Part shown: in pieces, positions 1 through 64,000 of the stretch
Numbering within the stretch: position 1 is the stretch's first letter
How the letters are laid out: every line of letters starts with the position of its first letter
Assembly (NCBI GenBank): GCA_963729045.1
Contig: CAVSMN010000020.1
Span: 96,001 to 160,000 of the forward strand
DNA from: an uncultured Nitrososphaeraceae archaeon
GTDB lineage: Archaea > Thermoproteota > Nitrososphaeria > Nitrososphaerales > Nitrososphaeraceae
DNA length: 64,000 nucleotides
Direction of reading: 5' to 3'
Translations under genes and position numbers: made by a program
The notes under the pieces: generated by a model
Databases searched by the model: none
Told to the model about the DNA's origin: nothing
The model's input: only the letters and a program-made list of their open reading frames with translations

Positions 1-119
1 ATGATGATGAAGCAACAATTGCAAACGTGCCAAAGCGTACTAAAGGTAATAATCACATGTATTTCCAAAATGAAAATTTCCAAAATGAAAATACTCAAAA
101 GAAGAATAATACTGATTGA
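1..119 (+). CDS. Probable 3' end of an upstream CDS (…DDEATIANVPKRTKGNNHMYFQNENFQNENTQKKNNTD*)
   Basis: Open frame from position 3 to TGA at 117-119, containing an in-frame 15-nt duplication (FQNEN x2). Not in the ORF track; product unknown. Confidence 0.3.
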   Translation, partial: DDEATIANVPKRTKGNNHMYFQNENFQNENTQKKNNTD

Positions 120-1478
120 AATTAAACAAAGATAAGACGGTACCTTTCTTACCTCATGAATAAAAAGAAGCATGAGAACATAACAATAGTGTTTTAGATC
201 CATAAAGAAGGATAAAGGATCTTTTATGTCAAATCATCTAAGAACACAAATCAATATTTTACCAAATGAAATAAAGTCATGATCGAAAATAAACGATTGA
301 TGATATAAGTACCGATAACTAAGAATTTTCAATAATCTGGTAGAATAATTTGTAATAAGCAAGGGCAATAAAAGATCAATGCGGATAGAAAACTTACATT
401 ATTGTAACTGGATCATATTATGCTCCTTTCTGAGAGGTAGTTGCGAATTCATTTACAAGTGCAATAAGTAGCGTATTATACAGGTCAGAGCCAGGTGATA
501 TTTCACTCTAAAGAATGAAATTTTACTTTATGTAGGTACAATCATGCTATGATTAGTCAAAAAAACCCCAATTTACTATTCCAAAGTAAAATTTGATTTG
601 TTATCAATGTTTTATACGTTCTTATATGATGAAATGTATATATAAATATGAGAAAACTTATTGAGGTCATTAATAGGAGAAATCAGCTTAATAACCCTAA
701 GAATGGAAACACGAGAATAAGAAACAATACTGAAGGGGTTAGATTCATTGAAACATTTCATAACGGCAGTTGGAGATATTCACGTACATATTAGATAACT
801 AAATTTAAACTAAAAATAAGATCTCTTGTCAATGGATTTGCTTACTATTGTCGCAAATCCATTCCCGCTAAAAAACCTTTAATAGTTCATCCAAATCCGT
901 GACACATTATTCGTTTATTTCAAAGGCGTTAAATGCAAAGTCAATTCATTACTCTGATTAGTAATCATAAATACACACAATGGCAACTGAGCGGTCTAGT
1001 CCATCTGTATGAAAATAATAAGTAGAATTATCAAAAGATTGTATAGAAGATCTGTTTTTGTTGAAATGCATGATTACCAGAATGAATAAATCATCTAAAT
1101 CATAACAAGAAAAAATATCCTTAATCGGTGAATACACTATGTATAGATATCATAAAGTTTTTGTGCCCCAACAACTTTTGGAGACACCAGGTATTCTGCC
1201 ATGAGGACATAAATTACGATTTTATCTTTTAAATCAACTAAATAGATATTTTTACCTTCAAAAAGTACAAAAGTATAATTTTTAAGGAGTATGAAAAACG
1301 ACATTTAAATCTAAATTAAAGTAAATATACACAAATATTTGGAAGTTTATGCTTGAATAGTAACCGATCTTGTCAGATTATCGATTATCATTTTGATTTT
1401 GACTATCGATTTTCCAGAATTATGTAAGGATAATAACAAGTTCAACGTATTGAGAACGTCGAGGATGAAGGAATAAAG

Positions 1479-1652
1479 ATGCCAATGCTTATGTTAAAAT
1501 GTAAAACTTGTGGTATTATTTTTAGTGGAGTATATACAGACAACATGAATGAATTTAGAAATGAGTCTGAGAAGAATCCAAATTCAACATTCAAATGTTC
1601 AAAAGGGCATTTAAATAATTATGTGCTTGAGGATTATGTGGACCTGTCATAA
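1479..1652 (+). CDS. Small zinc-ribbon-like protein, 57 aa (CxxC…CxxxH)
   Basis: Manual translation: MPMLMLKCKTCGIIFSGVYTDNMNEFRNESEKNPNSTFKCSKGHLNNYVLEDYVDLS*. A T-run follows at ~1687-1694. Below the ORF-track length cutoff. Confidence 0.65.
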   Translation: MPMLMLKCKTCGIIFSGVYTDNMNEFRNESEKNPNSTFKCSKGHLNNYVLEDYVDLS

Positions 1653-2139
1653 ATTCAGAATATTTAACTGATCTATCTTAATGATGTTTTTTTTGTCTCG
1701 GACCAAAATATCAAATAACAATGAAAGATGACCAGTAATAAAACATGGTATTAACAATCTTAAACTAACAATAATTATAGTTACACTAGTTCCAATTTGT
1801 ACGATGAACCTCATTTTTTATTCCATTTAAAGATGATACACATGTCTGTTAAGGCCGCAAAACTCTGAAGTCAAAAACAAGTTCCAATATCTCTCCAGCA
1901 GGATATGACATTCAACAACAGTATTCGATCGTCTAGCAATTGTGAAATCATTTTCATAAATTATTATAGGTAAAATTGACTTTGCAAATTCCATTTCAGC
2001 TATTTGCTTTATTTCTCGAAATACTACTAATTAATCCAAAACATCTTTTTTCAGAACATGTACCTGATGGTAGAAATATTATGAAGAAACAGTATTGATG
2101 TTTCCTAGTGTCAATAAATACATATATACTTTTTAGGTC

Positions 2140-2508
2140 TTAACCACTGGATTTTGCTTTATATTTTTTATTATTTAATGCCAGCTCATTCACTAATTCA
2201 TCTATTTGCGCATCAGTATGAGAGACATCGAGTCCTCTTTGTTTGATTTCATTGATTACATCTCCAATAACAATATTGTCTATTTGGATATATCGTTCTA
2301 AGATCCTTAAAACCAAGAATGTAGGATGAGGAGCATTCTTAAACAATGGAGAAAATTTACTATAATGATAGTGAAGTGCATCTATTTCAGCGATAGATAG
2401 ATTATCACATTGTGATGCATCAGATACCTTTTTCTTAGCTTTTTTTAATATTTCTATTTTAGCTGATGGTTTATCTTGTTTATCTTGTTTAACTTGTTTA
2501 TTCGGCAT
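2140..2508 (-). CDS. Hypothetical protein, 122 aa
   Basis: ORF with ATG start, natural composition and a Lys-rich N-terminus. No family recognised. Confidence 0.55.
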   Translation of the reverse strand: MPNKQVKQDKQDKPSAKIEILKKAKKKVSDASQCDNLSIAEIDALHYHYSKFSPLFKNAPHPTFLVLRILERYIQIDNIVIGDVINEIKQRGLDVSHTDAQIDELVNELALNNKKYKAKSSG

Positions 2509-3514
2509 TTTATTATTGACGCTCGATGTTATAAGTTATTTTCTTCATTTTATTATTTTCTTAAAGCATCTATTGAATATAAGTTTGTTTTTTACTTGGC
2601 TTAAAACTTTAATCCTTAATTCATTTGCATATTACATGAATGCAATTATTGGAAAGATATGGTCGTCAAATCTACTTGTAGTATTTTCTAAAATTTATTA
2701 AATTCACGATTGGAGAAAAAAATCCAGGATGATTCTCCTAAATCATTTTTCAAGATTTCGGAGGAGCAAATAAACACGTACTATACCTAACGAAATATCT
2801 GTCGCATTAATAAGAATTCAAATTGACAATAAATGTCTCTTTATGATGGTAGGACTATTCTTTCTTATGTGTTGATAATGTCAGTAGTGTATTCCTTCAA
2901 ACAGACGGTTTCAAACTCAGTTCATCTTTATTTACCAGGTTCTTTTCGGCTATTGCTTTGTGTAAATAAGCCAAAGACATCATTATACCACTATAATTAC
3001 CAGTACCTTTCATAGGTTAGATATATAATTTGTTCCTATTAAGTATATCAAGATGGATTCCGCACTTGATGCCTTGCAATCGTTCATATAAATTGAAATA
3101 TAGGATTTTTTGGGCCATTACCTAAGATAGGTCAATAACATATAAGGATCGATAAGCCTTAATTGCTGAAATTAGTCCAATTTACTATCCAGAAATAAGT
3201 TTACTAGCAAGTCAAATCCATTCCATTTCATTCCATAAGACAATCTAATATCGTAGATAAATTGAAATTTTCTTATTTCTATTCTATCATGTCAGAATAT
3301 GGGTGGACCAAAATCCAATCGACGGTATTTATGTCGGAAATAGATTTTGTAATCAAACTATGTAATGCATGATATATTGTATGCTATCATAAAGAAAACA
3401 AAATTAGCGGGTATGGAGGATAAAATGTCTTTAACCCAATCATTGATACGAGAAAAATAGGATCAGATAGCGAAAAGGTGATGTCTATATATTCAAAAAA
3501 TCATGTTATAATGA

Positions 3515-3985
3515 ATGAATAATAATAAATCTAATATTTTAGTTCCATTTGATGCAACTGAGCTGTCAATAAAGGCATTAGATAAAGCAAAAGATCTTGC
3601 AGCAAGCCAGAGTTCTACCATAATCGTTATGTATGTTATTGATGATACAAGCTTCTATCCCAAAGAAATTGCAAAATATATTTCAAATATGGATGATTTG
3701 GACAAAACTAGGCACTATTTTGAAAAGACAATTAGAGAGGGAGCCAAGATAATGATTGGAAAGGAGGTAGATAGATTAATCCATGAAGGTGTTGCAGCCA
3801 AGTCAATAATTCGGGTAGGTCATCCTGCAGATGAGATCCTTACTGTATCTAAGGAAGAGAATGCAAGCATGATAGTAATGGGTAGTAGTGGATCATTAAA
3901 GAAAAGACATGATAGAAAAGGTATAGGAAGTATTTCTAGATGGATTTCAGAAGTAGCAACGTGTCCAGTAGTTTTGGTAAGATAA
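3515..3985 (+). CDS. Universal stress protein (UspA family)
   Basis: ILVPFDATELS N-terminal strand, GHPADEIL, IVMGSSG…GIGSISRWISEVATCPVVLVR USP signature. Confidence 0.92.
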   Translation: MNNNKSNILVPFDATELSIKALDKAKDLAASQSSTIIVMYVIDDTSFYPKEIAKYISNMDDLDKTRHYFEKTIREGAKIMIGKEVDRLIHEGVAAKSIIRVGHPADEILTVSKEENASMIVMGSSGSLKKRHDRKGIGSISRWISEVATCPVVLVR

Positions 3986-4049
3986 CCAAAATATAGTAAA
4001 TACCGGTAAAAAATGTGTAAATATCGATGAATTTATAGCGTTATTACAT

Positions 4050-5405
4050 TTGCTTATATGTCTTGGTTGTTATATACAATCTATTATTATGATGTCTTAT
4101 AAGTTAGATAAATATGATAAATTTCCGTTAAAAATTCTAATGGTTTCCACCGAATATCCACCCATTCCCGGAGGCGTTGGGAGATATGCAAAGAATCTCA
4201 CAGAGGGATTAAAAAGATCAGGTATGAAAGTTTCTGTTTTATGCAACGAGAAGGGAAAAGGAGATTATATGGGTATTGATCCTGAAAATAGCAATAATTC
4301 AAAAATAATACTAGATGTAATTGATGAGTATGTCCCTGATCTTGTGCACATCCAATTAGAACATGGACTTTATGGACTAAAAATGGACGCCATCAATCCA
4401 AGTAAATTAAGTACCAACATAGATGAATTTTATAAAGAATGTAAAATACCCATAATCACTACATTTCATTCTGCATATCCATTACGACAATGGATTGGGC
4501 TATCAAAACACCCTAATCTTTTAGATAAAAACATGATTACTTTTCCAATTAATTTGAGCAAGCAAATAATAGCCTATTGGAAACGCTTTATAAACTACCG
4601 ATCTTTTAATACAGCAAACAAGCAAAAAATGCAAATGAGTCAGGCCAGTATTGTTTTTTCAAATTATTTGGCCAAATTAATAGCCGAAAATGATGAAAAA
4701 TCATTGAAAAATTTTACTGTCATATATCATGGTGCAGAGTCAAATTTGAATATGCCTTTAAAGAAAAAGGAGGCAAGAGAAGCATACTCCTTACCACTAA
4801 ATCGTAAAATAGCTCTATTCTTTGGATTCATGACGCATACAAAAGGCTGGGACATATTAAATAATTTGGATATTCCAGATGATTGGGCGATGGTAATTAA
4901 TCAGTCGGAAAATTTATTCAATACGATAAAGCCGTCTTCAATTGATGGTAATGATAACCAGAAAAGAGTTCTTCACACAGAAAGGAAAGATACACGATAT
5001 AGTAAAATAATTAATTTGAATCGAGGATTCTTAACAGATAAAGAACTTTCAATTCTTTTTTATGCATGTGACATAATCATCCTTCCCTATACTGTAACTT
5101 CAGGTTCAGGGGTAATGTTTGATGCACTGGCTCACGGGTTACCATTCATAGCAACTGATTTAGGTTTCTTTAGAGAATTTGCAAATAAAGGACTTGGAAT
5201 AGTGGTAAAAAGAAGACCAAATGAATTTGCTAAAGCAATAAAGAAACTCGGAGCGAATTACTCTCATTATACTAAAAGAATTGAGGAATTCAATAAGGAA
5301 TTAACGTGGGATAATGTTGCGTTGCAGCATTATGCACTTTATACCACTGTTTTGGGTGAGAACAAGGGAATCAAAAACAACCTAGTCCCTTATGTCAGCC
5401 CATAA
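4050..5405 (+). CDS. Glycosyltransferase family 4 (GT-B)
   Basis: KILMVSTEYPPIPGGVGRY N-terminus; FFGFMTHTKG; ILPY…SGSGVMFDALAHGLPFIATD. True start probably ATG ~4089-4092. Confidence 0.9.
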   Translation: MLICLGCYIQSIIMMSYKLDKYDKFPLKILMVSTEYPPIPGGVGRYAKNLTEGLKRSGMKVSVLCNEKGKGDYMGIDPENSNNSKIILDVIDEYVPDLVHIQLEHGLYGLKMDAINPSKLSTNIDEFYKECKIPIITTFHSAYPLRQWIGLSKHPNLLDKNMITFPINLSKQIIAYWKRFINYRSFNTANKQKMQMSQASIVFSNYLAKLIAENDEKSLKNFTVIYHGAESNLNMPLKKKEAREAYSLPLNRKIALFFGFMTHTKGWDILNNLDIPDDWAMVINQSENLFNTIKPSSIDGNDNQKRVLHTERKDTRYSKIINLNRGFLTDKELSILFYACDIIILPYTVTSGSGVMFDALAHGLPFIATDLGFFREFANKGLGIVVKRRPNEFAKAIKKLGANYSHYTKRIEEFNKELTWDNVALQHYALYTTVLGENKGIKNNLVPYVSP

Positions 5406-5741
5406 TAGAAATTTAATAGTTTCATGATTTATTATGACCGACACTTAGGTTATATGCTCAATGGATTCATACATTAAAGAAGAGATTATTTTTTTAATCT
5501 CTGATAAGAACATGAAAAGACATGGTTCTGAATTTGTTTTCACTGCTTACTATAGTATTTAATAGTTAATGTAAAAGGTAATGATTTGAAGATTTTCTAA
5601 ATTACATTTTATGGAACAATGAAATAATATAATATATGATGATAGTCAGTGAAATTGTCGCTCCATTTTTATTAAATCTTACTATAATAAACAGTTTTCT
5701 TAATCCTACACTATTTCAATGAGTTAACGACCCATGGTAGA

Positions 5742-6725
5742 TTAACTATTTTGAAAAATATAATCTACAAGATCGCTTATCTTGGCAGTGGCAACGCAAC
5801 ACACCTTGTCCGCACCACCATAATAAACAAAAAGTTCTCCATTGATAATGCAAGCACCTGTAGGAAAGACCACATTGTTTACATCACCATATTTCTCATA
5901 TTGTGTAGTAGGCACTAGAATGGGTTCTTTGCTTCTACAAATTATTTTATATGGATCTTCTAAATCCAGAAGTGCAGCACCAGCACTATAGGTTCTGTCT
6001 GCGCTCACACCATGATATATCACTAACCACCCATATTTTGTTCTAATAGGCGGAGAACCAGCACCGATCTTTAATTCTTCCCATTTTTGTTCCGGCTTCA
6101 TGAGCAAAGTATGCGTTTCAAAACTTGTCAATGTAGTTCCCTCTCCAATCCATATACTGGGTTTATCAATTCCGTATGCGTCACCTACCCATGAACTTGG
6201 CCTATGCAAGCAGAAATACGCCATCTTTTCACTATTGATGGTATTTTTAGAGGGTAATTTGGTTGGAAAAAGAACCACATCTTTGTTATCCATCCCTTCA
6301 TTCGTAATAATGCCCAGTCTTTCAAATTTGGAATAATCTCTAGTAGTTGCTAATGCGGTTGATACCATTGGACCTTTTTTTGGACGATCAGGTAATACTA
6401 CATAAGTAATGTAAACTTGACTGTCAATTTCGGACAATCTGGGATCTTCGATACCGTATTTTTCGTAGTCCAATGTCGGATTAAACGCAATTCCATCACG
6501 CCTGCTAAAGAGGTAACCATCATCACTGGATGCATATCCTATTCTTGAAAGGTAGTGTTCATATTCTCCGATCGCACGATAAAGCATGTGAATTTTTTTT
6601 CCATCATTTAATATGGCACAGTTAAAAACAGCTTCTGATTCCCACCAGTTATTCTTATTGGGAATAAGTATAGGATTATTTGAATATCTCTTTAGGATTT
6701 CGGGGTTCAATTGGACGGAGTTCAA
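5742..6725 (-). CDS. GH130-family glycoside phosphorylase/hydrolase (beta-mannoside-active family)
   Basis: NPIL…WESEAVFNCA, GIEDPR, NKDVVLFP, LHRP, KIGAGSPPI, WLVIYHGV, YEKYGDVNNVVFPTG, YYGGAD motifs. Confidence 0.88.
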   Translation of the reverse strand: MNSVQLNPEILKRYSNNPILIPNKNNWWESEAVFNCAILNDGKKIHMLYRAIGEYEHYLSRIGYASSDDGYLFSRRDGIAFNPTLDYEKYGIEDPRLSEIDSQVYITYVVLPDRPKKGPMVSTALATTRDYSKFERLGIITNEGMDNKDVVLFPTKLPSKNTINSEKMAYFCLHRPSSWVGDAYGIDKPSIWIGEGTTLTSFETHTLLMKPEQKWEELKIGAGSPPIRTKYGWLVIYHGVSADRTYSAGAALLDLEDPYKIICRSKEPILVPTTQYEKYGDVNNVVFPTGACIINGELFVYYGGADKVCCVATAKISDLVDYIFQNS

Positions 6726-7076
6726 TTGGATAAATCGCTAACACAGAATTTATCTTTTGAGATGATGTTGCTCAGAATTGGTATAAACATTGAATACGGT
6801 TGTTTCCGAGGTATTTAAATAGCATACTAAAAGCAATGTTTTACTGGATGTTTGTTTGAGATGGGCTTATTACATATTGATATATAGATGATCTGTCGAT
6901 TTTAATTAATAACAAGATAATTGCTATTCTAGTTTCATGTAGAAAATTGCGAAGAAAATGGCAATAATGATGAGTAGTATGAATCAGAAATATCAGAGAA
7001 ATGCACTATTGTACAACTAGAAGCAGGCACTCACGTCATTAAATGAGAATAACGGAAATGAAACAAAAAAATAACT

Positions 7077-7214
7077 TTATGTGAATTGCTGGCACTTACA
7101 AAATAAACAGCGATGATCATAAAATCTTGGGCCACTGGGTTGTTGTCTATGCTCATCCTTTGAATGGGTACAATTCTTACACATTAACAATTGAATGTTA
7201 TCCATGTTACTCAT
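7077..7214 (-). CDS. Cys/His-rich microprotein, 45 aa (CxxCxHxxxxH…CxxCxC)
   Basis: Manual translation: MSNMDNIQLLMCKNCTHSKDEHRQQPSGPRFYDHRCLFCKCQQFT*. Not in the ORF track. Confidence 0.7.
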   Translation of the reverse strand: MSNMDNIQLLMCKNCTHSKDEHRQQPSGPRFYDHRCLFCKCQQFT

Positions 7215-7788
7215 AACTTAAGATATACATGATACATATTAAGGATTATCAAAATAATACTAAATAGCATATATAATAAGATAAAAACCAGACATAAAGT
7301 AATTGCAATAGAACCCAACAAAGCTTTCTTTCATTATCTAACCATCATCTCATCCAACAATTCTCGAAGATTTGGTGATCGCTGCTAATGGTAATATATT
7401 ACAAGTAGAGGTTAATCAGAGCGAAAATCCTTTCTTTTTGACTTTTGGGTATATTTAGTTAAACTTTAGCCTTTATTTCGAATAAATATTATTAGAACAT
7501 ATTTTACCAATTCAAATTTTGATAGTCATTATTTTTATACAAGTGTATGAATCACAAGATCAAATAAAAAGTGATGCCATCAGGGTTGATGAGAGTTTCA
7601 AAACATGTTTAGAAACACCCACTAACGTATCTTTGCTATAAGCAAGGCTAGATCATATTGATATGATGACCAAAATACGAATAAACACCCCTAACATGAA
7701 GTACAATTCTATAAACTGGTAAAAACTTTATTTTTTGGAGATAAAACGATATAAAAATTATGATATTATGTGAGGTAGTGAAGGAGAT

Positions 7789-8148
7789 CTAGTTTGCACG
7801 TATCTCTGGAGTTTCATAAAATCTCCTGCTAAATTCCTTAGAGATTTCTTCTTCTTTTATAATCTCTCCTCTTCGTCCAGGAGTTCGCATCATTTGCTGT
7901 CTAACACTTCTTCTTTCGTCGTCTAACTCATCAAATCCTCTTTCTATATCATATATTTGCTGTTTCTTAGTTCTTAATTCTTGAGAATATCTTTGGCGAA
8001 AAGATGTTTCCACATTTTCATTTGATTGTTCTTCAGCAATGACAACAATACTTTCATTTTTTGTCTGATTGATCACAGTGCTTTTATGAAGAGAATCTAA
8101 TGACATGAAGGGAAGGTGATTATTATTATAACTTTTTTCTATTACCAT
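7789..8148 (-). CDS. Hypothetical protein with charged C-terminal domain
   Basis: 119-aa ORF; C-terminal RQRYSQELR…RTPGRRGEIIKEEEI region looks conserved and helical. No function assigned. Confidence 0.6.
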   Translation of the reverse strand: MVIEKSYNNNHLPFMSLDSLHKSTVINQTKNESIVVIAEEQSNENVETSFRQRYSQELRTKKQQIYDIERGFDELDDERRSVRQQMMRTPGRRGEIIKEEEISKEFSRRFYETPEIRAN

Positions 8149-8926
8149 ATTACTATATACATACCATGTCTCTTAAGTATATTATGATGGATATCGTTTT
8201 CAGTTCATGTTAATCATCATTTCAATATCTATTAAAAATGATTCCTTCACATGAACCATTAATTCAATAGCAAACAGCATGATCTGGAACTAGAATAACG
8301 AATAGAATAATTAGGTCATAATTGACCATTTTTGTGTTAATCTTTTCAAGGCAATATCTCAGTTTACCGCACCTGATAACATACATAGCACTATTAAGAG
8401 TGCATAAAAGAAATTCCATTTTTTATGGACATTACTCAATTGATGGAAAATGGATTAGGATTTGTTTGGGGAATGCTTTAGAAAAATACTATGATAAAAC
8501 TTCAGAGAGAGAAACAAACAGTATTGTAGCAGGTCATAGTTTCTTGCAATTTTAGAACAACTTATTTAAATCCAAATTACTCCATAGGATATTATAGAAA
8601 TAGAATACGGAAATAATATAGATATTTTATGTTATCGATGACCAGGTACATTGGATGAAATCCTGAATTTGAACTAACCCTACTAGTACAAGTAGAAGTA
8701 ATGAGGAGAAATGACAAATCTTGAACATGAAAATACTTGTATGTCATTTATGATCAAATTGTCCAAATACTCCTTTTACGACATTCTAATTGAATTGGAC
8801 ATTAATCATAGAAAAGAGAAGATGGAAAGTTTAACCTTATCCAAAAGAGTGCAGATCCACTAAAGAATATGTCTAAATACGCGTATTATTAATATACTTT
8901 GGAATCTATATTATCTATGATTACTA

Positions 8927-9895
8927 TTGGTAGATCTTGTATACGGTATGGGTATAACCGATATAATAAAAGACGCTCCTACAATTTTTAGTATCCTAAG
9001 TAAATATATGTCTATAAAGTTTTTTAAATCTAAACCATTTATCTATGGTTCTGCAGACATTATCAACGTCTGTAATTTACATTGTTCCCATTGTTACTGG
9101 TGGAAAACTAGAAGAAATGAACTAGACGAGTTGAGTCCCGGGGACTGGAAAGAAATAATAAAACAGACCTTTAAAAAACATCATGTTTATGTAGTTACAC
9201 TCGTTGGAGGCGAGCCGATGATGCGTCAAGATATTATAAAGGTTTTTTGTGATGAGATGCCTAGAAGAATATGTGTAGTAACAAACGGTACTTATCCTTT
9301 AGTAAGATTTGACAAGCTTTACTTTTACTGGGTATCACTTGATGGTACAGAACAAGTACATGATAGCATTAGAGGAAAAGGCGCTTATGCGAAAACCAAA
9401 AAGAATATTTTAGACTATATCTCCGGGCCCGCTCGCAACGGAAAACCAGCTTGGAAGGACATTTGGATCACAATGACTATAAATTCTCTGAATTATACCA
9501 CCATAGAAGATCTAATTGATGAATGGAAAGATACGATAAATAAAATAGGGTTTCAATTTCATACACCCTTTGCAGATAATGATCCACTTTGGTTACCATT
9601 CGGTGATACAAGAACTGATATAATTAATAATATTCAAAGATTAAGAACTAAATATCCAGATTTTATCATGAACACAGAAAAACAACTAGAATTAATGAAA
9701 GGCAACTGGGGAGGGATTAAAACTACTCCCGTGGACTGTCCTTCGTGGGCAATATTATCGTTAGATCACAAAGGAATGTCAAAACAGCCTTGTTGTATTG
9801 GAAGCTCCGACAGTAAAGCAATGAAGCCAATATGTGAAAAATGTGGACTGGGATGTTATTCGATACTAGTTGCTCAAGGATTGAAAAATAATTGA
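8927..9895 (+). CDS. Radical SAM protein with Cys-rich C-terminal (SPASM/twitch-like) domain
   Basis: CNLHCSHC (CxxxCxxC), LVGGEPMM, VTNG, VSLDG…HDSIRG.GAY; C-terminal C…CC…CEKCGLGC. Confidence 0.9.
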   Translation: MVDLVYGMGITDIIKDAPTIFSILSKYMSIKFFKSKPFIYGSADIINVCNLHCSHCYWWKTRRNELDELSPGDWKEIIKQTFKKHHVYVVTLVGGEPMMRQDIIKVFCDEMPRRICVVTNGTYPLVRFDKLYFYWVSLDGTEQVHDSIRGKGAYAKTKKNILDYISGPARNGKPAWKDIWITMTINSLNYTTIEDLIDEWKDTINKIGFQFHTPFADNDPLWLPFGDTRTDIINNIQRLRTKYPDFIMNTEKQLELMKGNWGGIKTTPVDCPSWAILSLDHKGMSKQPCCIGSSDSKAMKPICEKCGLGCYSILVAQGLKNN

Positions 9896-10523
9896 CAATG
9901 ATTTGCTTTTTGGCTGACATTCTCTTAAAGAATTAACGGATCTCGAATAACAATGTTCATAAATGTTAACCACTATTAGACACATTATTAGACGTCTTTT
10001 GATAGCATCATCATTCATACGTGCATTATGTATCACATCAAAAAAGAGGAATATCTGTTTAAACTTCGTAAATGTCATTCTGCGGCTAGCAAATAAATTC
10101 AGATAATCTCAAACCACATATACATAGAGACCAAACACTTGGAAGGAAAATATCCATGGATTATCTATTTTATTATGACAGCAACATCAAGATAAAGTAT
10201 GATGAATAAAATCTATATTACCATTTTCTGATTTCTAAATTATGAATTTTTTAAATAGTATATTATTAATGTGTGGATTAGTTTTTATAATTTTAACTAT
10301 TCCTTATAGTCCCGATCTGTTAAGTTTCTTAAGAGAGAAATTAGCGATGTCGATATCTCTGACAAAGGAAATGCGAAGATATCGGACTGAAAGTAACAAG
10401 AAGTAAAAAGAAAATAAATAGATTAATAGAATGCCAAGAAGATGAGAAAATACAAATTCAGCTCAATAAACAAGACCTTAATGATATCTTTATTATAATA
10501 CGATTTGACTAATTCAATATATC

Positions 10524-10835
10524 ATGGAAAAGAGTCAAAAGATCATCATAGTTTTATCTATACCAATAATCATCATAACTGCAGTAGTAGTAGGATTATT
10601 TGCCCCATTCGCTTTTGAAGAACAATGTAAACAAAAGGCCAGTGAAATAATAAATAATTTATTTGCACTGGAAGGAAATAAGGAAAATTTTCTTGCATCT
10701 TATGAAAAAGGGACTATATCAAATCGATCTCAGGCGGAATTACAAAAATTAGATATGGTACTTAGCAATTGTCCTGAGTTAAAATCCATATCTACAAAAG
10801 AATCAGAATATGATATTTCTTTTCTACGGAGATAA
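10524..10835 (+). CDS. Hypothetical membrane-anchored protein
   Basis: N-terminal hydrophobic helix followed by a soluble domain with a Cys pair. Confidence 0.6.
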   Translation: MEKSQKIIIVLSIPIIIITAVVVGLFAPFAFEEQCKQKASEIINNLFALEGNKENFLASYEKGTISNRSQAELQKLDMVLSNCPELKSISTKESEYDISFLRR

Positions 10836-11365
10836 CTTTCCCTCTTCATTATTGATATTTGCGAGGAGTATGGAAAAGATTTGAACTAGAGGGCAGGACC
10901 AATATTAACAGGATCTTACACCAATCTGATGATGAAAATCGATTAACTTTTGGATATACTCTCATTTTCCCCAACAAATCGAATCTCAGGATGGAATTTT
11001 TTCTAAAATATTAATGGTTAATAGAGATAAACTGCGTATGAATAAGTTAAACAATGTGGAAATGGCCGTATTTCTAACCAATGACTTGTCAAAACTATCA
11101 ATACAAAGGCTTCAGTCGACCTATGTCTTCTGAAAATCGTGTTCTAGTATGTGGCAATAAACTTCAGAATAGATAAAATATTCAAAATCCTGTCTTTTCA
11201 ATATTACAAGAGTATTCAAAAATCCTTGAATGGTGTTTTATTTGTGGATAACTTGAAAATGGCCAAAATATTTTATGCTGCTCGTAGACCCAATTACAAT
11301 ATTATTGTTATATTATTGCCAATAGATACCAATATCTATAAATATCTGAGGCGCATAAATACTCT

Positions 11366-11527
11366 ATGAATAAAACAATTAAAGAAGTGGCAAAAATGAT
11401 GGACAACAAGATAAATATGGATTCCAATTCAATACAATCGGACAGGTTAACCAAAGAACAGGTACAAATAGTTGAAGAATTCGTAAATGCTTTTAACAAG
11501 AGAATATCCATGTTCCTTGTCTCCTAG
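11366..11527 (+). CDS. Hypothetical small protein, 53 aa
   Basis: Manual translation: MNKTIKEVAKMMDNKINMDSNSIQSDRLTKEQVQIVEEFVNAFNKRISMFLVS*. More protein-like than the overlapping track ORFs. Confidence 0.45.
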   Translation: MNKTIKEVAKMMDNKINMDSNSIQSDRLTKEQVQIVEEFVNAFNKRISMFLVS

Positions 11528-11621
11528 CATATCGTGAAAATTAAGTATTTTGATATTATTGGTAGTATCTTTATATGAAAATGGACATATCGCTTTAATA
11601 TAAGCATTCTTAATATTTCAG

Positions 11622-12246
11622 ATGCAAAAAAACCATGTATCAACCAAGTTATTTATTGCAATTGCATGGATTATGACTCTTGGAATTTTTGCCAGTGCTT
11701 TTTCAAATCCGGACTCAAATGGTCTAGATTCAGAACCTAATAACAAGGATAATTTATTATGGCAAGATTCAAATAATTCAAATACAACTACAGTGAATGC
11801 AAAACAGATTTATTTTAGTCATGGCAATATCACAAATCAAACAATAATTGAGAGCGGAATAAATGGGACAAAGGTTCAGGTTTCTTACGAAGGTATTGGA
11901 CAATTTGCTGGCGGGGGACCCAGGGTTACTGAATACTGGATTTATATGAACAACCATAGATCCGATGGTGTAATTCAAGGAGAAGGAAATGGCAAATTAG
12001 TTCTACATTGAGAACAATGATACCAATTCAAAGTACGATTCTGTCAAAATGAAAGGATACGGTCGCGGGTTTACAGATTCAAATGGCAATATCATGTTTT
12101 ATCCTACTGCACAACTATACGATACACCGTTAAATGATAACGGTTCGCTTACATTTCTCAATAAAGTTATCGGCATAGCAGATTGGGATATAGATAATGA
12201 ACTAAATACTTACAATTATACAATGTGGAACCTAGAAGTCAACTGA
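11622..12246 (+). CDS. Secreted hypothetical protein, split by a frameshift near 12005
   Basis: Signal peptide in ORF 11622-12011; beta-rich sequence continues in ORF 12049-12246; T-run follows. Confidence 0.6.
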
Positions 12247-12737
12247 TTTTTTTTGTATATTTGGATCAAGGAAATATTCAAGGTGGTCTGGCAATAGCAC
12301 ATCCAATAACAGAATAGAAATTCTGTGATATGCATGATGTGAAGTTGGATAAGAAAATGAGAAATGACAGCATTTCGAACAGTTTTTGGTAAAATCGAGG
12401 ACTAGATCCTATGGGGAGAAGTTTCTATTATATTACCTATGCTAGTCTCTCGCGTCTCTCTCTACTATATCTATCGTATGCAATATTCGGTGATCTATTT
12501 TTAGTCAAACATTTAACATTGTGCCGTGGAGAAATAGACGAATGGAGTTTCTTGTATTATTCTCTGCTGGATACCTGAATTATAAGAAGAATAACATATA
12601 TTTTCCCTGAATAATGATTGTCATATTATCGCCATAAAGTTATTGCTGAATGAGGAAAAATTCTGAAGTTACTGTTAGAATAAAAAACAATTGATCTTTT
12701 TTGTATCTTGGTTTAATATAGATAAATTAAAGCATTT

Positions 12738-13901
12738 ATGATATCAACAAATGATTTGCCATTAAACTATAGATTGTTAATCGTAATCAAGCGAAGTATT
12801 ATTATAACATTTAAACATAATTTTACTATTGTGAATCAGAAAAATACCCTATCTGTTCTATTAGTGTTAGGTATTTTATTTAGCATAATAATCCATAGTA
12901 ATACAAGTATTAGTCCTGATTCTACTTTTTTCCAAAATGCGTATGGTCACAATTTTCCTCCAAATAATTATGCTTCATTTATCGCATCTTTAGATCAATT
13001 TCAGACAGAATCGAATCTTGTCCAGTCAAATCTTCTAAATAATAATATAACTTTGGCTCAAAAACATGCAGATGAAGCTGTTAGTATTTTTTACTGGGAC
13101 TTGTTGGTAGAAATAGTTAAACAGGATAAAAAAATTGGAGATGATCTTAAATTAGCAGTAGAAAATTTGCGCAACCTGACGTCTTCATTTTCAAATACCC
13201 CTTCATCAGTTCAAGGTGAAAAACAAAAACTAGAACAATCAAATCAATTAGTTGCGAGTATCAATACGAATGTAGACAAAGTCATAACCCTAACGGAAAC
13301 CAAAAAACAATCAGAAGATTCTAACTTTCTAAATCAAGTTACTACGTTCATATCAAATATATTTAGTCCAAAAAAGGATAACAACAGTGGCTCAATCCAT
13401 CCTATGAGATTTGCTGATGGGGTAGACGAGGTACTAAGGAATTATGGTGATGCTTATAGTGTTGACTTTGATATGACCGATATGGGAAATATGGGAAATA
13501 TGGGAAATACAAACAAAGGGTCTATGGTTGAAAATAGTAATAGTTATAATTCTAATAACAATAGCAACATGGATATGAACAAGATGATGGATATGCCACC
13601 ATCAATGAAGGATTCGGATACCAAAATGAATACAAATAAACCCATAGTAAATATGGCAAATTATCAAAGTGCAAAAGGCATGGCTGAAAAACTATTGGAT
13701 ATCTTTAATAAAGAACTTAAACCCATCATATCCCAAAATGGGACTTCCACGTATGGTACGAATCTGGAAAGTGGTATTATGCAACTTGTAAATTCGATAG
13801 AATCCAAAGTTCCACCAATGGATATAATGATGATCGTTCATACACAGATTCATCCTAATTTGATAAAAGCTTTTGACTTGCAGATTCTTTCAAGTACGTA
13901 A
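12738..13901 (+). CDS. Secreted helical protein with Met-rich linker (putative metal-binding)
   Basis: Signal peptide (likely start GTG ~12831), AYGH, KHADEA, Met/Asn-rich stretch, C-terminal MMIVHTQIHPNL. Confidence 0.7.
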   Translation: MISTNDLPLNYRLLIVIKRSIIITFKHNFTIVNQKNTLSVLLVLGILFSIIIHSNTSISPDSTFFQNAYGHNFPPNNYASFIASLDQFQTESNLVQSNLLNNNITLAQKHADEAVSIFYWDLLVEIVKQDKKIGDDLKLAVENLRNLTSSFSNTPSSVQGEKQKLEQSNQLVASINTNVDKVITLTETKKQSEDSNFLNQVTTFISNIFSPKKDNNSGSIHPMRFADGVDEVLRNYGDAYSVDFDMTDMGNMGNMGNTNKGSMVENSNSYNSNNNSNMDMNKMMDMPPSMKDSDTKMNTNKPIVNMANYQSAKGMAEKLLDIFNKELKPIISQNGTSTYGTNLESGIMQLVNSIESKVPPMDIMMIVHTQIHPNLIKAFDLQILSST

Positions 13902-14498
13902 TAATCAGAGGAAAATTTTTATTTTTATGTGATTTGGAATAGGCCACTAGATCATTCGCAGTCGCCTTGTTTGACCTATAATTAGCCATGTTGGTGTCTA
14001 TCAATGGTTAAGATGAGATGAATAAAATTTTGGTGTTTAGTAGGTATGTCAAGTTGGCGTGTAAGTAGGATGTCAATCTTGCTGTTCACAGTAGTATTTT
14101 GCATATCACATCATGAAAATTAGCATTTAATATCTTAACTTTTTAAGGTGTGTGAACATAGGACGCACCAACTAACAACTAACCAAGCATATTTACTTAT
14201 ACTGTATTAGAAAAGGCAGACAATATTCAATATTGGTAAATAACTAAATGATCTGTTTGGTGATTTGATTTTTTTCATAAAATACTTTCCTAGAAATCAG
14301 TACGCAACTGATCAGGATAATCACTCTATCAAAACAAAAAAAGGAACGTTCACAAGTGAAAAAAATAGACATAGTTTCTATTAACGAACCTTTTGTAAAA
14401 TAATTGGATTCATTGATGCTAAAAAATATCTAAGGTATTATGAGAAGATGAAAAAATAAAAGTTCTGTAGGCATATAGATGTAATCCTATGTATGAGC

Positions 14499-14765
14499 CT
14501 AAGAATCTTGGGGATCAACCCAATTACTGATTGGTTGTGGATAACCACTATCCATCGTTGCACCCTGGCCCACGTAAAATGTAAGGCGAACGTATTGGTC
14601 GCCTTTTAGAAGATATAACTTATTATCCTCTTCACTGAGAAAGGAAGCATCGATATCCGAGGTAAAATTTTGAGCTAATGATTCTTTTATCGGTACATTG
14701 AATGGCAATATTAATGACATGACAACAAGAAATGATAGGAATAAAAAGTATTTTTGATACCTCAT
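14499..14765 (-). CDS. Small secreted protein with a single hemopexin-like repeat
   Basis: Signal peptide ending SLA, then IDASF…KLYLLKGDQYVRL…MDSGYPQPISNW, matching the hemopexin blade pattern. Confidence 0.7.
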   Translation of the reverse strand: MRYQKYFLFLSFLVVMSLILPFNVPIKESLAQNFTSDIDASFLSEEDNKLYLLKGDQYVRLTFYVGQGATMDSGYPQPISNWVDPQDS

Positions 14766-15213
14766 ATGACTACTTTATAAATAAAATAAATAAAGTTTAT
14801 GGAATGATATTCTGAGCATTTAGGAAACTTGGGATTGTACCTTACAATTCTGCTTGGATTATACGTTGTCATCTGAAGTAGCACGAATGTTTCTATTGAT
14901 AGAAACTCCATACAAAATCAGCCATCTAAGAATCAGATTTAATCCGTTTTGAAACGCCTTATTAATTTTTCAAATCAATGGCTGTTCTCAGTACTCAAAA
15001 TGAAATTTTATTAATCATATTTAATTTTTAATCACATTAGTAACAAATGGATAATCATACCGTTCCTCTTCAGAAACTCGATTTCGATCTGATCCGAGAT
15101 ATCAATAAACCTAAACGCTACCCAAAAGCAATTGCAGTATCCAAATAACACTTACTCAGGAATAATTCAATACATCTTTTGAACCAAAATTCAGATTCCT
15201 GTATTCAGCGATC

Positions 15214-15552
15214 TCATTCTATATCTTGTTTCAACTTTGCAAGCAAGTCTATGGCATCCACCGAAAATTTGGTTATCCAGCGATCATGTAATTCTCGAAT
15301 AGGAAGAAGATTAATGTAATTCCATCGGTATTTTCCACTATGTTTAACTATAATCAAATCAGCCTTTTCTAAGACGTTCAAATGTTGCATTACCGTACAT
15401 CTATCCATTTTTTTTAAGATTAGACACAATTCTGAGGTAGTATGTGGTTTATCCTTAATCAAATCAAGGATTTCACGTCTGCCAGCATGACCCAGTGCCT
15501 TAAGAATGTGGTCATACTCACTCTCTGAATACATGTTACATTTATATAACAT
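15214..15552 (-). CDS. ArsR/SmtB-family transcriptional regulator
   Basis: LKALGHAGRREILDLI…TTSEL…DRCTVMQHLNVLEKADLI wHTH. Likely start at ATG 15534. Confidence 0.9.
   Translation of the reverse strand: MLYKCNMYSESEYDHILKALGHAGRREILDLIKDKPHTTSELCLILKKMDRCTVMQHLNVLEKADLIIVKHSGKYRWNYINLLPIRELHDRWITKFSVDAIDLLAKLKQDIE
15533..15552. promoter_or_regulatory. Candidate ArsR operator ATGTTA-N8-TAACAT overlapping a TATA-like TTTATATA
   Basis: Inverted repeat atgttacatttatataacat in the very short divergent spacer between the ArsR and SRPBCC genes. Confidence 0.55.
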
Positions 15553-15586
15553 ATACTACTAATAAACCTTATAACGGCGTATATTT

Positions 15587-16030
15587 ATGAATTTGAAATT
15601 TAGAGTGCAAGCCAAGATAAAAAAGCCTGTCGAGGAAGTATATGACGCAGTCTACGATCCAAAGAAATTAAGCAAATATTTTACTACAGGTGGAGCAAGT
15701 GGACCACTCGATGAAGGAATGGAGGTCATGTGGGATTTTCATGATTATCCTGGTGCTTTTTCAGTATATGTAAAACAGACAATTAAGAACCAGAAAATCG
15801 TTTTTGAATGGGCCAGTGCAGTAGAATCTAATCGCTTGACAGTAGAGATGGACTTTGAACGACTTGGAGATGACATGACGCTAGTAACGATTTCAGAGGC
15901 AGGCTGGATAAATGAAGACCAGCCATCATTAGATGAATCATATAGTAACTGCCAAGGTTGGACTCAAATGGTTTGTTGCTTAAAGGTATATTTGGAATAT
16001 AATAAGAATTTAAGGGAGTTCTTTTATTGA
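15587..16030 (+). CDS. SRPBCC/AHSA1 (START-like) domain protein
   Basis: IKKPVEEVYDAVYDPKKLSKYF…W…TLVTISEAGW…CQGWTQMVCCLKVYLE. Confidence 0.88.
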   Translation: MNLKFRVQAKIKKPVEEVYDAVYDPKKLSKYFTTGGASGPLDEGMEVMWDFHDYPGAFSVYVKQTIKNQKIVFEWASAVESNRLTVEMDFERLGDDMTLVTISEAGWINEDQPSLDESYSNCQGWTQMVCCLKVYLEYNKNLREFFY

Positions 16031-16494
16031 TATTTACTGAGTTTCCATGCAAAGTAGTATCTTATTTCCTATTTTTATGATTAATCTAAAGACAAAAAAC
16101 TGCAAGTAATATAAAATAGAACATTCTTAATTTGAAGAGAAGTAGGATGTGAACTTATCAATATTTAACCTGTACAAAGGTAACTATCTCCATAAAATAA
16201 TTAGTTCATTTTATAAGAAAGAGAGCAGAATCTTGACTTCAGTGGTATGCATATTAAGAACGGGTAACACATTATAAACTGCATTAATAATAGTCAATAT
16301 GACGTCTACTATTTAACACTAACTTGTTAGAGTTATATGCACAACTTCAAAATCAAACAAGATCCCAAGATATAGAAGGATTCAAGGAATGAATTTTAGT
16401 CGTTAGAAAAATTACCAGTTATAGAAGTTATTAAGATTATTGAAATATCAAATAAAAGAAGATATATTTATTACTTATCGAAAGTTTGATGTAC

Positions 16495-17007
16495 TCAATT
16501 CGCTATTCCTGAGATTGACTGATTCTCAAAATGATTATTTATATTCTCAGGATCAAAGTAAATGTCAATTTTTTCCTGTGATAAGGCAATTACTGTGGGT
16601 TCATTTGTAACCGGACCGTCCCTCATGGTTATAGTTGAGGTACCATTAAGGTGGATCGTTTGGTTTTCAATAACTGGTGATCCTACTAATTTGAAATCAT
16701 TTATTTCATGTTCGTGTCCTGCGCTTCCATTTGGTTTGGCCATTTCTATAATGGCAGTCAAGCTGGGAGATGATGAATTTATTCCAGTCATTGACCAGTT
16801 ACCAGAATTTATCCAGGTTGTGTTTCCTGAAGAATCGGTCTGAGTATGATTGAATACACCGGCTTTAGTATCCCCTACCTGTCCATATGCAACAGAAGCA
16901 GTACTAGTCAAAATAACTATTCCAGCCACTAAAAAAATAGTTAAACTAAATGAAAAGATAATTCTTCTTTCAAGTCTTGTTGCGGTAAAATTCTGATCAA
17001 GATCCAT
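16495..17007 (-). CDS. Secreted hypothetical protein
   Basis: Signal peptide (…VAYGQ); WINSGNW, GSAGHEHEI, INNHF motifs. Confidence 0.7.
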   Translation of the reverse strand: MDLDQNFTATRLERRIIFSFSLTIFLVAGIVILTSTASVAYGQVGDTKAGVFNHTQTDSSGNTTWINSGNWSMTGINSSSPSLTAIIEMAKPNGSAGHEHEINDFKLVGSPVIENQTIHLNGTSTITMRDGPVTNEPTVIALSQEKIDIYFDPENINNHFENQSISGIAN

Positions 17008-17646
17008 TTTTTAAATTAGTACATACTAATATAAATTCCTTACCGATTTGTTAATTCACCTAGTTACTATATACTAGTATTGATTATTACCAAATTTAAA
17101 TTTTTTAGTAATAATCATTGTAAGCACAAAAATTTTCTACCAGAGAGATCAATAAATGGAGATATACAGTTACGAAAAGTCTTTTCCTCAGTAACAAGGT
17201 TTACCGCATGTAAATACATTGAAAAACATTATGACTTTATGAAACTCATGAATAATTTTAGGTCAATGATTAAATTGAAATACCTGATTAATTCCATTCA
17301 TTAATTAGATCTAGAGGGTTCTGTAAATCCGTTAGTAAATACAAAGGGATTAATAAAATGTAAGTGGAAACCAAACAACGCTCTATTACTTAATTTGCAC
17401 TTACTTTTTGTACCTTAATCATTTTTATCCTATATTTTCAGTACTATGAAAATGAGCCAAAAAACTTGATTATGACAAATGGATAAAAAGTCTATGAAAT
17501 AAGTATTTAAGCGGATTAATCAATATATAGCATATGGAATTGAGGAAAGAATTATCCATTAATGAAATAAAATTTATGTCTGGGAAAATTTCTACATCAA
17601 CTCTTGTAAAATTATCTCCGTATCTAGGCAATGGGTTGAACTAAAA

Positions 17647-18510
17647 TTGCAAATGACAAAGTTATTGTTACCACAATATGAATCTAACAACTATGGGAAC
17701 CTTCAAAACTATGCGGAACTTCTTCACTCCGGTCATAAAATTCAAGAAGAGACAACTAATTTAAAAATATGTTATAATTACTTTTCATTAAATTCAAAAC
17801 AGAAAACGGACCCTCATATAGATAATGAGAAGATTACGATAGCTATCAATGATATTCGTAATAACGATAAGAAAATTCTATCATTGCTACGAAAAGAAAT
17901 GTGGTCAACATATTCATTTAAAGCTCTCGAGAGAAAACTTGATATTCATCAACAAAGTCTTTCAAGGGCTTTAAAGAGACTTTTGGACTTGAACCTAATT
18001 GAGAAAACATCATCAGGGTACAAGTTGGTTGAAAGAAATGGGTATAACTTCAATCCAATATTAGAAGATAATCTTTTAAATGAAGAGCCAGAAAAAGATA
18101 AATCAAAAATACATAGAAAATATAATCAATTAATCCAGATCTATATGCATGTAAAGGGTAACATCGAACCCATAGTGGATCATTTAACCGGAAAATGGTT
18201 TGGCAATTTAAGATGGTTCGGCTTGATAAAAAAAGAAACAGGTTTTAGACTTCAATGGATAGTAGTAGATAAACACAGCAACAATAAAATATTTCAGATT
18301 AATGTAAGTATTTTATCAGAATATATTATTGTAGAGTCCAATGCCTTTTCTGAAAGTGAGAAGGTGGAAGCTATGTATTACTCAAATAGGATAATTGAGG
18401 AAATAATAAAAATTCTGCAAGAGAACTTACTTGAAAAAGTTATACCAGAAAAGGAATACACTCCTGTTTACACTAATGACATAAAATTTTCGCATAATAG
18501 GAATAATTGA
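17647..18510 (+). CDS. Winged-helix DNA-binding domain protein
   Basis: YSFKALERKLDIHQQSLSRALKRLLDLNLIEK wHTH followed by an alpha/beta C-terminal domain. Confidence 0.75.
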   Translation: MQMTKLLLPQYESNNYGNLQNYAELLHSGHKIQEETTNLKICYNYFSLNSKQKTDPHIDNEKITIAINDIRNNDKKILSLLRKEMWSTYSFKALERKLDIHQQSLSRALKRLLDLNLIEKTSSGYKLVERNGYNFNPILEDNLLNEEPEKDKSKIHRKYNQLIQIYMHVKGNIEPIVDHLTGKWFGNLRWFGLIKKETGFRLQWIVVDKHSNNKIFQINVSILSEYIIVESNAFSESEKVEAMYYSNRIIEEIIKILQENLLEKVIPEKEYTPVYTNDIKFSHNRNN

Positions 18511-18718
18511 CGAAATATCAAACTCATTCTGTTAGGACTTTCACCTAAACTGGGAATTAAGAATATTGTAACATACAAGATTTCAAATAATCAATCTATT
18601 TTTCCGCGCGTTATGGACTTATAGGATTTGGAATAAAATAGTAAAAAAAAATTGTGCTTTGGAATCATTGCCATATACAATGAATTGTTTGATAGCAGGG
18701 TATCATCATCACATTATG

Positions 18719-19411
18719 TTAGAGTTCCTGTCTTAATTTTGTAAATCCTTGTGACGTAACTATCCCCGACTCAACCACCGGTTTTTCTCCGATTGCTTTT
18801 TCTATAGCTTCATTTGACAATTTCAAAGCCTGTTCAATATTCATATTTGTGTCATAGCCTTTTTGAATCACATCTAGTGCCACATCGGAAGAGTGACCTA
18901 TTGCAAACCCACCTCCTTTCAAATAAGTTCCACTGGGGTCAACTCGGTACAAATGTATTCCATTTTCATCTACTCCAGCAATGATTATTGAAGCCGCTTG
19001 CGGTCTTACAGCATAAATTGTGTAATTGTGTAAATAGGTACTTAGATGTTTTGTGATAGATCTTATGTCGATAGAGCTATCATATGAAATGCGATGTTTC
19101 TGTCCTTGCAACCTTATTTCTTCTATTAAATGTTCTATATCTGCAATATAGCCTGCTCCAGTCGCTCCTATGTGCTTATCAATTACAAATATTTTTTCAT
19201 TAGGATCTACTAAGGGCAAAGTGGGTTTGATATGACTTGAAATGAGGGCGAATTCTGGAGTTTTTAACCCAATAGTTGTTGAACCCTTATTTACCGCCTC
19301 TAGAGCATTATCTACTAACACCAGGCGACCACCTTGTCCATAGTAGTATGGATATCTACTGTTATTCCCAAAACTATAAGGAGAACCTGCAGAATTATTA
19401 TCTTCAGACAT
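18719..19411 (-). CDS. psmA: 20S proteasome alpha-type subunit, divergent paralogue
   Basis: GRL…ALEAVNKGSTTIG, EKIFVIDKHIG…G..AD, VRP…IIIAGVD…LYRVDPSG…AIG. N-terminal YDR gate motif absent. Confidence 0.88.
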   Translation of the reverse strand: MSEDNNSAGSPYSFGNNSRYPYYYGQGGRLVLVDNALEAVNKGSTTIGLKTPEFALISSHIKPTLPLVDPNEKIFVIDKHIGATGAGYIADIEHLIEEIRLQGQKHRISYDSSIDIRSITKHLSTYLHNYTIYAVRPQAASIIIAGVDENGIHLYRVDPSGTYLKGGGFAIGHSSDVALDVIQKGYDTNMNIEQALKLSNEAIEKAIGEKPVVESGIVTSQGFTKLRQEL

Positions 19412-19432
19412 TTTCTGTTATCTTCCTACCCC

Positions 19433-20014
19433 TTATACTACAACCCGTTCGGCTGCTACCAATTTTGGTATGACTAGGACATCTATTCCATTGCCAGAAC
19501 CTGGGTCCCGTTCCATAGCCGCTGCAACAGCTTTTTTAGCAATTTCCTTTGCTTCGTCGTTTGTGATATCAAAATGGTAAAGGCTTTCAAGCACTCCATA
19601 AGCTATGGGGGCTCCCGAACCTGATGCAGCATAATCTTCATTTGTAATCGCACCACTCATATCTGCAACATTTACATGTGATCCGCTGGTATCTACACCT
19701 GCTACTAGTAACTCGACGTAATATGGTTGGTAATTCTTTAGCCCCGAGTAGGCGAGATTTGCGATTAGTCTTGAAGATTCTTTTACACTCAATGGAAATC
19801 CCCTCCTTAGTTCTATCAATTTTCTCTCCGCTGCAGTAACTTTGATTAAATGTTCTGCATCGGATAACTGTCCTGCAATAGCAATTGCAAGAGTATCATC
19901 TATTTTGGAAATCTTTTGTACTATCTTGGATCCTATAAAGAAACCCTTACTGGCTCGTTTATCGGATGCAAGTACCACTCCCTCGGTTGTTTTAATTCCT
20001 ATTATGGTAGTCAT
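19433..20014 (-). CDS. psmB: 20S proteasome beta-type subunit without propeptide
   Basis: M-TTIIG; Thr1, Asp17 and Lys33 in exact register; SGSG; RDPGSG. Start ATG at 20014 preferred over TTG at 20056. Confidence 0.92.
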   Translation of the reverse strand: MTTIIGIKTTEGVVLASDKRASKGFFIGSKIVQKISKIDDTLAIAIAGQLSDAEHLIKVTAAERKLIELRRGFPLSVKESSRLIANLAYSGLKNYQPYYVELLVAGVDTSGSHVNVADMSGAITNEDYAASGSGAPIAYGVLESLYHFDITNDEAKEIAKKAVAAAMERDPGSGNGIDVLVIPKLVAAERVVV

Positions 20015-20402
20015 TTTGTTATAGTAATATAGAGTATGGTCGAATTTATTGACCAAGTTCAGTTCAAATTAGTCACACTTTGACTTTATTTGTTATCAAG
20101 ATTTACTGAAAAGAACTGTAAGATTGAATTTATTGTATATCACACACCAGATACCTAAAAGGGCATCATTAGAGCTTATCAACAAATGTTTTTTCAAGCC
20201 ATTAACCATAATTTAGCAATTTATGCGTCATACCCGCCTATCAAACTAACAAATGTCTCCTGATGATGGACTAAGGAACACAATGTGTTAATATAATTAA
20301 ATAAAATACCAAAATACTGCAACGGGATTAACGAAAACCATTAAATGATAAATATTTCACAACAGGAAAAAAAATTAAGAGCGGATAGGATGGGTAGAAT
20401 AT

Positions 20403-20840
20403 TTAACACATTCTACCGGGTTTGCAATTACTGGGATCAAAGATATGATGTTTTTCGGTCCAGCTCTGATGATGACTGTGATGATCCGCATGATGAGGAT
20501 GAGTATGGGTCACGGTATGGGTATGGCCGTTGTGAGTAAAGAAGTGAGTATGTTCATCTAAATATTGACCATCGTTCTCTGTTGTAGTTTTACCGAGAAT
20601 ATCAGAAAGTTCCCCTATTATTGTAGTCAGTTGAGCGGTTGCGACTGTTGAATTACTACTTGATACAGTATTTTGTGCTTGGGTTAAATTTGCGATCAAT
20701 TCAGCAAGTACCTGGCTATTTTCTTGATTATTAGTTTGAGCAGAAACTTCATTGTTTAATGTCCACCCTCCAAAAGTTATGCCAAATGTTACAAAAAGCG
20801 CAGATATGATTGCTGATTTCAGGAAGATAATGTTCTTCAT
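20403..20840 (-). CDS. Secreted His-rich protein (putative metal-binding)
   Basis: Signal peptide; C-terminus EHTHFFTHNGHTHTVTHTHPHHADHHSHH…HHIFDPSNCKPGRMC. Confidence 0.75.
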   Translation of the reverse strand: MKNIIFLKSAIISALFVTFGITFGGWTLNNEVSAQTNNQENSQVLAELIANLTQAQNTVSSSNSTVATAQLTTIIGELSDILGKTTTENDGQYLDEHTHFFTHNGHTHTVTHTHPHHADHHSHHQSWTEKHHIFDPSNCKPGRMC

Positions 20841-21081
20841 TTCAATCTAAATACTATATAGGTCATATTTAAAGAAAATTACGATTATTGTATCAAATAA
20901 TATACAGGTATACAAAAAATTCAAATGATTTAACACTTTTGTATAAAACGTTAATTTATGGGATTCTATAGTCAATGGCAATTACAAAGGTAAACTACGA
21001 TATTCTGGTTCATCGATACTGATTTATATCATGTTTTAAAAATGGTGGAATGTTATAAACATTGTTACTTAGGATCTTTTA

Positions 21082-21303
21082 ATGAACAACATTCTTACAA
21101 TTGCAGTCATAGGCGTATTGGCCGCATCAATTTTATTAATAGGAGCAAGCACGCCAGTATTTGCCCAAGAAAACATGACAATGAATACTTCTTCTTCTAC
21201 GCCGGTTGAAAATACAACAGACTTGTCAGATACTGGGATGGGAATGGACGCTAATACCATGATGGGCAATAGCACATCAGACAATAGCACAACAACACAA
21301 TAA
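21082..21303 (+). CDS. Small secreted Thr/Ser/Met-rich protein
   Basis: Signal peptide ending VFA-Q; N-x-T/S sequons; T-run downstream. Confidence 0.7.
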   Translation: MNNILTIAVIGVLAASILLIGASTPVFAQENMTMNTSSSTPVENTTDLSDTGMGMDANTMMGNSTSDNSTTTQ

Positions 21304-21766
21304 ATAGCAAATCAAATAACATCATCCCTATACAACCAATTTCCTTTTTTTTATGATTTGAAAACATAAAATAAGATATCAAGATTTCTTCTCAACGTAA
21401 TTCGTGATTTTATGGCATATGGTGTGAAACGAAGAGCATAAATGTAATATACTTATCACAACAGGCAAAAATGAAGCAATAATCATCATCATGCAAGATT
21501 AATCACTCTTTTATTGTGCTGTCATAGTTATCAGAGGGAATTAACGATTAATCTATAACCAAGCTGATTTATCAATTGACGAGAGGAAGAGAAAACTAAA
21601 CGCATCTTACAAAGATCCGAAAACCTAAAAATGAAATTTATTTGTGTGTCTAACTATTCACAGTATATAACAGCAAATTCTATAGGGTATAGAAAAATAT
21701 GGGGTAAATCCATATTAGTAGAAAGATGAGCCCCCGCTTTTATAGGATGTTAATCAGATAAATTTA

Positions 21767-22148
21767 ATGAACACAACTAAGAAAATAACTGTTACCATGG
21801 TAATTGCGATAGCATCATTGTTTGCTGCATCCGGCATAACAAGTAGTCCCGTATTTGCTCAATCTAACGGCGAAGATGACGAGACAGGAAAAAATAATTA
21901 TGAAGAATTTGTTAATTGTCTGGCTCAATCAGAAGGCGAAAAGGGATTTGCATCTGAAAGCGATATAAGAGATTGTTTTAGACCAATTTATGATCCAGAG
22001 GCAGGTACTACCACAGCATCCAGTGATAATACTGACGATAGTAGTAGTAGCGATAGTAGCGAGAGTAGCGATAGTAGCGATAGTAGCGATAGTAGCGAGT
22101 AGTAGCGATAACATTGCCCCAAACTCAAGTAGCGATTCAAATAATTAG
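21767..22148 (+). CDS. Secreted protein with Cys pair and Ser-Ser-Asp tail (apparent extra base near 22099)
   Basis: Signal peptide VFA-Q and (agtagcgat)n repeats. Removing one base extends the ORF to …SSDNIAPNSSSDSNN* at 22148. Confidence 0.65.
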
Positions 22149-22227
22149 CCCTACGTTGAGTGCTGGGCTACGAATACACGCCTTATAACATATCGATAAG
22201 CCATAGACAAAATAAAGAATACGTTAC

Positions 22228-22261
22228 CATGTCATTCATTCAATAGTGAATGAATGACATG
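22228..22261. repeat. Perfect 15-bp inverted repeat with 4-nt loop
   Basis: catgtcattcattca-atag-tgaatgaatgacatg, located between convergent genes. Confidence 0.85.
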
Positions 22262-22504
22262 ATAAATTATTTTATTTAGTACATAATAAAAATAGAGAAG
22301 AAACTAATTTGTATATACTCATAGATCGTAATAACAGTATGTTAACGTTAAAGAAATAATAGGCATCACGAGAATATGATCAATTTCACGATGAATCATA
22401 CTGTTTTCTTTTGCTTTATGGTTATAAATATAGAATTTTCTAGGGTTGAGAATACTAAAAAATGAATAACTATTATTGCTTGATTGAAGAATAGTTGTAT
22501 CTGG

Positions 22505-22918
22505 TCATTTGTTAATAATATTTAGAATATTACCATCGGGATCTTTAAACCATGCTACTTTCATGTCACCATCAAAATGAATATCATCTTTTAATGTCGT
22601 ATTAGGCATGTCATAATGTTCAAACTGTACACCTTTAGATTTAAGTTCCTTTACCAAGGCATCCATATCCTCACCCACTATCCAAGTTGCGCTAGTAGCT
22701 TTATTAGTTCCAGCGTATTGTGATTGATATACTATGATGGCAGAGTTACCACATCTATAAACCACTACTTCCTCTCCAACAGAGTCTATTTCCTCCAGTC
22801 CCAAAATATTTTCATAAAACTTTCTCGAAATTTCCAGATTCTTAACGGCTATATTTGCTAGTGCACTCTTATTACTCAACATAATAAATCCCCCATCGTG
22901 AATTAGACATGTCAACAT
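22505..22918 (-). CDS. VOC/glyoxalase-bleomycin resistance family protein
   Basis: IAVKNLEISRKFYENILGL…KVAWFKDPDGNILNI. Likely start ATG 22882. Confidence 0.9.
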   Translation of the reverse strand: MLTCLIHDGGFIMLSNKSALANIAVKNLEISRKFYENILGLEEIDSVGEEVVVYRCGNSAIIVYQSQYAGTNKATSATWIVGEDMDALVKELKSKGVQFEHYDMPNTTLKDDIHFDGDMKVAWFKDPDGNILNIINK

Positions 22919-23093
22919 TTCTATGAAAACATAGGTTCAAAAAAAAGTCAGGTAGTAGTTGTAGTTTTTGAGCAGGGATCAATTGTTTCATAGGTGAATA
23001 TGCTCTACATGTTATAAAAATGGGTAGGGGAGTGAAAGTATAGTTAGTTATTTTGGTAAGAGTTGCTTGAGAAATCCAAGTGGATCCATATTT

Positions 23094-24853
23094 TCAATTA
23101 TCCTCATCTTCTTCATCTGACTCTTCATCCAGGGAATCCTCTGATGTAGATGAAGATGTATCTGGTCCATTCACTATTACTTCGCCAACCATAGTGGGAT
23201 GATATATACAATAATAATCGAATTCTCCAGGACTGTCAAATGTCAGACTATAAGACTGATTTGGAATTATAGCATCAGAATCAAATAGATTGCCCTCATC
23301 CAAGTCACCATCCTGCCCAGAGGTTACCGTATGAGATATGGTATCTCCATTAAACCACGTTACTGTTTGTCCAGATTCAATCTCGATTGGTTCTGGCGAA
23401 TAGGAATCATCACCATCTATTCCCAAAATAACTGCCGAAACGGACTTGGATGCTAAAGTACCATTTTGAGGAGTGGAGCTTGGAGGGGAGCTTGGAGGTG
23501 GAGCTTGGCTGAGATTTTGGAACAATGCTATCAGATATAGGTAATATTCTATAAATTGATCCCGTGTAGCTTAAAATATACAAGTAACCATCTGGACCTA
23601 CCTGAATATCGGTTATTCCCCCGAAACCTTGTCCAAAGATCAGAGGTTGATTTTCTTTAGGCTCATCTACTTCATTATCTTCCAATAATTCCGTATTACC
23701 AACATAAGTATCATTTATAAAAATAGCGTCTCGTTCTTCGTTCAGTGTAAATCTATACAACAAGCCATTATTGATATCACCTACAAACATATTGTTTGCA
23801 AATTGATCTCCAAGTCTATGTGAATTTAAGAATTTAAGGGCTGTTACACCTATTGTCGTATCCCACACAAACTTTGGATCAGCATATTGGCCTTTTCCAA
23901 AATATACCAAATCTGCTTCTGTTGTACCATGTTCTAGTAAATCCTTGTCTACATAGCCCTGGACTTGAAACCAACCACTATTAAAACCAGGAAAAACAAG
24001 ATTAATTTCATCGCCTGCTACTGGTCCATTTTCTGTATCCCATAAGTTCCCTGTCAATGGATCGAAATCTATACCAAAACTATTTCGAATACCCATTGCA
24101 TAATATACATTAAGAGGCAACCCTTCACCAAATATTGGATCGCCGGGATCTACTATACCACCGTCTTGAGTGATTCGAAGTACGCCTCCTAGACCATTCG
24201 GGGCCGGCCCATCTATTATATTTTGGGCCTGGGTTCTGTGGCCCCCAACTTCCCCTATCAAATAGTAGACATTATTATCAGGACCAATTCGAATTTTACC
24301 ACCATTGTGCTCACCCCTACCATTTATTGGAATTGCGGTTAAATCCAATAATAACACTGGATTTATCAATCTACCATCAACAAATTCATAACGATATAAT
24401 CGATTTCCTAATGGATCAACAAGAGCATCAACATCACTGCCATCTACACCATTGCCTGATTCAGTATAAGATAGAAAAACATAAGTTTTTCCGTCAGGTT
24501 GTTTTGAAACAGCTATTCCTAGCAAGCCGCGTTCTATTGCACTTGCTACTGGTACATCAAGTACAGGTTGAGGCAACACAAAACCGTTTGTAACTCGCAT
24601 CACTTTACCCGTAGTTTTCTCAGTGACTAGAATATCATTAGGACCCAGAAACGCCATACTGGTAGGAAAATCCAAACCATCGGCTGATTTTTTCAACCGT
24701 AAGGGTATCATCGTTAACTGTGGGTCCAGCTGGGGATAAAGGGGCTTTAGCATAAGCCCCATAAGAAACCTGAACAAATGAAGAAGTAATGGTGGAAAGT
24801 AAAATCAGAGATATAGCGAAAAAAGAAATCAATAGTTTTGGTCTATAAAACAT
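23094..24853 (-). CDS. Secreted PQQ-dependent sugar dehydrogenase (GSDH/Asd family) fused to a C-terminal plastocyanin-like cupredoxin; two frameshifts
   Basis: Signal peptide (24638-24853 ORF); FPTSMAF, ERGLLGIA, HNGG, GIRNSFG, TENGP…DEIN, GFGGITD; cupredoxin HTVT…YYCIYHPTM. Confidence 0.85.
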
Positions 24854-25179
24854 AGGTAAGTCTAATAATATAGAGAAATATTATAATTTAATTAAGGTTT
24901 CGTAATAATCCATCAAGGTTCATACCTATAGTTATTTCAACAAACCATACAAAACACTAATATTATGAGCAATTTTGAATTCTTAAGAATATAATGGAAT
25001 AGTAGTGAAATTCAAAGATTTATCCAATGGAAATAGGGGTCTATCCAACACATAACAATGAGTAAAAGTATCTTAGCTCCTCTCCTGTCCCTACAAGTAT
25101 ATCCTTATTTCGATATTCGGATAACCTCAATGTCCCAGTAAAAATTTTGAAAGGTATCAGATAAGAATCAAATACTAGA

Positions 25180-26174
25180 TTAGTCTTGACTCAAATAATA
25201 GATCTCATTCTTGGTCGAAACAGTTAATCCAGTATGTGGACCACCTCCTATTGCATATATCTTATCATCATATGAAGCGACACCTAATCCGTGTCGAGCA
25301 GTGGGCATAGGCAATTCTTCACTCCAAGTATCAGTAGCCGGATCATAACGTTCATTATTATTAAACGTTCCTTGATTTTGCTCACCTCCCAATACATAAA
25401 TTGATCCATTTACTGATGTGGCCGCAATACCACTCCTTTTTGACGGCATGGGTTCGAGATCAGTAGTCCATTGATCCAAAACAGGATCATATTTCTCGTT
25501 TACATCTACGTTTACTAAAGAACCAGTAAGTCTACCCCCCATCACATAAATATTTCCATCAACTACTGCAGAAGCAGCATTATGCCGAGCAGTTGGCATA
25601 GGGGCAAGTAAGGTCCATTGTTCAGTTAGTTGGTCGTACCCCTCAACATTACGAGAGAATGATCGTAACTATCCCCTCCAATTACATACAATATTCCATT
25701 AACGAAGTTTGCATTTGGCGAACCTCTGGTGTAGGCATAGGATTACCAAAAGTCCAATTGTTGGTAGCAGGATCATAAATTAACAGGTTGTTACTAGGGA
25801 TCCAATTCCCTGTATATCCCCCAACCAAATAAATCTTACCCCCATAGAGGGCTGCAGAAGCATGGTGAAGAGGTAAAGGTAACGACTTTATGTTTTGAAC
25901 CCAGGTATTATCAGTGGAATTGTACATTTCGACAATGTCTGTAATTTTACCGTCTAAAGTAAAACCACCTATCACATAAACTGCCTCTTCCAAATTAGCC
26001 GCTATTACCTCGGTTCTTGGATTTGGTAAAGCTGCACCCTCCATCCAAATAGATTCTACAGAGGGAGCCGGTGCTGCGAAAGAGGCATTGAATATACAAA
26101 ACCAAAAAAACTGCGACAAAAAAGATCGACAAGATATAAACAGAACGTAGAATAGGTGTAAGAAAAAGTTTCAT
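25180..26174 (-). CDS. Secreted Kelch-repeat protein; two frameshifts
   Basis: Repeated YVIGG…YDP…W…PMPTAR Kelch blades across ORFs 25682-26119 and 25180-25599; signal-peptide-like start MKLFLTPIL at 26174. Confidence 0.85.
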
Positions 26175-26785
26175 ATCCGTAGTTTAACCATAATAAATAT
26201 AAGATTGACGGTAATCCTCAAATATGATAACATCCTGATTTGTGACAATAAGGAGTTTGTAGAAATATAGATATCAATAGACCAATTCGACAGTATTTCG
26301 TCAACTACAATAACAATTAGGCAATTCGTCTCAATTTGTTCAATCATTTTCCTAATGACGGATACTAAAAGGTAATACTCAGTGATACATTATCAGCACT
26401 GAATTCTGAATTTACTACCAAGGTAAAGAGATCTATGCTCCAGAGTATATCATTTAATCTTTATCATAGAACAGTCAAGCATTTAATACCACTATTTGCA
26501 ATTACCATGATCACTTGGATAAATATGGATAAAGTAACAAATAAGTAAACAAAGGATATTGAAGTTAACCAAGGTAAGTGAACTAAATATGGTTATAATA
26601 ATTAGATTAGAATTCTCATCCCTATTTGGATTAGGATTGATCTGGAAGTCTAAAGAACATCTAAATCATTTTGAAGGACTAATCCCAATAGTAAAAGTTA
26701 AATATTTGAACCCCAAGGAAACGTGGAATGAATTTTTAGAATATATCATATTATTAAATATTTATATACATACGCCTTAGGATAA

Positions 26786-28004
26786 ATGAGGTTAGATTTT
26801 CCACCTAAATATACTGAAACTATAGGTGCTGTAAAGATTCACTCACTTCAAAAAATATATGAAATAGATTCCGGGTATAATTTTGGTACCACTTCGCAGG
26901 AACTTTAACAGGTCGACCATAGCATTTGACAGTAACACATTATCAAAGATATTTCAAGCCATGGCAGTAGTGATTCCAGTTAAGGATGAAAAATTGAGTC
27001 TTTTGGAAGGTGTTTTAAGCGGTATTCCTAACGAATGTCTAATAATCATAGTATCAAACAGTCAAAGACATCCCGTTGATAGATATGCTATGGAAGTAGA
27101 AATGGTTAAGCAGTATTCTCTGTTTTCAAATAAAAGGATTATCACAATACATCAAACGGATCCCAACCTTAGTAGAATTTTCCACAAGATTAATTACCCT
27201 TCAATTTTGGATCACAATAACCAAGTTCGTCAAGGCAAAGCAGAAGGAATGATAATTGGGATTTTGTTATCCAAATTGCTTAAGAAAGAGTATGTAGGGT
27301 TTGTAGACAGTGACAATTATTTTCCCGGAGCAGTAAATGAGTACATCAAGATTTTTGCATCGGGTTTTGCTATGTCGAATTCTCCTTTGTGTAATGTAAG
27401 AATATGCTGGCATTCTAAACCAAAAATAGCAAACAACAAAGTATATTTTCCGAAATGGGGAAGAATATCTGAACACAGTAACAAATACCTAAATGACTTG
27501 ATCTCATATATTACCGGATATGAGAGAGATATTATTACTACAGGAAATGCTGGAGAACACTCACTTTCTATGTCGCTTGCAGAAAACTTAGAATTCTCTA
27601 GTGGATATTCAGTAGAACCATATGAACTAATTAATATTTTAGAAAAATATGGAGGCATTATTTCCAATAAATCATTTGACATCGGACAGCATGGCGTAGA
27701 AATATTTCAGGTTGAAACAAGAAACCCCCACTTCCATGAAAATAAAGGAAATGAACATATTCAAGGAATGCTTCAAGAGTCCCTTAATGTAATTAATAAT
27801 AGTAAAATTTGCAATACTGAAATTACTACAGATATAAAAAATCATTTACTCATGTTACAGCAAAAAGATAGTCTTAGTAATATCAAATCAAATAATCAAA
27901 TTATCTTGATGGATCCGATTAAGACTATTGAGATAGATAAATTTCATGATCTTGTTGTAGATAGTCCGAGGTTATTACAACAATTTAACATTGATGAAAA
28001 ATAG
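26786..28004 (+). CDS. mpgS: Mannosyl-3-phosphoglycerate synthase (GT55); frameshift near 26905
   Basis: N-terminus MRLDFPPKYTETIGAVKIHSLQKIYEIDSG at 26786; LLEGVLSGIP, GKAEGM, GFVDSDNYFPG, WGRISE, GNAGEH, GYSVEP, ETRNPHFHE. Confidence 0.9.
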
Positions 28005-28203
28005 GACGGTCTAATTATATCAGGTAATTCAGTTCTAAACTTTAATAGGAAATAACCAATTCATGGTTTAGAATAACCATAAGATTCATTTCTCATTTTA
28101 GTTTTCTGGTATCGCAGTGAATTTGCTTGACTATTGACATTATTTATGTATTTATGGACAGGCACTAGTGATCACAATTCCCTCAATTGTACATGGCTAA
28201 GAA

Positions 28204-28789
28204 GTAAGGAACGGTTTTGGGCTTGCCATTGATCCAATATCAAACAAACTTTGGATACGGAAAATGGTACAGGTTATGGGATGAAATCAATTTGGTTGAG
28301 CCAGGGTTCAATAGCGGTTGGTTAAGATTTACAAGGCTGGTGGCCTGTTGAGAATGCACAACGCTACTCCCTGAGAGAGGTTATTTTGAAGACAAGATGG
28401 TAACAATACCGAATAACTTAAGAGACGTTTGCTAGATAAAGGAAAATACAGTAGTCAAGAATTTACTTGGAATATGTCTGTAGGAGTAACTGCTCTAGAA
28501 TTTCTTAAAAATGATACGTTAGGGAATCAATATCAAAATGACATGTTCGCTGCTGATTATAATAATGATTACTTGTATGATTTTGATCTAACTGAAGACA
28601 GAACACGCCTGGATCTAAATGGGAATCTAGCAGATAAAGTAGCTAACAATAACCAAGAACTTGATGATATCGTATTTGGACAAGGATTTGGTATTGCCAC
28701 TGACATTAAGGAAGGACTCAGACGGATATCTTTATGTTCTTTCTCATATACATGGCAATCTCTATAGAATAGTTCCTAATTCAGATTAA
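28204..28789 (+). pseudogene. 5'-truncated, multiply frameshifted GSDH-family dehydrogenase remnant
   Basis: Fragments VRNGFGLAIDP, DTENG, DEINLVEPGFNSGW, VGVTALEFL, FGQGFGIATDIK parallel the 23.4-24.8 kb protein. N-terminal half is absent. Confidence 0.75.
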
Positions 28790-29163
28790 GATCTAATCTT
28801 TTTTCTTGATTCATGAGGTTTTGAAATCGAATTAATACACTTTTTTTATTTATTCTTTAATAAATCATAAAAATCACCAATCAAAACAACAAATTAGCAA
28901 AATTAGTCAAGATTTCTCAATCATGAAAAGATAATCAATCACAAATAATATATCCAAAAAAAGATGATCAAAAAATAAAGATCATTTAATAATAATTAGG
29001 AATCCATTACTAAAACATATCATAGTAAAAGTGAAAATTACAGAATCAAATTTTAAATGGAAACCAAATTTTGAATCTAACAAACCTATCCTTATATTAG
29101 AAAACAATCGCATGTATTATATAGTATTTTAATAAACTAAGGGTGTGAGATGAGGGATTACCA

Positions 29164-30392
29164 ATGACAATGCTAAATGTAAGTGATACCATACCAAAAA
29201 CCACAGAATATAAAAAATTTGTATCCATCATTATACCTACTTTTAACGAATCTAGGAATATTAAGAATTACTTAATCAAATTCAATCAAATATACCTTCA
29301 GGAACGAATGTAGAAATCATAATAGTAGACGATAACTCTCCTGACGGGACTGGTCTAATAGTCGAAAAATATATTGAATCTAACATGGGCACTTTACCTA
29401 GAGACAAATCAGTACAAGACATCTCAATTAAGGTAGTTCATAGAAAAGAAAAGACGGGCTTGATCTCGGCCCTTGTGAACGGAATCAGTACAAGTGAGGG
29501 ACAAAATGTCCTAATCATGGACGCAGATTTTTCACATCCTCCAGAGGTAATAAATAGAATGATATCAGAGTTAAAGAAGGAACCTAATTGCATCATCATT
29601 GGTTCTAGATATATTACAGGTGGGGCTATCAAGGGGATGCCCTTTAAGAGATTCTTGCTTAGTGCTGGAGCAAATTTTATTGCTAGACATGGATTGTGTT
29701 TAAAAAACATTTATGATCCGATGTCAGGCTTTTTTGCCTTTCCAAAGCATACACTTCACGACATAGAATTTAATACTGACGGGTTTAAGATACTGTTAGA
29801 AATTTTAATAAAGAAAAAAAACACTATCAAGGTAAAAGAGATACCCTATACCTTTAAGGATCGAAAATACGGACAGAGTAAACTTAGCTTTCCAATAATT
29901 TTAGATTATATTAAGGCAGTTTGGAAACTCTATCGATATGGAAGGAAATCTAAGAAACAAAACACTCAATTAGAAAAGAGAAAATCGGTTCGATTTATTT
30001 CAAAGGCGGCCAGGTTCTATACGGTAGGAGTTAGCGGCTTTGTTTTGAATTATTTGGTATCAATTCTTTTATCAAATGGAATCTTGGGAAGCTTTGGATA
30101 TTTACAAGCCACTGCAGTAGGGATAGCAGTTTCAGTAACCACAAATTTCTTATTAAACAAATTCTGGACTTTTGAAGACAAAAATGTCAATTTGACCCGA
30201 TTTATTAGACAATACGGAATGTTCGTTGGATGTAGTTCATTAGGCATCCTAATACAGTTTTTGTCAATTTATATGCTTAGAGAATCAGGTGTTCCATATG
30301 ATGTTTCACTCTTAATAGGAGTCACAATAGCATCAGTTAGCAATTTCTTATTTAATAAAAAATGGACTTTCAAGGAAAATATATGGGAATAA
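29164..30392 (+). CDS. Polyprenol/dolichol-phosphate mannosyltransferase (GT2) with C-terminal GtrA domain; frameshift near 29275
   Basis: VSIIIPTFNE, EIIIVDDNSPDGT upstream of the track ORF; MDADFSHPP, GSRY, DPMSGFF; GtrA NFLLNKFWTF…NFLFNKKWTF. Confidence 0.9.
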
Positions 30393-30423
30393 CAAATTGT
30401 GTAACTGAATCCATTTAGTTTCT

Positions 30424-30575
30424 AAAGTGTAATCGAACTGAGTTGATACCTGTATAATTTTAATTCAATAAGTGTTGGACTACAAATTATCTCTTCCATA
30501 AAGGTAATCAAACTGAGTTGATATCTATATAATCTTATTTCAACAGGTGTTCAACTACAAAGTTATCTTTTAGTG
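30424..30575. repeat. Two imperfect ~75-bp tandem direct repeats
   Basis: gtaatc(g/a)aactgagttgata…ctacaaa…ttatct at 30429 and again at 30504. Confidence 0.8.
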
Positions 30576-30770
30576 AAAGGTTTGACACGAAATCTATATC
30601 AGAGAAGGTATGAATCATATACTAACAAAGATTCTAAAATAAAATAACGAAGAATCAAAAAAATCTCCCCATGATAGGACAACCCAAAGATGTCTAGTAC
30701 AAAGTTTCTGCCATATAACCATTAATAACTATATTAATTAATAAGCAAATATGAGAGGTATAGATAATTA

Positions 30771-31721
30771 ATGAATTCTATGTCTTCATCATTATCAGGT
30801 AGTAGTGAAACTGCGACCACAACTCCGATTACGACAAAAATTATCACTATTGCAGACTTAAATAACTTAAAAAAAGACCGAACAATTCTTATTGCTGGAT
30901 TTCCAGGGCCTGGACTAGTCGGTTCAATTAGTACAAGCTATATAATTGACAAATTAGAAATGTATCAGATTGCATTTGTAGAATCCCATTATATATCTCC
31001 CGGAGTAATATTTATTGATGGTAAGTTAAGGCATCCATTTAGGCTATATGCAAACAAAGAAGGAAATGTTTGCGTTTTGGTATGCGAAGCGCCTATAATG
31101 ATGGATGGTATACATTTTGTTCTAGATGCAGTAATGGATTGGGCGATGAAAAATTCAATAGAAGAAGTGATGGTTTTAGATGGAATTCCTGTTCAAGGCA
31201 TACCTGATTCTGATAGAAAAACAGTGATTTTGGCAAGCGAGAATATGGAACAGAATACAAATAAAGAAATTGAAGATACAGATAATGAAGTAAAAAAAGA
31301 CAAGGGAAGTGAAACCGAATATGCCTTGGATGATGGATCTAACCCGCAAAGTAATTTCAATCGAAAAGCGATTGAAGATTCAACTAAGAAGTATACTACA
31401 TTCATAGGAGGTATTGCAGGCGGATTGTTGTCTGCTTGTTTATCTAATCAAATTCCATGCGCTGCAATTCTCATTCCATCTTCGAGCGGAATTCCTGATC
31501 CTGAAGGCGCCTCCCTATTGATTGAATCCTTTAATAATTTCATAAAAGACAATAAACTAAAGATTGAGACAAGTCAATTGAGAGAACAAGGACAAAAATT
31601 GAAGAAACAATTAGAACAAATTATCAAAGCTGAACAGGAACAGCGTGCTGCTGGAGTAGGAGGAGGAGGAGGAGGACCAGAAGATGGGAACGTTCCAAGT
31701 CATCGATTGATGTATGGGTAA
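30771..31721 (+). CDS. PAC2-family proteasome assembly chaperone/activator (PbaB-like) with C-terminal HbYX
   Basis: IAGFPGPGLVGSI, HPFRLY, GGIAGGLLS, IPDPEGA; ends …RLMYG. Confidence 0.88.
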   Translation: MNSMSSSLSGSSETATTTPITTKIITIADLNNLKKDRTILIAGFPGPGLVGSISTSYIIDKLEMYQIAFVESHYISPGVIFIDGKLRHPFRLYANKEGNVCVLVCEAPIMMDGIHFVLDAVMDWAMKNSIEEVMVLDGIPVQGIPDSDRKTVILASENMEQNTNKEIEDTDNEVKKDKGSETEYALDDGSNPQSNFNRKAIEDSTKKYTTFIGGIAGGLLSACLSNQIPCAAILIPSSSGIPDPEGASLLIESFNNFIKDNKLKIETSQLREQGQKLKKQLEQIIKAEQEQRAAGVGGGGGGPEDGNVPSHRLMYG

Positions 31722-32118
31722 AGATTAAATCTTTTTCATAGAAATACAACATATATTTGAACACCTTGACTAAGCATATCAGAATTATCTTATCTACCCA
31801 CAATTATCAAATTATTCCAGAATGATATGATCCACCAGAGACAAAGAAATAATCTCGAGATGTCGGATGATTAGATATTTGAAATCACAATGGCAAATAA
31901 CAAGATTTCCTTAATTGTTTGATTGTTTGATTGTCTAATAAATATAGATATTAAATATTAGTATTACAACTAGATTCATACTAAGGAAATATTTTCCATT
32001 AAAATAGCAGAAATTTAACAATAATTGGAATAAAACTAGACCAATTGAACTTCAAAAAATACATAATTGAATAATGAAAGATTTTTAGATTGAGAAATAT
32101 TATCAATAGTCCATCAGA

Positions 32119-32847
32119 TTGACTATAGAAATATCAAATGTAATAACGGTCATTGCAATTACTGCGTTTGCAGGATGTACATCCTTTGTAGGTGCTCTGA
32201 TATCTCACAAGGTACAACTTTCAGAATCAAAAATACTAACATTAACTGCATTTGGTGCTGGATTACTCATGTCTGCAGCGATTTTTCAAATGGTTTTAGA
32301 AGCAGAAAAAGATATAGGATTGGTTTTAACCATGATTGCATTTGCTTTGGGAGCAGTAATATTCACTGTTGCAGATTATATTGCTGAAAAGAAGGGTGGG
32401 GGTGCAGGCATATTACTAGGAATAGGATTAGATTCGATTCCTGAGTCTCTAGCAATTGGTGCATCGATAGCCGCATCAGCAGCAGGACCAATAACTGCTT
32501 TAGCTGTTATCATAGGGATACAAAATATTCCTGAAGGAATTGCATCATATAAAGAAATGATGACAGGAAAGACCGCTTTTAATAATAATCCAAAGAAAGC
32601 GTTAGGTGCGATTGGCATAGTATCCATAATACCCATAATCTTAGGACTTGTAGGCCTATTCTATCTTCAGGGGATGCAATTTATTATATCCATAATTCTT
32701 GCTCTATCGGCAGGTGGTATATTTTACATGCTATATTATGATATGATACCAAAGGCACATAAAGAACGGAAATGGATACCAACATTTGGTGCCATATTGG
32801 GGTTCATACTAGGTTTCATAATCATAAGGATTTCTGGTGGACAATAA
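32119..32847 (+). CDS. ZIP-family (ZupT/GufA-like) divalent metal transporter
   Basis: Multiple TM helices; AFGAGLLM, DSIPESLAIG, QNIPEG, ALSAGGIFY…DMIPKAH. Confidence 0.82.
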   Translation: MTIEISNVITVIAITAFAGCTSFVGALISHKVQLSESKILTLTAFGAGLLMSAAIFQMVLEAEKDIGLVLTMIAFALGAVIFTVADYIAEKKGGGAGILLGIGLDSIPESLAIGASIAASAAGPITALAVIIGIQNIPEGIASYKEMMTGKTAFNNNPKKALGAIGIVSIIPIILGLVGLFYLQGMQFIISIILALSAGGIFYMLYYDMIPKAHKERKWIPTFGAILGFILGFIIIRISGGQ

Positions 32848-32927
32848 TCATGATCATCCAAGTGTTTCACCTTTGTAGTATGATTACCCATTAGGACCAA
32901 GGTTTTGTCAATATACCATATCAATAG

Positions 32928-35282
32928 CTAGATTATTTTTTTTACAATCAAATGAAGTGTTCCTGCACGTCGATACAATTCACCAATAATATGGAAAGTA
33001 TTACCTTTTTTTAATATCGCCCTAGGACCAAAGTAATCCTGGGGTTCCAAAGAAGCATACCACTTTTCATTTACGATTACAATTGCTTTACCCATTACAA
33101 TCTTTTCAACGGATACAGAATATTTACTTCCAGATAGAAACTTGATAGATTCGATTAATGCAATTGAATTCTTATTTACCCATATAATTCTCTTCATTTT
33201 GGTTAGGTTTTCAATCGCCTTTCTAATAATCTCATGATCAATGCCTATTACCTCATTTAGATATGAAACTTCTAGTCCACTTTTCCCAGCTTTTCCGAGT
33301 AAGTCATGTATTTGTCTTTGAACTCGCTCGACTAATTTCTTTCTATCCAAATTCAATGAGACTTCATAAAGATCTTCCAAGTTTTTTTTTGTAAAAGGTG
33401 CAGATAGTTCTGAATCATTGGAGCTACTATGACGGTAGGATAGTTTCTTGACAAGGCTTTTAATCTTCTTATTGGAATTTGAAGAAATAGAATCCAAAAT
33501 AGGATTAATATTTTCGTTGTAATTATCTTCATTTACAAATTCAGAATATTTTTTAGATTTATCGTAGAGAAAAGAGAGTTCAGATTCAAGCATTTTGTCT
33601 GGATTTTTGAAAGTTCTCTTGTCATGTTTCTCAAAAGTAAAATTTGAATTCTGAAGACTTGATTTCATCCGATTAACTTTTCTTTTAGAGATCTCCAAAT
33701 ATTTTGTATCGATAGAATTTTCAGAAATTAGAATGACCACCTTTCCATTGGAAAATCTGCCCGTCCTTCCCTTCCTTTGTATAAACCTAATTTCGCTTGG
33801 TACAGGTTCATAAAATAGTACAAGATCAACATTGGGGATGTTAAGACCTTCCTCTGCAACTGACGTAGCAACAAGTACCGGGAATTTTCCCAGCCTAAAA
33901 TCACCAAGAATAGACAATTGTTTATCCTGACTGAGGCCTTTCTGTCCATTTTTATTTGATTGCCCGTAAAATCCTTGACAAGGTATACCATTGTAATTTA
34001 GAAAGTTTGTGATTTCTTCAAGCGTATCACGATATTGAGAAAAAATCAAAATCTTTTTTTGATAATTAGTAGGTATCAGTTGGTCTTCGCAGCCTTTGTA
34101 ATCCGAATTACCCTGTTTGGTAATAACATCATCAGTATCCCTAGATGAATTACTGGATATTTTTATGTCTTCTCTTAAATCAAGAAACTGACTAACTATC
34201 GATAACACCTTGATTAATTTAGGTGGAGGTTCATTATTATGATCCTTTAATATTTCGAATATTGCTTTTATTCGTGAATCCAAAAATAGTTCCTGATAAG
34301 TTTTACTTTCGGAGTTATCTTTAGCATTGTCTAAGAATTTTTTGAGAGCAAAACTGCCTTGAGATTCAACTAAATCACGACAGTATAACAAGATCAAAGA
34401 TAAAGATTGAAACTTCAAAGCAGTAAGTAAGAAAAAATTCATATTTTTTGGATCTAGTTTGGATTTTATATAGTCTCCAAGTGACAAGAGATCCTTTCTA
34501 TATACACTTTCAACCTTCCTCTTTCTTATGAATCGGTTATTGATTAGCCAGATGATTTTATCATTAATCAAAGAATTCAAGAGGGCTGAGAGATCCTTAT
34601 GATAATCATTCATTTCGATGGAGTAATGCTCTATGTTAGTATCAAAAACATATGGTAACACATCATCATCTCGTTCAGATTTGGCAATGATTTGCTCTAT
34701 AAATAGATTTGAACAAATCTCTTTGATTTTTTCTTCTTTTGCTCCGGGGCTAGCAGATAACCCTAGGACTAGTGGATGTTTACCATGATCAGAATTATCG
34801 TAAAATCGTTTAGAAATGGATGTATAACTATAGTCCTTAACAGCTCGTTGGGCTTCATCAAATATAATTAAGTAAAATTCATCTTTTTTAATTATACCAT
34901 CTCGGATATCATTCTTTACCAACTCGGGTGTAGCAAAGTACACCCTAAACGAAGAGGATTTCCACATTGTTTTTCTAATTTCTGGTCCTATCTTTCCTGT
35001 TAAGGCAATGCATTGGTCTGAAAGAAAGGTATTCTTTTTGAACAATTCAAAATGTTGAAACACCAAAGGGCGAGTAGGAGCAAGAATTAGAATCTTTGAT
35101 TTTTTCCAGTTAAGTAAAATGTCAAGACTAACTAATAAAGCAACAATTGTTTTTCCTAAAGATGTAGGGATCACAACTAATGAATTCTTATATAACGCCC
35201 TATTTACAATGTCCTCCTGGTATTGTCTATATTTAATAATTTCATCCCTTAATAGAGGATGAGCAAAATAGTTCTTGACCAA
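32928..35282 (-). CDS. Hef/FANCM/Mph1-like SF2 helicase lacking the ERCC4 nuclease domain
   Basis: PTSLGKT, APTRPLV, DEAQRA, GLSASPG, IFSQYRDT, ATSVAEEGLNIP, FYEPVPSEIRFIQRKGRTGR. Confidence 0.88.
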   Translation of the reverse strand: MVKNYFAHPLLRDEIIKYRQYQEDIVNRALYKNSLVVIPTSLGKTIVALLVSLDILLNWKKSKILILAPTRPLVFQHFELFKKNTFLSDQCIALTGKIGPEIRKTMWKSSSFRVYFATPELVKNDIRDGIIKKDEFYLIIFDEAQRAVKDYSYTSISKRFYDNSDHGKHPLVLGLSASPGAKEEKIKEICSNLFIEQIIAKSERDDDVLPYVFDTNIEHYSIEMNDYHKDLSALLNSLINDKIIWLINNRFIRKRKVESVYRKDLLSLGDYIKSKLDPKNMNFFLLTALKFQSLSLILLYCRDLVESQGSFALKKFLDNAKDNSESKTYQELFLDSRIKAIFEILKDHNNEPPPKLIKVLSIVSQFLDLREDIKISSNSSRDTDDVITKQGNSDYKGCEDQLIPTNYQKKILIFSQYRDTLEEITNFLNYNGIPCQGFYGQSNKNGQKGLSQDKQLSILGDFRLGKFPVLVATSVAEEGLNIPNVDLVLFYEPVPSEIRFIQRKGRTGRFSNGKVVILISENSIDTKYLEISKRKVNRMKSSLQNSNFTFEKHDKRTFKNPDKMLESELSFLYDKSKKYSEFVNEDNYNENINPILDSISSNSNKKIKSLVKKLSYRHSSSNDSELSAPFTKKNLEDLYEVSLNLDRKKLVERVQRQIHDLLGKAGKSGLEVSYLNEVIGIDHEIIRKAIENLTKMKRIIWVNKNSIALIESIKFLSGSKYSVSVEKIVMGKAIVIVNEKWYASLEPQDYFGPRAILKKGNTFHIIGELYRRAGTLHLIVKKII

Positions 35283-35345
35283 AGTTAGATTATGAAATAT
35301 CAGAGAAGGCTAGTAATGGTGGTATAGGACTGAACTTATCAATAT

Positions 35346-35675
35346 TCAGATCTCAAATACCTCATTTGATTCACTCTTTACCATGGTTTTCCTTTCAGGG
35401 TTAACACTGTCAATAGATTGTGCTAATTGTAAAACCTTAGAATTACTAATTAATTCCAAGATGGAATTTAGTTCTTCTAGTGATTTGATTACAATCCCTC
35501 TTTTTTTACTGGGAGTGCCATTTGAATTGAGTGGATTAATTTCTATTGCTATCGATGCTGGTCTGCCACGATATTCAGGAAGTTTAAATAAAAAAACGCC
35601 GGCTATGTTGGTAGGTTTTCTTTCCCAATCTTTACCTTCTTTTAAAAATTGTGATAATCTTTCGTCACCTGACAT
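35346..35675 (-). CDS. Archaeal hypothetical protein (possibly PC4-like)
   Basis: 109-aa ORF upstream of and co-oriented with the helicase; IEINP…TPSKKRGIVI. Confidence 0.7.
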   Translation of the reverse strand: MSGDERLSQFLKEGKDWERKPTNIAGVFLFKLPEYRGRPASIAIEINPLNSNGTPSKKRGIVIKSLEELNSILELISNSKVLQLAQSIDSVNPERKTMVKSESNEVFEI

Positions 35676-35938
35676 TTATGCAATCAATAATTATTTCATT
35701 CACTATCCTTTTAATTTTATCTATTTACTCATTAATTGGAATAATATACCAAAAGTTTTTAATATATAAGACGGATGGATGGAGCAGAATGAATTGTCAT
35801 GGTAATTCAAATGTTAGAAAAAGACATTGAAATAGGATGAGACCAATGATATAAACGCAGAAAATCTAGCGTTATTGGGAACTGAAAATAGATTTAAATA
35901 AAAAAACCTCTTGATATATCACATATAAAAAAAATGCT

Positions 35939-37330
35939 GTGACTGAGCTAATATATGATAAGGGCACTATTCTATTAAATGGCGATTTTCATACCCCATA
36001 TTCAGTATTTGACCCCAGAATCAATAGATATCGGGCCCTAGGTATCTACTATCCGGAAATAATTCACTATTTCAGAAGAAATAAAATTGATTACATGGAT
36101 AAAGTACGAGATTACATCATTCCGCTCAATAGGAACCAATTCAAAATAACTAATGAATTAAGGGACTATCAAAAAGAAGCTTGGAAAAGATGGATAACAC
36201 ATAATATGAAAGGGTGTATAATTCTACCAACGGGTGCAGGCAAAACAATAATTGCATTACATGCAATATTGAAAACAAATACCTCAACTCTTGTAATAGT
36301 TCCTACATTAAATTTAATGGAACAATGGTTTGAAGCCATGGAAAATATCATAAAAGTGAAGAACCAGATAGGCAAGCTTGGAGGTGGCAATGAAGACATA
36401 AAAAGTATTACAATTACAACATATGACTCAGCATACCTAAAATCATCATATCTAGGAAACAAATTTGAATTCTTAATATTCGATGAAGTACATCACCTGG
36501 CTTCTGATAAATATTCGTTAATTGGAGAACAATTTATTTCTCCTTACCGATTAGGTTTAACAGCAACAATAGAGCGAGAAGATGGCAAACATGTGAATAT
36601 TTACAAATTAGTAGGAAAGATAGTGTTCAGTAAAGATTTTTATGAACTATCTCAAGATAACCATCTAGCCAAATTTAGATTGAAAAAAATTAAGGTAGAG
36701 ATGTTACCAGACGAAATTTTACGATATAAACGAAGAATTTTTCAATATAACCAATTGTTAAAAGAAGCAAAAATCTTCTATCCCATTAGACTAGAAAGAT
36801 TAATTATCCTATCTGCTAACAATAGCAATCTTAGAAAGGCTTTACTTCTGAGAAATGAAGCTGTAGATATAGCCCTAAATAGCTATGCAAAAATTGTAGA
36901 ATTAGAAAAGATATTAAAACGCCATACTACAGAGAAAACAATAATTTTTACGGTTCATACTAAACTGGCCTATATTATTTCAGACAGATTTTTGATTCCT
37001 GTCATAACACATAGAACAAAGAATGAAGAAAGGAATGAAATCTTAGAAAAATTCAAGAAAGGATTATACAGAATTATAGTCACCACCAAGGTTTTGGACG
37101 AGGGAACAGATGTACCTGATGCCAACATGGGGATAATATTAAGTGGCACAGGAAGCAAAAGGGAATTTGTTCAAAGACTAGGAAGATTACTCAGACCTAA
37201 AAAGGATGTTGAAAACGTAGCTAATCTTATTGAAATAATTTCATCCGATACGAGTGAAATCTTTACTAGCAACAGAAGAAACAAAGGGATAAGCAATAAA
37301 AAGCAATTAATAGATAAATCAGATCAATGA
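35939..37330 (+). CDS. xpb: XPB/Rad25-family DNA helicase
   Basis: LRDYQ, LPTGAGKT, DEVHH, LGLTAT, XPB RED motif (EREDG), VLDEGTDVP, QRLGRLLR. Confidence 0.9.
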   Translation: MTELIYDKGTILLNGDFHTPYSVFDPRINRYRALGIYYPEIIHYFRRNKIDYMDKVRDYIIPLNRNQFKITNELRDYQKEAWKRWITHNMKGCIILPTGAGKTIIALHAILKTNTSTLVIVPTLNLMEQWFEAMENIIKVKNQIGKLGGGNEDIKSITITTYDSAYLKSSYLGNKFEFLIFDEVHHLASDKYSLIGEQFISPYRLGLTATIEREDGKHVNIYKLVGKIVFSKDFYELSQDNHLAKFRLKKIKVEMLPDEILRYKRRIFQYNQLLKEAKIFYPIRLERLIILSANNSNLRKALLLRNEAVDIALNSYAKIVELEKILKRHTTEKTIIFTVHTKLAYIISDRFLIPVITHRTKNEERNEILEKFKKGLYRIIVTTKVLDEGTDVPDANMGIILSGTGSKREFVQRLGRLLRPKKDVENVANLIEIISSDTSEIFTSNRRNKGISNKKQLIDKSDQ

Positions 37331-37396
37331 GTACTAAATGACAATATCATCTATTATTCCGAGTCTGATGATCAGAAAATGGTTAGTGAATAAGAA

Positions 37397-39395
37397 ATGA
37401 TATCTTCAGATTTACTCAGATGTAAATTGGATAATAAAAGTTATAAAATATATCCCATTTTATGTTCTCTGGAACAGAACTCTAAAGACGTCGAGATAGC
37501 TAAACAAGTCATACAAGTTTTTGAATATTCCTATCAACATAGCGTTATAAAAGAAAAGTTGAGTCAGTCTCTTAAGGGTCTGGAGCAAACTTATAAAGAC
37601 TATAAGCTCATTAGAGGATTAGCCGCGGTTTTAGAAAAAAGATGTACATTTAAATCCATATCGCAAGTTCACTCAAAAGACCCTCATCATAACGAGTCAA
37701 AACAGCCAATCGAAATTTTAGAAAATTTCACTGCAATGGATATTAGAAGAAGCGTTTTTGATGAATCAGCCAGACAGAATATCGCCGTAAGTGAGCAAAC
37801 AAGGAAATCAATTCTTGAGAAAATATCTAATAAACTAGGAATATCCAATGAGATGTTGTCAAAAGTGATGTGGTCTGATCTTGATGAAAACATGATAATG
37901 GGTACATTTGTACCAATCAGTGTCGAGAAGTTACTGCTTTCTTATAATGTATCGTTGATTCAAACTTTACTTTTTAGTTGCCTAAAAATTAGAATAGGTT
38001 TAGGGTCGAACCTAAATCTAGGAACTCGATGGAAAGAAGTACTCAGAGAAGTAAAAAGACTCGGTCTAATGTACTGGTTAGATGTGGTAGATGAAACAAC
38101 CCAGGATTCTAAAGAAAATACGATAATTTGTTCCATTGAAGGTGCTTTAAATGTAATAAAATTGACTGATAGATACGGTAGCGCGATATCAAAAATAATA
38201 CCCACCATTATGAAATCAGAAAGATGGCACCTACAGGCAGATATTCTCAGGGTAACAAATAGTGGAAAGAAACTAGTTTACGAATTTGAAATTTCTGAAA
38301 AATCCTATCCAAATTCATTTCCTTCAGATAAAATGATTAAAATGCACTTAGAAAATCCCTTTTATCAGGACAATGAATCAAAGAAAGATCCTTTTCCAAT
38401 GAACAAGAAATCTCATGATGAATATAATTCCAAAGATAGAAAGGATTTAAACATGCAAGAAATCAATATCGAGAATTTCATAGATAATTCTAATGTGCCA
38501 ATGCTTTTTGATAGCAAAATAGAAAAGATATTCTTACAAAAATTTGAACTATTTAAAACAGGATGGACTATAGAGCGAGAACCGGAACCTATGATAACAA
38601 AACAAAAAACTGCTTTTATACCAGATTTTGTCTTGTCAAAATTTGACAATAGTGTATTTGTTGAGATTATTGGTTTCTGGACAAAAGAATACCTAGAAAG
38701 GAAAATAACTAAAATATTTGAAATAGTACAAAACAAGACTCATGATGAAAAATTTTTCATGATCCTTGTGATCAATCTTGAAAATTTGATGTCATATGAA
38801 TTAAATGAAGAAGATAAGATAACTCATATTAAAAATAATAGGAATGTGTTAATAACCTCGTACAAGAACGATAAGATTTCATTCAAAGAGATACTAAAAT
38901 ATATTAAAGATATTGAAAACATTTACATAAGTCGTAATGTTCTCAACACACAGAATCAGAATAAGATCATTCAAAATATGATTGGACTGGTAGAAGAATT
39001 TAGAATATCTGAATATAAATTATTTGTATTTAGGTGACCTAGATGAAATGTTGAAGAAATATTGCACTACTGGTGATGCATTCTTAAAAGTGAGCCTTAA
39101 GGAGTTGATAGATAAGAATAATGATTTCAAGTTTATATTTGAAAGTGAGTTATCCAAAAAACGACTACTAATGATTGATGATTATATTCTCAAAACGCAG
39201 TTTATTGAAGAGATTTGGAAAGATATAAAAAATGTCATTAATTTGGGCGAAGCATGTAAGATTTTAGATTCCAAAAAAATACCCGAAAAAATACATATTA
39301 ATCTACTCACGTCGCTTGGATTCCATATCGAGTGGAATGGTCTTGACTATTCGAAAGCCAAAATGACATTGAAAAGCAGTGATTTACCCAAATAG
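37397..39395 (+). CDS. bax1: Bax1/DUF790 endonuclease; frameshift near 39020
   Basis: DYKLIRGL, WSDL, YNVSLIQTLLF, KRLGLMY, T.RYG, FDSKIE…EREPEP…IPDF…VEIIGFWTKEYLERK; directly downstream of xpb. Confidence 0.85.
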
Positions 39396-39561
39396 CGAAT
39401 TATTTTTGAAATAAAACAAATATATTTTTAAAGAATTACAAAATAGCCTCAGAGGAGATCATATATCTTAATTGGATTGAGGCATTTTATTCAAAAAAAC
39501 TAATAGATGTGATAACATGTGTTCATAAAAGTAAACAGATTTAAAATAAGAAGATCATATA

Positions 39562-39963
39562 TTGTATTTGAAGAGTGCGGAGAAAAGGGATTTGCAGCTA
39601 TCTAATAATTCAAAAATAATGGGTAAAAAGAATAACATTGAAAAAGTCGAAGTAGTGCCAAAAAAGGACAAATGGTTAAGAAATATTAAGGAAAGCTGGA
39701 GAAATGTTCAGTGTGCTTGTGGAAGCAACTTCCATTTTGATGGCAATATAGACAAACTCTTTGAATGGGAAAGTATCCATCTTCGACATCTTGCATCTGA
39801 TTCTGACAACCATTCAATAATTTCATTTTATCCGACGGACATGATAATATATTATCATTCTAAATCAGGGTATGTGATAGAAAGAAGAAAACATAAAAGT
39901 CATGAAATAAATGAGATTAACCAATCGTTGATGATGGGCAAAGTAACTATGACCGGGGTATAA
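39562..39963 (+). CDS. Hypothetical protein (CxC…HxxH)
   Basis: ORF with VQCACG and WESIHLRH. Confidence 0.5.
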   Translation: MYLKSAEKRDLQLSNNSKIMGKKNNIEKVEVVPKKDKWLRNIKESWRNVQCACGSNFHFDGNIDKLFEWESIHLRHLASDSDNHSIISFYPTDMIIYYHSKSGYVIERRKHKSHEINEINQSLMMGKVTMTGV

Positions 39964-39991
39964 GAATAATACGAGATAGAGGAAAGAGTGT

Positions 39992-41371
39992 CTGACCATA
40001 AATAATAACCATGTTGTAATTATAGGTGCAGGTATTCTAGGAACAACTTTAGCATATGCTATTTCTACTCTATCAAGCTCAAAGGTAACAATAATTGAGC
40101 AGGAAAAAATGGCAGGTTTGCATACAAGTTCGAGGAATACCGGCAAGGTCCATGCACCTTTTATCTACAATCCTGAAAAGAAGAAAATTTGGGCTAAAGC
40201 TGCCTTGTATGGTTATGATTTTTGGAAAAGATATTGTCAAGCAAACAAGATTTTGTTTGTAGAGGATGGAGTAATTGAAGTAGCAAATGATGATAAAGCA
40301 TTGAGGACACTTTCACTACATTTGGAATGGGGAATAAAAAATGGTTTGGATGAAAAGGAGATAATGATGATGGATGAAAAGGAGATATCAATTTTTGAAC
40401 CCAATCTGAAATGTCAGTCAGCGATCTTATGTCATAAAGATGCTTCGGTAAATTACGGCCAAATTACCCAAAGATTAGCAATCCAGATATGCAGTGAAAA
40501 TCATCAAGTATCCTTCATAACGCGATCTAAAGTTCTAAACATTAAAAATAAAAGTAATTCAAGTCCTGAAATTATCCTAGAATATATCAACCTTTTCGAA
40601 AACAAGATAAAAGAAATCAAATGTGATTTCTTGATCAACGCCGCTGGAAGCAATGCGATTAATATTTTAGATATGGCTAAAATAATCCATCAATATAGTG
40701 ATCTTTTTTTCAGAGGTGAATATTGGATAGCACCACCAAAATATAACAAACTCACAAACCATAGTATTTATTCAGTGCCTGAATTCCAACAATATCCATT
40801 TCTGGATCCTCACTGGATAATTAGAGCTAATGGAAATAGAGAAGTAGGACCCAATGCATGTCCGGTTTTTTCACCATATGGCTACAACAAGATCGTTAAC
40901 ATAAAGGAATTTCTTCCCAAAATATACAAACTTATGAATGGAAAAAATAGTAAAATAAAAAGAACGTTATTTAATAGAGAAATGCTCAATTTAATCTACA
41001 AGGAAGGATTAAGTAGCATTTCTAAAAAATATATGATAAATAGAGTTAAAAAATTTCTTCCCATTATAGAAGATAGAGACTTTAAAATTCGTGGGACCGC
41101 TGGAATTCGGTCAAACTTGATAGACAAAGAAGGTAATTTTGTAATGAATCCAATTTTCATGTTAAGAAATAACATGTTGCATATATTAAATTACAATTCT
41201 CCAGGAGCCACAGGTGCATTCCCCATTAGTTATTCAATAATTTTTAAACTTATTCAACTAGGGATTTTAAGAAATGATCGAGTGGATAACCACAAGGATG
41301 CTCAAGTAGCATGTTTTGACCAGAAATTAATTGAAGCTTGTAAGTATGAAATTGATCTTGATTTTACTTGA
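39992..41371 (+). CDS. FAD-dependent oxidoreductase, L-2-hydroxyglutarate oxidase (LhgO)-like
   Basis: Frame is open upstream of the track start and gives HVVIIGAGILG (Rossmann); HTSSRNTGKVH, INAAG, FRGEY, PFLDPH, VGPNA, AGIRS, NSPGATGA. Confidence 0.85.
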   Translation: MTINNNHVVIIGAGILGTTLAYAISTLSSSKVTIIEQEKMAGLHTSSRNTGKVHAPFIYNPEKKKIWAKAALYGYDFWKRYCQANKILFVEDGVIEVANDDKALRTLSLHLEWGIKNGLDEKEIMMMDEKEISIFEPNLKCQSAILCHKDASVNYGQITQRLAIQICSENHQVSFITRSKVLNIKNKSNSSPEIILEYINLFENKIKEIKCDFLINAAGSNAINILDMAKIIHQYSDLFFRGEYWIAPPKYNKLTNHSIYSVPEFQQYPFLDPHWIIRANGNREVGPNACPVFSPYGYNKIVNIKEFLPKIYKLMNGKNSKIKRTLFNREMLNLIYKEGLSSISKKYMINRVKKFLPIIEDRDFKIRGTAGIRSNLIDKEGNFVMNPIFMLRNNMLHILNYNSPGATGAFPISYSIIFKLIQLGILRNDRVDNHKDAQVACFDQKLIEACKYEIDLDFT

Positions 41372-41462
41372 TCATAAAATTAATAAACAAAGGATTAAAA
41401 GCTGATAACAGTACTTACATACTTTTGCCACAGGCATAATATAGTATAATATGAAAATAGGA

Positions 41463-41536
41463 GGGATCATAGTCTAGCTTGGTATGATGCCAGCCTCGGG
41501 CGCTGGAGGTCGTCGGTTCAAATCCGGCTGATCCCA
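41463..41536 (+). tRNA. tRNA-Pro(CGG), intronless
   Basis: Acceptor GGGATCA/TGATCCC; anticodon arm CCAGC-CTCGGGC-GCTGG; T-loop GTTCAAATC; CCA not encoded; T-run follows. Confidence 0.95.
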
Positions 41537-41867
41537 TTTTAGAATAATAGATCCACAAATATCATCCAACATGTATTATACAAAAGTAACTCAGACAATA
41601 TGATGTATACACTATCAACAGAAGCCTAAAGATTGTACCAATTCGAATGTAAACTGAAATAAGAATATTACCAATACTACTAAATGATAGCACGAACTTT
41701 AGATTATTTAGTACTACACAGAAAACATTCAAAATATTTTAAAATTAATAAAATTTTACTAATAAATTGCTAATTTTGATTATAGTATTTAGAAAAAATT
41801 TTTACAAAGATAGACTCGCTAGCAAATTTTAAATAGTGTAAGCAAGATACTAGAATAAATTATTAAT

Positions 41868-42956
41868 TTGGACGATGTAGAAGATAGTAAAGAAAATAAA
41901 TCTACTGATGAACTCGCGGACCTCAAGGAAAATCTAATAAAAAGCGGCACTAATACACAGCAATCGCCCAATTTAGTCCAAGAAGGAATCATTGCAGGCA
42001 AAAAAATTGCAAAAACCTCAGTTATAACTTTACTGGCTATAGGTATTGTAGAAATAATCACAGGAATTCTCAGTGGCAGTGTAGTCGCTACCGCTGATGG
42101 TTTAGATTCAATATCAGATGCAGCCATTTCTTTTATAGTATTATTAGGATTAAGGATTGCACATAGACCGGCTGACAAGAAGTTTCATTTTGGGTATCAT
42201 AAAGTTGAAAGTTTTACAGCATTAATTGCTTCAATAGGAATGATAGTGATTGGTATAGTCATATTTTATAATTCCTATCAGGCATTAATTCATCCACATG
42301 AAATAAGGCATGCATATATTGTTATGGCAGTCCTAGCCGGAGCAAGTGCATTATCTCTTCATAGAGCATTTCAAATGCGGATTATAGCTAACAAGTATAA
42401 TTTGCTTTCACTAAAGACAGATGCGAGAAATTCTATAAAAGATGGATCAGCTTCAGTTATCGGTTTCTTTAGTATACTTGTTGCAACACAATTTGGATTT
42501 GAACAAATGGACGGAATAGGTGGAATGATAATAGCGTGTTATATCTTCTCAGTTTCATACTTATCTCTTAAAAAATCATCTTTGATACTCATAGACTCAT
42601 GGCAAAACCCCAAATTAACAGTAGTAATAAAAAACATAATTTCAGAACAATTTAGCGATGAAAAAATAGTTGTAAGAGACGTATTACTTCGCTCTTCGGG
42701 CATGATAGATCAAGCAGAAATACACATAGCAGTTGATGGAAAGGAATCATTAGAAGAAGTCGAAATGCTATCTTTAAAAATACAGTTGGTGATTAGTTCT
42801 CAATTTCCATCCATTGAAAGAGTTTTAGTAATCCCACATCCTTATTCCGCTTCAGAGACGCGAGTAACTTCAAGAATGGATCGGTTCAGGAATATGAAAT
42901 TAAAAAGGCCTTCATATATGAATAGAAATATCAAACAGGATGAAAACACCAAATAA
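41868..42956 (+). CDS. Cation diffusion facilitator (FieF/YiiP-like)
   Basis: ADGLDSISD, RPADKKFHFGYHKVES, DARNSIKD, C-terminal dimerisation domain. Confidence 0.9.
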   Translation: MDDVEDSKENKSTDELADLKENLIKSGTNTQQSPNLVQEGIIAGKKIAKTSVITLLAIGIVEIITGILSGSVVATADGLDSISDAAISFIVLLGLRIAHRPADKKFHFGYHKVESFTALIASIGMIVIGIVIFYNSYQALIHPHEIRHAYIVMAVLAGASALSLHRAFQMRIIANKYNLLSLKTDARNSIKDGSASVIGFFSILVATQFGFEQMDGIGGMIIACYIFSVSYLSLKKSSLILIDSWQNPKLTVVIKNIISEQFSDEKIVVRDVLLRSSGMIDQAEIHIAVDGKESLEEVEMLSLKIQLVISSQFPSIERVLVIPHPYSASETRVTSRMDRFRNMKLKRPSYMNRNIKQDENTK

Positions 42957-43122
42957 AATATATCCTGTTGATAATTACAACAATTATTTTTTGATTAAAT
43001 AAGATTCAGGAGTCTGATTCATACTAGAATTCCATGACTGAATGAAATATTCGGTTCTTGATGTATGGAAGAACATAACAGAAAATACATACAAAACATC
43101 TTTAGATTCAATAATTACATAA

Positions 43123-44262
43123 ATGAGTTTATATACTTTTATTAGTAATAAAGATCGGATGAATAGTTTCATTACTGTAAATAAATTTTTAGTGACTTCA
43201 GCCGTATTAGCAATATCATTTGTACTACTTTTAGGTCAAACTTCAATGACCATGAATGTATTTGCTACAACCAATACAGCTAACCAAGGTATAGGCCAAT
43301 CACAATCCTCAACTCAACTTGGTGTTTGTGTTTCAGGTGACGGCACCCTTTTTTCATGTAACAACTTGAGTGACCAAAATCAAGCAAATAGCGGAAATAA
43401 TGCAGCAGCACAAAGTGGTGGCAACGATGACGATGATGACGACGATGACGATGGCAACACAGCTAACCAAGGTATAGGTCAAGCACAATCTTCTAACCAA
43501 AATGCTCTATGTGTATCAGGTTCTGGAACTTTTGTTTCTTGTAACAATTTAAATGCACAAAATCAAGCAAATAGCGGAAACAATGCATTAGCACAACAAG
43601 GTGGTAGTGGTAGTGGTGGCAATTTAGCTAACCAAGCAATCGGTCAATCACAATCCTCTAACCAAGGTAGTGGTGTAGTATCTGGTGGCAACACTGCTGG
43701 TTCAGGAAACAACGCAAACACACAAAGTCAAACAAACACTGGAAACAACGCAGCAGCACAACAAGGTGGTAGTGGTAGTGGTGGCAATTCAGCCAATCAA
43801 GGTATAGGCCAATCACAATCTTCTAACCAAGGTAGTGGCGTAGTATCTGGTGGCAACACTGCTGGTTCAGGAAACAACGCAAACACACAAAGTCAAAATA
43901 ACACCGGTAGTAACGCAGCAGCACAACAAGGTGGTAGTGGTAGTGGTGGCAATTCAGCCAATCAAGGTATAGGCCAATCACAATCCTCTAACCAAGGTAG
44001 TGGTGTAGTATCTGGTGGCAACACTGCTGGTTCTGGAAACAACGCAAACACACAAAGTCAAACAAACACTGGAAACAACGCAGCAGCACAACAAGGTGGT
44101 AGTGGTAGTGGTGGCAATTCAGCCAATCAAGGTATAGGCCAATCACAATCCTCTAACCAAGGTAGTGGCGTAGTATCTGGTGGCAACACTGCTGGTTCAG
44201 GAAACAACGCAAACACACAAAGTCAAAATAACACCGGTAGTAACGCTGTCGGACAACAATAA
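43123..44262 (+). CDS. Secreted Gln/Asn/Gly/Ser-rich tandem-repeat protein (six repeats)
   Basis: Signal peptide …MNVFA; two Cys-containing repeats plus four near-identical 55-aa repeats. Start probably ATG 43159. Confidence 0.85.
   Translation: MSLYTFISNKDRMNSFITVNKFLVTSAVLAISFVLLLGQTSMTMNVFATTNTANQGIGQSQSSTQLGVCVSGDGTLFSCNNLSDQNQANSGNNAAAQSGGNDDDDDDDDDGNTANQGIGQAQSSNQNALCVSGSGTFVSCNNLNAQNQANSGNNALAQQGGSGSGGNLANQAIGQSQSSNQGSGVVSGGNTAGSGNNANTQSQTNTGNNAAAQQGGSGSGGNSANQGIGQSQSSNQGSGVVSGGNTAGSGNNANTQSQNNTGSNAAAQQGGSGSGGNSANQGIGQSQSSNQGSGVVSGGNTAGSGNNANTQSQTNTGNNAAAQQGGSGSGGNSANQGIGQSQSSNQGSGVVSGGNTAGSGNNANTQSQNNTGSNAVGQQ
43627..44259 (+). repeat. Four 165-bp coding tandem repeats in ABAB arrangement
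   Basis: gccaatcaaggtataggcc at 43792, 43957 and 44122 (165-bp period). Units 1 and 3 carry QTNTGNN/ggtgta; units 2 and 4 carry QNNTGSN/ggcgta. Confidence 0.9.
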
Positions 44263-44269
44263 ACATAAA

Positions 44270-44286
44270 TTTTTTTCTATTTTTTT
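44270..44286 (+). terminator. Oligo-T archaeal terminator
   Basis: T7-cta-T7 directly after the stop codon of the repeat-protein gene. Confidence 0.5.
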
Positions 44287-44598
44287 ACCAATTATTTCTT
44301 ACATCTATTTACTAAGATATGACTACATGAGCATTCAAAATTAGTCTTAATCAATATGTAGAATCTAAAAATCAGCTGTGTAAATTTAATAGATATTTAA
44401 ATGGATAGTTAATACTAATGTCACAATTAGAAGACTAGAAAAAATAAGAAAATAATATAACGAAATCAGATTTTAATCCTCAATCTAGAACTATCTTTAG
44501 TCAAAACTCTAAAGTACAAGTATTAGACAGAGTGAAAGAGCCTTACAATCATCGAATAAAAGGAAAGTAAGTTGGGTGTAAACCCTTAATGAATAGGA

Positions 44599-44787
44599 TT
44601 ATGTATTCTTACGTGATGCTTTTCCACCGGCCCTTGCTACTCGTGTTCTAGTTTCTTCGCTAGCTGCTTGCAGTCCTCTTTCATCATGCTGGGCTTTTCC
44701 ACCGGCCCTTGCTACTCGTGTTCTAGTTTCTTCGCTAGCTGAAGCTAAACCTCTATTATTACCGTTTTTGTTGTTATTTTGAGGCAT
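44599..44787 (-). CDS. KGG-repeat stress protein (Con-10/GsiB/YciG-like)
   Basis: Two 25-aa repeats RGLxxASEETRTRVARAGGKA; DNA duplicated at 75-nt period. Confidence 0.85.
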   Translation of the reverse strand: MPQNNNKNGNNRGLASASEETRTRVARAGGKAQHDERGLQAASEETRTRVARAGGKASRKNT

Positions 44788-45389
44788 AATATCAAGACAT
44801 GTGAAACATACTATTTAATCTCTATTACCTTTGTCAAGTCCAATCGAGGATCTGAGCCGCCAATTCAAGAATTTTTGGCTGTTCTAATCCTGAAAGATTA
44901 AATTAAACAAGGATTTGAATTTTCAAAAACAAGCAATATTCAAAAAATTGATTGAAATCAATCATTCAATCATTCAATTGAATAGAAATTGAGGTAGCTA
45001 CAAAAAGAATAACAATTTTAGATTATTTTACTTTGTGATATCATATATACATTAGTTCCTCTAGGCTAGAGAAATCTCCAAAACTATATCTGAAATCTAT
45101 AAAACAAGTTTCAAACAGTAACACCACACCACATGACTTGTATACAAGGATTCAAAATATAGTATATGATCAATTTGATATAAAGTTGGTAACTTATTAC
45201 TACTTAAAGTCTAAAATTAAGACGGAGATGTGAAGGATCGGCTGGTATTATAGGAATCATTCAGATCCAATGGACTGATTACATACCGCAAAGATAAGGA
45301 GACACAAGTTTATTTCCGCATACATTCAATTCACAAAAATTGGAATTCAACGAGTGATTGTTTAAATTCATTGATATTCATAATCGCAT

Positions 45390-45650
45390 ATGACACAAAA
45401 ATGTGAACATATTGATAAATCTAACAAAAAGGAATTGGTCCCAAACACTATAGGATGCGAAGAATGCCAAAATGAAGGAAAGAATTGGGTTGCATTACGA
45501 ATGTGTCTTACTTGCGGTCATGTAGGTTGTTGTGATTCTTCAGTCGGGCTTCATGCTAGGAAACACTTTGAGAATCACAAACATCCAGTCATAGTAGAAC
45601 TACCAAAAAAATCGTGGAAATGGTGCTATGAGCATGAATCATATGGTTAA
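45390..45650 (+). CDS. Stand-alone UBP-type zinc finger protein
   Basis: CEH…GCEEC…WVALRMCLTCGHVGCCDSS…HARKH…HPV…WKWCY. Confidence 0.9.
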   Translation: MTQKCEHIDKSNKKELVPNTIGCEECQNEGKNWVALRMCLTCGHVGCCDSSVGLHARKHFENHKHPVIVELPKKSWKWCYEHESYG

Positions 45651-45652
45651 AA

Positions 45653-47092
45653 GTTGTGTGAAAGATGATCTATATTCTTGTCTAAATTAACAGTGTTCGT
45701 TTAAATACCACAACACCTTTACCTAACTATTTTGATACACAACTCCACCTTTGAAAATGAACATGATATAGGTAAAGCAGTATATGACTGGACATGTGAA
45801 TATAACAAAAAATGCAGTGGTAGTTCAAATAGTTGAGTCTATTAATGGGTTAGATACCTCCAGATGGATCACCACCTTTGTATCTATTAAAGTTGACCAA
45901 GTCTTAGGCTTTTACTCTTTGAACGTGGCCTTCCTTACCGGTAGATAACGATGTTAATTCTATCACTGAACCTCGATTGACTTTGGACATGTCGATTGAA
46001 ATTTCTAATAGTTCGGTTTCTGCAAAATCCTAAATTGATTGAATAGACTTGTCTCTATGTTATACGATATTTTTCTGGCGCCGATGTCTTATAACGCCGA
46101 TGCTTATCAATTCACTAAATACAACTCTCTTCAGTCTCAGAGGAAAGCTGAGAAAAAATAATCACTATTACTAGCTATGAAGGAGGAGCCATGATGAAGC
46201 GTGTGACCTAGAATTCCGACTCATTACTCTGTCAAAACACCATTGTATTCATATACTGTGGGAAAATGTTATTTATGTAAATTACAACCATCAAGTAGAA
46301 TATCTAACTGTAGTAACTATTTACTCAATAGCCTCAACCAGTGCTATCTAGCTTTTTATTAACGAGTACTCGTTACTCATATAGGGTAACAGTTACTGTA
46401 CTATGAATTGTAGAATAGTCAATACATATGATCATTATTAATATAAAAGAATAATGGGTACAATAGAATCATATGTAAACTAAACTAAACATCATAGTTG
46501 TAAAGAAAGGTTTACAAAAGGTAAGCATCAATCTTTAACCTATAAGAGAAATACAACGGCAACTATTGATCTGGTGTGTTTTGCATATTTCCCTAATTCT
46601 GTAATTAATGGGTTGTATATTAAATTTTATATCCAATATTATATCTTTAACAAAGTGAATTAGGCCCAGTACGTTAAAAATTATATACTTGTAATCATGG
46701 TAATATTTTGCTTGATTAATTAAGTTATGAGGTTAAGAATTATTTTAACACGTTGATACCTTGTATATGTAAACCAATTATGCTTCCATCGATACTGTGT
46801 TAATCGAATCGATGTACCCATTTTCTCATGTCAGTGTCGTGATAATTTGGCATTCTCCTTATTTAAGGAACAATATATTCTTCATCTTTTAGCAGAAAGA
46901 TCTTAGTATTGGTATGCAGTTCAATACGCTTATTTTGTATTATGCTATATAACTTGTTTTTTTCATCATCAGAAATCAACATGAGATTGGCATAACTCAT
47001 AACCATGGTTAATGAGAAAAATGGTAGCTAAAGTTGTGACATCTAAACGAACACTGTTAGTTTACAGAAGTACAGACCATCCCTCACATAAC
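45653..47092. repeat. Imperfect ~75-80-bp inverted repeats (45653-45733 and 47017-47092) bounding a 1.44-kb ORF-free segment
   Basis: Perfect core taacagtgttcgttta (45688-45703) and its reverse complement taaacgaacactgtta (47044-47059); flanks align with mismatches. Confidence 0.7.
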
Positions 47093-47405
47093 GGTTATGA
47101 TAAATACAAAGATAATCACAGTTCATATTGTTGATGTAATCGATTATACTAACTATAGGTTTCAGGATTGTCATAGAGATAGCATTCATGAAATTGGTTT
47201 GATCAAGTAAAATTAACACCAGTTAAAGTTCGTCCTACTAGTAAGCAAAATTTTCTAATCTAGTCATTTGGTTTTTGTGTATCTTTGAAACCAGTTTCAC
47301 AGATTTATTATTGGATTAAGAAAAATCTATTAGCAGTTATCAGGATGACAGCGCAGCACAATAAAATAGAAATTCAGAATATATTTATTTGCTTATTCAT
47401 AGAAA

Positions 47406-47494
47406 TAGCCCGGCCCAGATTCGAACTGGGGTCAAAGGCTCCAAAGGCCTCTATGCTTGGCCACTACACTCGGCACTTGTAATACTACCGGGCT
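47406..47494 (-). tRNA. tRNA-Gln(UUG) with a 16-nt non-canonical intron (47469-47484)
   Basis: Acceptor AGCCCGG/CCGGGCT, anticodon arm GAGGC-CTTTGGA-GCCTT, T arm CCCAG-TTCGAAT-CTGGG. Removing TATTACAAGTGCCGAG restores D-stem GTGT/GCAT and a 73-nt tRNA. Confidence 0.92.
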
Positions 47495-47542
47495 TCCGGG
47501 CATTTTTATATTGTAAGTACGGACGTTATTAATTTTACGAAT

Positions 47543-48658
47543 CTATTTTTTATCAATTGTAGATACATAACTTACGAGTTTTTCAATTGGATCTTCCATT
47601 TTATTTAAAATCCTTGCAGCACGGTTTTGTATTAAAATGCATTCTCGCTCGTCGTCTAAGAATGATTTCAATAATTTGTCAATTTGTACTGGACTAGAAG
47701 CTTGAACAACTAATCCAATTTTTCTTAAATAGTCATCAATATAGAACTGAATTGGGGCTATAGAAATAGTTGGTTTGCCTAGTAGTGCAGACTCTGCAGT
47801 CATTGTGCCCCCTGCACCGACAAAAATATCAATATTATTTAGTAATTTAACTCCATCAACAACTTGTCTCAATACAACGGCTTTATTTCTGAATCTTTTG
47901 GACATTTCTGCAATTTGATCTGGATATCTACATAGAATAATGATGGCATTATTATCAGCAAAATTATTTACAATAAAATCTACTAAATCTAATGGTCGTA
48001 TTCGCAAATTCTTGTTAGATATATAGGCAGCCTTTGATTCTTCAAGTCTTATCAGGATAGTTTTTCGCGAGTGATCTATCTTTAACTCTTTCAAGAATTC
48101 AAAATCTTTATCTACTCGAGGTCGTTTCCTACCGTGCAGTCGGAAGGTAATTTCATCAATGTCTCGGCTCAACCATGCAACAGGATCTAAGCCCTTATAC
48201 CGAATGATTTGCTTAGATGATATGCCATATTTTTTCCAAGCAGAAATAGGTATGACAGATGGAGAAAATAACGTCGTTAACAAAGGAATAGTTAATCTTG
48301 CAACAGCTTCAGCATGTGGTGAATCATTGAAACCAATGTGATTTATTCCCAAACCAAAAGAAACTCTCGAAGCTTCAGGAGATGAAAAACTGATCACCAA
48401 ATTAGGTGAAAATTTTGAAATTATTTTAGCCAGTTCCATAATTCGCTTTGAACTTTGAAAGAGTTTATCAAAAAGATCTGATCCTCCATGGTTACCAATC
48501 ATCAAAAGATTCAACCCCATTAATCGTGATAATTCATTGGCTTCTCTATAATTTCGTGATGTACATAAGACCTCATGACCCTGTTTTTGTAATATGTTAA
48601 TCGCAGGTTTAAAAAACATTATTTGTTTGGGAGTCAGAATGTCAAACCAAATCTTCAC
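47543..48658 (-). CDS. DUF354 family protein (GT-B-like)
   Basis: MKIWFDILTPKQ, IGNHGG, FSSPEASRVSFGLG, NDSPHA, GAGGTMTAESALLGKP. Confidence 0.85.
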   Translation of the reverse strand: MKIWFDILTPKQIMFFKPAINILQKQGHEVLCTSRNYREANELSRLMGLNLLMIGNHGGSDLFDKLFQSSKRIMELAKIISKFSPNLVISFSSPEASRVSFGLGINHIGFNDSPHAEAVARLTIPLLTTLFSPSVIPISAWKKYGISSKQIIRYKGLDPVAWLSRDIDEITFRLHGRKRPRVDKDFEFLKELKIDHSRKTILIRLEESKAAYISNKNLRIRPLDLVDFIVNNFADNNAIIILCRYPDQIAEMSKRFRNKAVVLRQVVDGVKLLNNIDIFVGAGGTMTAESALLGKPTISIAPIQFYIDDYLRKIGLVVQASSPVQIDKLLKSFLDDERECILIQNRAARILNKMEDPIEKLVSYVSTIDKK

Positions 48659-48777
48659 AATTAGAATTATTCTTTAATATTAAAAAATTCTTTCGCTTTT
48701 AATGTCGTTAATTAGTCGAAATTGCAATAAAAATCAATAAATCCAAAACTAAATAAAGAAATCTAAAATTAAGATAT

Positions 48778-50093
48778 TTGGGGCGTAGAGAATTTCAGAC
48801 AAAATAGATAAACCAAATGACACTATTGGTGAAGAACCTAAAAAATTATCAAATTATACATATCTTAATAATGGAAAGAATATTGAAAATCTGGATATAG
48901 AAAAGAGTGATCCGAAGGACAAACTTATTGTGATTTATGGGTTGAGCACTGAGGGTTATGAAATTGCAAAAAAGATACTCCGCAAACAATCAAAGGTAAT
49001 TATTATTGATGAAAATTCTAGGTTGGGAATTATTCTCACTTCTGAAATTGTAAAAGAATACCCGCATATTAACTTCTTAAATGAGGAGGAGCTACTGCTA
49101 AATTTAGAACCTTTCGACAAAGCAATTAGTAATGCTCCAATAGTCTTTTTTGCACCTAGAATAAGAAAAGTCAATCAAGATGTAAAGAATGAAATAATTT
49201 TAAAATTTAAAGAGATAATTACCTATTTAATGAAAAATACCGTGATTGTAATTAATGTTCCATTAGGTATTGGAGGAAATAATGAAATAATCACACTCAT
49301 TGAACATCAATCAGGTTTAATGGTTGGGACAGATGTTACATATTATTATAATCCAATAAATTCAGACAAGACATCTGAAATAATATTAGGTTCCCATCAA
49401 CAAAGAAATGAAAATTTATTTATAGATAGCATTTTTGATTTGATTAATGAGAACAATCGTATTCAAAATGATATCAAGTTAGCAAGTATAACATCTGCAG
49501 AATTAGTATATTCGATTAATATCATAAACAAGTATTCAAATTTAACGTGCATCAATGAAATTTCAAAATTAGGTAAATCAAAAGAAGATAAACAAGAAAT
49601 CTTTTACAAAAATGTAGAATCAATATATTTTGATGAAATAGCAAATGGCTTGTTCGATCTAAGGATTATTGGTTTGTCTATATCCAGCTCCACTGCATTA
49701 AGCTATGTAGTAAATGGGACAATAAGGTCGATAGAAGGATTCATAAAAAATTTGGTTGACGAAACAAGAAGTCAACTAAAATCCAGAGAGATAAAGGCCA
49801 GTAGAACAAAGGTTACTATTTTTTGGACGATTGATAATCACGAAATAAGAGGAGACAAAACAATTATTCGAGAATTATTGGAATCAAAACTACGAGATTA
49901 TATTGCAGAAGTAGAAATCGAAGACGTTGAAAGTTATATCCCCAATTCTACTAACAACATCATAATTGCCTGTTCAAGTGCAGATTATAAGAAAATAATT
50001 CACAGAATGGAAAAGAATATCAATCATCGTCATCCAAACTACAAGTTAATTGTAGTAGCGGCGAATTCTACTTTCAACACAATGGAATTGTAG
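48778..50093 (+). CDS. Degenerate UDP-glucose/GDP-mannose dehydrogenase-like protein
   Basis: IYGLSTEGY Rossmann-like start, ITSAEL, C-terminal domain similar to nucleotide-sugar dehydrogenases. Frame open back to 48789; probable TTG start at 48778 with an A-run frameshift. Confidence 0.6.
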
Positions 50094-50268
50094 TATCAGC
50101 ATTATGCAGAAAATTTGGATATGAATGAAGCATTAATTGTGATCTGTATCATTTGTTCTCCATCCACGTTCAATGTTACTTCAGGCTTTGTGAAATCGTC
50201 TACATAAAGAGGATCTAATTTAGAATATGAATTTGTCAGGAGTAAAAAAAATTGAAAATAAGGAAATA

Positions 50269-50796
50269 CTAAACATCCCAATTAGTTTTTTTTACATCGT
50301 ATTCCGACCTAGTATATTTTATCCTTGCCGGATGTCCCATTACCACTACATCTGGAGGTATATCTTTAGTTACAACAGAGGCCATTGCAATTACACTATT
50401 TTTACCTATTGTTACACCAGCTTTAATAATGGATCTACCTCCAATGATTGCTCCATCTTCAACTATCACCCCAATCATTCTTTTGCTCATAGGATAAGGA
50501 TCATTGGTAAAGGTAGTTCCAGGACCAATGAAAACATTATTTCCAATTTCTGTAAGTGGAGGAATATAAACAGAACCTTCTATCCTACAGTTGTTTCCAA
50601 TCTTAACATTGTAATCCACGTGGGTAAGTGAGCCGATCATAACATCATTACCTACAACGGTATTATCCCCAATATACGCAAAATGCCATATCTTAACATT
50701 TTTACCAATCGTTGCTTTAGGAGAAATGAAATTTATTATAGAACTTTCTTTTTTTTCAGACATTTCTAATTCAATTAGATTTCTATCGCAGTCCAT
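50269..50796 (-). CDS. Hexapeptide-repeat N-acetyltransferase (WbpD-like)
   Basis: IGKNVKIWHFAYIG, FIGPG..FTND.YP, VVTKDIPP..VVMGHPA. Confidence 0.88.
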   Translation of the reverse strand: MDCDRNLIELEMSEKKESSIINFISPKATIGKNVKIWHFAYIGDNTVVGNDVMIGSLTHVDYNVKIGNNCRIEGSVYIPPLTEIGNNVFIGPGTTFTNDPYPMSKRMIGVIVEDGAIIGGRSIIKAGVTIGKNSVIAMASVVTKDIPPDVVVMGHPARIKYTRSEYDVKKTNWDV

Positions 50797-51007
50797 TTAT
50801 AATTAACTTAAAATACGAATTTACCTAACAGATGTGGAGCAGGAACTGAGTCAGTAAATCAAGCAGCCAAAATGAAAAAGATAAAGGAGTACACCCATAT
50901 CTTCAAGGAAAATAATATTAGTTACGAACACATTATCTTCATCTGAGAACATTACAATTCAAGACATATTTCAGAATGTGCATATTATTAGCAGATATGT
51001 GAGTATA

Positions 51008-51973
51008 TTAGAAAGAAAGGTAAACAGGTGTCCCCGTGTTGCTCGAAATTAAAGCTGCCTCAGCTATTTTTGTTACGGCGGTCGCATCCTCAGGAGTTAC
51101 AAGATACTTGGTAATATTACCAGATAAAGATTTAACAAAGTTTTCTAGTTCCAAGGTTAATGGCTCTCGGATATTCCTTCGTGGAATAAGTGTTTGGTTC
51201 TCATCATCTATTTTTATTTCTTGAGTAATAAAGTCTCCTGTGATGGTTCCCTCAGAACAAACAGCTGAAAATCTTCTAACTTTTTTTGGAGTAATCCAAT
51301 TAGATGCAATTATTGCTACTTTTTGATTGGGAAATCCTAACATTATTGTTGCAAAATCTTCAGAATTATGAAACTTCTTACCTGCACGAGCAAAAACGAC
51401 ATTTGGCTTACTATCAAAAATAAACAAAGCAGTATCAATATCATGAACCGAAGTATCATAGATTATACCTACGTCCTTTATATGCATAGGCATTCGATTT
51501 TCCCTATGAAATTCCATCATTAATAATTCCCCATAGGTATTGTCATCAATAATTTGCTTGAGATCCTGCACAGCAGGATTAAAACGCTCTATGTATCCAG
51601 AGGTTAAAATTACATTATTCTGTTTTGACAATTTTGTAAGTTCTTCGCACTCAATTGATGAGAAAGATAATGGTTTTTCTACAAAAACATTTATCCCACG
51701 TTTAATTATTTCTTGTGCAATCGGAAAGTGTGTTTTGGTCGGAGTACACACTAGACATGCATCAAGAGAAGTTTCCTTTTCAAGTAATTGTTCAACAGTT
51801 GAATAGCAATTGATCTTAAATTTTTTTGCTAGGGCTTGAGATCTATTCCAATCTGAATCGCATATTGCAGATAATACACCCAAATCGTTTAATACACGTA
51901 CGTGGTTCTTTCCCCAGCCACCAGTTCCAATTACCGCAATTTTAATTGACTTTTCATCCAATTGTTTCAACAT
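51008..51973 (-). CDS. Gfo/Idh/MocA oxidoreductase (WbpB-like)
   Basis: IGTGGWGKNH, VFVEKP, GYIERFNPAV, DVGIIYDTSVHDID. Confidence 0.88.
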   Translation of the reverse strand: MLKQLDEKSIKIAVIGTGGWGKNHVRVLNDLGVLSAICDSDWNRSQALAKKFKINCYSTVEQLLEKETSLDACLVCTPTKTHFPIAQEIIKRGINVFVEKPLSFSSIECEELTKLSKQNNVILTSGYIERFNPAVQDLKQIIDDNTYGELLMMEFHRENRMPMHIKDVGIIYDTSVHDIDTALFIFDSKPNVVFARAGKKFHNSEDFATIMLGFPNQKVAIIASNWITPKKVRRFSAVCSEGTITGDFITQEIKIDDENQTLIPRRNIREPLTLELENFVKSLSGNITKYLVTPEDATAVTKIAEAALISSNTGTPVYLSF

Positions 51974-52024
51974 CTCCTAAATTTACGCTATTTTTTCTTG
52001 AATGTAGAATTAATAACATTGAAG

Positions 52025-52943
52025 TTACCATACTGGAGTAACCCACGTATTAAAATCGGGTATTTGAGATACCACTATTTTTTGGTAGTAGTCAGAGATT
52101 TTTCTTGTAAATTCGCCAACTGTTCCGTTTCCAACTTTATGATTATCCACGCTTATTATTGGAGTAATTTCAGCTGCAGTACCTGTAACAAATATTTCAT
52201 CGGCAATGTATAATTCTGTACGGGTAATGGATCGCTCGCATACATCATAACCAAGATGTCTTTGCTATCGTGATAGCCGTATCCCTAGTTATTCCTTCAA
52301 GCACAGAATCCGATAATGATGGAGTATAAATCTTATTATTTCGAACTAGAAAAATATTTTCTCCTGGTGCTTCACTCACATTGCCATAATAATCGAGTAA
52401 TATCGATTCATCATACCCATTTCTTTTGCACTCTTGAGTAGCTAATACTGAATTCATATAATTTCCTCCAGCTTTTGCCATCGGTGGAGTAGAGTTCTCA
52501 TTTATTCGTCTCCATGAAGAAATGCATGTTCTTATCCCGGTTTCTGGAAAATATCTATCAAAAGGGAAAGCAATAATGGCTAGATGAGAAGGGGAGCGTT
52601 TAGTAACATTAAGATCTATTCCATGTAATCCAACAAATAATAAGGGCCTAATATAACAAGACTTTTTAATATTATTCTTCCTTAATAATTCAACAGTAGA
52701 TGTACACATTTCAGAAAGAGTATAATTTGAATTGATAGAATAGACCTCTGCAGACTGAAGTAATCTTTGCATATGCTCTTTAAGTTTAAAAATAAACAGA
52801 TTTTGATCATTTGAGTATCCCCTGATGCCCTCAAAGACTGACGTTCCGTAGTGTAACGCATGAGTCGTAATAGGAACGGTAACAGAATCCCATGATTTGA
52901 ATTCACCGTCAAACCAAATAAAATCAGCATTCTTAGTATTCAT
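52025..52943 (-). CDS. ilvE: Branched-chain amino acid aminotransferase; frameshift near 52262
   Basis: THALHYGTSVFEGIR, YIRP, AKAGGNY, EAPGENIF, LEGITR; continues in another frame as ELYIADEIFVTGTAAEITP…VTPVW*. Confidence 0.92.
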
Positions 52944-52995
52944 AGATTTGCAAGTTTTTTACTTCTATAAAAGTGTTAAATCTACAGTAATCAAC

Positions 52996-53646
52996 TTAAA
53001 TAAACCCATTTTTTGGGAATTTCATACCCATAACACGTATAGTTTCATCCTTTGTAATGGAAAAATTTTTTATAGTTTCCCAATTGTCTTCTATCACTTG
53101 GCCGACTTTAGGGGAAACATATTCATGCCATTTCAAATCATTGTTATTTGATCCCTCATTCGGGTTTAGATTTTCTGTGGATAAAACCGATTTATATAAA
53201 AGATTTTTTACATTCGTCGACGAGACAACTTGTCTATTAGCTTTAACGGGATTAAAACCAAAGAGGGATAACAGAACCCGTTCGGCTCTATCTCCAGTGT
53301 AGGTTATAAAAGAATTTTCTTGGATATTAAGAATTATCTTATTTTTTAATCTTTTAAATGCAGGGGATACAAATGGTGGAAAGTATTGTATGTATGGAGA
53401 AAGAAAAGCATAATCTCCAAGAACATGAATATTTTTGTGATAATTAAAGGATTCCAATATCATTTGTTTTCTAATTTCGTAGGAAAATGGGAAACTTCGT
53501 GTATTTACTTCTATCCCATCTTTCAAAAACCTTACCGGATAAATATAAACACTATAATTCTGTAAAAGATTCCGGATAATTGACTCATGCGAAACAGTCA
53601 AAGGGTTAATATGTGCTAAAAATATCGCTGCAATTTTTTTTTCCAT
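52996..53646 (-). CDS. Cytidylyltransferase-like (HUP-fold) protein with degenerate HxGH motif
   Basis: FLAHINPLTVSH, PFSYEIRKQMI, VSSTNVK…W..YVSP.V. Confidence 0.65.
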   Translation of the reverse strand: MEKKIAAIFLAHINPLTVSHESIIRNLLQNYSVYIYPVRFLKDGIEVNTRSFPFSYEIRKQMILESFNYHKNIHVLGDYAFLSPYIQYFPPFVSPAFKRLKNKIILNIQENSFITYTGDRAERVLLSLFGFNPVKANRQVVSSTNVKNLLYKSVLSTENLNPNEGSNNNDLKWHEYVSPKVGQVIEDNWETIKNFSITKDETIRVMGMKFPKNGFI

Positions 53647-53679
53647 AGCACAAAGGGAGAAAAATTAAACTAAAGGTAT

Positions 53680-54006
53680 TTAAGAATTTCTTTTTATCTG
53701 AATTTCTATTGTCGAAACATTTCTTGTTCTGCCGTCCTCAGCTTGAACGGTTTCAGATCCTATAAGGATATCACCAACAGCATAGCCAGCATTTTCCATT
53801 CTCTTTAGTATTATCTGTGATACATCCACAGCTCTGCCAATGCTTAAACCACGGGCTTTAATAGTTACAGAAGGTTGATTTGCCAATTGAATAAGTGTTG
53901 AAGTTACATAAGCCATCAATGGTTTTTTACCGATGTATATTGCATCTCTTGTAGGGCTATTTTCTTTGTTTTGTTGATTAGGTTGTGAGTGTACTTCTGA
54001 CATCAA
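53680..54006 (-). CDS. albA: Chromatin protein Alba
   Basis: IYIGKKPLMAYV…IKARGLSIGRAVDV…RNVSTIEI. Confidence 0.95.
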   Translation of the reverse strand: MMSEVHSQPNQQNKENSPTRDAIYIGKKPLMAYVTSTLIQLANQPSVTIKARGLSIGRAVDVSQIILKRMENAGYAVGDILIGSETVQAEDGRTRNVSTIEIQIKRNS

Positions 54007-54077
54007 TATAAGTAATTTGAGGGGATAATTTAAATCTAAGATTTTTTAGTAATAGAGAATAATCTCTTATTAAAACG

Positions 54078-55581
54078 TTATGAAGACTCATCAATAAATT
54101 CTTTTATTTTCAAATTAAGTTTGTCATTAGCAATCTTTAATCTATTAGAACGGTCCTCAAGAATTTCCTCATATTCATTCATTTTTGTAGTTATGTATGA
54201 AATCATCTCTTTTTGTTCATTTTTATTAGGAGAACCTTTGGTAGTGCGATATTCTATTGAATTTTCTGGAGTCATACTTTGGATTATACTTTGAATCTTT
54301 TCTAGAGTTAGATCAGGATTTGAATAGTCAATCAGTCCTAATGCCTTAGATATATCACTTGGTTTTAATAGATTCAGAGGGATATTTCCATTCTTTACCG
54401 CATAATCTACTAAAGTACCGATTAATTTGTGAGACTCCCTAAACGATATTCCCCCTTTTTTGATAAGTTGTTCTGCAATGTCTAGTGATATAGCGTAGCT
54501 TTTAGATGAATCTGCATACATTTTGTTTTTATTCGACACTCATTGTAGATATCACACCGGCCATAATAGATAGAGACCCTTCAAGTATTGAAGTAATTTT
54601 CCATAACAAAGGTTTTATCTCCTGTAAATCTCTGCTATATCCTGAAGGCAGTCCTTTCATAATTGTAGAAATTGCTACCAAAATCCCCTGTATAACGCCA
54701 GTCTTTCCACGAATAAGTTCCAGAGGATCAGGATTCTTTTTTTGTGGCATTACAGATGAGGATGAACTAAATCGATCATCCAAGAAAACAAAACCGAATT
54801 CAGATGTAGACCAAACAATAAGATCCTCTGCTATCTTACATAGGTTTAACATACAAGTAAGAGAGGCAGAAGCGAATTCTATCAACGAATCTCGTGAACT
54901 CGTCGCATCTATGCTATTATAGACAATATCTGAAAAACCTAACATGGAGGACACTCTTTCACGATCTATGTTCATACTGCTTCCCCCGATAGCACAAGCC
55001 CCCAGTGGAGAACAATTGATCCTTTTATATGATTCTGAATACCTTTCGAAGTCTCGGGTTAAAGAAAAGCAATATGATAGTAAATAATGAGAAAAAACAC
55101 CCAATTGAGCCTGTTGCATATGAGTGTACATAGGCATTATGGAATCAACATTACTGTTTGCCTGCAATAATAATGATTTTATTAACAATATTATATTAGC
55201 ACTAATTCGATTTAGATCATCCCGAAGTTTCATTCTAATGTCTAATATCACTTGGTCATTTCTCGATCTTGCGGTATGCATTTTCCCACCCGAATTGATA
55301 TCGGTAATCCTTATAATAGCAGATTCTATCAATTCATGGATGTCTTCAGAAGCGCTATCACCATATCTGTTTAATGAATCGGAATGGGTCAATAAGTGAT
55401 CCATACCTTTTAAAATAGTAACCAGTTCTTTTTTAGCCAGGATACCAACTTCATATAACATTATTACGTGAGCCTGACTCCCCAAGATATCGTAATAAAA
55501 TAAGTCAGCATCTTCGGCTATTGAGGACAAAAATGATAGAGCTTTATTATCCAAATTTCCACTGGGCCTAGACCTATACAT
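54078..55581 (-). CDS. argH: Argininosuccinate lyase; frameshift near 54534
   Basis: EDIHE, HTARSRNDQ, YTHMQQAQ, SPLGACA, SSSVMPQKKNPD, GYSRDLQE; C-terminal GISFRESH in the second ORF. Confidence 0.93.
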
Positions 55582-55684
55582 TCAAAAATTTTAATTTAAT
55601 CGGATATTTTAACATAATAAAATTGATTAGGCGAAAAATATTTGGATTTACTAAATAATTAATAAATAGGCAAGATGACAATAT

Positions 55685-56038
55685 ATGTTAATCATGTCTC
55701 AAGATTTACAACTAACTAGACGTCTAATATTTGATGAACTTACAAAAATAGTTGACCCGGAAATAGGAGTTTCAATAATGGAGTTAGAATTAATAGACAA
55801 AGTAGACATCGATAAAGGAAAAGTTGATGTCGATTTACATCTTACTAGTCCATTCTGTCCAGCAGTATTTGGATTTAAAATAGCACAAGATGTAAGAGAC
55901 AATATTTTTAAAGTTGAAGGCATCAACGATGTAAAAGTAAATGTAAGCAATCACTTCATGGCAGAAGCGATAAACAAGCAGGTAAATGAAAGTAAAAAAC
56001 CTTCAGATAAACCAGATGAGAAAAAGAGTGAAAAATAG
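55685..56038 (+). CDS. DUF59/SufT-type Fe-S cluster assembly protein
   Basis: IVDPEIGVSIMELELI, LTSPFCPA. Confidence 0.88.
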   Translation: MLIMSQDLQLTRRLIFDELTKIVDPEIGVSIMELELIDKVDIDKGKVDVDLHLTSPFCPAVFGFKIAQDVRDNIFKVEGINDVKVNVSNHFMAEAINKQVNESKKPSDKPDEKKSEK

Positions 56039-56068
56039 CCTGTCACCAGGTAATTAATGAATTTTTTA

Positions 56069-56857
56069 CTATTCCTCTTTCGACCTTAGTGTCGCAATTT
56101 TTTTATCATTTTTTGTAATTCCGATCAGATGGCCCTTAAGAAGCTGAATCCCTAAGGCCGGGTCAACCCCCTTAGGGCATACATTACTGCAAGAACCCGC
56201 AAAATGGCATCTCCAAATTCCGTGTCTATCATCAATTATGTCAAGTCTAGTTGAATCGCCAGAATCTCTATTATCGGCCATATATCGATAAGTCTGAGAC
56301 AAAGCCTGAGGTCCTGGAAACTTTGTATCCGTTGCTACTGTAGGACATGCAGAATAACATAAACCACATTTAATACAATACGAGAATTGCAAATACTTGT
56401 CTACATCTTCTGGAGTTTGTTTAAATTCAACCAAGTCATCTTTATCTACAACTTCAATGGGCACCTTTTCATTGTGTATGTACGGTTCCATCTTTTTGTG
56501 ATGAGCGAAGAATTCCGTAAAATCTGTGACCAAATCTCTTATCCTTGGGAAACTAGGGAGTGGATCACAAACTATTGTTTGGTCATTTAGTTCAGATATT
56601 TTTGTATAACATGCTAATCGGGGCTTGCCATTTATTTTCATGCCGCATGAACCACAAGAAGCCATTCTGCATGAATATCTAATTCCTAAGCTACTGTCAG
56701 AATAAGATTTGGCATCTAACAATGCATCCAAAACGGTAGTCCATCGTTTAACGGACACATCAAATTCGTCATAATGTGGAGACTCTTCTTTGTTATAATT
56801 AGTTCTATATACCTTTAATTTTATTTTATTAGTTTCGTCACTCATATTTATCCGCAC
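56069..56857 (-). CDS. sdhB: Succinate dehydrogenase iron-sulfur subunit
   Basis: SCRMASCGSC…LAC; CIKCGLCYSACP; CHFAGSCSNVCPKG. Confidence 0.95.
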   Translation of the reverse strand: MRINMSDETNKIKLKVYRTNYNKEESPHYDEFDVSVKRWTTVLDALLDAKSYSDSSLGIRYSCRMASCGSCGMKINGKPRLACYTKISELNDQTIVCDPLPSFPRIRDLVTDFTEFFAHHKKMEPYIHNEKVPIEVVDKDDLVEFKQTPEDVDKYLQFSYCIKCGLCYSACPTVATDTKFPGPQALSQTYRYMADNRDSGDSTRLDIIDDRHGIWRCHFAGSCSNVCPKGVDPALGIQLLKGHLIGITKNDKKIATLRSKEE

Positions 56858-56938
56858 ATGTTTTTTATTTCATATTCAAGATTAACATTCAGAATTAGTG
56901 TAGAAGATGACCAGGGTATTATATTTTCTTGATACATA

Positions 56939-57292
56939 TTATAATTGACTCCCAATAATAATTGTTCTTGTACCATATGCTACAACACCAATCATTGCGG
57001 CTAGCACCAATATAGTTATTGTGGACTCCCACCATTGATTTTGTTTTAGTTCTATTAAAATAATTCTCAAGCCATTAAATCCATGAATGGAGATAAAAAC
57101 AAGTATTAATTCCAACAGTATAACATAGTACATATTATGATAATTAGCTACTACGTTATGAAATTCTAAACTTTGGCCAAATGGCATAATGAGTCTAAAT
57201 AATATATGAATTGCTACAAAGAATACGGCACATATCCCCGTCAAATAATGAATTTTCATTATTTGACTTTCGCGTAATTTTAATAGCGGCAT
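56939..57292 (-). CDS. sdhD: Succinate dehydrogenase membrane anchor, small subunit
   Basis: Three TM helices, HGFNGLRIILIE; operon position. Confidence 0.85.
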   Translation of the reverse strand: MPLLKLRESQIMKIHYLTGICAVFFVAIHILFRLIMPFGQSLEFHNVVANYHNMYYVILLELILVFISIHGFNGLRIILIELKQNQWWESTITILVLAAMIGVVAYGTRTIIIGSQL

Positions 57293-57350
57293 TAGATTCT
57301 AAGCTCCATAAAATAATTCAAGCTGCTATAGGTGTTTGTCATGTCCAACC

Positions 57351-57836
57351 TTAGCTCATATCTCCAAACATAACCATACCACCATACAACATGGCAATAG
57401 CAGCTAATAACATGGCAACCCATATGCCAGATTTTTGCTTATAATTCAAAGAAGTTGCATCATATGGATAATCCGGTCGTCCTGGTCTACCTATGCCTAT
57501 TCCAGACTCGGTAAAAATAAGGCGTAATCCATTAACTGTATGAAAGGTGCTTGCACCTATGACCAATAATAGAAATATGTGGCCTCCGGTTGTTTGAGTC
57601 AACTCTAGCATACTATTCCAAGCATTAATCCCATTTACTAATGAGCTAGTTTCATATATATGCCCTATAAAGTAGATTAATAAACCGACTCCGGTTAAAC
57701 GTTGCAGCCAATAAGATACTCTTTCCCAACCATATCTAGTAGGGTTCAACCAGCCCATTAATCCTTCACGTCCAGATTTGAGCTTAATATCGCCATCTGT
57801 ACTAGAATTATTCTCACTATTAGGTTTTATACCCAA
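57351..57836 (-). CDS. sdhC: Succinate dehydrogenase cytochrome b subunit
   Basis: LQRLTG…HI, FHTVNGLR; operon position. Confidence 0.88.
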   Translation of the reverse strand: MGIKPNSENNSSTDGDIKLKSGREGLMGWLNPTRYGWERVSYWLQRLTGVGLLIYFIGHIYETSSLVNGINAWNSMLELTQTTGGHIFLLLVIGASTFHTVNGLRLIFTESGIGIGRPGRPDYPYDATSLNYKQKSGIWVAMLLAAIAMLYGGMVMFGDMS

Positions 57837-59555
57837 TTAGTATTTTCTCTCCACTGGTGCATATCGAGTAAATACGACCGGATGCCATGCCATCTTAGGT
57901 TCCCCGTCACTATTATAATACGCAAGAGTATGTTTTAAAAAGTTATTATCATCGCGGTTGGGATAATCTATTCGTGCATGAGCTCCTCTAGATTCGCGTC
58001 TATTTATTGCACCCATCAATACTATTTCGGCAACCCGCATCATGGAATCTATTTCCATCACATTAATGAAATTTGTATTGTATTCTTTTGCTTGATCATC
58101 AACGTGTTTCCAACTCAACGATTTAAGACTACGAATTCTTTTTAAGCCCTCTATAAGATCATTTTCATTTCTGTAAACATAAGATCTTTCATCCATAGTG
58201 TCAGTCAGATTCTTTCTAATTTCATAAGGATTAGTATCACCACGACCTCTAAATATCCCATCATAGATTCTCTTTTCTTCCATCAAAAATTGATGATTAT
58301 CCGTACTTGGAATGCTAGTCTTTTTACTTAACGCGTGATTGGCAGCCAATTCTCCAGTAATGGCACCCCATACTAGACATTCAGAAGTAGAATTTGCCCC
58401 CAATCGATTTGCTCCATGAGTACTATTACACGAAGCCTCACCAGCTACCCACAGTCCATTAAATTCAGTAGCACCATCCACATTAGAATGGATGCCACCC
58501 ATCATATAATGACACACAGGTCTCACTTCAATAGGTTCATCAATTACGTCTACCCCAGAAAATTTAATTCCAATTTCTCTGATTCCTGCAAGTTTTTCTT
58601 TAATTCTTTCTGCACCTAGATGAGTTAGATCCAATTTAAGACAATCAGCACCTGTAACATGTTTAAATCCTCTCCCTGCCTGGATTTCAGTTATCATAGA
58701 ACGAGACACCACATCCCTTGGAGCAAGTTCTAATTTTTCGCCTGCATAATTTTTCATAAACCGTTCGCCTTCAGAATTAATCAAATATCCGCCCTCTCCC
58801 CGTGCACCTTCGGTAATCAAGATTCCAGATGGCAAAATACCCGTGGGATGGAATTGAACAAATTCCATATCCTTTAAAGCCATGCCAGCACGGTATGCCA
58901 TATCTAAACCATCTGGGGTAGAAGAATAAGCATATGTAGAGAAGCTATAGATTCTGCCTGCTCCTCCAGTACAAATTATGCCTGATGGGGCAACGACCTT
59001 AACAAAATTGCCATTTTTCATCTCTATGCAAGTAAATCCCTGAAAGGTATTCCCTTCATGAAGGATGGAGGTACAGAACCATTCATTAAAGAAAAAAATA
59101 TTATCATATTTAAGACATGTATCATAGAGCGTTTGCATCTCGTAAAATCCCACTTTATCCTGGGCATAAGTAGCCCTCGGAAAAGAATAGCCACCAAATT
59201 TCCGTTGATCGATTCTTCCATTATCTCGTCTTGACCATGGCATTCCCCATCTATCTAGTTGTATTATTTCTGATGGAATCCAATTTACAAGTCTTTCTGC
59301 AACGTCTTGGTCTGCTAAAAAATCACTACCTTTAATAGTATCATATATATGCGATTCTATATTATCACCTTCGTTTTCATATAGTACAGCAGCTGTGCCC
59401 CCTTCAGCAGATACAGAATGAGAACGCATGACCTGAACTTTTGACAGAACAGCAATTTTTAGATTCTTGTTTTTCGAGGCGGCAGTAATAGCAGCCCTAA
59501 GTCCTGCCAAGCCGGACCCTACTATAAGTATATCATAAGAAAGAGTTTCCGTCAA
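57837..59555 (-). CDS. sdhA: Succinate dehydrogenase flavoprotein subunit
   Basis: GSGLAG, RSHSVSAEGG (FAD-linked His), QFHPTG, TEGARGEGG, ELAPRDVV, HYMMGG, HGANRLGANS, ESRGAH. Confidence 0.96.
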   Translation of the reverse strand: MTETLSYDILIVGSGLAGLRAAITAASKNKNLKIAVLSKVQVMRSHSVSAEGGTAAVLYENEGDNIESHIYDTIKGSDFLADQDVAERLVNWIPSEIIQLDRWGMPWSRRDNGRIDQRKFGGYSFPRATYAQDKVGFYEMQTLYDTCLKYDNIFFFNEWFCTSILHEGNTFQGFTCIEMKNGNFVKVVAPSGIICTGGAGRIYSFSTYAYSSTPDGLDMAYRAGMALKDMEFVQFHPTGILPSGILITEGARGEGGYLINSEGERFMKNYAGEKLELAPRDVVSRSMITEIQAGRGFKHVTGADCLKLDLTHLGAERIKEKLAGIREIGIKFSGVDVIDEPIEVRPVCHYMMGGIHSNVDGATEFNGLWVAGEASCNSTHGANRLGANSTSECLVWGAITGELAANHALSKKTSIPSTDNHQFLMEEKRIYDGIFRGRGDTNPYEIRKNLTDTMDERSYVYRNENDLIEGLKRIRSLKSLSWKHVDDQAKEYNTNFINVMEIDSMMRVAEIVLMGAINRRESRGAHARIDYPNRDDNNFLKHTLAYYNSDGEPKMAWHPVVFTRYAPVERKY

Positions 59556-59711
59556 ATACTTTATCTCATGATATCTAAATCAAGTCAATAATAAATTCTT
59601 TCTAATAATTAATCACAAGTTTACATAGTATATGTTATTTATTATCAATTTTTAATATGATTGTATAAATAGAAAATTTAAGAATAAAACTCGTAATTAT
59701 ATTGATAGATT

Positions 59712-60071
59712 TCATTTGTTAGGATTGGTTTTTTGGAGTAGACTATCCAATCCCTTTTCGCCTACTGCACCAACTGCTCTATCTACCGCATTACCACCTA
59801 CAAACATTACAAATGTGGGTATTGCATATACTTCCAGACGCATTGCTATTGATTGATTGTCATCTACGTTTAATCTACCGAATTTGACTTTATCCGTGTA
59901 TTTTTTGGAAAGTTTATCAAATATTGGAAGCATAAATTGGCATGGGCCACACCATGTTGCCCAAAAATCAACCAAGACGATCTTGTTATCAGATATAAAG
60001 CGTTCAAAATTATTTTCCGATAATTCTATTATAGTATTAGAAGAAGAGGTAGATCCTGATTCGTTAGTCAT
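59712..60071 (-). CDS. trxA: Thioredoxin
   Basis: DFWATWCGPC, AIPT. Confidence 0.93.
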   Translation of the reverse strand: MTNESGSTSSSNTIIELSENNFERFISDNKIVLVDFWATWCGPCQFMLPIFDKLSKKYTDKVKFGRLNVDDNQSIAMRLEVYAIPTFVMFVGGNAVDRAVGAVGEKGLDSLLQKTNPNK

Positions 60072-60284
60072 TTTTACGGATAATCTATATTAATAATTGA
60101 TATATAAGACTTTACGATCACATGAATTATTATATTAATGAAAAATTCATGACATTTCGAAGGAAAGCGTATCCGTATAAGAACTAGACATAAGTAAACC
60201 GCATTCAATTGTACAATATATTCTATCTGCTAATGAATCTTAGAATTGCAAGAACAGATATAACGCATATTAAATGCTAAAGGG

Positions 60285-60728
60285 CTATAAATCTACTATA
60301 TATTCAATTATGGTTTCATTTGTATCTTTATAATCGAGTATTTTCATTTCATGATAGGTTATTCCCTTAATTTCCACTTTAAGTTCATGTTTACTAAGAT
60401 CTACAAGTTCACCCTCACCATAGCCAGTAAGAATGTATTTATCAGAAGATTTATCAAAGGTAATTTCAATTTTAAACTTTGAAAAAATCACTTTATCAAT
60501 GAGCATCATCAACAAGATTTTATCAAGCCAATCAAACAATAGATTCTCTAACTCGTCACCCTCTGCAAAAATAGGAATCCGCTGCTTTTTCTCTATATTT
60601 TCTATATCATACATGATATTAACCAAGCCCATTGCCGAATATTCAAAAGCTTCATTCATGGTTTGACCTCTGATACGTAAGTATGCGTCCGTCATATGGT
60701 CAAGATATTCAACACTGTCAAGAAACAT
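60285..60728 (-). CDS. Archease (RtcB tRNA-ligase cofactor)
   Basis: EYLDHMTD N-terminus, EIKGITYH, terminal IVDL. Confidence 0.92.
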   Translation of the reverse strand: MFLDSVEYLDHMTDAYLRIRGQTMNEAFEYSAMGLVNIMYDIENIEKKQRIPIFAEGDELENLLFDWLDKILLMMLIDKVIFSKFKIEITFDKSSDKYILTGYGEGELVDLSKHELKVEIKGITYHEMKILDYKDTNETIIEYIVDL

Positions 60729-60805
60729 GCAGTCTTATTAAACTGATAGATATTATAATGAACCGGAAAATCTAAATTTAAAAAATATTGACAGTCTAAA
60801 CAACA

Positions 60806-62223
60806 ATGAAATTTCTACTGCCGAGAGGGATGAGAGATCTAGAGCCAGACGAGTATAAGGACATCAATGTGATCAGAAATGCATTCATAGACTCTGCAAG
60901 AATTTTTAATTTTATGTTAATGGAACCATCTCCATTAGAATTATTATCTACCCTCGAGACAAAGTCAGGTCCTTCCATAACTAAGGAGATCTACAATTTC
61001 GTAGACAAAGGGAATAGAAATATTGCTCTTAGATTTGATTTAACCATAGGATTAACAAGATACTTTGTATCCCGAAGAGATCTGAAGATTCCCACAAAAA
61101 TGGCCTCATTTGGTGGAGTTTGGAGATATGATGAGCCACAAGCAGGAAGATACAGATTTTTCCATCAATGGGACATTGAAATATACGGGCCTTCATCAAT
61201 AGAATCGGATACTGAAATAATTGAATTTACATCAATTTTTCTACAAAAACTCGGATTGAGAAATATACTTATCGATATTAGCAGTAGAAATTTAATTGAA
61301 GAATATATCAAAAATATTCTCAAGGTATCAAATGATGAAGAAATATTTGAGATATTCAGGGCAATTGACAAAATACCAAAGAAGGGAAAAGCCAATGTGT
61401 TAAAAGAATATAGTGAAAGAATTGATAGTAAAGTCTTAGAAAAAGTGATTAATTTTGCAGAGAAAAAAGGTAGTTTCAAGGAATTAGATGATGCTATGAA
61501 TTTGCTCGAACTGAAGAACTGGGAAGACATAGGAAAAATCAACATGTCGTTATCAAATAAAGGAATAAACAACATTCGAATTAATTTGGGCATCGTAAGA
61601 GGTTTGGACTATTATTCAGGGTTAGTTTTTGAAGCAATAGACACAGGAAATAACCTAGGATCCCTTGTTGGAGGTGGTCGATACAACAAACTTACCGATG
61701 CTTTTGGAAGAAAAGAAGTTGGAGCCATCGGGGCAGCTGGTGGGGTTGAGCGTATTGTTTTGGCAATGAAACAACAGGGAATATTCAAGAAAGATAAAAC
61801 AGTGAGTTTGAAGATTTGAATTATATAGTATATGACTCTATCGAAATATTTGACTATGTAGAACAATTATCCTCGTATTTAAGGAGAAACAATTTTCCAG
61901 TTGACTATGACTTGTCAGGAAGATCATTTTCAAAACAAATTGCAGAAGCAGAAAATAAGAAGAGTAAAAAAATCATAATTGTAAGTAAAGAGGATTTAGA
62001 AAAAAATGGCAAACTAACATTAAGAGATGCATTTCATAAGACAGATAAGAAGATAAACATAACTAAGGATTTTGATGAATTAGTTCAAGAGTTAGTCGAC
62101 AATAAGATTGAGATAAATTTAGAGTTTGATAGATTTTACACTTTTCATTTTAATAAAACCACTTGGAGTTTTGGCATACACTTTTCTCAATACCAAATCT
62201 GGTGGATCATAGCTTATATATAA
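60806..62223 (+). CDS. hisS: Histidyl-tRNA synthetase; frameshift near 61797, 3' end uncertain
   Basis: PRGMRD, LRFDLT, WRYDEPQAGRYRFFHQWD, VRGLDYYSG, GGGRY, GVER; anticodon-binding domain in ORF 61816-62223. Confidence 0.92.
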
Positions 62224-62379
62224 ATCACCTTCGTTTAGTTCTTGAACATTATAATTAATTTCAATTGTTTCTTCAGGTATCCCATGTTCTTTTAATCTTA
62301 GTTTGGCTTTTTCGATTAATTCGGAATCAGAAGTATTAGGAGCAAAGAAAATTTTTCCTATTAAATTGAATTCATTCAT
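62119..62379 (-). CDS. Hypothetical protein, 86 aa
   Basis: Compact ORF downstream of aIF5B; YISYDPPDLVLRKV. Confidence 0.65.
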   Translation of the reverse strand: MNEFNLIGKIFFAPNTSDSELIEKAKLRLKEHGIPEETIEINYNVQELNEGDLYISYDPPDLVLRKVYAKTPSGFIKMKSVKSIKL

Positions 62380-62443
62380 AGGTTTTATATTATTTACAAA
62401 TTTAACACTATATAAATATCAGATGACAATAAAAACGAATTTA

Positions 62444-64000
62444 CTATATGTATCCAAAAGCAGGATCTGATTTTCTTCTTAGGCTAACAATATGATCCAA
62501 AATTACTTTCTCTTCTTCATCTAATTTATTATTAAAACGATTTAATAGTAATTTAGCTTGCCTACTATCCAGATAGGTATAAAAAACATCACCTTCGTTA
62601 ATTTGCCTACCTATCTGAGGTCCATTAACTGATACAGCCACTTGCATTCCCCTAGTAGCTTCTTCAATTGATTTACCCTTATCCTGGATCTGATGTATTA
62701 CTCCTATTTTTTTTCCATCAGGATTCATTATTGACATTTTTTGTTTCATTTTACCTATGGTAATTTCCGCACCAAACACAGCAGGATCACTTCTTCTAAA
62801 AACATAGCCTTTCATAAATTCAAATTTACAAATTGGAAATATTTCATTAAATAAGATAGAATCCTCATGATTCTTTTGATAAGATACCCAGTCGGTATAG
62901 CTACGCACAAGGTTATAAATAATCTTTTCATTAAAGATCTTGACATCCCTTTCAAATGACTCTTTTTCTGCATCTTCTAAAATTTTGACATTAAAGCCCA
63001 ATATTATGCCCAGGTATCTGTCCTTTTCTTTAACTGCAGAGGCAGTCATCACATCTCTTCGACTTATCTGTCCGATGTCTGCGGACCGGATTGGGATGTT
63101 CTCTTTTTTTAGCATTTCCGAAATTGCCTCAATAGAACCGATAGTGTCGCATCGAAGAATAATACCATTGGAGTCTGTGTTAATAAGTGCAGATTTTACT
63201 TCTGATTCAACTAGATTTTTTATTTTTTCTTCGTCATCGGTAGGGGCAAGTCCATACAATGGACTGCCGGCTATTACACCATCTAAATCAGGGGAAGTTA
63301 TTTTTAATCCCGCAGCAGAAATTACCATATCTACATGACGAAATTTATCCCGTGGATCACGCATTTCATCAAGTGGCTTTGGTAGAAGTAATGATTTAAT
63401 CCTAGTCACGATAACAGAATTGCGTTTTGCGACCACTACTGAATCACCTTGTTTTATGATACCGTCTAAAAGAATGACATTAGCAGAAGGTCCTAAACCA
63501 ACTTCTTCATTTACTTCTAGAATAATTCCTTTAGCGGATCCTTCATGCCTTTCTAATTTTTTTATCATGAATTGTTGAGCCAATCCTACCAGGACTGTCA
63601 AAAGCTCAGGAATACCAACACCACTTGATGCACTAACTGGGACTAATGCAACCTCTTTCGTAAAATCCTTAACACGCCAAAAAGCCTCTGAATTGAATCC
63701 TAATTGTGAAAGAGAACCCAACACACTATATGTTTTATTATCAAGATCTACTTGAACTTCCTTAGGTTGAACTTTAATTTCTTCGGTAATGAAATTGGTA
63801 ATCCCTTTTTTCCAGCCCGTAATACGATCGACTTTATTTATCGCGACTACAAAAGGCACTTTCCTATTCTTTAAAATGTTTATACTTTCTATAGTCTGAG
63901 GTTCAAATCCTTTATTAACATCAACTACAACAATTGCTATATCTGCTGCTGATCCTCCCCTTAATCTTAAATTTGCAAAAACCTCATGCCCAGGTGTATC
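62444..64000 (-). CDS. infB: Translation initiation factor aIF5B (IF-2), 5'-truncated by the window edge
   Basis: DTPGHEVF at the window end, AINKVD, PVSA..GVGIPEL, PKPLDEMRDP, VFRRSDPAVFG. Confidence 0.95.
   Translation of the reverse strand, partial: DTPGHEVFANLRLRGGSAADIAIVVVDVNKGFEPQTIESINILKNRKVPFVVAINKVDRITGWKKGITNFITEEIKVQPKEVQVDLDNKTYSVLGSLSQLGFNSEAFWRVKDFTKEVALVPVSASSGVGIPELLTVLVGLAQQFMIKKLERHEGSAKGIILEVNEEVGLGPSANVILLDGIIKQGDSVVVAKRNSVIVTRIKSLLLPKPLDEMRDPRDKFRHVDMVISAAGLKITSPDLDGVIAGSPLYGLAPTDDEEKIKNLVESEVKSALINTDSNGIILRCDTIGSIEAISEMLKKENIPIRSADIGQISRRDVMTASAVKEKDRYLGIILGFNVKILEDAEKESFERDVKIFNEKIIYNLVRSYTDWVSYQKNHEDSILFNEIFPICKFEFMKGYVFRRSDPAVFGAEITIGKMKQKMSIMNPDGKKIGVIHQIQDKGKSIEEATRGMQVAVSVNGPQIGRQINEGDVFYTYLDSRQAKLLLNRFNNKLDEEEKVILDHIVSLRRKSDPAFGYI

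What the first reader, a model, noticed from the sequence alone, without database searches (positions are those of the whole stretch)
18719..20014. Second, non-canonical 20S proteasome operon: propeptide-less active beta plus gate-altered alpha
Seen: beta and alpha genes lie in tandem about 20 bp apart in an accessory region. Beta begins M-T-T-I-I-G with Thr1, Asp17 and Lys33 in exact register plus SGSG and RD..SG, but has no Gly(-1)/propeptide, so Met removal alone would activate it. Aligned at GRL to the canonical [20 protein letters not shown], alpha has Y8>N, D9>S, P17>Q and Y26>N, but keeps the EKI lysine (K66 equivalent). Established: canonical archaeal beta subunits are usually made with propeptides; Y8/D9/P17/Y26 stabilise the open gate; K66 binds HbYX tails; HslV-type proteases lack propeptides. 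Inference: this is a specialised, self-contained proteasome, or a set of swap-in subunits, with different gating and maturation.
Basis: partly seen in the sequence, partly recalled or inferred. Interest (0 to 1): 0.82.

Follow-up and report, generated by a model that had tools for sequence, protein, structure and literature searches.

The report
Conserved second proteasome operon in archaea
This soil ammonia-oxidising archaeon has its normal proteasome genes plus a conserved three-gene module (regulator, propeptide-less catalytic subunit, gate-altered outer-ring subunit) that probably builds a second, differently matured and differently gated protein-degrading machine.

Summary
Window 19433-20014(-) encodes a proteasome beta subunit (beta') that starts M-T-T. 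Thr1, Asp17, Lys33, Gly47, the SGSG motif and the RD..SG motif are invariant in 28 of 28 orthologues. Twenty-one nt downstream, 18719-19411(-) encodes a divergent alpha (alpha') that lacks Tyr8, Asp9, Pro17 and Tyr26 but keeps Arg10, Gly19 and the EKI lysine.

The genome also has one canonical alpha (YDR motif) and two canonical betas on other contigs, so this is a genuine extra pair.

It is not a local oddity:
- beta' and alpha' co-occur in exactly the same 24 of 201 genomes of the class.
- They are adjacent in all 44 loci inspected.
- They are under strong purifying selection (dN/dS 0.009 and 0.079).
- They also occur in two other families of the phylum.
- A homologous winged-helix protein with a conserved C-terminal domain is a third member, here at 17653-18510(+).

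The TTG at 20056 lies inside a conserved promoter-like box and is not a start codon.

Most likely the module builds a separately regulated alternative 20S core whose beta needs only Met removal to mature. Assembly, gating and activity are untested.

I rate it a new variant of a known kind. Seven literature searches found no description of it.

The parts
19433..20014 (-). beta' : propeptide-less proteasome beta-type subunit, 193 aa plus stop codon. It starts ATG-ACT-ACC (M-T-T).
   Evidence: PF00227 E 3.3e-47. TIGR03634 scores 205.7 bits; the genome's canonical betas score 218.5 and 217.6, and all three are under the 224 cut-off. T2, D18, K34, G48, S131/S133, D170 and S173 (numbered with Met as 1) are invariant in 28 of 28. 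dN/dS is 0.009 against the nearest species.
18719..19411 (-). alpha' : divergent proteasome alpha-type subunit, 230 aa plus stop codon. Its N-terminal motif R-Y-P-Y-Y-Y-G-Q-G-G-R-L replaces [14 protein letters not shown].
   Evidence: PF00227 E 9.6e-40. TIGR03633 scores 147.6 bits against a cut-off of 287.35, whereas the genome's canonical alpha scores 290.3. It is 36% identical to the own canonical alpha. There are 71 invariant columns in 28 orthologues, including R19, P21, Y24, G25, G28, R29, L30 and K73. dN/dS is 0.079.
19412..19432 (-). 21-nt spacer between the beta' stop codon and the alpha' start codon (operon junction).
   Evidence: In 30 related loci the gap is -1 to 2 nt in 21, 16-21 nt in 7 (this genus and one other locus), and 166 or 238 nt in 2.
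20044..20076 (-). Conserved promoter-like block upstream of beta'. It has a TTGGTCAATAAAT box (20044-20056; it contains the TTG at 20056, and its AATAAAT is probably the TATA box) and an upstream GTGAC (20072-20076). Together they form an inverted repeat, GTGAC-N18-GGTCA.
   Evidence: Footprint across 15 loci of the genus plus the window: TGTGAC and TTGGTCAAT(A/T)AAT are kept while the flanks diverge. In this genome the inverted repeat occurs upstream of a gene only here and on the variant contig C22. Its function as a promoter or operator is inferred.
17653..18510 (+). Third module member: a winged-helix (MarR/ArsR-like) protein with a conserved C-terminal domain (motif G-K/R-W-F..L/M-R-W-x-G......L-x-W). 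Here it lies convergent to, and downstream of, alpha'. The open frame starts at TTG 17647 and the first ATG is at 17653.
   Evidence: MarR_2 27.4 bits. It is homologous over its full length to the gene directly upstream of beta' in the other lineages. It is found in 49 of 80 related loci, always either upstream on the same strand (31) or downstream on the opposite strand (16). It is present in 24 of 24 genomes of the class that have the pair, and in 8 of 177 without it. In the AF2 model the wHTH has pLDDT 84-92 and the C-terminal domain 79-95. The wHTH matches MarR-type regulators at Z 10-11.

Best explanation
The three genes form an ancient, separately regulated alternative proteasome-core module.

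beta' and alpha' are made from one transcript in equal amounts. They assemble with each other into a 20S-type particle (alpha'7 beta'7 beta'7 alpha'7) that exists beside the canonical one.

beta' has no propeptide. Methionine aminopeptidase removes Met1 and exposes the Thr1 nucleophile, as in HslV. Maturation therefore needs no autocatalytic cleavage, and the active site becomes competent on ring assembly.

alpha' keeps the activator-docking lysine and Gly19. It has lost Tyr8, Asp9 and Tyr26 (and Pro17 in this genus), the residues that in canonical alpha rings lock the open gate. It carries instead a longer Ser/Gly/Asn-rich tail and a conserved Tyr-rich plug (RYPYYYG). Its pore is therefore gated differently.

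The winged-helix protein is the module's transcription factor. It probably binds the GTGAC-N18-GGTCA repeat that overlaps the promoter, and it switches the operon on under some condition.

Shown: gene identity, catalytic residues, absence of a propeptide, loss of gate residues, operon structure, co-occurrence, purifying selection, and presence of canonical genes elsewhere.

Inferred: assembly partners, Met removal, gate behaviour, and the regulator's role and signal.
For: Extra pair beside a full canonical set.

No propeptide:
- The M/L/V-T-T start is present in 28 of 28 and 14 of 14 complete orthologues.
- Stop codons lie 0-2 codons upstream in 6 of 28.
- All matches in the 44 positive genomes of the phylum search begin at query residue 1, except the broken second copy of G000 on contig C22.
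- The TTG lies inside a conserved promoter-like box.

Catalytic residues are invariant.

Stoichiometric operon:
- beta' lies directly upstream of alpha' on the same strand in 30 of 30 loci, with a gap of 2 nt or less in 21.
- The same holds in 14 of 14 loci of other families.

Co-inheritance: the same 24 of 201 genomes of the class hold alpha' and beta'.

Own clades:
- beta' clade SH-aLRT 97-99, and 98 with the distant lineages included.
- alpha' clade 96; all second alphas 91; canonical alphas 94.
- beta' is 36% and 31% identical to the own canonical betas, and alpha' is 36% identical to the own canonical alpha.

Selection: dN/dS 0.009 for beta' and 0.079 for alpha' at dS 0.21-0.25.

Contigs from four soil metatranscriptome libraries (four studies) cover both genes at 90-99% likeness.

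Possible partners:
- No PAN over the cut-off, matching passages of PMC3493965.
- Five Cdc48 paralogues, two of which end in HbYX-type YYR or FYG.
- One PAC2 protein ending in MYG.
- M24 peptidases are present.

Regulator.

Against: - There is no evidence of any kind on which subunits assemble together.
- The alpha' N-terminus (residues 1-39) is modelled at pLDDT below 50, so nothing structural can be said about the gate.
- No Cdc48, PAC2 or other partner gene is consistently linked to the pair.
- One species of the same genus (G245, 97% complete) has neither gene, so the module is dispensable.
- On the variant contig C22, beta' carries two 1-nt insertions while alpha' is intact with dN/dS 0.056. 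This could be an assembly error, or alpha' surviving without beta'.
- The winged-helix family also occurs in 8 of 177 genomes without the pair, so it is not exclusive to the module.
- The second alpha of family f19 keeps YDR, Pro17 and Tyr26. The altered gate is therefore a later change, not a defining feature of the module.
- Thr1 exposed without a propeptide could be N-acetylated and inactivated, as reported in yeast (recalled, not from a call).
Confidence: 0.55

Rival explanations
1. Swap-in subunits. alpha' and beta' do not build a particle of their own. They replace some or all canonical subunits in hybrid 20S particles (for example alpha' rings on canonical beta rings, or mixed rings). 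This would tune gating and activity in the way alternative alpha or beta subunits do in other archaea.
For: [quoted passage not shown] The canonical set here has one beta whose Thr1 position is Ala, so heteromeric rings are already the norm. In family f2, all 11 sampled genomes without alpha' have two canonical-type alphas, while the one with alpha' (G100) has only one. This suggests alpha' may fill a 'second alpha' role. The intact alpha' beside a broken beta' on C22 fits as well.
Against: Co-occurrence is perfect: the same 24 of 201 genomes of the class hold alpha' and beta'. The genes are adjacent in all 44 loci inspected, with gaps of 2 nt or less in 21 of the 30 where gaps were measured. 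This argues that the two proteins need each other in equal amounts. Both sit on long stems away from the canonical clades, as expected if their mutual interface has drifted from the canonical one.
Confidence: 0.3
2. A non-20S assembly. beta' forms an HslV-like or Anbu-like homo-oligomer on its own, and alpha' acts as an accessory or scaffold rather than as a gated outer ring.
For: The M-T-T start is the HslV mode of maturation. The sequenced beta' N-terminus resembles HslV's (recalled). A third proteasome-like protein with an M-T-T start exists in the genome at C10:130906-131709, which shows that lone homologues occur here.
Against: beta' scores 205.7 bits on the archaeal beta model but only 21 bits on the HslV models. 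alpha' is clearly alpha-type: 147.6 bits on the alpha model against 91.3 on the beta model. Its best solved relatives are proteasome alpha chains at E 1e-28 to 1e-30. The strict pairing with an alpha-type gene is what a two-ring-type particle needs.
Confidence: 0.07
3. beta' is translated from TTG 20056, giving a 14-residue propeptide that is cleaved before Thr1 like a canonical beta.
For: The reading frame is open from TTG 20056. Some database entries call a 207- or 209-aa protein.
Against: The upstream frame is not conserved and is closed by stop codons 0-2 codons before the ATG in 6 of 28 orthologues. In other species of the genus the same TTG box is out of frame or is followed by an in-frame TAA. 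Position -1 would be Met instead of the Gly used for autolysis. Most database entries aa.
Confidence: 0.03
4. The pair is a decaying or functionless duplicate.
For: It is absent from many relatives: 22 of 61 genomes of the family. The beta' copy on contig C22 is broken.
Against: dN/dS is 0.009 and 0.079. Catalytic residues are invariant. The pair is conserved across three lineages of the phylum.
Confidence: 0.02

Closest known systems
Canonical archaeal 20S proteasome (PsmA/PsmB; solved for Thermoplasma acidophilum, 1pma, and others)
   Same: Same fold family (PF00227) and the same catalytic residues in beta. The alpha has an N-terminal extension, Gly19 and the activator-pocket lysine. The best solved relatives of alpha' are proteasome alpha chains.
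   Different: There is no beta propeptide and no Gly-1. The alpha lacks Tyr8, Asp9 and Tyr26 (and Pro17 in this genus) and scores half the family cut-off. The two genes are fused into a beta-then-alpha operon with a dedicated winged-helix gene. The module exists in addition to a canonical set.
Alternative alpha/beta paralogues of other archaea (for example the two 20S forms of Haloferax volcanii; cited in PMC13022661, passages seen)
   Same: Extra core-particle subunits beside the main ones, thought to give alternative particles under changed conditions.
   Different: Those are single extra subunits of canonical type. Here a matched alpha+beta pair is inherited as one unit, with changed maturation and changed gate residues, and it is shared by three lineages of the phylum.
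HslV (bacterial ClpQ)
   Same: Thr1 directly follows the initiator Met, so Met removal alone yields the nucleophile.
   Different: beta' is not an HslV by sequence: 21 bits against cut-offs of 137-158. It is also paired with an alpha-type subunit.
Actinobacterial prcB-prcA operons (Rhodococcus has two such pairs; passage of PMC13022661)
   Same: The gene order is beta then alpha in one operon. Transcription factors lie nearby (pafBC, recalled). The aromatic N-terminal alpha segment is reminiscent of the mycobacterial alpha N-terminus (a recalled motif, not tested).
   Different: By sequence both proteins are archaeal-type: bacterial models give 71.5 and 15.9 bits. Actinobacterial betas carry long propeptides.
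Two earlier notes of this scan (e1-5640300, e1-1202158)
   Same: Both describe beta-then-alpha operons in other archaeal genomes with a propeptide-less beta and a gate-altered alpha.
   Different: They concern other genomes. One is in another phylum, where the pair was read as the only proteasome. Their relation to this clade was not tested.

Membership tests
Proteasome beta subunit, archaeal type (PF00227 / TIGR03634) | Ntn-hydrolase proteasome domain | tested here: met
   PF00227 161 bits, E 3.3e-47, covering residues 2-182.
Proteasome beta subunit, archaeal type (PF00227 / TIGR03634) | Catalytic Thr1, Asp/Glu17, Lys33, plus Gly47, Ser129, Asp166 and Ser169 (numbering recalled) | tested here: met
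   T2, D18, K34, G48, S131/S133, D170 and S173 (Met = 1) are invariant in 28 of 28.
Proteasome beta subunit, archaeal type (PF00227 / TIGR03634) | N-terminal propeptide removed by autolysis at Gly-1|Thr1 | tested here: not met
   The start codon directly precedes Thr1 in 42 of 42 complete orthologues, and upstream stop codons occur in several. Eight other representative clusters among the best 150 also start M-T-T, so this feature is 'usual', not universal.
Proteasome beta subunit, archaeal type (PF00227 / TIGR03634) | Score over NCBIfam's equivalog cut-off (224 bits) | tested here: inconclusive
   beta' scores 205.7 bits, but the genome's own canonical betas also miss the cut-off at 218.5 and 217.6 bits.
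Proteasome alpha subunit, archaeal type (TIGR03633) | Alpha-type proteasome domain with an N-terminal extension and no free Thr1 | tested here: met
   PF00227 136.7 bits over residues 40-215, preceded by about 40 residues. The alpha model outscores the beta model, 147.6 against 91.3 bits.
Proteasome alpha subunit, archaeal type (TIGR03633) | Gate and open-state residues Tyr8-Asp9-Arg10, Pro17, Gly19 and Tyr26 | tested here: not met
   The window has N, S, R, Q, G and N at these positions. Arg10 and Gly19 are kept in 28 of 28. Pro17 is kept in 22 of 28 and is Gln in the 6 sequences of this genus. PMC3493965 calls Pro17 and Gly19 invariant in archaeal alphas (passage).
Proteasome alpha subunit, archaeal type (TIGR03633) | Pocket lysine for HbYX tails (Lys66 in T. 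acidophilum, recalled) | tested here: met
   K73 of the (E/D)K(I/V)F motif is invariant in 28 of 28.
Proteasome alpha subunit, archaeal type (TIGR03633) | Score over the equivalog cut-off (287.35 bits) | tested here: not met
   alpha' scores 147.6 bits, while the own canonical alpha scores 290.3 bits.
20S core particle (four stacked heptameric rings) | alpha' and beta' assemble into alpha7-beta7-beta7-alpha7 | not testable with these tools
   No usable prediction was obtained; this needs co-expression and structure determination.
HslV | Sequence membership (TIGR03692 / NF003964) | tested here: not met
   21.2 and 21.3 bits against cut-offs of 157.75 and 137.
Bacterial 20S (prcB/prcA) | Sequence membership (TIGR03690 / TIGR03691) | tested here: not met
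   71.5 bits against 191.9, and 15.9 bits against 139.05. Only the beta-then-alpha gene order is shared.
MarR/ArsR-type winged-helix transcription factors (third gene) | Winged helix-turn-helix DNA-binding domain | tested here: met
   MarR_2 27.4 bits against a cut-off of 27. Model residues 62-150 align to MarR, ArsR and HxlR regulators at Z 9.4-11.2.
MarR/ArsR-type winged-helix transcription factors (third gene) | Binds the operon's promoter | not testable with these tools
   Only a conserved GTGAC-N18-GGTCA repeat at the promoter was seen.

The most novel reading that the evidence does not exclude
The module is a distinct, ancient class of proteasome core in Thermoproteota. It would be a sensor-controlled, 'born-mature' 20S that needs no autocatalytic maturation checkpoint. 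Its alpha ring does not use the canonical Tyr8/Asp9/Pro17/Tyr26 gate-opening mechanism and closes the pore with a Tyr-rich plug instead. It would be deployed on demand (stress, starvation or metal/redox signals sensed by the C-terminal domain of the winged-helix protein), and possibly served by a dedicated Cdc48 paralogue. Its beta-then-alpha operon order and aromatic alpha N-terminus could reflect the same ancestral arrangement as the bacterial prcBA operon.
Probability: 0.25. Interest if true: 0.8.

Novelty: new variant of a known kind. Interest (0 to 1): 0.62.

Why it matters
Ammonia-oxidising archaea are among the most abundant soil microbes, and nothing is known about how they regulate protein turnover.

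This lineage offers natural experiments for two open points in proteasome biology:
- What beta propeptides are for in archaea. PMC8665760 states they have no known function there.
- Whether the HbYX/Pro17/Tyr8-Asp9-Tyr26 gate mechanism is really universal. PMC3493965 infers this from the 'invariant' Pro17 and Gly19.

The module is small: three genes. It comes from cultivable genera, since record titles name Nitrosocosmicus and Nitrososphaera strains. It should express in E. coli like other archaeal proteasomes. The questions are therefore directly testable.

The finding also shows that second alpha and beta genes in TACK-type archaea are not all recent duplicates. This one is an old paralogous system with its own regulator.

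Tried and rejected
(1) Complex prediction of alpha' with beta'. The tool gave no verdict (score 0.04 against a mark of 0.32, and controls were not run). It counts neither for nor against binding.

(2) Transcript 5' end from metatranscriptome contigs. In all four runs the cover stops between 19972 and 20000, nothing lies on 20036-20400, and there are no loose ends there. No DNA run was laid for comparison, and contigs cannot show RNA ends. This is at most a weak hint of a start near the ATG, and I did not use it as evidence. The 936-nt contig of X3 that spans 19065-20000 bridges the gene junction but does not prove a single transcript. DNA carry-over in RNA libraries is possible.

(4) Fold of the C-terminal domain of the winged-helix protein. 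Foldseek against the PDB gave nothing at E <= 0.001. In the VIA-align wide search the winged helix filled the list. The ESM Atlas gave no usable hit.

(5) A regulon. The GTGAC-N17-27-GGTCAA repeat occurs upstream of a gene only at beta' (plus the C22 copy). One-mismatch copies of the TTGGTCAATAAAT box lie before unrelated short ORFs. Reading by eye 220 nt upstream of the five Cdc48 genes, the PAC2 gene and the canonical betas, I saw no shared element. Hsp70 itself was not examined.

(6) Cdc48 copy number against presence of the pair.

(7) Conserved neighbours in Nitrososphaera-type loci: HxlR 32, HtrA-like protease 25, SUI1 23, FMN reductase 18 and pirin 12 of 80 loci. These come from closely related genomes and are absent from the window, so they are not counted as part of the module.

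(8) dN/dS against more distant species was saturated (dS above 1.5 or undefined). Only the closest pairs are used.

(9) The AF2 model of alpha' has mean pLDDT 71 and an unreliable N-terminus, so it gave no information on the gate.

(10) PMC3936409 (a review of archaeal proteasomes) is not held.
Full report
**What is there**

On the minus strand of the window two ORFs lie in tandem.
- 19433..20014 gives 193 aa from the ATG. The frame is open up to TTG 20056.
- 18719..19411 gives 230 aa.
- A 21-nt spacer separates them.

Both are Pfam PF00227 proteasome subunits, with E 3.3e-47 and 9.6e-40.

The first gene is beta-type: TIGR03634 scores 205.7 bits. The second is alpha-type, but it scores only half its family's cut-off: TIGR03633 gives 147.6 bits against 287.35. 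For calibration, the genome's canonical alpha scores 290.3 bits. Its two canonical betas score 218.5 and 217.6 bits, also just under their cut-off of 224. So beta' is an ordinary archaeal beta by sequence, and alpha' is the divergent partner.

**Is it a second set?**

Yes. A whole-genome scan finds eight PF00227 matches in 22 contigs; the genome is 87% complete. Translated, they are:
- one canonical alpha on C12, with ..[21 protein letters not shown]..;
- one beta on C1 with a propeptide ending ..KKG before TTT;
- one beta on C14 whose Thr1 position is Ala;
- the pair in the window;
- a near-identical pair on contig C22;
- a weak 258-aa homologue on C10.

C22 (23.7 kb) is in its whole length an 87-99% identical copy of window 6952-30617. 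It is either a strain-variant contig or a segmental duplication. Its beta' carries two 1-nt insertions, while its alpha' is intact.

**The beta start**

Counting from the Thr after the ATG gives Thr1, Asp17 and Lys33. Gly47, the SGSG motif and the RD..SG motif are also present. All are invariant in an alignment of 28 orthologues with mean column identity 84%.

Several results show that no propeptide exists.
- In 30 related loci of the family, 28 have a complete beta' N-terminus, and all 28 read (M/L)-T-T-I-(I/V)-G. Of the two others, one is cut by a contig end and one is only partly recovered.
- The upstream in-frame sequence is not conserved. A stop codon lies 0 codons before the start in 3 loci, 1 codon before in 1, and 2 codons before in 2.
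- Fourteen further orthologues from other families start M-, L(TTG)- or V(GTG)-T-T.
- All beta' matches in the 44 positive genomes of the phylum begin at query residue 1, except the broken second copy of G000 on contig C22.
- The TTG at 20056 is part of a box, TTGGTCAATAAAT, kept in 15 loci of the genus plus the window. The distance from the box to the ATG varies (41, 42 or 45 nt), and in one species an in-frame TAA follows it. Its AATAAAT lies about 31-37 nt before the ATG, where an archaeal TATA box for a very short leader would sit. That last point is an inference.

So Met removal alone would expose Thr1. M24-family peptidases are present.

Propeptide-less betas are unusual but not unique. 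Of the best 150 representative clusters, 8 outside this clade also begin M-T-T, and they are scattered over the tree.

**The alpha N-terminus**

BLAST aligns alpha' G28 to G19 of the own canonical alpha. Extending that alignment ungapped upstream gives Y8>N, D9>S, R10 kept, P17>Q, G19 kept and Y26>N. The lysine of the EKIF motif is kept.

Across 28 orthologues the segment is a conserved motif: R-Y-P-Y-Y-Y-G-P-(E/G/Q)-G-R-L-V-L-V-D-S-A-L-E-A-V. A variable Ser/Gly/Asn-rich tail of 8-21 residues, starting M-S/A/T-E, precedes it.
- Tyr8, Asp9 and Tyr26 are lost throughout.
- Pro17 is kept except in this genus, where all 6 sequences have Gln.

PMC3493965 (passages) calls Pro17 and Gly19 invariant in archaeal alphas and argues from this for a universal activation mechanism. 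The roles of Tyr8, Asp9, Pro17 and Tyr26 in stabilising the open gate, and of Lys66 in binding HbYX tails, are recalled knowledge.

The AF2 model has mean pLDDT 71, with residues 1-39 under 50, so it says nothing about the gate.

**Distribution and co-inheritance**

In 61 genomes of the window's family, a clean gap separates alpha' from the canonical alpha. alpha' matches at 59% identity or more (E <= 1.6e-82). The canonical alpha matches at 33-40% and is found in all genomes. alpha' is found in 39 of 61 genomes and 11 of 18 genera. It was not found in 7 genera.

In 201 genomes of the class, alpha' and beta' are found in exactly the same 24 genomes. All 24 belong to the window's order: families f1, f2 (two genera only) and f5. 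One species of the window's own genus (G245, 97% complete) has neither gene.

In 401 genomes of the phylum, beta' is found in 44:
- the window's order;
- 25 of 32 genomes of family f19;
- 12 of 17 genomes of family f21.

It was found in no other family sampled.

These counts include one unpublished genome each: G035, and G190. No claim depends on either.

A scan of species-representative genomes confirmed 258 relatives of alpha'. The record titles name Candidatus Nitrosocosmicus, Nitrososphaera, Candidatus Nitrosopolaris and Nitrosopumilaceae MAGs. Database names are 'proteasome subunit alpha/beta' or 'hypothetical protein'.

**Operon structure and phylogeny**

beta' lies directly upstream of alpha' on the same strand in 30 of 30 loci. 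The gap is -1 to 2 nt in 21 of them, 16-21 nt in 7, and 166 or 238 nt in 2. The same arrangement holds in all 14 loci fetched from f2, f5, f19 and f21.

Identities to the window's proteins:

| Lineage | beta' identity | alpha' identity |
|---|---|---|
| f21 | 66% | 40-42% |
| f19 | 55-60% | 35-40% |
| Own canonical subunits | 36% and 31% | 36% |

In trees (quick IQ-TREE searches, LG+G4, SH-aLRT support):
- All second betas form one clade with support 98. It includes one unnamed representative and excludes both own canonical betas and 56 other representatives.
- All second alphas group with support 91, opposite a group of 43 canonical alphas with support 94.
- The ammonia-oxidiser alpha' has support 96 and is sister to f21 with support 98.

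The tool warns that long branches meet in the alpha tree. The shared beta-then-alpha synteny is the independent argument for a single origin.

The second alpha of f19 still has G-Y-D-R, Pro17 and Tyr26 in 3 of 5 loci, and Pro17 and Tyr26 in the other 2. The alpha of f21 already reads F-Y-G-P-E-G-R-M..L-V-D-R-A. The propeptide-less beta is therefore the old trait of the module, and the remodelled gate is a later change on the branch leading to f21 and the ammonia oxidisers.

**Selection and expression**

Against the nearest species, dN/dS is 0.009 for beta' and 0.079 for alpha' at dS 0.21-0.25. For alpha' of C20 against C22 it is 0.056. Farther pairs are saturated.

Contigs assembled from four soil metatranscriptome libraries of four studies cover both genes at 90-99% likeness. 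The tool's caveat applies: RNA libraries can hold DNA.

**A third gene**

In f19 (3 of 3 loci examined), f21 (2 of 2), f5 (2 of 2) and one genus of f2, a gene of 183-228 codons sits directly upstream of beta' on the same strand. It encodes a winged-helix domain (weak MarR, ArsR and HVO_A0261_N hits) plus a C-terminal domain.

It is homologous over its full length to the window's ORF 17647/17653-18510(+), which lies downstream of alpha' and convergent to it. The alignment of 32 members has invariant F89, R94, L96, H99, Q100, R105, G122, Y123, W182, R187, W188, G190 and W202.

In 80 related loci it is found in 49. It lies upstream on the same strand in 31, and downstream on the opposite strand in 16 (all of the window's genus). 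For the remaining 2, its position relative to alpha' was not scored.

A profile search finds it in 24 of 24 genomes of the class that have the pair, and in 8 of 177 that do not; the latter hits have weaker scores.

The AF2 model is confident for both domains. The winged helix matches MarR-, ArsR- and HxlR-type regulators at Z 9.4-11.2. The C-terminal domain found no match, but it was not searched alone.

Upstream of beta' the genus keeps TGTGAC and, 18 nt further on, GGTCA inside the promoter box. Together they form an inverted repeat that in this genome precedes a gene only here and on C22. I read the protein as the module's transcription factor and the repeat as its likely operator. This is inference.

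**Possible partners**

- No PAN reaches its cut-off, in line with PMC3493965.
- There are five Cdc48 paralogues over the cut-off. By that paper's definition, two have HbYX-type C-termini (..YYR..FYG). One ends ..QYR and two have none.
- Of two PAC2-family proteins, the one in the window (30771-31718) ends ..MYG.
- None is linked to the pair across genomes.

**What it most likely is**

The module most likely encodes an alternative 20S-type core, separately regulated. Its beta is 'born mature' and its alpha ring is gated differently.

Strict co-inheritance and tight coupling of a matched alpha and beta favour a particle of their own (0.55) over swap-in into canonical particles (0.3). Nothing here tests assembly, however. 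The canonical set's catalytically dead beta shows that mixed rings already occur in this lineage.

Passages of PMC8665760 note two things. Propeptide-less archaeal subunits are inactive until assembled, so lack of a propeptide is not dangerous. And archaeal propeptides have no known function.

**Novelty**

Extra alpha and beta paralogues in archaea are known (PMC13022661, passages).

Seven full-text searches found no description of this module. The survey of proteasome homologues, PMC8665760 (abstract, sections 3.1 and 3.2, and passages), also holds no description of it. That paper does not contain the words Thaumarchaeota or Nitroso-. Its supplementary cluster map, the supplements of PMC3493965 and the review PMC3936409 (not held) were not seen and could mention it.

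Two earlier notes of this scan describe similar operons in other genomes. They are leads, not support. The promoter-sharing claim of one of them was not reproduced here.

Verdict: a real, conserved, functional module, and a new variant of a known kind.

Noticed in passing
window 6952-30617 (= G000:C20:102952-126617) versus the whole contig C22: The 23.7-kb contig C22 is, end to end, an 87-99% identical copy of this part of the window. It is either a strain-variant contig in the assembly or a recent segmental duplication. In it, beta' has two 1-nt insertions 52 nt apart, while alpha' and the winged-helix gene are present.
   Followed up: partly
outside the window: G000:C10:130906-131709(+) (locus L008): A third kind of proteasome-like protein. 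It is about 258 aa, starts M-T-T-V-I-S-I-K, scores 61 bits on PF00227, and is only 27% identical to beta'. It may belong to one of the distant homologue families catalogued in PMC8665760.
   Followed up: no
window 30771-31718(+): A PAC2-family (PbaA/PbaB-like proteasome assembly/activator) protein, PF09754 116.8 bits, whose C-terminus ..LMYG fits the HbYX pattern. It lies 11 kb from the pair, just past the end of the C22-duplicated stretch. The linkage was not seen in other genera.
   Followed up: partly
loci L161-L170 (family f2 genomes) and L177-L179, L186 (genus g4): Relatives that lack alpha'/beta' often carry two canonical-type alpha paralogues instead. All 11 sampled f2 genomes without alpha' have two (57-67% identical to the window genome's canonical alpha). 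The one f2 genome with alpha' in that sample (G100) has a single canonical alpha. The pattern is complementary.
   Followed up: partly
window 20406-20840(-): Directly upstream of beta' lies a 145-aa ORF with a signal-like N-terminus and a His-rich tail (..HTHFFTHNGHTHTVTHTHPHHADHHSHH..). It has no Pfam hit and may be a secreted metal-binding protein.
   Followed up: no
window 25183-25599(-) and 25685-26119(-): Two adjacent short ORFs both carry Kelch repeats. They look like one beta-propeller gene split by a stop codon or frameshift.
   Followed up: no
window 15217-15552(-) / 15587-16027(+), and 26883-28001(+): There is a divergent ArsR-type regulator plus an AHSA1/SRPBCC-family gene pair. Further along there is a mannosyl-3-phosphoglycerate synthase (466.7 bits), an osmolyte-synthesis gene.
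   Followed up: no
loci L070-L115 (Nitrososphaera-type relatives): In these genomes the pair is flanked by an HxlR-type regulator (convergent, 32 of 80 loci), an HtrA-like trypsin-PDZ protease (25), aIF1/SUI1 (23), an NADPH-dependent FMN reductase (18) and a pirin (12). This neighbourhood has a stress flavour, but it is shared only among close relatives.
   Followed up: partly

Follow-up and report, generated by a model that had tools for sequence, protein, structure and literature searches.

The locus examined here raises the question of whether an archaeal gene from an unannotated family encodes the subunit of an extracellular fibre, as the first-pass annotation proposed for an open reading frame in the 64,000-nucleotide stretch of DNA that we analyzed (the window). 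The reading that we prefer, and to which we assign an even chance, is that the product is a Sec-exported, repeat-only protein that would form a stacked Q/N-ladder solenoid and serve as a structural component of the matrix or cell coat.

The open reading frame on the plus strand, 379 aa in length, is present as originally described, and the locus is a real gene. The start at 43123 is less secure: translation probably begins at M13 (43159), because a close ortholog (locus L009) reads ATT at the position of the first ATG, the orthologs begin with MNSFITVNK or MNNIITVNK, and a TATA-like TTTATATA is located about 28 nt upstream of this position. Given the general spacing of archaeal promoters, we infer that TTTATATA is the promoter TATA box, and its distance from the ATG would imply a leaderless or near-leaderless mRNA. 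The T runs that follow the stop codon are likely to be an archaeal oligo-T terminator. With a TATA-like box and a T-run terminator of its own, the gene appears to be a separate transcription unit, which we count in favor of the preferred reading. The features of the locus are as follows.

43123..44262, plus strand: longest open reading frame, 379 aa, as in the first-pass annotation
43128..43135, plus strand: TATA-box-like TTTATATA, ~28 nt 5' of the ATG at 43159, read from the sequence
43159..44262, plus strand: likeliest coding sequence, 367-aa precursor with start M13, from ortholog comparison
43159..43266, plus strand: signal-peptide-like N-terminus, from a hydrophobicity scan; predicted cleavage after VFA
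43273..43416, plus strand: repeat 1 (R1) core, 48 aa, Cys pair C-x9-C
43417..43455, plus strand: linker GGN-D9-G (poly-Asp); poly-Asp at the same position in orthologs
43456..43599, plus strand: repeat 2 (R2) core, Cys pair
43621..43764, plus strand: repeat 3 (R3) core, Cys-less, V and G in place of the two Cys
43786..43929, plus strand: repeat 4 (R4) core, Cys-less
43951..44094, plus strand: repeat 5 (R5) core, Cys-less; nucleotide identity to R3 0.944
44116..44259, plus strand: repeat 6 (R6) core, Cys-less; nucleotide identity to R4 0.965; end of the protein
44270..44286, plus strand: two T7 runs immediately past the TAA stop, read from the sequence; putative terminator

The protein begins with a signal-peptide-like segment, as had been claimed, consisting of an n-region MNSFITVNK, an h-region FLVTSAVLAISFVLLLG and a c-region QTSMTMNVFA, with a single hydrophobicity peak (2.77 in a 12-residue window, aa 27-38 of the 379-aa frame); Sec export and cleavage of this peptide are predicted. 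A class III (pilin-type) signal peptide was rejected on direct reading of the sequence, given that no G or A precedes the hydrophobic stretch. There is no second hydrophobic peak and no C-terminal tail, and the last repeat is the end of the protein, so that no membrane anchor is visible, in agreement with the first-pass annotation. The rest of the protein consists of the six repeats noticed earlier, in 55-residue units (aa 51-111, 112-166, 167-221, 222-276, 277-331 and 332-379), each of which was matched by a repeat HMM with i-Evalues of 1e-23 to 1e-25. The same HMM matched nothing outside these units in the six-frame translation of the window, and Tandem Repeats Finder reported a period of 165 nt (4.1 copies, 92% matches, score 1175). 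The finer points of the earlier description also held, namely the C-x9-C pairs (CVSG...SCNN) in R1 and R2, the GGN-D9-G linker that joins these two repeats, the GGSGSGG sequence of the other four linkers and the lack of charged, aromatic and Pro residues in R3-R6, which is borne out by the composition. R3 and R5, and R4 and R6, are near-identical rather than identical, with 2 amino acid differences in each pair. The mature part (329 aa counted) contains G70 N60 S55 Q47 A35 T19 V13 D11 L7 I6 C4 F2 and no K, R, H, E, P, W, Y or M.

The repeat defines an unannotated family. Pfam returned no families for the 379-aa protein at E up to 10, and NCBIfam nothing usable; for S-layer and anchor families, too, there was no match in Pfam or NCBIfam beyond the chance-level NF040661 (E 0.057). 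Sequence searches of the PDB with the protein and the repeat profile yielded only low-complexity chance matches (TAF9 and a TCR), and the ESM Atlas only unnamed Nitrososphaerota clusters; longer, fused relatives were looked for and none turned up, a weak piece of evidence. Every named member is annotated as 'hypothetical protein' and comes from Candidatus Nitrosocosmicus or Nitrososphaeraceae, and the earlier label 'archaeal' was right, the window being Nitrosocosmicus-like. A bacterial origin was rejected for homologues labeled 'Gemmatimonadales' and 'Thermoleophilaceae', whose contigs are chimeric, the GC content jumping from 0.33 to 0.70 immediately downstream of the gene, and for an 'Actinomycetes' homologue, the locus of which has a GC content of 0.34. 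No prior description of the family was found in the accessible portions of the literature on amyloid in Nitrosocosmicus and other ammonia-oxidizing archaea and on archaeal functional amyloid, including PMC13245735, and three accessions searched for are absent from the readable supplements of PMC8573960.

The family is under purifying selection, with an ortholog dN/dS of 0.07-0.22 over ~200 codons. There are at least 7-10 paralogous loci in a single genome, and the number of repeats ranges from 3 to 7 among syntenic orthologs. A signal-peptide-like N-terminus is found in 79 of the 90 family ORFs, the other 11 being fragments or downstream halves of split genes, and 73 of the 90 stop within 2 residues of the last repeat.

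We compared 249 unique 48-residue repeats from 264 proteins and found odd positions 1-15 and 31-47 to be near-invariant (entropy 0-0.3 bits for most) and even positions to be variable (1.7-3.2 bits). The near-invariant alternating residues are N, A, Q, I, Q, Q, S, Q, the turn, and then N, N, Q, Q, N, G, N, Q, a pattern that points to beta strands with one constrained polar face. The alternating Q/N spacing reported in the first-pass annotation extends to a strict two-residue periodicity with Q/N conservation, as expected of stacked beta strands.

Cys19 and Cys29 occur together in 144 of the unique repeats, are both missing from 101 and are mixed in 4, and form the top covarying pair by far (MIp 0.758 vs 0.41 for the next); a Cys19-Cys29 disulfide would be expected to form. 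Beyond this pair, only residues of the same strand covary, which fits either a hairpin or an arch. The suggestion that disulfide repeats act as a nucleator or cap is weakened in one respect by the finding that more of the family's unique repeats have the Cys pair than lack it and that many paralogs carry it in every repeat. What stands is that different paralog classes share the order 'Cys, Cys, no-Cys' in their first three repeats, so that the N-terminal repeats may have a positional role.

Under the preferred reading, each repeat would be a strand-turn-strand unit followed by a Gly-rich linker. Strand A would comprise N-x-A-x-Q-x-I-x-Q-x-Q-x-S-x-Q, the 15-residue turn [C/V]-V-S-G-x-x-T-x-x-S-[C/G]-N-N, presumably disulfide-stapled in R1 and R2, and strand B N-x-N-x-Q-x-Q-x-N-x-G-N-N-A-x-x-Q. 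In-register stacking of the repeats would produce a wide two-sheet beta-solenoid with a core of Gln/Asn ladders, as in CsgA and FapC, and with the linkers aligned along one edge, where they would bear the sole charge (poly-Asp in this protein). Because repeats would fill the whole mature protein, down to its last residue, and no cap is present, both ends would be open, allowing end-to-end stacking of molecules or their association with paralogs and making the protein a structural component of the Nitrosocosmicus extracellular matrix or cell coat. The stacking, the polymerization and the matrix or envelope role are inferred. A six-rung solenoid might also be a stable monomer, which we count against the fibre reading.

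AlphaFold2 predicts 12 long strands for the whole mature protein (pLDDT 65.9, pTM 0.57), and for R3-R6 with a register-aligned alignment it yields a model with pLDDT 79.9 and pTM 0.69, in which short bridges are predicted within the disulfide-closed turn, consistent with parallel stacking of adjacent repeats. For the four-repeat construct, only 2 of 5 models reach pLDDT 70 and 3 of 5 are below 60, and AlphaFold2 is known to be too ready to draw solenoids for tandem repeats. Among the Foldseek matches listed against the PDB, none had an E-value of 1e-3 or better, and TM-scores did not exceed 0.18. The top entries of the lists were FapC (E 3.6e-3) and Pontibacter CsgA (E 0.083), most of the others being parallel beta-helices. 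For the four-repeat model, FapC (9u4u_A) was rank 1 with probability 0.09, TM 0.10/0.13 and 14% identity; with moderate-confidence models, CsgA was rank 1 of one list as 8c50_A (E 0.083, TM 0.07) and rank 8 of the four-repeat list as 8enq_A (E 2.3, TM 0.09/0.10). Of the beta-solenoid that the first-pass annotation expected from AlphaFold, the models predict two long strands per repeat; the matches to the nearest folds, FapC and CsgA, lack significance.

An exported protein with imperfect repeats and periodic Asn/Gln, a criterion of functional amyloid, is what we find here, with export predicted from the hydrophobic N-terminus. Like CsgA of E. coli curli (Pfam Curlin_rpt), the protein would be exported, has no anchor and consists of imperfect tandem strand-turn-strand repeats with near-invariant Gln/Asn (plus Ser, Gly and Ala) at alternating positions and the short motif G-N-x-A. 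The archaeal repeat has 55 aa and a different consensus, compared with 19-23 aa and S-x5-Q-x-G-x-G-N-x-A-x3-Q in CsgA; its turn is long and stapled by a putative disulfide or by V/G; its linkers combine many Gly with charged residues; the host is archaeal and lacks an outer membrane; and the gene belongs to a family with multiple paralogs per genome and has no csgB/C/E/F/G neighbors. The Pfam curlin repeat model was not matched by the protein at E up to 10 or by six paralogs at E up to 1, and hhalign comparison of the repeat profile gave a probability of 0.35% with E. coli CsgA (2 aligned columns) and 0.83% with an alignment of CsgA R1-R5 (5 aligned columns, GNNAA / GNSAL). FapC of Pseudomonas (9u4u) likewise has long imperfect repeats joined by linkers and conserved Asn/Gln networks, but forms Greek-key layers, whereas the archaeal pattern suggests a simple two-strand arch, and the archaeal gene has no fap operon neighbors. 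The accessible part of PMC12822426 describes both CsgA and FapC as having imperfect repeats whose beta-arches contain hydrogen-bond networks of conserved Asn/Gln. On these comparisons, the archaeal protein appears not to be a curlin homologue and to be curli- and Fap-like in architecture only. The likeness claimed earlier survives in the exported imperfect Q/N repeats but not in sequence or profile kinship, accessory genes or a significant fold match.

MspA of Methanosaeta is an envelope protein of the same sort as the Methanospirillum sheath protein, and we know of no such methanogen sheath protein built of Q/N tandem repeats. The sheath and other amyloid-like envelope proteins of methanogens are also archaeal, extracellular and beta-rich and build a cell covering, as far as described in the available text of PMC10593813; they went unmatched in the Pfam and PDB sequence searches.

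The genes around it are those for an FAD oxidoreductase, a tRNA-Pro, a zf-UBP protein and a cation-efflux transporter. A Pfam scan of the 59 window ORFs detected no chaperone, nucleator or secretion genes, no csgB, csgC or csgE-G type genes and no fapA-F families, and there was nothing consistent by way of conserved accessory genes around 77 related loci. Nucleotide cyclase or histidine kinase genes recur near two paralog classes, as do cation-efflux genes; both associations were judged too weak.

The most serious alternative, which we nevertheless regard as unlikely, is a monomeric, non-fibrillar beta-solenoid whose flat faces or charged edge bind ice, mineral, a glycocalyx glycan, NH4+, Cu2+ or Ca2+. 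Ice-binding and adhesin-type beta-helices are indeed among the Foldseek matches (3ult_A, E 1.8; 5uyt_A, E 4.1-8.1; 6eio, E 9.6), but with E of at least 1.8 and TM of at most 0.1, and ice-binding proteins gave no significant fold match and no Pfam match. These and other parallel beta-helices (3ult, 5uyt, SufBD, LpxD) also have stacked short repeats and flat faces, but differ in their hydrophobic cores and rungs of 15-25 residues (E at least 0.77, TM at most 0.18). In R3-R6, the even positions of strand B (A/T/S/T/T/N), which would point outward, would present the flat, Thr/Ser-rich array of a binder; however, it is the outward faces that vary within the family and the Q/N face that is conserved, which suggests that selection maintains the fold core rather than a ligand site. 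Binding would also accord with the paralog-dependent poly-Asp or Lys-rich linkers and with the adjoining cation-efflux gene, a homologue of which occurs no more than 6 kb away from five family loci that are not orthologous, whereas the lack of a capping element at either end argues against a monomer.

Decidedly less probable is a disordered, low-complexity secreted protein, possibly glycosylated, that would form a glycocalyx or EPS hydrogel, the strands being an artefact of repeat modelling. G+N+S+Q make up 70% of the mature part, a composition also typical of disordered proteins that we count against the solenoid reading; the pLDDT of the whole protein is moderate and that of most four-repeat models low; and, according to the accessible part of PMC11559005, the genus has been suggested to possess a glycoprotein or glycolipid glycocalyx. 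The two-residue near-invariance, the covarying Cys pair and the low dN/dS would be unexpected in a disordered spacer, and heavy N-glycosylation was rejected, there being only 3 N-x-S/T sequons in 331 residues. Scarcely credible is a polyprotein cut at the Gly-rich linkers into ~48-residue disulfide-looped signal or antimicrobial peptides, which would fit the signal peptide, the tandem near-identical units, the short linkers and a sub-threshold Pfam 'Sublancin' match of paralog P0038 (E 0.001, 19.6 bits vs a cut-off of 26.9), but not linkers that are free in length and composition with no conserved processing site, the absence of Cys from 4 of the 6 units, the lack of nearby protease, modification or export genes in the Pfam scan of the window, or a conserved pattern that is that of beta strands.

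Returning to the solenoid of the cell coat, the biology of the host provides a context. Nitrosocosmicus is common in fertilised soils, wastewater and on skin, tolerates high ammonia and forms aggregates and biofilms. It has no S-layer genes, and has a ~18 nm wall and ~30 nm hair-like filaments of unknown make-up, in the accessible account of PMC11559005; in that of PMC12448741, it aggregates strongly despite having none of the adhesion proteins found in other ammonia oxidisers. Because the family is genus-restricted, predicted to be exported, multi-copy, strongly constrained and built of a curli-like Q/N-ladder repeat, it is a specific, testable candidate for the wall or filament material. A bolder proposal, which we consider rather improbable, is that the family supplies the main protein of the S-layer-less envelope (the wall and/or filaments visible in cryo-tomography), with the 7-10 or more paralogs co-stacking in an amyloid-like cross-beta coat and their alternately poly-Asp and Lys-rich edge linkers perhaps zipping sheets together and trapping cations such as ammonium; if true, amyloid would stand in for the archaeal S-layer in Nitrosocosmicus and would also be the aggregation factor that has been missing from the genus. 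Confirmation of the preferred reading would make the family a second, independent invention of repeat-encoded functional amyloid and the first in Nitrososphaerota, one that needs no outer-membrane secretion machinery and has a 55-residue, disulfide-stapled rung far wider than that of CsgA. Family members are also found in N. franklandianus, for example VFJ14673.1 / WP_134484813.1.

The repeat gene represents a real, undescribed and genus-restricted family of putatively exported Q/N-ladder repeat proteins, curli-like in design and unrelated to curli in sequence. Its open reading frame, 43123..44262 (+), encodes 379 aa, with a hydrophobic N-terminus followed by six repeats (R1 to R6):

aa 51-111, + strand, repeat 1
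aa 112-166, + strand, repeat 2
aa 167-221, + strand, repeat 3
aa 222-276, + strand, repeat 4
aa 277-331, + strand, repeat 5
aa 332-379, + strand, repeat 6

The last four units form an array with a 165-nt period (4.1 copies, 92% matches, score 1175 in Tandem Repeats Finder). An HMM built from R1-R6 matched each of the six units at i-Evalues of 1e-23 to 1e-25 and found no match outside them in a six-frame translation of the window. A C-x9-C motif occurs in both R1 and R2, with GGN-D9-G as the linker between them and GGSGSGG as the linker elsewhere; the mature part has the composition G70 N60 S55 Q47 A35 T19 V13 D11 L7 I6 C4 F2, with K, R, H, E, P, W, Y and M all absent. The first-pass annotation had described the frame, repeats, Cys pairs, linkers and composition accurately. 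The paired repeats are near-identical rather than identical (nucleotide identity 0.944 for R3/R5 and 0.965 for R4/R6), so that the last 330 nt look like a recent two-unit duplication. The coding sequence probably starts not at 43123, the start given in that annotation, but with the ATG at 43159 (M13): the first ATG of the frame is ATT in the close ortholog L009, the orthologs start MNSFITVNK, and TTTATATA occupies 43128-43135, some 28 nt upstream of the later ATG. Given this upstream element and two T7 runs after the stop codon, the gene looks like its own transcription unit.

Conservation was scored over 249 unique 48-residue repeats. Odd positions are near-invariant (N1 A3 Q5 I7 Q9 Q11 S13 Q15, N31 N33 Q35 Q37 N39 G41 N43 and Q47) and even positions vary freely, a pattern that, as read from the alignment, is the signature of two predicted beta strands, each with one conserved face that is made up of polar Gln/Asn and not of hydrophobic residues. 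The strands are separated by the segment [C/V]19-V-S-G-x-x-T-x-x-S-[C/G]29-N-N. Because Cys19 and Cys29 are both present in 144 repeats and both absent in 101 (V and G taking their place), with just 4 mixed cases, and because they are the dominant pair in mutual information over 432 unique repeats (MIp 0.758, followed by same-strand i/i+4 positions), there is good evidence for a putative disulfide across the turn. The same register (19+29=48) also pairs conserved odd positions of both strands. Cys-bearing repeats are the commoner state and run throughout all repeats in many paralogs, and different paralog classes share the order Cys, Cys, no-Cys over their first three repeats. The linkers of the family are Gly-rich and carry the charge, being poly-Asp, Lys-rich or neutral depending on the paralog. 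Across orthologs, dN/dS is 0.07-0.22 when computed on the first 196-213 codons, which indicates strong constraint, not a drifting low-complexity spacer.

The structure predictions agree in part with the beta-solenoid that had been expected. For the mature protein, AlphaFold2 with 61 sequences gave a mean pLDDT of 65.9 and a pTM of 0.57; each repeat contributes two of the twelve long strands predicted, and some turns contain an additional short one. When 39 register-aligned four-repeat rows were supplied, R3-R6 reached a pLDDT of 79.9 and a pTM of 0.69, the five models spreading widely (79.9, 70.8, 59.3, 43.1 and 29.8) and confidence being highest around the turn. Beta bridges in this model fall at residues within the nine-residue Cys/V...G loop, which is hardly possible inside one hairpin; they therefore point to parallel stacking of neighbouring repeats in the predicted fold. 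Foldseek searches of the PDB with the whole-protein and four-repeat models returned no match at E <= 1e-3. Pontibacter CsgA topped the whole-protein list (E 0.083, TM 0.07) and FapC the four-repeat list (E 3.6e-3, probability 0.09, TM 0.10/0.13), in which the E. coli CsgA fibril ranked 8 (E 2.3); the remaining entries were mostly parallel beta-helices or ice-binding solenoids. The class resemblance of the models to CsgA and FapC is suggestive, and a fold match is not established.

According to an excerpt of a review (PMC12822426), curli and Fap share the principle of exported, imperfect strand-turn-strand repeats with conserved Asn/Gln, and it is in this principle only that the present protein, presumably exported, resembles them. 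When the five repeats of E. coli CsgA were aligned and compared profile to profile with the Nitrosocosmicus repeat, the probabilities were 0.35% and 0.83% and only G-N-x-A-x aligned. The analogy first drawn with curli and Fap thus holds for repeat design, whereas identity as a curlin is rejected. Unlike curli, with rungs of 19-23 residues, the Nitrosocosmicus protein has a 55-residue rung, a stapled turn, charged family linkers, numerous paralogs, no accessory genes and an archaeal host.

No characterised non-fibrillar family, a counter-possibility raised by the first-pass annotation, claims the protein: no Pfam family matches at E up to 10, NCBIfam gives a chance-level match only, and PDB sequences gave no meaningful match in protein and repeat-profile searches. 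A word-indexed search of 5.8 billion proteins yielded 139 matches at E <= 1e-3, and HMMER, run in full over 1.84 billion cluster representatives, yielded 155 (many of them fragments), with 69 at 1e-10 and 16 at 1e-30. Descriptively named matches are all 'hypothetical protein', except three in the second protein search with automatic, apparently mistaken JGI names. No paper describing the family was found in the literature on Nitrosocosmicus, ammonia-oxidising archaea and archaeal functional amyloids.

Scanning prokaryotic genomes, one for each species, gave 134 stretches, the best 80 of which yielded 77 loci, all in Nitrosocosmicus or Nitrososphaeraceae except for five that bear other labels. 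Of these five, L028 and L070 probably come from chimeric assemblies with the join in or close to the repetitive gene, since GC jumps from 0.33 to 0.70 just 3' of it (at 7000-8000 in both loci, on long contigs labelled Gemmatimonadales and Thermoleophilaceae); L010 has a GC of 0.34, and L060 and L071, labelled Nitrosopumilus, 0.32 and 0.34. The suggested paralogue search thus uncovered a multi-copy family, with at least 8 loci in N. agrestis SS, at least 7 in strain FF01 and at least 10 in one MAG, all lower bounds from the best 80 of 134 stretches. A 203-aa three-repeat paralog is conserved in N. franklandianus, N. arcticus and strain T. A signal-peptide-like hydrophobic N-terminus is present in 79 of 90 family ORFs, the other 11 being either fragments at the end of a contig or the downstream half of a split gene, and the last repeat ends within 2 residues of the C-terminus in 73/90. 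Repeats number 1 to 10 per ORF, and 3 to 7 among syntenic orthologs of the window gene.

Some family members depart from this architecture. At L063:10540-11388 (-), a 282-aa protein starts with a signal peptide and half of the repeat, CVSG...SCNN turn included, and continues with a collagen-like G-x-y region (Pfam Collagen, E 9e-16) and a C-terminal domain, tying the repeat to another fibre-forming module. In P0035, P0043 and L042:2246-3454 (about 400 aa), three repeats follow an unrelated N-terminal domain, which spans about 230 residues and matches no Pfam family significantly. Two or three overlapping ORFs take the place of a single family gene at L009:5893-6997, where a 1-nt insertion relative to the window shifts the frame between repeats 4 and 5, and at L016, L030, L031 and L037; the splits may stem from errors in long-read assembly or represent genuine on/off variation of a repeat gene.

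We propose that the protein would be exported by Sec and cleaved after VFA, and that its repeats would form a stack of arches around a core of Gln/Asn ladders (a fold with moderate support), the first two turns being locked by disulfides, for which covariation provides good support. Because the mature protein consists of repeats along its entire length, both ends would be open, and molecules and paralogs could stack into ribbons or sheets, forming a matrix or coat component. Excerpts of one study (PMC11559005) report that all Nitrosocosmicus lack S-layer and anchor genes and that cryo-tomography reveals a thick (~18 nm) wall and ~30 nm hair-like filaments of unknown components; excerpts of another (PMC12448741) report that the genus lacks the adhesion proteins of other ammonia-oxidising archaea and that it aggregates first and forms strong biofilms, 'unclear how'. 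A matrix or coat role is attractive because the genus lacks an S-layer and these adhesion proteins yet has wall, filaments and strong biofilms. An amyloid or matrix role, including the extracellular fibre subunit originally proposed, is plausible and testable. A less probable but serious alternative is a solenoid that stays monomeric and uses its faces or charged edge to bind a surface or cations. A disordered, hydrogel-type glycocalyx protein is improbable, given the periodic invariance of odd positions, the Cys covariation and the low dN/dS, and a peptide polyprotein is very unlikely indeed.

The window has a GC of 29-38% and archaeal housekeeping genes (proteasome subunits, Alba, archease, an aIF2-type factor, XPB helicase), and the closest relatives of the protein and its neighbours are all Candidatus Nitrosocosmicus or Nitrososphaeraceae. 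Eight other loci, from different Nitrosocosmicus genomes (L001, L008, L009, L017, L018, L025, L031 and L040), share the order FAD oxidoreductase, tRNA-Pro, cation-efflux transporter, repeat gene, 62-aa conserved protein, zf-UBP protein; this synteny, together with selection, excludes a non-gene reading. A Pfam scan of the window ORFs suggested no assembly or secretion partner among the neighbours. The cation-efflux (CDF) transporter gene, 41868-42956 (+), lies directly upstream, and a CDF homologue occurs within 6 kb of five non-orthologous family loci (L014, L022, L032, L035, L036). The 62-aa protein, 44599-44787 (-), contains ASEETRTRVARAGGKA twice through internal duplication, has no Pfam match at E <= 1e-5, is 100% identical in two other genomes and adjoins the repeat gene in seven loci. 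Loci of two different paralog classes have, within 6 kb, genes for nucleotide cyclases (in some cases with a receiver domain) and for sensor histidine kinases:

L035:1370-4438, cyclase / histidine kinase genes
L038:1661-3595 and 7531-8556, cyclase / histidine kinase genes
L012:7701-8708, cyclase / histidine kinase genes

The cyclase cluster is present in 17/77 family loci, which may reflect regulatory linkage or chance. Elsewhere in the window, 4050-6725 and 26883-30392 encode glycosyltransferases, a GH130 mannoside phosphorylase, mannosyl-3-phosphoglycerate synthase and a GtrA-type glycosyltransferase, which may be relevant to osmolyte or glycocalyx synthesis. Three window genes appear split into adjacent or overlapping ORFs, namely histidyl-tRNA synthetase (core and anticodon-binding domain, 60806-62223, +), argininosuccinate lyase (core and C-terminal domain, 54078-55581, -) and a Kelch-repeat gene in two pieces (25180-26119, -); frameshifts, sequencing errors or true gene splits could each account for this.

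Follow-up and report, generated by a model that had tools for sequence, protein, structure and literature searches.

The window, which is the whole 64-kb stretch of DNA analysed here, carries on its minus strand a tRNA-Gln(UUG) gene that, read from the sequence, runs from 47494 to 47406 (A1 = 47494, A73 = 47406). A 371-aa open reading frame ends upstream of it at 47543, and elsewhere in the window, at 41463-41536 on the plus strand, lies an ordinary intron-less tRNA-Pro(CGG) gene with an Rfam score of 61.3 bits. The tRNA-Gln gene was recovered only in part by the tRNA-finding programs, because a 16-nt insert sits between U8 and the D stem: ARAGORN reported only a truncated tRNA-Gln(ttg) at 47406-47475, and the Rfam tRNA model matched 47414-47470 with 35.2 bits (gathering score 29), covering model positions 9-63. 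Once the insert is removed, a cloverleaf with a UUG anticodon is regained and the spliced sequence equals that of intron-less orthologues. Sequence, ARAGORN, Rfam and orthologue comparison thus confirmed what an earlier note on this DNA had claimed, namely a tRNA-Gln gene with an intron between nucleotides 10 and 11. Exon 1 (AGCCCGGUAG, tRNA nucleotides 1-10) occupies 47485-47494 of the minus strand and is followed by the 16-nt intron (UAUUACAAGUGCCGAG) at 47469-47484. Exon 2, placed with the Rfam tRNA and ARAGORN tRNA-Gln(ttg) matches at 47406-47468, starts with UGUAG and holds nucleotides 11-73, that is, the remaining D arm, the anticodon arm with UUG, the T arm, the 3' acceptor strand CCGGGCU (47407-47413) and the discriminator A. 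The first base pair is A1-U72 (47494 with 47407), a GatDE identity element. Two strands of the same gene region can serve as partner of the 3' acceptor strand: the true 5' acceptor strand in exon 1 and a spare copy of it in the leader, which is the main subject of this work.

In the window gene alone, four splice registers are possible. The register was fixed by relatives and intron-less orthologues, since in L024, L026 and most relatives splicing at 10/11 is the only choice whose product matches the intron-less orthologues, AGCCCGGU(G/A)GUGUAG. With this register, nucleotides C5-U8 (47490-47487) pair with GCCG of the intron (47474-47471) to form the 4-bp central helix (H) between the two splice sites. 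The 5' bulge contains A9 and G10, and the 3' bulge the last two intron bases, AG (47470-47469); both bulges read AG/U with the splice site two bases beyond the central helix, and within the intron AUU and AGU (47483-47481 with 47477-47475) form an inner stem (h'). The outer exon-exon helix (h) is nearly absent, with C4-G12 as its sole pair and with C3/U13 and G2/A14 unable to pair, and the bulge-helix-bulge (BHB) is therefore of the relaxed HBh' kind rather than a strict hBHBh' motif. This anatomy is as the earlier note had described it, from the CGGU/GCCG helix and the AUU/AGU mini-stem to the weakness of the outer helix.

The pairs of H are kept in all 68 unique intron-bearing genes that we collected from relatives, with CG at nucleotide 5 in 68 genes, GC (59), CG (5) or GU (4) at nucleotide 6, GC (67) or GU (1) at nucleotide 7, and UG (58) or UA (10) at nucleotide 8, while the intron length in these genes ranges from 14 to 59 nt. 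RNAfold applied to the inner parts of the introns gave at least 2 bp in just 31 of 68 because short A+U stems have positive energies, so h' was instead counted directly and compared with shuffled introns; at least three contiguous pairs were found in 53 of 65 distinct introns vs 6.8% of the shuffled ones. The source genome has two separate genes with an EndA domain (PF01974, 101.5 and 73.4 bits), which fits a two-subunit enzyme as far as the domain matches tell, and it also contains RNase P RNA. Judged from its sequence, the insert is a true relaxed EndA-type intron that falls within a known class as an ordinary representative, and it is predicted to be cleaved.

Non-canonical BHB introns are known in archaeal tRNA genes, and the sets of Thaumarchaeota and Crenarchaeota have been modelled in tRNAscan-SE 2.0 (PMC8450103); reviews are available (PMC4090602, PMC4033280). 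As described in the sections of these texts available to us, such introns share with the present one the short length, a position other than 37/38, a central helix of 4 bp with splice sites two bases further out, an inner stem and a lineage with two EndA-domain genes. The present intron differs from those descriptions, which in the same sections include no leader element, in that its H is made with the acceptor stem and is accompanied by a conserved spare strand upstream. As the earlier note had recognized, the motif consumes acceptor-stem bases; because H is built from acceptor nucleotides 5-8 and the intron, the splice motif and the native acceptor stem are mutually exclusive.

The spare strand is the hexamer GCCCGG at 47501-47496 of the minus strand. 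This hexamer repeats tRNA nucleotides 2-7 and is able to pair with nucleotides 66-71, as borne out by the sequence, its conservation and an RNAalifold consensus described below. It is separated from position +1 by a single A (47495) and preceded by AAAAAU (47507-47502), so that the duplicate noticed in the earlier note lies one base before the mature 5' end. GCCCGG occurs four times on both strands of the 64-kb window (shuffle mean 3.03), three of these at this locus, and simple arithmetic from the window counts gives a chance expectation of about 5 in 10,000 for a same-strand GCCCGG within 20 nt upstream. The leader pairing had been put at about 10 bp; its 6-bp G+C core is conserved, but the AAAU/AUUU extension is not conserved even in the genus because the trailers differ within it. 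The hexamer is kept in all 23 full-length loci of the same genus and also across families and classes. Among relatives the spacer varies from 1 to 13 nt, and the copy is therefore in no fixed register with the tRNA body; in many lineages it is lengthened to UAGCCCGG, which is able to pair also with U72 and A73.

Of 37 T-arm/acceptor candidates in the source genome, a few of which are not real tRNAs, only the window gene has a 6/6 match in its 20-nt leader. No leader copy was found among the examined tRNA genes of this genome whose introns lie elsewhere, in the D loop, the anticodon loop or the T loop (for example Arg(CCU), Asp(GUC) and Glu). The D-loop introns of tRNA-Arg(CCU) (C14:62197-62310) and tRNA-Asp(GUC) (C10:80292-80391), neither of which has a leader copy, restrict the Rfam matches of these genes to model positions 10-63. 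The second glutamine tRNA gene of the genome, tRNA-Gln(CUG) at about 52017-52160 on the minus strand of contig C15, shares the 10/11 intron; the leader in this case is UAGCUCG, which is unlike that of the window gene but nevertheless pairs with nucleotides 67-73 through one U.G. This gene has three introns (at 10/11, in the D-loop region and in the anticodon loop) and was missed by both ARAGORN and the Rfam search.

The earlier note had linked the leader to the intron, and we compared the two across relatives. For the order, we used an anticodon/T-arm pattern blind to both leader and intron, which matched 175 of 251 genomes, together with two family-level searches. Before counting, three loci representing the same places as others (L058, L087 and L110, identical to L029, L024 and L030, respectively), one without a proper tRNA-Gln (L105) and one at a contig end (L027) were dropped, and the counted set comprised 107 tRNA-Gln(UUG) loci, of which 63 have the 10/11 intron and 44 have no insert. 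A leader helix, defined as at least six contiguous pairs with the 3' strand within 30 nt upstream with G.U allowed, was present in 61 of the 63 intron-bearing loci vs 4 of the 44 intron-less ones (L032, L035, L060 and L095). The two intron-bearing exceptions have five pairs (L023) or a 1-nt deletion (L092). When the loci were parsed again together with phylum genes chosen by an intron-only pattern, all six core pairs were found in 63 of 69 intron-bearing vs 2 of 43 intron-less genes. The phylum sample itself consisted of 401 genomes, 34 of which had a match to the intron-only pattern; three matches were not tRNA and 37 were genuine genes. Among the 36 of these that were checked (all except G492:C35), all six core pairs are intact in the copies of 35, and the copy of the remaining one, in G081, has a 1-nt deletion; some of the spacers in this sample measure 7-12 nt. 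In every 10/11-intron tRNA-Gln gene inspected, there is a strand upstream with which the 3' acceptor strand could pair.

A combined leader-plus-intron pattern run against all species genomes gave at least 120 stretches. Among the matches listed were records titled Nitrososphaeraceae, Nitrosocosmicus, Nitrososphaera, Nitrosopolaris, a few Nitrosopumilaceae, Bathyarchaeia, Brockarchaeota, Methanomethylicia and, in one case, Hadarchaeota. By these sequence matches, the spare acceptor strand with this intron occurs widely within Thermoproteota and also outside it. Two of the matches listed, from Burkholderiaceae and Methanoperedens, were rejected as chance, and L125, L127, L180, L185-L187, L243, L271, L314 and L315 were excluded as chance pattern matches outside tRNA genes.

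Intron-bearing and intron-less genes coexist in families f4, f10, f13 and f18. In f18, where L076 has the copy GGCCCGG, the intron-less L075 reads AGGCTCAG at the corresponding place, and in f4 the copy of L087 is absent from the intron-less L085, as though one repeat unit had been deleted. Sequence comparison of these orthologous pairs shows that the copy decayed or was deleted following intron loss. A perfect copy without the 10/11 intron was seen in three genes. One of them, L133 of family f33, lacks the intron of L132 and retains the copy, which probably reflects a recent intron loss. The other two, L128 (G396) and L129 (G426) of family f53, have instead a D-loop intron with its central helix on nucleotides 10-13 as the sole intron near the 5' end, and their copies are left unexplained by the model proposed below. 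In L129, a further insert separates the T arm from the 3' acceptor strand. Weaker look-alikes of the copy are present in the intron-less L053, L060 and L122. One ancient origin followed by losses would fit these data.

The way in which the leader varies points to a pairing partner. All interior leader variants are C-to-U changes that keep a U.G pair with G68-G70 (GUCCGG in L068, GCUCGG in L070 and L071, GCCUGG in L078 and L099), and mismatches occur only at the ends of the helix (ACCCGG and GCCCGA). In family f15, acceptor pair 6:67 is C:G instead of G:C, and in both isoacceptors the leader (GCCCCG), the exon (GCCCCG), the 3' strand (CGGGGC) and the intron (GCGG) have changed jointly. The covariation for which the earlier note had proposed a test is present as wobble-compatible or compensated leader changes. 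Because the acceptor stem is almost invariant, truly independent events are few, namely a single flip from G:C to C:G plus four or five changes to wobble pairs; the relatives are not independent of one another, and the whole pattern may stem from one ancient origin. Immediately ahead of the hexamer, 35 of the 68 genes have A, 19 have U, 9 have G and 5 have C, and this variation speaks against reading the copy as the actual position 1. An RNAalifold consensus of 20 genes with a 1-nt spacer contains the six pairs between leader and 3' strand in 20 of 20 and the pairing of nucleotides 5-8 with the intron in 20 of 20, and the native acceptor stem is absent from it. The leader was misaligned in the MAFFT alignment because the spacer lengths differ, and pairs were counted by scripts instead.

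The position of the promoter suggests that the copy is part of the transcript. A TATA/BRE-like box (AAAATTAATAA), predicted to be the tRNA promoter, is located at 47526-47536 of the minus strand, with 24 nt from the end of the box to GCCCGG. Spacing was measured in genes whose 60 nt upstream contain a single A/T-only run, a sample that includes loci chosen for having the copy and is informative on spacing only. For 57 intron-bearing genes, the median distance from the end of this TATA-like run is 24 nt to the hexamer, with 48 of them falling in the range of 21-25 nt, and 31 nt to +1; for 15 intron-less genes, the median distance to +1 is 28 nt (interquartile range 25-32). At the usual archaeal distance between box and start, the transcript would begin at or just before the copy. 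The box is thus spaced relative to the copy and not to +1, from which the copy is predicted to be transcribed, with a predicted start at or just before its first base. A sigma-70 promoter/terminator scan, whose model is not applicable to archaea, returned nothing.

Predicted folding energies add to this picture. Over 63 genes with the leader present, the fold containing the leader helix and H was better than the native-stem fold by a mean of 2.0 kcal/mol, and with the leader removed the H fold was a mean of 4.5 kcal/mol worse than the native one, being worse in 62 of the 63. Unconstrained minimum free energy (MFE) structures contained the leader helix in 57 of 63 genes and H in 46 of 63. In this model, the splice-competent fold is predicted to be favoured only when the leader is present. 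The MFE structure of the window sequence alone shows both the leader helix and H, with a folding energy that is not significant against shuffles (z = -1.41; 17 of 200 fold as well). After in-silico splicing, the leader-paired fold was still better by a mean of 1.1 kcal/mol in the nearest-neighbour model, and secondary-structure energies alone therefore fail to explain native refolding. The return to the native fold would then be driven by restored D-arm tertiary contacts or by irreversible RNase P cleavage of the native conformer.

The anatomy of the gene, its conservation, the co-occurrence with the intron, the compensatory and wobble changes and the predicted energies support the interpretation put forward in the earlier note, in which the leader would hold the 3' acceptor strand so that the BHB can form. 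The comparative checks suggested in that note left this interpretation unrefuted. In the model that we propose, the primary transcript would start about at the upstream spare copy of the 5' acceptor strand, which would capture the 3' acceptor strand as it emerges. The local hairpin of nucleotides 5-8 with the intron would thus not be displaced, and EndA cleavage at both sites would be possible. Once the exons are ligated, the true 5' strand, having lost its intron partner, would retake the 3' strand, and RNase P would then cut off the leader. Taken as a whole, a spare strand that frees the splice motif is in our judgement the best explanation of the observations, and we hold it with fair confidence.

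A different role for the same pairing would be quality control, in which the leader hides the acceptor end from RNase P, 3' trimming, CCA addition or aminoacylation until the intron has been spliced out and formation of the motif is not its task. All of the comparative evidence for pairing applies equally to this reading, and the leader-paired fold, still competitive after splicing, could serve as a timer. It gives, however, no reason why the copy should track this very intron, whose H needs nucleotides 5-8, when the examined tRNAs of the source genome with D-loop, anticodon-loop and T-loop introns have no copy, nor does it account for the predicted penalty of 4.5 kcal/mol on the splice-competent fold without the leader. 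We consider quality control unlikely as the explanation, although the two roles do not exclude each other.

It is very improbable that the copy is neutral and functionless, left behind when the intron arose or when a small tandem duplication took place. In favour of this reading, the copy is a short direct repeat adjoining its source, and one lineage seems to have lost one repeat unit cleanly (L085 compared with L087), in the manner of replication slippage; against it, the copy has been kept in other classes and, within the order, in no fewer than ten families while every adjoining leader base and the spacer length turned over, its variants are wobble-compatible or compensated, and it decays upon intron loss. 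We see equally little chance that the hexamer acts as DNA and not as RNA, whether as an initiator, as an element close to the promoter or as a site for protein binding. The tight distance of 21-25 nt from the TATA-like box speaks for such a role, but the hexamer covaries with the acceptor stem in f15, tolerates only changes that preserve pairing with the 3' strand and is missing from intron-less tRNA-Gln genes with the same promoter type. Finally, although either copy can pair with the 3' strand, we rejected as extremely improbable that the upstream copy is the real 5' acceptor strand and the downstream AGCCCGG part of a second, larger intron, since the base before the upstream copy varies whereas the downstream copy invariably reads AGCC(C/G)G followed by U8, the spacer length varies between 1 and 13 nt, U8 and nucleotides 9-10 would be missing if the upstream copy were joined to the tRNA body, and no BHB can be drawn for such an intron.

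The spare strand that we propose as a helper of splicing invites comparison with split and permuted tRNA genes of Nanoarchaeum, Caldivirga, Thermofilum and Cyanidioschyzon, which have complementary leader and trailer flanks (PMC3218864, PMC4090602, PMC4033280). From the portions of these articles available to us, the systems are alike in that sequence outside the mature tRNA is conserved since its pairing lets the splicing endonuclease act. In split and permuted tRNAs, as described there, the flanks pair together and form the BHB that is cut, whereas in the present gene the leader pairs with nucleotides 66-71 of the mature tRNA, outside the BHB, and both splice sites lie within the gene body. 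The leader would also be removed by RNase P here, unlike the flanks in those descriptions. In its working, the proposed arrangement recalls attenuators and riboswitch expression platforms, in which two strands compete for one partner and thereby decide the next step; the likeness would be one of working only, there being no ligand or ribosome here, and the reset would be removal of the intron.

A full-text literature search, with several primary papers outside its reach, did not turn up any description of an acceptor-strand copy in a leader, nor do the accessible portions of PMC4090602, PMC3293823, PMC4033280, PMC8450103, PMC3218864 and PMC3241643 mention one. As far as could be found, the conserved spare acceptor strand is apparently undescribed in print. 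If the model holds, it would explain how a protein-spliced intron can persist where its splice signal competes with the acceptor stem of the tRNA itself, and a conserved, sequence-defined helper in the pre-tRNA leader would be a new component of archaeal tRNA maturation. Under the model, splicing is predicted to precede 5' trimming. A broader statement could equally well prove right or wrong: spare acceptor strands would be a general and ancient cis-acting folding switch of archaeal pre-tRNAs, in which a false 5' strand at the 5' end permits a BHB intron on acceptor nucleotides, enforces splicing before RNase P and resets itself by strand exchange, with the tRNA-Gln version older than the split of Nitrososphaeria, Bathyarchaeia, Brockarchaeia, Methanomethylicia and Hadarchaeota and with analogues for other tRNAs.

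For annotation, tRNA finders truncate or miss genes of this type, and the leader copy can be mistaken for an exon; a decayed or deleted copy in intron-less relatives could serve as a marker of intron history. Partial tRNA genes of another kind were also met. Within the same genus, L115 (G015), L117 (G022), L118 (G013) and L116 (G009) are lone tRNA-Gln 3' halves, from the anticodon arm to A73, beside non-tRNA DNA, and the half in L118 is followed by a trailer similar to that of the window gene; they look like attachment-site duplicates from elements integrated into tRNA-Gln. Several partial copies of the 3' end of tRNA-Gly(CCC), ending in GCGGGTTCAAATCCCGCACTTCGCA followed by CTTTT, are present in the source genome (C13:97621-97693, C13:98988-99008, C13:105968-106034, C10:149254-149309 and C10:168832-168926), and these likewise look like attachment-site repeats of integrated elements.
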